From: Selaginella moellendorffii
Lineage: Eukaryota > Plantae > Lycopodiophyta
NCBI RefSeq assembly: GCF_000143415.4
Contig: NW_003314543.1
Span: forward strand, 1 to 14,116
Length of the DNA stretch: 14,116 bases
Direction: 5' to 3'
Under the pieces are notes generated by a model, which was given only the letters and a program-made list of their open reading frames with translations, made no database searches and had not been told where the DNA came from. This document shows, piece after piece, positions 1-14,116 of the stretch. A program made the translations under genes and the position numbers. The number at the start of each line of letters is the position of its first letter. Within the stretch, counting starts at the first letter, position 1.

Positions 1-491
1 TTTAGGGGGATCCCAAAATTTCCAACTTTTGCTATGCCAATGATCTAAAACTTGGAATAATAATAATAATAATACTCAAGAATCTTTGTATATTTTTCAA
101 AATCTAAACTTTTTCATCTAATATGGGGTCAAAATAAATTAGATTAAAATGGTGTTTAACACCTAGATTAAGAATGAATATCTCAAAATCGAGTGCTTAA
201 CTGCTACATGGAGGAAAACACACCTTAGTCGTTAATGCAAATCAGGCTTTACTGCATACAAGTATCTAGGTATCTGGATAGGTGGTACATGTGTTAACAT
301 AAAGCATCCCACCTAGATCTCTATGATGTTCGGTGTGCCCCAAGTTTTGGTGCAGCTGTAAATCTCTTTTTAACCTTTAACCTTTATACTTTGAAATTAT
401 GGTCTAAAAAAATATTCTCAGAATAACCTTTAATTTTGTGTCATACGAAATAATATATTAAAGAAGATAGCTCACCTTGGTGCAACATGGC

Positions 492-724
492 TGTTAAGCG
501 CCAGCTTTGACTACGTGGTCAATGTCAGTCAAAGGGAGGCTCAAGGGTATATTAAGGCATGTTAGGGTAAGGGACTTAACCTACCCTAGAGCCCACAGTG
601 GAGCGGCGGCGCAGTGGAGCTTTTGAGGTAGCTCGGGGGTGGTTAGGTGGTGACGAACCTCAAGACGTGGCGTAGCATAGTCTAAGGCAACTAGATCTCT
701 ATCTTTTTGCACCGGATCATAACA
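492..724 (+). repeat. 5' LTR of gypsy element
   Basis: TGTTAAGCG...GGATCATAACA. Ungapped match to 5174-5406 with 14 substitutions (11 transitions, 3 transversions). TATA-like TATATTAA at 548-555. Confidence 0.96.
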
Positions 725-725
725 T

Positions 726-736
726 TGGTATCAGAG
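726..736 (+). promoter_or_regulatory. Primer binding site (tRNA-iMet) of gypsy element
   Basis: TGGTATCAGAG one base after the LTR-terminal CA, the canonical plant initiator-Met PBS. Confidence 0.95.
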
Positions 737-748
737 GAGTTGGTTGCA

Positions 749-3700
749 ATGGCCGACCAAGCTGAATGCTAGAATCCTATCGTCGATGGTGGTGCCGACG
801 ATGGTGCCGACGAAGCTGTGGAGATTTGGACCATTCAAGATGTGGTTCATGAGCTACGAGCCCTTAATAAAAATCAGCAAGAGATGCAAGACGAGATGCA
901 TGGCATGATGGATACCATGCGTGGGTGTGTTGAGGCATTCGAGGTTGGACGAGGTAGCGCTCCAAGTAAGCCTTCTTTGGTAGATCAACTCAAGATTCCA
1001 ACTTTTTCTAGTGATGGTGGTGTGGACGAGTGTCTCGCTTGGCTAGCCAATGTGAAGAAGTTCTTGGCTGCTAGAGGAACTCTAGATGCAGAGGCTTTAG
1101 AGGCTATTCTGATGGTTTTACGTGATGCGGGTCTTCGATGGTGGAATTGGCTTGAGGAGTCCTGTGTTGCGGATAAGAAACCACCAGTGTCTGCCATGGA
1201 TGAATTTGAGGCTGCTTTCCATTTATGTTTTTCCCCTCATTAAGATGTGGAGAATGCTCGTACGGAACTTCGACATTTCCAGCAAGGGAAAATGACGCTC
1301 GGGGACTATATTGAGAAGCTTACTCGCTTGATTAGTCGTGTTCCAACGAAGGATCCAGATCAGAACAAGTCCTACTTCATTGATGGCCTACATAGTGAGA
1401 GCATGCGGCAACACTTGTGTCATTTTCAGCCTACAAAGAGTTTGGAGGAGCTCTTTGATGCAGCTCGTCAACTTGACAATGACAAGCATAAGTCTCGCAA
1501 GCGTTCGCGGAGTCCTTCTGTCGAGAATCGTTGTGATGATTGCCGTGGACACAAGGATGGGAACAAGCATCACAAGTTGAAGTCGGTGGTGACTACTTTA
1601 GATGCAAAGGGGTCCAAGAAGCAGAAGTTCTTTGTGAAGAATTATAGACAGGGTTGTCATCATTGCGGTGAACTTAGACACTACAAGGCTGATTGTCTGC
1701 AGTTGAAGAACAAGTAGCAGGACAAAAAGAATGGCCAATCTTCTTCTCACGGTAAGTCAAATACTAAAAAGTTGCAAACTTTGCAGCGTGAGGATGAGGA
1801 GAACAACCATTCCGGTCGGAGGAAGCGACTTTCGATCGTTGCTCGTCAACTCAACTGTATGTGGAACAAGATGGAGCTCAAGGATACGCGTGAATCAACT
1901 TTAATGCTGGAGGGCGTGTTCTGTGGCGATCCAGTGGGGATTTTACTGGATAGTGGGAGTGATGACAACTTTGTTTCAGCAAAGTTTATTGCGGAGTATG
2001 GCCTGGTCACACACGGCGTTCTTCCATACACAGTGGAAGGTGTAGCTACCTCTACTCAACATTTCGATGCTTGTGTCGAGGAGCTGGAAGTGTTGGTTGG
2101 CAAAACCACACTTGTGAAGACTTTTTATCTCGCGGATATCCATCGTGTGGATCTCATCCTTGGGATGCCATGGTTGGTGAAGGTGGATCCAGAGATAAAG
2201 TGGAGTATTAAGCGTATCTCGCTGGAGTATGGTGGCGTTAAAGATGTGTGGTTTGGCGAGGGCGTTCAACCACCAGTTGTTATGCTCTCTGCTACATCTT
2301 TGAAGTGGGCTTGTCGTAATGGAAAAGCACTTTCAAGTTACTTGTTGTTTGTTCGTGACTTGGGGGACCAAGGCACGTGTGGGGGAGAAGTAGCAGTACG
2401 GGATGTACTTGATGAGTTTTCTGATGTTTTTCCATCTGAACTTCCTCATGGATTGCCTCCATTACGAGGTGTGGAGCATGGGATTACATTGGAGCCGGGG
2501 ACGCGGCCAATTTACCGGCGCCCATTTCGGTTAAGTTATGCGGAGGAGCAAGAAGTCAACGACAAGTCAAGGAGTTACTTGAGTTTGAATTCATTCAGCC
2601 AAGTAAGTCTCCATTTGGTGCTCCGGTCTTGCTTGTGAAGAAGAAGGACGGTTCAATGCGAATGTGTATTGACTACCGCGCTTTGAACAAAAAGACAGTG
2701 AAGGATAAGATGCCGATGCCACGTGTGGATGATATCCTAAACAAGCTTGGTGAAGCCCGAGTGTTTACCAAGATTGATCTGAGGAGTGGATATCATCAGA
2801 TTGCAATGGATGATGCATCTATCTCCAAGACGGCATTCAACACAAGCTTTGTACATTTTGAGTTTACAGTTATGCCGTTTGGTTTGACGAATGCACCGGC
2901 CATATTTACTCGGTTGATGACGGAGGTATTTGGGCATTATCTTCATGAGTTTGTGGAGATTTTCTTGGACGATATTCTTGTTTTTAGCAAGAATATGGAG
3001 GAGCATAGGGTGCATTTGCGCAAGGTTCTTTTGTTACTTCGAGACAGCAAACTTTATGCGAAGAAGAGCAAATGTGAATTTGCAAAGTCGGAGGTGGAAT
3101 ATCTAGGCCATATTGTGACATCTAAGGGTGTCAAGACGGATCCAAGGAAGGTGGCTGTGGTGGAAAACTGGCCTACACCGACTACAGTGGCCGAGTTGCG
3201 CAGTTTTCTTGGTATGGCTAGTTACTACCGACGTTTCTAGCATAAGTTTGCAGAGGTGGCTATTCCTTTGACGCGGATGCTACGCAAGAATGTGCCATTC
3301 AAGTGGAAGACGCCACAAGAGGAGAGTTTTGTGGCGCTGAAACGATTGTTGAGCGAGGCTCCAGTGCTTCGCATTGTTGATCCATCGAAACCTTACGAGG
3401 TGACATGCGATGCGAGTGGTTATGCACTGGGAGGAGTTCTCATGCAAGAGGGACAGCCTATTGCATATGAGAGTCGAACTTTGAATTCCGTAGAGCAACG
3501 CTATTCCACATATAAGTAAGAGTTACTCTCTATTGTTCATGCTTTGTGGACGTGGCGGCACTATCTTTATGGTGCAGTGTTTGTAGTGTTAACAGATCAC
3601 AAACCACTTGTGTATCTTTTCACACAGAAGGAGTTGAACACTAGGCGAGCTCGTTGGATGGTCAAACTCATGGAGTTTGGGGAGTTTCCTATTGAGCATC

Positions 3701-5099
3701 ATCTGGGAAAATCAAATGTGGTGGCAGATGCTTTATCTTGTGTTTGTCATGTGACAATGTTACAAACACGATTTTGTCATCATTTGAGTAAGGTGGTCAG
3801 CGAGTTTGGGCAGTTGGTTGAGCATGCTCAGGCTTAGAATGCTGAGGTGGCCTCTTTGCGAGACTAGATGGAAGCTCCTTTCTCATTGGTGGATGGGATT
3901 CTCTACTACAATGGCTGTGTATATTTGCCACGGGTGGATGCGTTAATTACTCAAGTTTTATTCCACTATCATGATTGTCTAGAGGCCAGTCATTTTGGGG
4001 GGAAGAAGATGTATGAGTTGATAAAGCGCAACTTTTATTGAAGGAATATAAAGGCTGATATCCTCAAGTATTGTAAATCATGCAAGCTTTATCAGCGGGT
4101 TAAGGTGCTATGGGAGAAGCTAGGGGGACTTTTGCAACCTTTACCTATTCCTCAAAGCCGTTGGTGTAGTATCTCTATGGACTTCATCACTTGTTTGCCA
4201 CAAACACAAAGGCAAAAAGAGCAAGTATGGGTCATAGTGGATCGGTTGACAAAGTATGTGCGGTTGTTGGCTCTTCGGAAGACTGTCACTGCCTCAGACT
4301 TGGCTGCGTTTACTTGGAGAAGGTTTTTTCTGATTTTGGTTTGCCGGAGGATATCATTAGTGATTGAGATTCAAAGTTCACTAGTGGATTTTGGAAAAGC
4401 TTTGCAAAGGTTATGCAAGTGACTTTGAAACTCTCGAGTGGAGATCATCCTCAGATGGATGGGCAAACCGAGCGTGTGAATCAGGTGGTGGAGGATATGC
4501 TACATTGTAGCATTGGTCAAAGGCAAGGACAATAGGATCTATATCTTCCATTGTTGCAATTTGCTTACAACAATAGCCAACACAGTGGAACCAAACTCAG
4601 TCCTTATTTTGCTATGTTTGGAAGGCATCCTTGAATAGCGGTGGAGTTGGGTTTGCATTTGAGTAAGGATGTTTGAGATAAGCTTGATTCCAAGGTGACT
4701 GATTTGGCCACAAAACTTGATGAGATTTTGGTGGTGTGCAAACAGAATTTGCAAGCAGCTCAGGATAGAGTAGAGAAGTTTGCCAATGAGCATCGCTAAT
4801 TCCGGGAATATAAGGTGGGTGATCCCGTCTTTGTGCGCGTGATCTTTCCGTCAAGTGAGTGGCAGAACACCTTGGTGCCTTTACGGACAGGGAAGAGTGA
4901 TAAGCTTTCCCATCGATATGCTGGTCCATATGAAGTGTTGGAGCACATTGGTAAAGCGGCTTATCAGGTGCGGCTGCCAGCTGGGGTGAAAATTCATCTA
5001 GTATTTTATGTCAGCCAGTTGAAAGGTGTACTATCTCAGAGTGATAGGCCCAATGCCTCCTTGATGTATACGGCTGTGGAAGATGGACCAGGAGCTTGA
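749..5099 (+). pseudogene. gag-pol polyprotein pseudogene (gag with CCHC knuckle, aspartic protease, RT, RNase H, integrase with GPY/F)
   Basis: ATG 749 is in frame with ORFs 818, 1247 and 1772. Motifs: CHHCGELRHYKADC (1655-1696); LLDSGSDDNF (D at 1949); RT KKKDGSMRMCIDYRALN...FLDD (2962-2973); RH CDASGYALGGVL...TDHKPL...NVVADALS; IN SMDFITCLP/IVDRLTK/HPQMDGQTERVNQ; RYAGPYEV. Premature stops at 770, 1241, 1715, 3238, 3517, 3835 and others; 1-bp deletions near 2558 and 4308. Confidence 0.95.
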
Positions 5100-5160
5100 G
5101 TAGGGTTCCCCAGAAAGGGTGATCACCGGTACAACTCGTCCTTGGGACAAGGACTTTGTT

Positions 5161-5172
5161 GGGGGGAAAGAA
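5161..5172 (+). promoter_or_regulatory. Polypurine tract of gypsy element
   Basis: GGGGGGAAAGAA immediately 5' of the 3' LTR. Confidence 0.93.
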
Positions 5173-5173
5173 T

Positions 5174-5406
5174 TGTTAGGCGTCAGCTTTGACTATGTGG
5201 TCAATGTCAGTCAAAGGGAGGCTCAAGGTTATATTAAGGCATGTTAGGGTAAGGGACTTAACCTACCCTAGGGCTCACAGTGGAGCGGCAGCGCAGTGGA
5301 GCTTTTGAGGTAGCTCGGGGGTGGTTGGGTGGTGAGGAACCTCAAGAGGTGGCGTAGCATAGTCTAGGGCGACTAGATCTCTGTCTTTTTGCGCCGGATC
5401 ATAACA
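5174..5406 (+). repeat. 3' LTR of gypsy element
   Basis: TGTTAGGCG...GGATCATAACA, ~94% identical to 492-724. Confidence 0.96.
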
Positions 5407-5412
5407 TTGCAA

Positions 5413-5516
5413 TGTTAGGATCTTATCCCTTACACCCTAAGCCAATTGACTAAAGGGGTGATCACTTGATTGGAGGGCCCTTTCTTTATCCTATTATCCT
5501 GACCTGGTGCCTAACA
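5413..5516 (-). repeat. TRIM 3' LTR
   Basis: Follows the minus-strand PPT; 6 substitutions plus one 3-bp indel versus 5703-5803. Confidence 0.92.
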
Positions 5517-5517
5517 A

Positions 5518-5528
5518 TCCTCCCCCTC
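5518..5528 (-). promoter_or_regulatory. TRIM polypurine tract
   Basis: Reverse complement is GAGGGGGAGGA, followed by T and then the LTR TG. Confidence 0.88.
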
Positions 5529-5689
5529 GTCAGGGAATGATCGTCTGCGATCATACTTAGGCCACCATCCGGTCACCATGGTCCTTCTCTTAGGGTCTAC
5601 CAAACCTTGGTTCTCCCTCTAGATCCACCATGCTAAATATTCCTTTAGAATATTCCTCCCCCACTCGTCAGCCACGAGAATCGAACTGG

Positions 5690-5701
5690 GCTCCGATACC
5701 A
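5690..5701 (-). promoter_or_regulatory. TRIM primer binding site (tRNA-iMet)
   Basis: Reverse complement is TGGTATCGGAGC (one mismatch to TGGTATCAGAGC), one base after the LTR CA. Confidence 0.9.
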
Positions 5702-5702
5702 A

Positions 5703-5803
5703 TGTTAGGATCCTATCCCTTACACCCTAAGCCAACTGGCTAAAGGGGTCATCACTTGATTGGGCCCTTTCTTTATCCTATTATCCTGATCTAGTGCCTA
5801 ACA
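5703..5803 (-). repeat. TRIM 5' LTR
   Basis: Precedes the minus-strand PBS; reads TGTTAGGCACTAG...GGATCCTAACA on the minus strand. Confidence 0.92.
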
Positions 5804-5808
5804 ATAGC
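5804..5808. repeat. Putative right TSD (ATAGC) matching ATGGC at 487-491, flanking gypsy and TRIM jointly
   Basis: 4/5 match, one G>A transition, each copy directly abutting an outer LTR terminus. Confidence 0.7.
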
Positions 5809-6369
5809 TGCCAAGCAATGGTTTCTTCATTCACCCACACTTTCTTGGAATGTTCAAGATATAAGGTGCCTCTAGCAGCCAGATCATCATTGTGTCCTTG
5901 GATGTTATTTATGGAAATAGTGTGGATTTCCACACTAAAGATGTTACAATTGATCAAGTTTGGTCAACACCTCTTAGTCTAGTTATTTTCAACAGTTATA
6001 TCTTCTTTCCATAAAAGCATAGATACCAGTGACAAATTTATTATTATTGAGTTTAATTTTATGGTTGTGGAGAATCTCTAAGAAGAAAAAGATTTCTGTC
6101 TTCATCACTTTTGAAGGTTTAATACCTTCAATCTAGAATTGAGCCCAACAATGGCAAGAGAGTTTATATGGAGTGAACTAATCTAGGTTTGGGTTTGGCT
6201 TAAGATCACTTATCCTTAACCATATCTAAACTTAGATAATGAAAGGATAATCCAAGCACTTAGCCAAAAGCCATAAACATCATAAACACCTATTCCATCG
6301 CTTTGTTAATTTCTGGAAGATTGGTTTGTTGAATGTTATGCTAAACCTTATAAACTTATGATCCAACTT

Positions 6370-6910
6370 ATTACAACACCCAATATAATCCCTTCCATTG
6401 AGTAAGGAGCCCCTTAGATTGGGACTGTAATATTAGGAAAATAGACTAATACTAAGTCATTCACTTCATACTCTACAAATGGACAATGATGGGAGTTGTA
6501 GTGTCATTATTGTCCCACTTATGCATGGCTAAGTGTTTAGTAGACTCTTCTTGGATGAGGGGAATAATGCACATTATATACTAATATCAAGATTTAGCAT
6601 CAGTAGCTCATGATAATCGTGAAGGTAAACTCAACTCTATTGGTAGTATTAGATTATGATCATATAAAAGTTTATATAGTGAAACACCAATAAAACGCTA
6701 TACCCTTGTTATATATGCATACTGAAGAAATAACAAATACTTTGCAATCATCCCTTTAAAATTCTAAACAAGCTGTTCTACCAAGCCATTTGTTTGTGGA
6801 TGATAAACACTTGTGAAAGTGTGGCGTATCCACTACCGTAAAACATTGAATTATTATCTGAGAGAATTCACTCCAGACAAGAATGTTGGAACACCATTTG
6901 ATTGAGGAAG
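6370..6910 (-). pseudogene. Heavily decayed gypsy integrase fragment (older element)
   Basis: Minus-strand translation gives ILSDNNSMF, HTFTSVYHPQTNGLVEQLV*NFK, YAY...GVSLYKLLY.H..ILPIELSLP, EYEVNDLVLVY and LLTQWKG, which fit the IN core and GPY/F region. Confidence 0.8.
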
Positions 6911-6939
6911 AAGTACCTAATAGTACTGAATGAAGGAAT

Positions 6940-7155
6940 GGGCTACTAAATGAAACAATGGAGCCAAACTCCTAAATATGGAGCAGAGGAGTGAAGGAAT
7001 TGAAGTATAGAGCAATTCCCAAACATACAACCCAAGGAGTGAAGGGACAGAAGTACTGAGTGACCTTTGAATAGTCTTAGAACATCTAGCATCCCAATGC
7101 TAGGATCGGCATCCGAAATAAAGCCAAACGGAGTCTGGTGCTATTTTAGCATATT
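6940..7155 (+). repeat. Unclassified repeat 'R', copy 1, 5' part
   Basis: Aligns almost ungapped (roughly 70-75% by eye) to the reverse complement of ~7914-8130. Confidence 0.8.
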
Positions 7156-8222
7156 TGTTGTGAATGTGACTTTAGGTATCAAAAGTTATATATCGGCTAG
7201 TCCTTTCTGATATTCTTTCCTTACTGCCACGACAGCAGGAGGTCGGTATTGCTGGACCCTTTATTAGTTTCCACCTAAGCTAGTTGAGAAACTAATCATC
7301 ACATGTGCACTAAAACTAGAAGGGCACTAAAGAAGGAAATCTTAAGTTGTCATTTGTTAAGCAGACTTGACACCATGATGAGAAACTCATGATGTTAACT
7401 TGCACTTGCTAGTGTTGGGAACCCACGCAATATTGAGCTTGGTCCCTCAATATTCGCTAAATGATAGCTTACCGTGTCTGCCAAACACCCTTGCTATCAT
7501 ACCCTTTGTGTTAGTCTCATTCTAGTCCCAAAAGCTATTTATGGAAAGCATCTAGATTTGCTTATTTGACATATTTACAAAATGTGGAGATTGTCCTGAA
7601 CATAATAGTGTTCATCCCGTGTCCAAATTCACCATTTAGGGACATTCCATATTTAATAAGTTTCAAGCTTGTCTCAAAGACTAACTTTTGATACTAAAGG
7701 GGGTTTGGGGTGAAAGCCCAAAGTATGTGTTCCTTAGGGGAGGCTAAGGGGGTGGTTCCAAATGTATAGTAGGGATAGTTGGTAGGTTGGGCATGGCCAA
7801 CCAACCTGAGGCATAGTTTAGCTCCCACTTGCATGCCTGTCCTTGTTCTGCGTCCAGCTTGAAGCTCCACACCATGCTAGCTAGTGGAGTACCCATATCC
7901 TCGCGTTCGACCACTGGTATGTTGAAATAGCACTAGACTCCATTTGGCTCCATTTTGCGTGCTGGCCCTGACATTTGGATGATGGTTGCTCTAGGATTGT
8001 TCCAAGTCACTCCATGCTCCTATCCCTTCGCTCCTTGGGCTATATACTCGGGAGTTGTTCCATGCCCCAGTGCCATTGCTCCTTGGCTCCATACTTGGGA
8101 GTTTGGCACCATTCCTTCATTCAGTGGCCCAAAAGCGTGGCACATAGTGGTTTAGGTTTCACTTTGTGGTTATCCTATGGTAAATCATTATAGAATAAAG
8201 GGTAAAAACCACATGTGCTATA
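7156..8222 (+). mobile_element. Solo-LTR-like insertion splitting repeat R
   Basis: Starts TG and ends TA (probably decayed CA). Flanked by ATATT/ATACT where the uninterrupted R copy has a single ATACC. The first ~137 bp are ~80% identical to the start of the minus-strand LTR at 9429. Confidence 0.62.
7754..8130 (-). repeat. Unclassified repeat 'R', copy 2 (uninterrupted, inverted)
   Basis: Its reverse complement matches 6940-7155 followed contiguously by 8223-8400. Confidence 0.8.
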
Positions 8223-8400
8223 ATACTGATAGCCTAACACGAGCATATGGGTACTCTACCAGTTAGTATGGTGTGGAACTTAGGCTTAGACCCAAGTTAG
8301 ACACAAAATAAAAACAGGTACACAAATGGGAGCTAAACTATACCTCAAGTGTGTTGGCCATACCTAACCTACCCACTATCTTTACTATACATTTGGAACC
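8223..8400 (+). repeat. Unclassified repeat 'R', copy 1, 3' part
   Basis: Inverted match (roughly 75-85% by eye, one small indel) to 7754-7918, e.g. GGGAGCTAAACTAT and ACTATACATTTGGAACC. Confidence 0.8.
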
Positions 8401-8409
8401 CCTTGTAAG

Positions 8410-9190
8410 AGTTTGAGAAAGGACATCAATATCAGTTATAAAACTCCCTGAGTGATAAATAACCTCAAAATTATATATCTGAAGCTTCAAAGCCTATTAT
8501 GTAGTACAAAAAACCAAGTTCTTCTACTTCAATAATGAAATAACCACAATATGATTACCTTATAGTAATGTTTGAGAATTATGCAAGTATGCATGAAATT
8601 TCTTGAAACAATAAATATTTGCTAAACACTCTTCTATTGTGCCTCTACTAGTTATAATGTACAACTAATATATGCAATGGGGTGGTGCTAACCAAGAATA
8701 CTTAGGCATTCTTGCATTAACACACCTCCAAAATTGATATCAAAAGCATCAATGAGCAAAATGAAATAGGTAGGATATGCTAAATTGAAGGAGTTGTTAA
8801 CAGCTTTTTGAGATTTGTAAAGGCCTACTCACAATTCACAGACTAGATAAAAAATAATGTTAACAACTTTAATACGGTGTAATACAATCAAAAAGATAAT
8901 CAACAAAATGATCAAAATATTACATCTTACTTAACAAGCGTTGCACATCATTCACACACTGTAGAGTAGGGAACTTTAAAACTACCACAAATTTGTTAGG
9001 ATCAACTTTCAAACCTTCATAAAAAATGTAGTACCCAAGAGAAGTTTTATCATTAGACCCAAACACACACTTTGACTACTTCAACTTCAAACCAACTTCT
9101 TGTAGGTGATTCAACACCTTATAAACATCATGGATATGCTCCTACGTCCCCTTTTAGTAGATCAAAACAACATTAATGAAGTTAATAGTT
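8410..9190 (-). pseudogene. Heavily decayed gypsy RT (C-terminal part) and RNase H fragment
   Basis: Minus-strand translation gives FINVVLIY...EHIHDVYKVLNHLQEVGLKLK*SKCVFG...LGY...GLKVDPNK...FPT; CE*AFTNLKKLLTTP; FILLIDAFD..FGGVLMQ...HPIAYISCTL; ALKLQIYNFEVIYHSG...DVLS. Confidence 0.85.
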
Positions 9191-9193
9191 ATT

Positions 9194-9429
9194 TGTAGAG
9201 GGTTCCAAATACCAGGCCGAGTATGCTCAATAAGAAACACATAGGAGTTCCAACTTTATATTTATTTGGCATAAGTATATATATGATAACCAATTTCTCA
9301 ACTAGTTTAGGTGGGGATTGATAAAGGATCTAGCAATACCAACCTTCTATTATCGTGGTAGTAAGGAAAGAATATCCAAAAGGACTAATTGATAGGTAAT
9401 TTTTGATACCCACAGTCACATTCGTGACA
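9194..9429 (-). repeat. 3' LTR (~236 bp) of a further LTR element inserted in the old RT
   Basis: Minus strand reads PPT AAGGGGGGGAGAG (9442-9430), then TGTCACG...GGAACCCTCTACA. The RT relic begins right after the CA. Confidence 0.68.
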
Positions 9430-11228
9430 CTCTCCCCCCCTTAGGGAAAATTGATATCCTTGTTAATACATACTATAGTAGAACACTGCCAAAGAAAAAT
9501 CTCTAGAAAAAGTTTATGGTGTTCACATTTTATAAGAAATCCATTAACTTAAATGAGTTTGGGTAACTTTTCTATCTAACGTAAATGCACTACACTCAAA
9601 CACCTTCCAGCCATCACTAAAAAAGAAATCACTAACAGAGTTAGGCATCCTTGCTGCTCTAGGTGTCATCAAGCCTATGAAAGATGATAACCCTTGCTCG
9701 TATGTGGCATAGAGAGCCAACCCTTATGAGCAAAGAAACCAAACCTATTGATAAGGTTTAAATAGACTACTATAAACAGGTAGTTAGAGTTGTTTACATG
9801 GTCACACCCTTTTAAATAAAATAAGAAACATTAAGAGAGAGGCAGGTGATGTGACCAGTTGACAGTAGTTACCCCATGACTAAAGAGCTCACCATACACA
9901 TAAAGTGCTGAAGCCAATCTGCCTATACCAGCCCAAACCCAAAAATAAAAAAATGGACAATATCAAAGTCATAGACAAGAGACTTAATTATCAATGAATA
10001 AATCTTAGATTAGAACACAAAAGTATTCCAACTAAGTTATCATATGATAAACTAATATTAGAGTATAGAAACCACCAAAATCATTATAGGTGAAAGTCAT
10101 AGGATTCACTATCCAATAAAATTCAAAAGCTAGTGTATCATCAAGTATACTCAATAATAAAACTTAACTATAAAAAATTGTAGATAGCATGCTAAGCAAC
10201 TTATGTAAGATAACTCAAAGAACACAAAATATCATTGATTGCCAAGAAAAATGCTCGCAAATGTATCACCCAAAAGAAGTAACATTTAATCTAACAAAAC
10301 CAACTGTAATAATAATCAACAAAATAGAATGAATGTTGTAAAGACTAATAAACACAATATTCATGTTAACTATCATACTAGCCAATTTGAATAGATCTTA
10401 GTTAACAATATTAAGGAATTCAGTATTTTTAAGTAAGAGCTAGTAACTTCCTACTGATGTTTCAAACCCAAAAGACCAATCCAAAGCAAATCACAAAGAA
10501 TATGTGGTAATGTAAAAAGCCAAAAGCCAAAAACCATCAAAGAGAATAATTAACTATTATGAAAGATCATCAATTATCCCATTAATGAAGAGATGCATAA
10601 TCATCATCAAAGAAATAATCCATCATCCCAAAGAATGGTAAATTATTCTATATCAATAATAATCAAACAAAGCCTTTGACAAGGATAATTAATTATTCTA
10701 GATAATATTCAATCATCACTAATAATCGCCAGATGCAAAAACTAACTTCAACAATAAAGCTAATGAGCCAAAATGCCTTCCCCCAACAACGTTTAACAAA
10801 TTGAATAATAAGCATGAAATTTAAAAAACCAGAAGCTCAAAGAAGCCTATAACCAAGTTTCATCTAATAATGATTATGAGTCTTGCATGAACTAATTTTA
10901 ATGCTAAAGAATAAATCATAATACAACCCATAATATCTTTCTCAACATATCTAGAAGCAAAACTTCATAATGCCAAAGCTAATGAATAGCATTTTTGCAT
11001 CAATTCAAAAACTAAGCATAACAAAGCTATGTTCAATAAGTGACCACCAAATTGATCCTCTATAAATTCATCTATAGTAAGATGTAACTCACTTCATAAT
11101 AAGCACAAAAAAATCACTAATGATTGATATATTTATAATTCAAATCCAACAAGGAACCAATATTTTAAAATTAATCACTAACTTTTCCTTTAGCAAGACT
11201 AGTATACCCAATGCAAAGCTCAACCCTT

Positions 11229-11313
11229 ACTAGATAATCTGGTCTAGAATGTAACTAACTCAAACTTGCCACTCAATTGGCTCAATATATTTACTAACTA
11301 GAAAGTGCATGAA
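11229..11313 (+). repeat. ~85-bp direct repeat, copy 1
   Basis: ACTAGATAATCT.GTCTAGAATGTAA.TAACTCAAACTTGCCACTCAATTGG...TTACTAACTAGAAA recurs at 12666-12757. Confidence 0.88.
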
Positions 11314-12665
11314 AGCTCTATTTCGTTAAAGTGGGAATTGTCATTATGCCACTTGTAAAATAAGGTTTCCAAACCTTTATATAGTATATAAATATAACAA
11401 AATTCAACTACATTGAGGCACATGCCATTTTATTTTAAACAAGGAAATATCTACTCAATCACTTCTCCTCCCCCTGCCACTGCTTCACCTCTCTCTTCTC
11501 CTTGTCATCGTCGTCCAATTTCTTTCCATCTTTTTAATATTGGCTCAGTTGCTCCGAGTCTAGGTGGAGCCCAAGTCCCCATTCAATCTTTATTTTCCCC
11601 TTATTAATAAAACAACTTCGTAGACTTCCAATAACATGCTGTAACACTTCTAGTATAATGCAAATCCTCTCAAAGAATTGTCTTTTAATATTAATACAAT
11701 GGCATGGAACCCCATGCCATAATTATTTACATTTTTAAATAAATACATGCCATCTCAGACTGTTATTTTTTGCCTCCAACACCTATACAATAATCTTGGA
11801 ATTTCATCACTCTCCACACTATCAGGATTTAAACCCAATAGTAATGCCATCTCTTCTCTAATACGTCCACACTCATGTTCAGTGGTCGAAGAACCCATCT
11901 GGTTGAAGATACCTTACTCAATATTCGAGACCAATCCAACACTATAAACTAAATGCAACCAAATGATATTGACAAAGATGGAATTGATATACTAACATGG
12001 AAAAATTATGAAAGTTTAATGATACGATCCTTTGCAACACCATTTTGTAAAGCAAGTCTATCATTGTTAAATCATTATCAAGCAAAGCAAGTGTCAATAG
12101 TCTTTAACAAAGTCTATTAGCAATCAAAAACTATAAGATGGATTCATTTTGGTACACAACCTTTTCATAGATAAAAATATAATATAGGTACTAACACCTC
12201 AACTTTAAACAACTAAGTTGATAATCACTATCTTTAACAAAGATGTAAGGCCACCAAGACCAAATCAAGATTAATAAAAGCTCATTACTTTTATAGAGTT
12301 TAATAAAATGTAAAGTGCAATATGCCACCAAGAATAATGCTATAAAAAAAATATACAAGGGTCACCTTTCTAGAAAAGCATAATACCCACTTTTTTACAC
12401 TAACTCTAGAGTCTATCCAACTTAATTGCTTTAGCCCCAAGACTCATTATCACTTTCGGGCCACATCATATAAATTATATACTAAGGTTTAAGCCAACCA
12501 AAGTCAACTCTAACCTCTTCATTAGTTTCTATTGACTTATAAAAATGGAATAGTTTTCGAGAAAAATAATCAAAAAATCAACCATTGGAAAAACCTAAAA
12601 TAAATTGTGGAAAATTTTTCATATTATAAAAAGAATCACTCTTAGTCTAGAAATATAAATGAAGA

Positions 12666-12757
12666 ACTAGATAATCTTGTCTAGAATGTAATTAACTCAA
12701 ACTTGCCACTCAATTGGTTTGAATGTCAATATAGTTACTAACTAGAAAATACATGAA
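12666..12757 (+). repeat. ~85-bp direct repeat, copy 2
   Basis: About 90% identical to 11229-11313, with a ~7-bp indel. Confidence 0.88.
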
Positions 12758-12782
12758 TATCAATAATACAGCCAAAATTTCA

Positions 12783-12808
12783 TGTGTGTGCGTGTGTGTG
12801 TATATATG

Positions 12809-12848
<40 letters not shown>
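12783..12848. repeat. (TG)n/(TA)n compound microsatellite
   Basis: TG repeats at 12783-12800; pure TA run at 12814-12848 continuing into the gap. Confidence 0.97.
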
Positions 12849-12948
12849 NNNNNNNNNNNNNNNNNNNNNNNNNNNNNNNNNNNNNNNNNNNNNNNNNNNN
12901 NNNNNNNNNNNNNNNNNNNNNNNNNNNNNNNNNNNNNNNNNNNNNNNN
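12849..12948. other. Assembly gap (100 N)
   Basis: Exactly 100 Ns, probably a placeholder of unknown true size. Confidence 0.99.
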
Positions 12949-13582
12949 CAAAAAACAAGACTAACTAGCAACTCAAAATCATCACAATTTATAATTCTAT
13001 AAAATCACAGAGGTGAGGGTGCCAATCCCCTTACCTATAGCATGTAAAGTGATCACTACTACACCCCCTTTTAACACACTTATGAGTGATTACAAATGTA
13101 TAGGGTAAAATATGTTATTATACCTTCTAACATATGTTATACATTTAGATTAATCAAGTATAAATATATTTAAAAAATTTAAAATTTCTTAAACAGCTAT
13201 CTTCTGGATATTTATAAATTATAAAAATGTTTACAGTTATAAACTTTCTTAAGCACCCATTCTTGCCATAAATAATCATATTACCTTACTGTGCTGGGTT
13301 GAGTGATGGGCTCTCCTATCATATATGTGATGATAGGAGAGTGGCAATTCTTTGCTGTCCTGCTTGTACTGTAGGATGTGGTGATGAAATTGAGAGAAAG
13401 AATGAAGGGAAGATTTTTCTTCATTTCATTCATTAGAACTCTTGATTTCTCTTGTCTAAACTTTGCATAGAAAACTCTACTCTAAACTTTATATGAAAAC
13501 AAACACATGAGTTACTACATTGTAAGGAAATGAGTGGAACTTAAGGGCTTCGTGTCTTTATTATGTTAAATTGTTTATGAAC

Positions 13583-14107
13583 TTATAGCAATAATGTTGG
13601 TGTAGGAGCTGGGCCTGGTGCTGATGCTGGTGATTCTGGTGCCAATGCTGGAGGTGTTGGTACTGGTAGTCACGATAGGGATGGTGTTGGTGAAAGTGAA
13701 GGTGTTGGTGTTGGTGATAGTGGTGGTGGTTGTGTTCTAGGTGGAGTTCTTGGTCGTGGTGGTAGAGGCATTCTTGGTCGTGGTGGGGGTGGTCTTCTAG
13801 GTGGTGGTGGTGGTGGAGGACTTGGTGGTGGTGGAGGTGAACAAGCATTTGGAGTAAAATAATAGGGTCCACAAGTGAACTTATTATTTCCATTATTGAT
13901 GCATGTTCTTAAGGATTGGCCACTTGATCCACCATTTATGTCTGTTAAGAAAGAACACCCTCGGGGTGCTCTACTCGTATCGACACTCACTCGGCAACTC
14001 TCAATATCTGTTCCAGTCTTCACTAATTTAAAGATATTAAAGTATCCTCTATTATTTGTAAATGATGAATCACTGTCTCTTGGACAAACCAGAGTTTACC
14101 TTGGCAT
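13583..14107 (-). pseudogene. Last exon of a Pollen Ole e 1/PAC-domain protein with extensin/AGP-like Pro-rich tail; apparently disabled
   Basis: Acceptor TTTCAG|AT at 14108/14107. Reads xAKV/TLVC...TNNRGYF...CRVSV...C...TDINGGSSG..L...GPYYFTPNAC (PAC-like), then SP5, SP7 and PTP repeats. An extra base in the T run at 14095-14097 breaks the frame. TGA at 13670-13672 is followed in frame by 28 more Pro/Ala-rich codons to TAA at 13583-13585. The 5' exon lies outside the window. Confidence 0.78.
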
Positions 14108-14116
14108 CTGAAAGAT

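Follow-up and report, generated by a model that had tools for sequence, protein, structure and literature searches.

A Ty3/gypsy retrotransposon and a TRIM joined tail to tail within one target site duplication in Selaginella moellendorffii

The window analysed here, a stretch of 14,116 nucleotides of the Selaginella moellendorffii contig NW_003314543.1, carries two LTR elements that adjoin 3' LTR to 3' LTR: a degenerate Ty3/gypsy element (492-5406, plus strand) and a 391-bp TRIM (5413-5803, minus strand), connected through the six bases TTGCAA. The features of the pair are as follows.

487-491, no strand: left TSD copy, ATGGC, read from the sequence; present once in the empty site
492-724, plus strand: gypsy 5' LTR, 233 bp, TGTTAAGC...ATAACA; 14 mismatches, gapless, against 5174-5406
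725-737, plus strand: gypsy spacer T (725) and PBS TGGTATCAGAGG (726-737), read from the sequence
773-5096, plus strand: gag-pol remnants, from Pfam matches on open pieces; many stops and frameshifts
5161-5173, plus strand: gypsy polypurine tract GGGGGGAAAGAA and T, immediately 5' of the 3' LTR
5174-5406, plus strand: gypsy 3' LTR, 233 bp, aligned to 492-724
5407-5412, no strand: 6-bp U5-U5 junction TTG/CAA, known from the assembly; absent from the empty site
5413-5516, minus strand: TRIM 3' LTR, 104 bp; 6 mismatches and one 3-bp indel against 5703-5803
5517-5528, minus strand: polypurine tract of the TRIM, read from the sequence as GAGGGGGAGGAT in minus orientation
5689-5702, minus strand: TRIM spacer T (5702) and PBS TGGTATCGGAGCC (5701-5689), read on the minus strand
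5703-5803, minus strand: TRIM 5' LTR, 101 bp, aligned to 5413-5516
5804-5808, no strand: right TSD copy, ATAGC; one G>A change relative to the left copy and the empty site

The left element is a full-size but now broken Ty3/gypsy LTR retrotransposon. Its direct LTRs run TGTT...AACA, with T and TGGTATCAGAGG following the 5' copy and GGGGGGAAAGAA and T preceding the 3' copy; among plant PBS sequences, this one is of the tRNA-iMet type. Pfam matches on the open pieces (PF03732, PF08284, PF00078 at 7e-40, PF17919/PF17917, PF17921 and PF24626) give the domain order gag, aspartic protease, RT, RNase H, integrase zinc finger, a weak integrase core (PF00665, below the cut-off) and an SH3-like C-terminal domain, so that the Ty3/gypsy pol order of protease, RT, RNase H and integrase is seen along 1718-5096 in pieces broken by stops. 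Eleven contigs of public run X1, representing other genomic copies of the gypsy element, diverge right after 5406 (agreement 0.45); since they enter unlike sequence there, the LTR of the family ends at this position. A search for proteins homologous to the 266-aa RT piece returned nothing above 69% identity, hence no member of the same family, and in the protein atlas the RT piece is placed no finer than Streptophyta. The right element lies within the limits that define a TRIM (LTRs of about 100-250 bp, less than 1 kb overall, no coding capacity), with LTRs of 101 and 104 bp, a total length of 391 bp and both PBS and polypurine tract in an interior of 186 bp, within which there is no ORF of at least 60 aa. 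Contigs of other TRIM copies depart from the window after 5516 and at 5803/5805. Pattern scans of viral and metagenome collections with an 18-mer of the TRIM LTR-PBS region yielded 14 loci, all of them chance matches and none with a TRIM.

Neither element has a TSD of its own. The gypsy element is bordered by ATGGC and TTGCA, which agree at two of five positions and provide no 4-6 bp duplication, and the TRIM by TGCAA and ATAGC, which provide no 5-bp duplication, but a single TSD is common to both, with ATGGC (487-491) and ATAGC (5804-5808) surrounding the pair; this arrangement had been claimed in an earlier note on this DNA, and each of its coordinates was recovered on re-reading. Given the base composition of the window, two 5-mers match at four or more of five positions with P = 0.019. 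The outer ends of the pair are precise U3 ends (TG...) within the 5-bp duplication. A nested insertion was considered and set aside, as the elements abut end to end and the six bases between them belong neither to an LTR nor to the host site.

These six bases can be accounted for by the elements themselves. TTG equals bases 725-727, just 3' of the gypsy 5' LTR, and CAA, the same as 5700-5702, is the reverse complement of the TTG that follows the TRIM 5' LTR, the letters being those of the first description. Together with the adjoining LTR ends they form a perfect 16-bp palindrome, TAACATTGCAATGTTA. The probability that a 6-bp spacer consists of the two expected trinucleotides is 4^-6, rising to at most about 0.002 if any split is allowed. 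The inner ends bear exactly the bases expected of unprocessed U5 ends. That such ends may keep the bases between LTR and PBS along with PBS-derived extras had been put forward as background, and it is described in the retroviral literature: junctions keep the integrase-removed bases and 2-15 nt of the PBS while the opposite end is normal (PMC2797772), and 2-LTR junctions retain U5 and PBS, the tRNA primer being removed save for its last ribonucleotide (PMC5618025). Retroviral DNA can also be inserted at one end via integrase and at the other via host enzymes (PMC5041404). Exact-pattern scans of viral and metagenome collections with the gypsy LTR-PBS sequence and the junction AACATTGCAATGTT gave no match.

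The corresponding empty site is present in public sequencing runs. Assembled contigs of X1, X2 and X4 (two samples, one organism) contain a joint from 489 to 5807, which skips exactly 5317 bases, the sum of the gypsy element (4915), the junction (6), the TRIM (391) and one TSD copy (5). At this joint four letters are shared and the shorter side extends up to 56 letters; sequencing depth there is 615, 101 and 2.1, close to about 800, 106/62 and about 2 in the respective flanks. The joint is one of 15 displayed out of 134, so that an allele carrying one element by itself may also exist. The site reads ...CAAC-ATGGC-TGCC..., and the AT(G/A)GC that had been predicted for it is thus found in these contigs once, with G at the variable position. 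TTGCAA, whose presence in the empty site had been named beforehand as an argument against a joint insertion, is absent. With a single ATGGC and no TTGCAA in the empty site, nothing between the two elements is host DNA. Relative to the empty site, which related plants thus carry to the base, gypsy and TRIM are one insertion, and both DNA copies almost certainly entered the chromosome together. A minus-strand ORF of 62 aa that spans the empty site has no Pfam match.

The age of the two elements is a weaker argument. The counts of LTR differences first reported, 14/233 for gypsy and 6/101 for the TRIM, are right, while the inference of equal age drawn from them carries little weight given the small numbers: the divergences of 6.0% (confidence interval 3.3-9.9%) and 5.9% (6 mismatches; 2.2-12.5%) are statistically indistinguishable (Fisher P = 1), with wide confidence intervals. 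The flanks diverge from the nearest empty haplotype by about 1.7% in pieces of X4 and about 5% in a piece of X2, and an LTR divergence of 6% that exceeds flank divergence counts against the explanation we favor below, as does the one base at which the right TSD copy departs from the left. The LTR divergence would therefore imply either a fast LTR clock at this locus, where 11 of the 14 changes between the gypsy LTRs are transitions, or an old polymorphism.

Gypsy and TRIM share the arrangement LTR-T-TGG as well as a purine tract followed by T-TGTT. In both, U3 starts with TGTTAGGC and U5 ends with GATC(A/C)TAACA (GATCATAACA and GATCCTAACA), and the spacer T and the type of PBS are equal, in a comparison of one copy per element and with a PBS type that is widespread in plants. 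The only significant similarity between the elements is a 19-nt match (94.7%) of the TRIM to the gypsy U5 end and PBS. On these termini, PBS and polypurine tract geometry at this one locus is based the possibility that the TRIM may have depended on proteins of the gypsy family found in the window for its copying and transport.

We suggest as the probable explanation that two different cDNAs were inserted by integrase through their U3 ends in a single event, their unprocessed U5 ends being joined bluntly to each other. A gypsy cDNA and a TRIM cDNA would have entered one ATGGC target in a single integration event, in which the U3 end of each served as one of the two "viral ends" of a concerted strand transfer, leaving precise TG ends and the 5-bp duplication. 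The U5 ends would have escaped integrase, each keeping the base between LTR and PBS and two PBS-derived bases (TTG), which takes for granted that exactly three extra bases are present on the family's normal cDNA ends; host end joining would then have ligated them bluntly to give AACA-TTG/CAA-TGTT. Both integrase and host end joining are presumed participants. The U5 ends could have been joined before integration, yielding by ligation an inverted dimer that ends in U3 on either side, or afterwards, when the chromosome break remaining from a two-donor insertion was repaired, and both orders fit the sequence; the "heterodimer" of the earlier note corresponds to the first of these orders. The note's reading as co-integration stands as far as the single insertion, the one TSD, the exact outer ends and the PBS-side bases of the inner junction are concerned, while co-packaging of gypsy and TRIM in one particle would be a further, inferred step. 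Integration of one cDNA into the other and read-through transcription of the composite were considered as mechanisms and rejected, as was annealing of PBS tails, for which more PBS bases would be expected at the junction and for which TTG/CAA offers no microhomology.

The capture of Ty1 cDNA at yeast chromosome breaks is known, and the pair could in principle have arisen in a similar manner, two free cDNAs being captured at a break by host end joining independently of integrase. The inner junction does look like a plain blunt end-joining product of unprocessed ends, and host-mediated joining of retroviral ends is documented (PMC5041404, PMC2797772). We nevertheless regard break capture as improbable: both outer ends stop exactly at TG, the gypsy side lacks the base from the polypurine tract side (host GC as against element AT before TGTT), and the 5-bp duplication ATGGC/ATAGC of a sequence that occurs once in the empty site is an integrase signature not expected from break repair.

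The inner junction could also be an error of the assembly, the true locus holding more sequence between the LTRs or only one of the elements. The public runs that contain the flanks differ from the window at every flank difference listed (410, 5853, 5860, 5863 and 5887); the assembled genotype is therefore in none of them, and the inner junction is known from the assembly only. No read accordingly spans 5400-5420, another part of the window has a gap of 100 Ns, and the gypsy family occurs in very many copies. An error would, however, need LTRs ending at the exact family boundaries with exactly the two PBS-side trinucleotides added, and the two outer junctions agree base for base with a single empty site, making this explanation quite improbable.

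LTR elements in plants commonly undergo inversion and unequal recombination with one another (PMC1950507), and the flanks of two elements might have been swapped in this way; or two separate integrations might have hit the same 5-bp site, the middle TSD having changed later. We consider either course very unlikely. Sequential insertion into the same site was rejected, as ATGGC is expected between the elements and is not there, and at about 6% divergence its conversion to TTGCAA would require an insertion on top of three substitutions. Products of recombination or inversion do not lie within a TSD whose sequence the empty site has just once, and the two elements have only about 19 nt in common. 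Hardly credible is a composite made elsewhere and moved here as a unit, for which there is no direct point, junction depth being inseparable from family depth, and against which it speaks that duplication at the DNA level yields no precise TG ends with a 5-bp duplication and that one RNA cannot serve to copy a tail-to-tail pair, the second element of which is antisense and lacks an R repeat for strand transfer.

If integrase did insert the U3 ends of both cDNAs, the gypsy and TRIM cDNAs coincided in place and time and a single integrase accepted both, at what is one old locus. According to Gao et al. (2016; PMC4717578), autonomous partners of TRIMs had gone unreported until then, and the few proposed there are based on sequence similarity alone. 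What mobilizes TRIMs is still largely an open question, to which a shared integration event would bring physical rather than similarity-based evidence, and the pair would tie a parasite element physically to its likely helper, as is rarely seen. It would also retain U5 ends of plant retrotransposon cDNAs in their unprocessed state, and with them the site of the RNase H cut on the tRNA primer in this lineage. Whether an integrase of the gypsy lineage has repeatedly joined the ends of different cDNAs, two at a time and produced next to each other, in this genome is more doubtful, though possible. Were this the case, composites with a shared TSD would naturally document which gene-less elements (TRIMs, Cassandra-like elements) travel with which autonomous element, and mining all of them could provide a helper-parasite map without experiment.

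The pair would further represent an in vivo product of two-donor (U3-U3) integration, otherwise a test-tube reaction. Two-donor concerted integration in vitro is a standard assay of retroviral integrases with short donors, and as in the pair, separate DNAs each provide one end, often like ends, with a proper duplication; the pair would differ in being an in vivo product of two different elements, fixed in a plant genome, and in the literature searched we found no report of such a product. Aberrant retroviral integrations (ASLV and HIV-1 work summarized in PMC5041404; abnormal junctions in PMC2797772) resemble the pair in having one precise integrase-type end, the other end keeping the integrase-removed bases and a few PBS bases and being joined by host repair. 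There, however, it is host DNA to which the unprocessed end becomes attached, and the host sequence is often rearranged, whereas in the pair the unprocessed U5 ends of two different elements are joined together at an undamaged host site that has the usual 5-bp duplication.

The template-switch insertions of Sabot and Schulman (2007; PMC1950507) likewise place two bodies in one 5-bp TSD, and such complex insertions have been read as one integration of co-packaged RNAs (PMC1950507). They run head to tail with one middle LTR in common, and their parts are closely related members of a single family, while the pair is inverted, 3' LTR to 3' LTR, with four LTRs from different families and six non-LTR bases; as a template-switch element it would have the one TSD, yet neither the same orientation nor the shared middle LTR (three LTRs). 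Multimeric Ty1 cDNA arrays in yeast (Bryk et al., 2001, cited in PMC7524711) also involve more than one cDNA per event, though as far as the account in PMC7524711 goes they arise by homologous recombination of LTRs within one family and lie in direct orientation. Tandem TRIM arrays (Gao et al., 2016; PMC4717578) bear, like the pair, on the origin and mobilization of TRIMs, and TRIMs of spikemoss have been linked to Ty3/gypsy elements (PMC4717578). The arrays consist of a single TRIM family repeated in direct orientation with LTRs in common, and the partners were proposed by similarity, in contrast to the shared insertion seen in the pair.

The gypsy-TRIM pair most likely arose in a single event, in which a gypsy cDNA and a TRIM cDNA integrated together at ATGGC, each through its U3 end.

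Features of the gypsy-TRIM pair
492-5406, plus strand: Ty3/gypsy LTR retrotransposon (LTR pair, PBS, PPT, Pfam domains)
492-724 and 5174-5406, plus strand: gypsy LTRs, 233 bp each
5407-5412, no strand: spacer TTGCAA, separating gypsy and TRIM
5413-5803, minus strand: TRIM, 391 bp
5703-5803, minus strand: TRIM 5' LTR, 101 bp
5413-5516, minus strand: TRIM 3' LTR, 104 bp

In the gypsy element T + TGGTATCAGAGG directly follows the 5' LTR and GGGGGGAAAGAA + T directly precedes the 3' LTR, and the two LTRs align with 14 mismatches (11 of them transitions) and no gaps. The interior contains many stops and frameshifts, and its open pieces match Pfam domains in the order gag, aspartic protease, reverse transcriptase (RT; 7e-40), RNase H, integrase zinc finger, integrase core (weak) and Tf2-1-type SH3. 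The TRIM has T + TGGTATCGGAGCC directly after its 5' LTR and GAGGGGGAGGA + T directly before its 3' LTR, with six mismatches and one 3-bp indel between its LTRs. The earlier note read the LTR divergences (6.0% for the gypsy, 5.9% for the TRIM) as consistent with an equal age; they are indistinguishable (Fisher P = 1), though within intervals that are wide. The coordinates and counts of the note were all correct when alignments and sequence were rechecked.

Given the opposite orientations of the gypsy (plus) and the TRIM (minus), their 3' LTRs, and hence their U5 ends, face each other. Taken singly, the elements have unlike flanks (gypsy ATGGC / TTGCA; TRIM TGCAA / ATAGC), whereas the pair as a whole is flanked by ATGGC (487-491) and ATAGC (5804-5808); agreement of two 5-mers in four or five places has P = 0.019 at the base composition of the window. 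In the spacer, TTG repeats the three bases that follow the gypsy 5' LTR (725-727), and CAA is the reverse complement of the three that follow the TRIM 5' LTR (5700-5702). The chance of finding both trinucleotides in a 6-bp spacer is 4^-6; letting the six bases be divided at any point raises it to no more than ~0.002. Since the LTR ends are alike and the post-LTR bases are alike, the junction forms a perfect 16-bp palindrome. Contigs of other family copies run off into different sequence just past 5406, 5516 and 5803/5805, which places the LTR ends of the families where the alignments put them. An assembly error at the inner junction we consider improbable: it would have to cut off each LTR at its true boundary and insert no bases other than the two PBS-side trinucleotides.

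Part of the window is contained in nine sequencing runs of one organism, each with less than half of the sampled words. Assembled contigs of the public runs X1-X3 (one sample, S1) and X4 (a second sample, S2) of organism A were compared with window 150-6100 (5951 letters). Among the best-supported joints was 489 to 5807, skipping 5317 bases with four letters that fit either side. It occurs in one contig of X1 (depth 615; flank bins ~800), two contigs of X2 (depth 101, shorter side 56 letters; flank bins 106/62) and one contig of X4 (depth 2.1, shorter side 43 letters; flank bins 2). The 5317 skipped bases are exactly the gypsy (4915), the spacer (6), the TRIM (391) and one copy of the target-site duplication (TSD; 5). 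The resulting empty site, ...GGTGCAAC-ATGGC-TGCCAAGC..., has ATGGC once and lacks TTGCAA, so that the sequence predicted in the earlier note, with AT(G/A)GC at the target, is borne out by the contigs of all three runs; the single ATGGC also shows that position 5806, in the right-hand TSD copy, has since mutated from G to A. At each of the listed flank differences (410, 5853, 5860, 5863 and 5887) the S1 runs (X1 and X2, and X3 where it covers) have another letter throughout their depth, while in X4 the other letter carries all depth at only 410 and 5853 of these five. The assembled genotype is therefore absent from these runs, and the difference between the samples in the right flank implies at least two haplotypes with the empty site, either allelic or from a close relative. 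With the insertion removed (461-491 joined to 5809-5963, minus strand), a 62-aa open frame without a Pfam match spans the target site and ends at GTGAG, a possible splice donor; the target may or may not have been an exon.

Other routes to such a pair fare poorly. Integrase-independent capture at a break leaves the exact TG ends and the 5-bp duplication unaccounted for; the two bases before the gypsy TGTT are GC, as in the host, where the element would have AT. Had separate insertions undergone recombination or an inversion, they would not lie inside one TSD that matches the single copy in the empty site, and a 19-nt stretch is all that the two elements share. Independent insertion of each element into the same 5 bp should have left ATGGC between them, where TTGCAA is found, and nesting should have produced duplicated element sequence. 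Copying of the composite through one RNA is impossible for a tail-to-tail pair.

Integration from two donors is a routine reaction in vitro. In the joint integration that we favor, integrase would use the U3 ends of the gypsy and TRIM cDNAs in one concerted strand transfer into ATGGC, with both U5 ends remaining outside the complex and so keeping the bases that integrase normally removes. On each end these would be the T that separates LTR from PBS and two further bases, templated by the final two nucleotides of the tRNA primer. The U5 ends would be blunt-ligated by host end joining, either before integration or afterwards as break repair; the product fits both. Both ends here carry exactly three extra bases, as would fit one RT/RNase H making both cDNAs. 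Each step is supported by the retroviral literature as a reaction that is known to occur. RNase H removal of the tRNA defines the U5 end, with HIV-1 leaving the last ribonucleotide, and 2-LTR junctions that retain an unprocessed U5 together with PBS sequence have been observed (PMC5618025). Provirus-host junctions may retain the integrase-removed dinucleotide and 2, 4, 11 or 15 nt of PBS, the other provirus end being normal (PMC2797772), and where only one end is insertable by integrase, host enzymes join the other (PMC5041404).

The gypsy and the TRIM have in common the U3 start TGTTAGGC, a one-base spacer, the PBS type and a purine tract followed by T; their U5 ends read GATCATAACA and GATCCTAACA, respectively. 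With one copy compared per element, and a PBS type common in plants, this similarity fits use by the TRIM of the integrase and RT of this gypsy lineage, and, one step further, the two may have been co-packaged in one particle. Organism A is very rich in both families. In X1-X3 (window 349-5920) summed contig depth, which is no copy number, is 1e5 to 3.5e5 over the gypsy against ~800 on the flanks, and ~1.2e5 over the TRIM interior. Contig joints 1293/5459, 4307/5593 and 5540/5711 in the same runs reflect other copies elsewhere in that organism's genome, with TRIM in opposite orientation joined to gypsy-internal or TRIM sequence.

Divergence of the flanks from the empty haplotypes ranges from ~1.7% (7/402, two X4 pieces) to ~5% (10/189, one X2 piece), figures in tension with the 6% between LTRs. 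Either substitutions accumulate more quickly in the GC-richer LTRs (51%, versus 34-35% in the flanks; 11 of 14 gypsy LTR changes are transitions) than in the AT-rich flanks, or the polymorphism for presence and absence of the pair is an old one.

Elsewhere in the window, a foldback (7754-7920 and 8223-8400; arms ~170 nt, ~80%, loop ~300 nt) is nested between the 150-nt inverted-repeat arms of another (7162-7311 and 9274-9423; 79% complementary, 1962 nt apart). Together they look like a terminal-inverted-repeat DNA transposon or a foldback element, with no target duplication clear at a glance. A 52-nt direct repeat (11229-11280 and 12666-12717; 96% identical, 1437 nt apart) seems to extend with indels. 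A (TG)n/(TA)n tract is immediately followed by exactly 100 N (12849-12948), an assembly gap of conventional rather than measured size. On the minus strand, a 117-aa open frame (13670-14023) contains cysteines in its first half and ends in a proline-rich tail of the SPPPP type; it has an extensin-like look and no Pfam match at E up to 0.1.

Complex elements of grasses likewise lie under one TSD, but share an LTR in a head-to-tail arrangement that is attributed to template switching (PMC1950507), whereas the present pair is tail-to-tail. Tandem TRIM arrays (PMC4717578) are in direct orientation, as are the recombination-made multimeric Ty1 arrays (cited in PMC7524711), again unlike the pair. In double insertions of flies, a retained TSD copy separates the elements (PMC5932611). 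Full-text literature searches turned up no description of distinct LTR elements with their U5 ends joined to each other within a single TSD, which does not prove absence. We rate the gypsy-TRIM pair as belonging with aberrant or complex integration.
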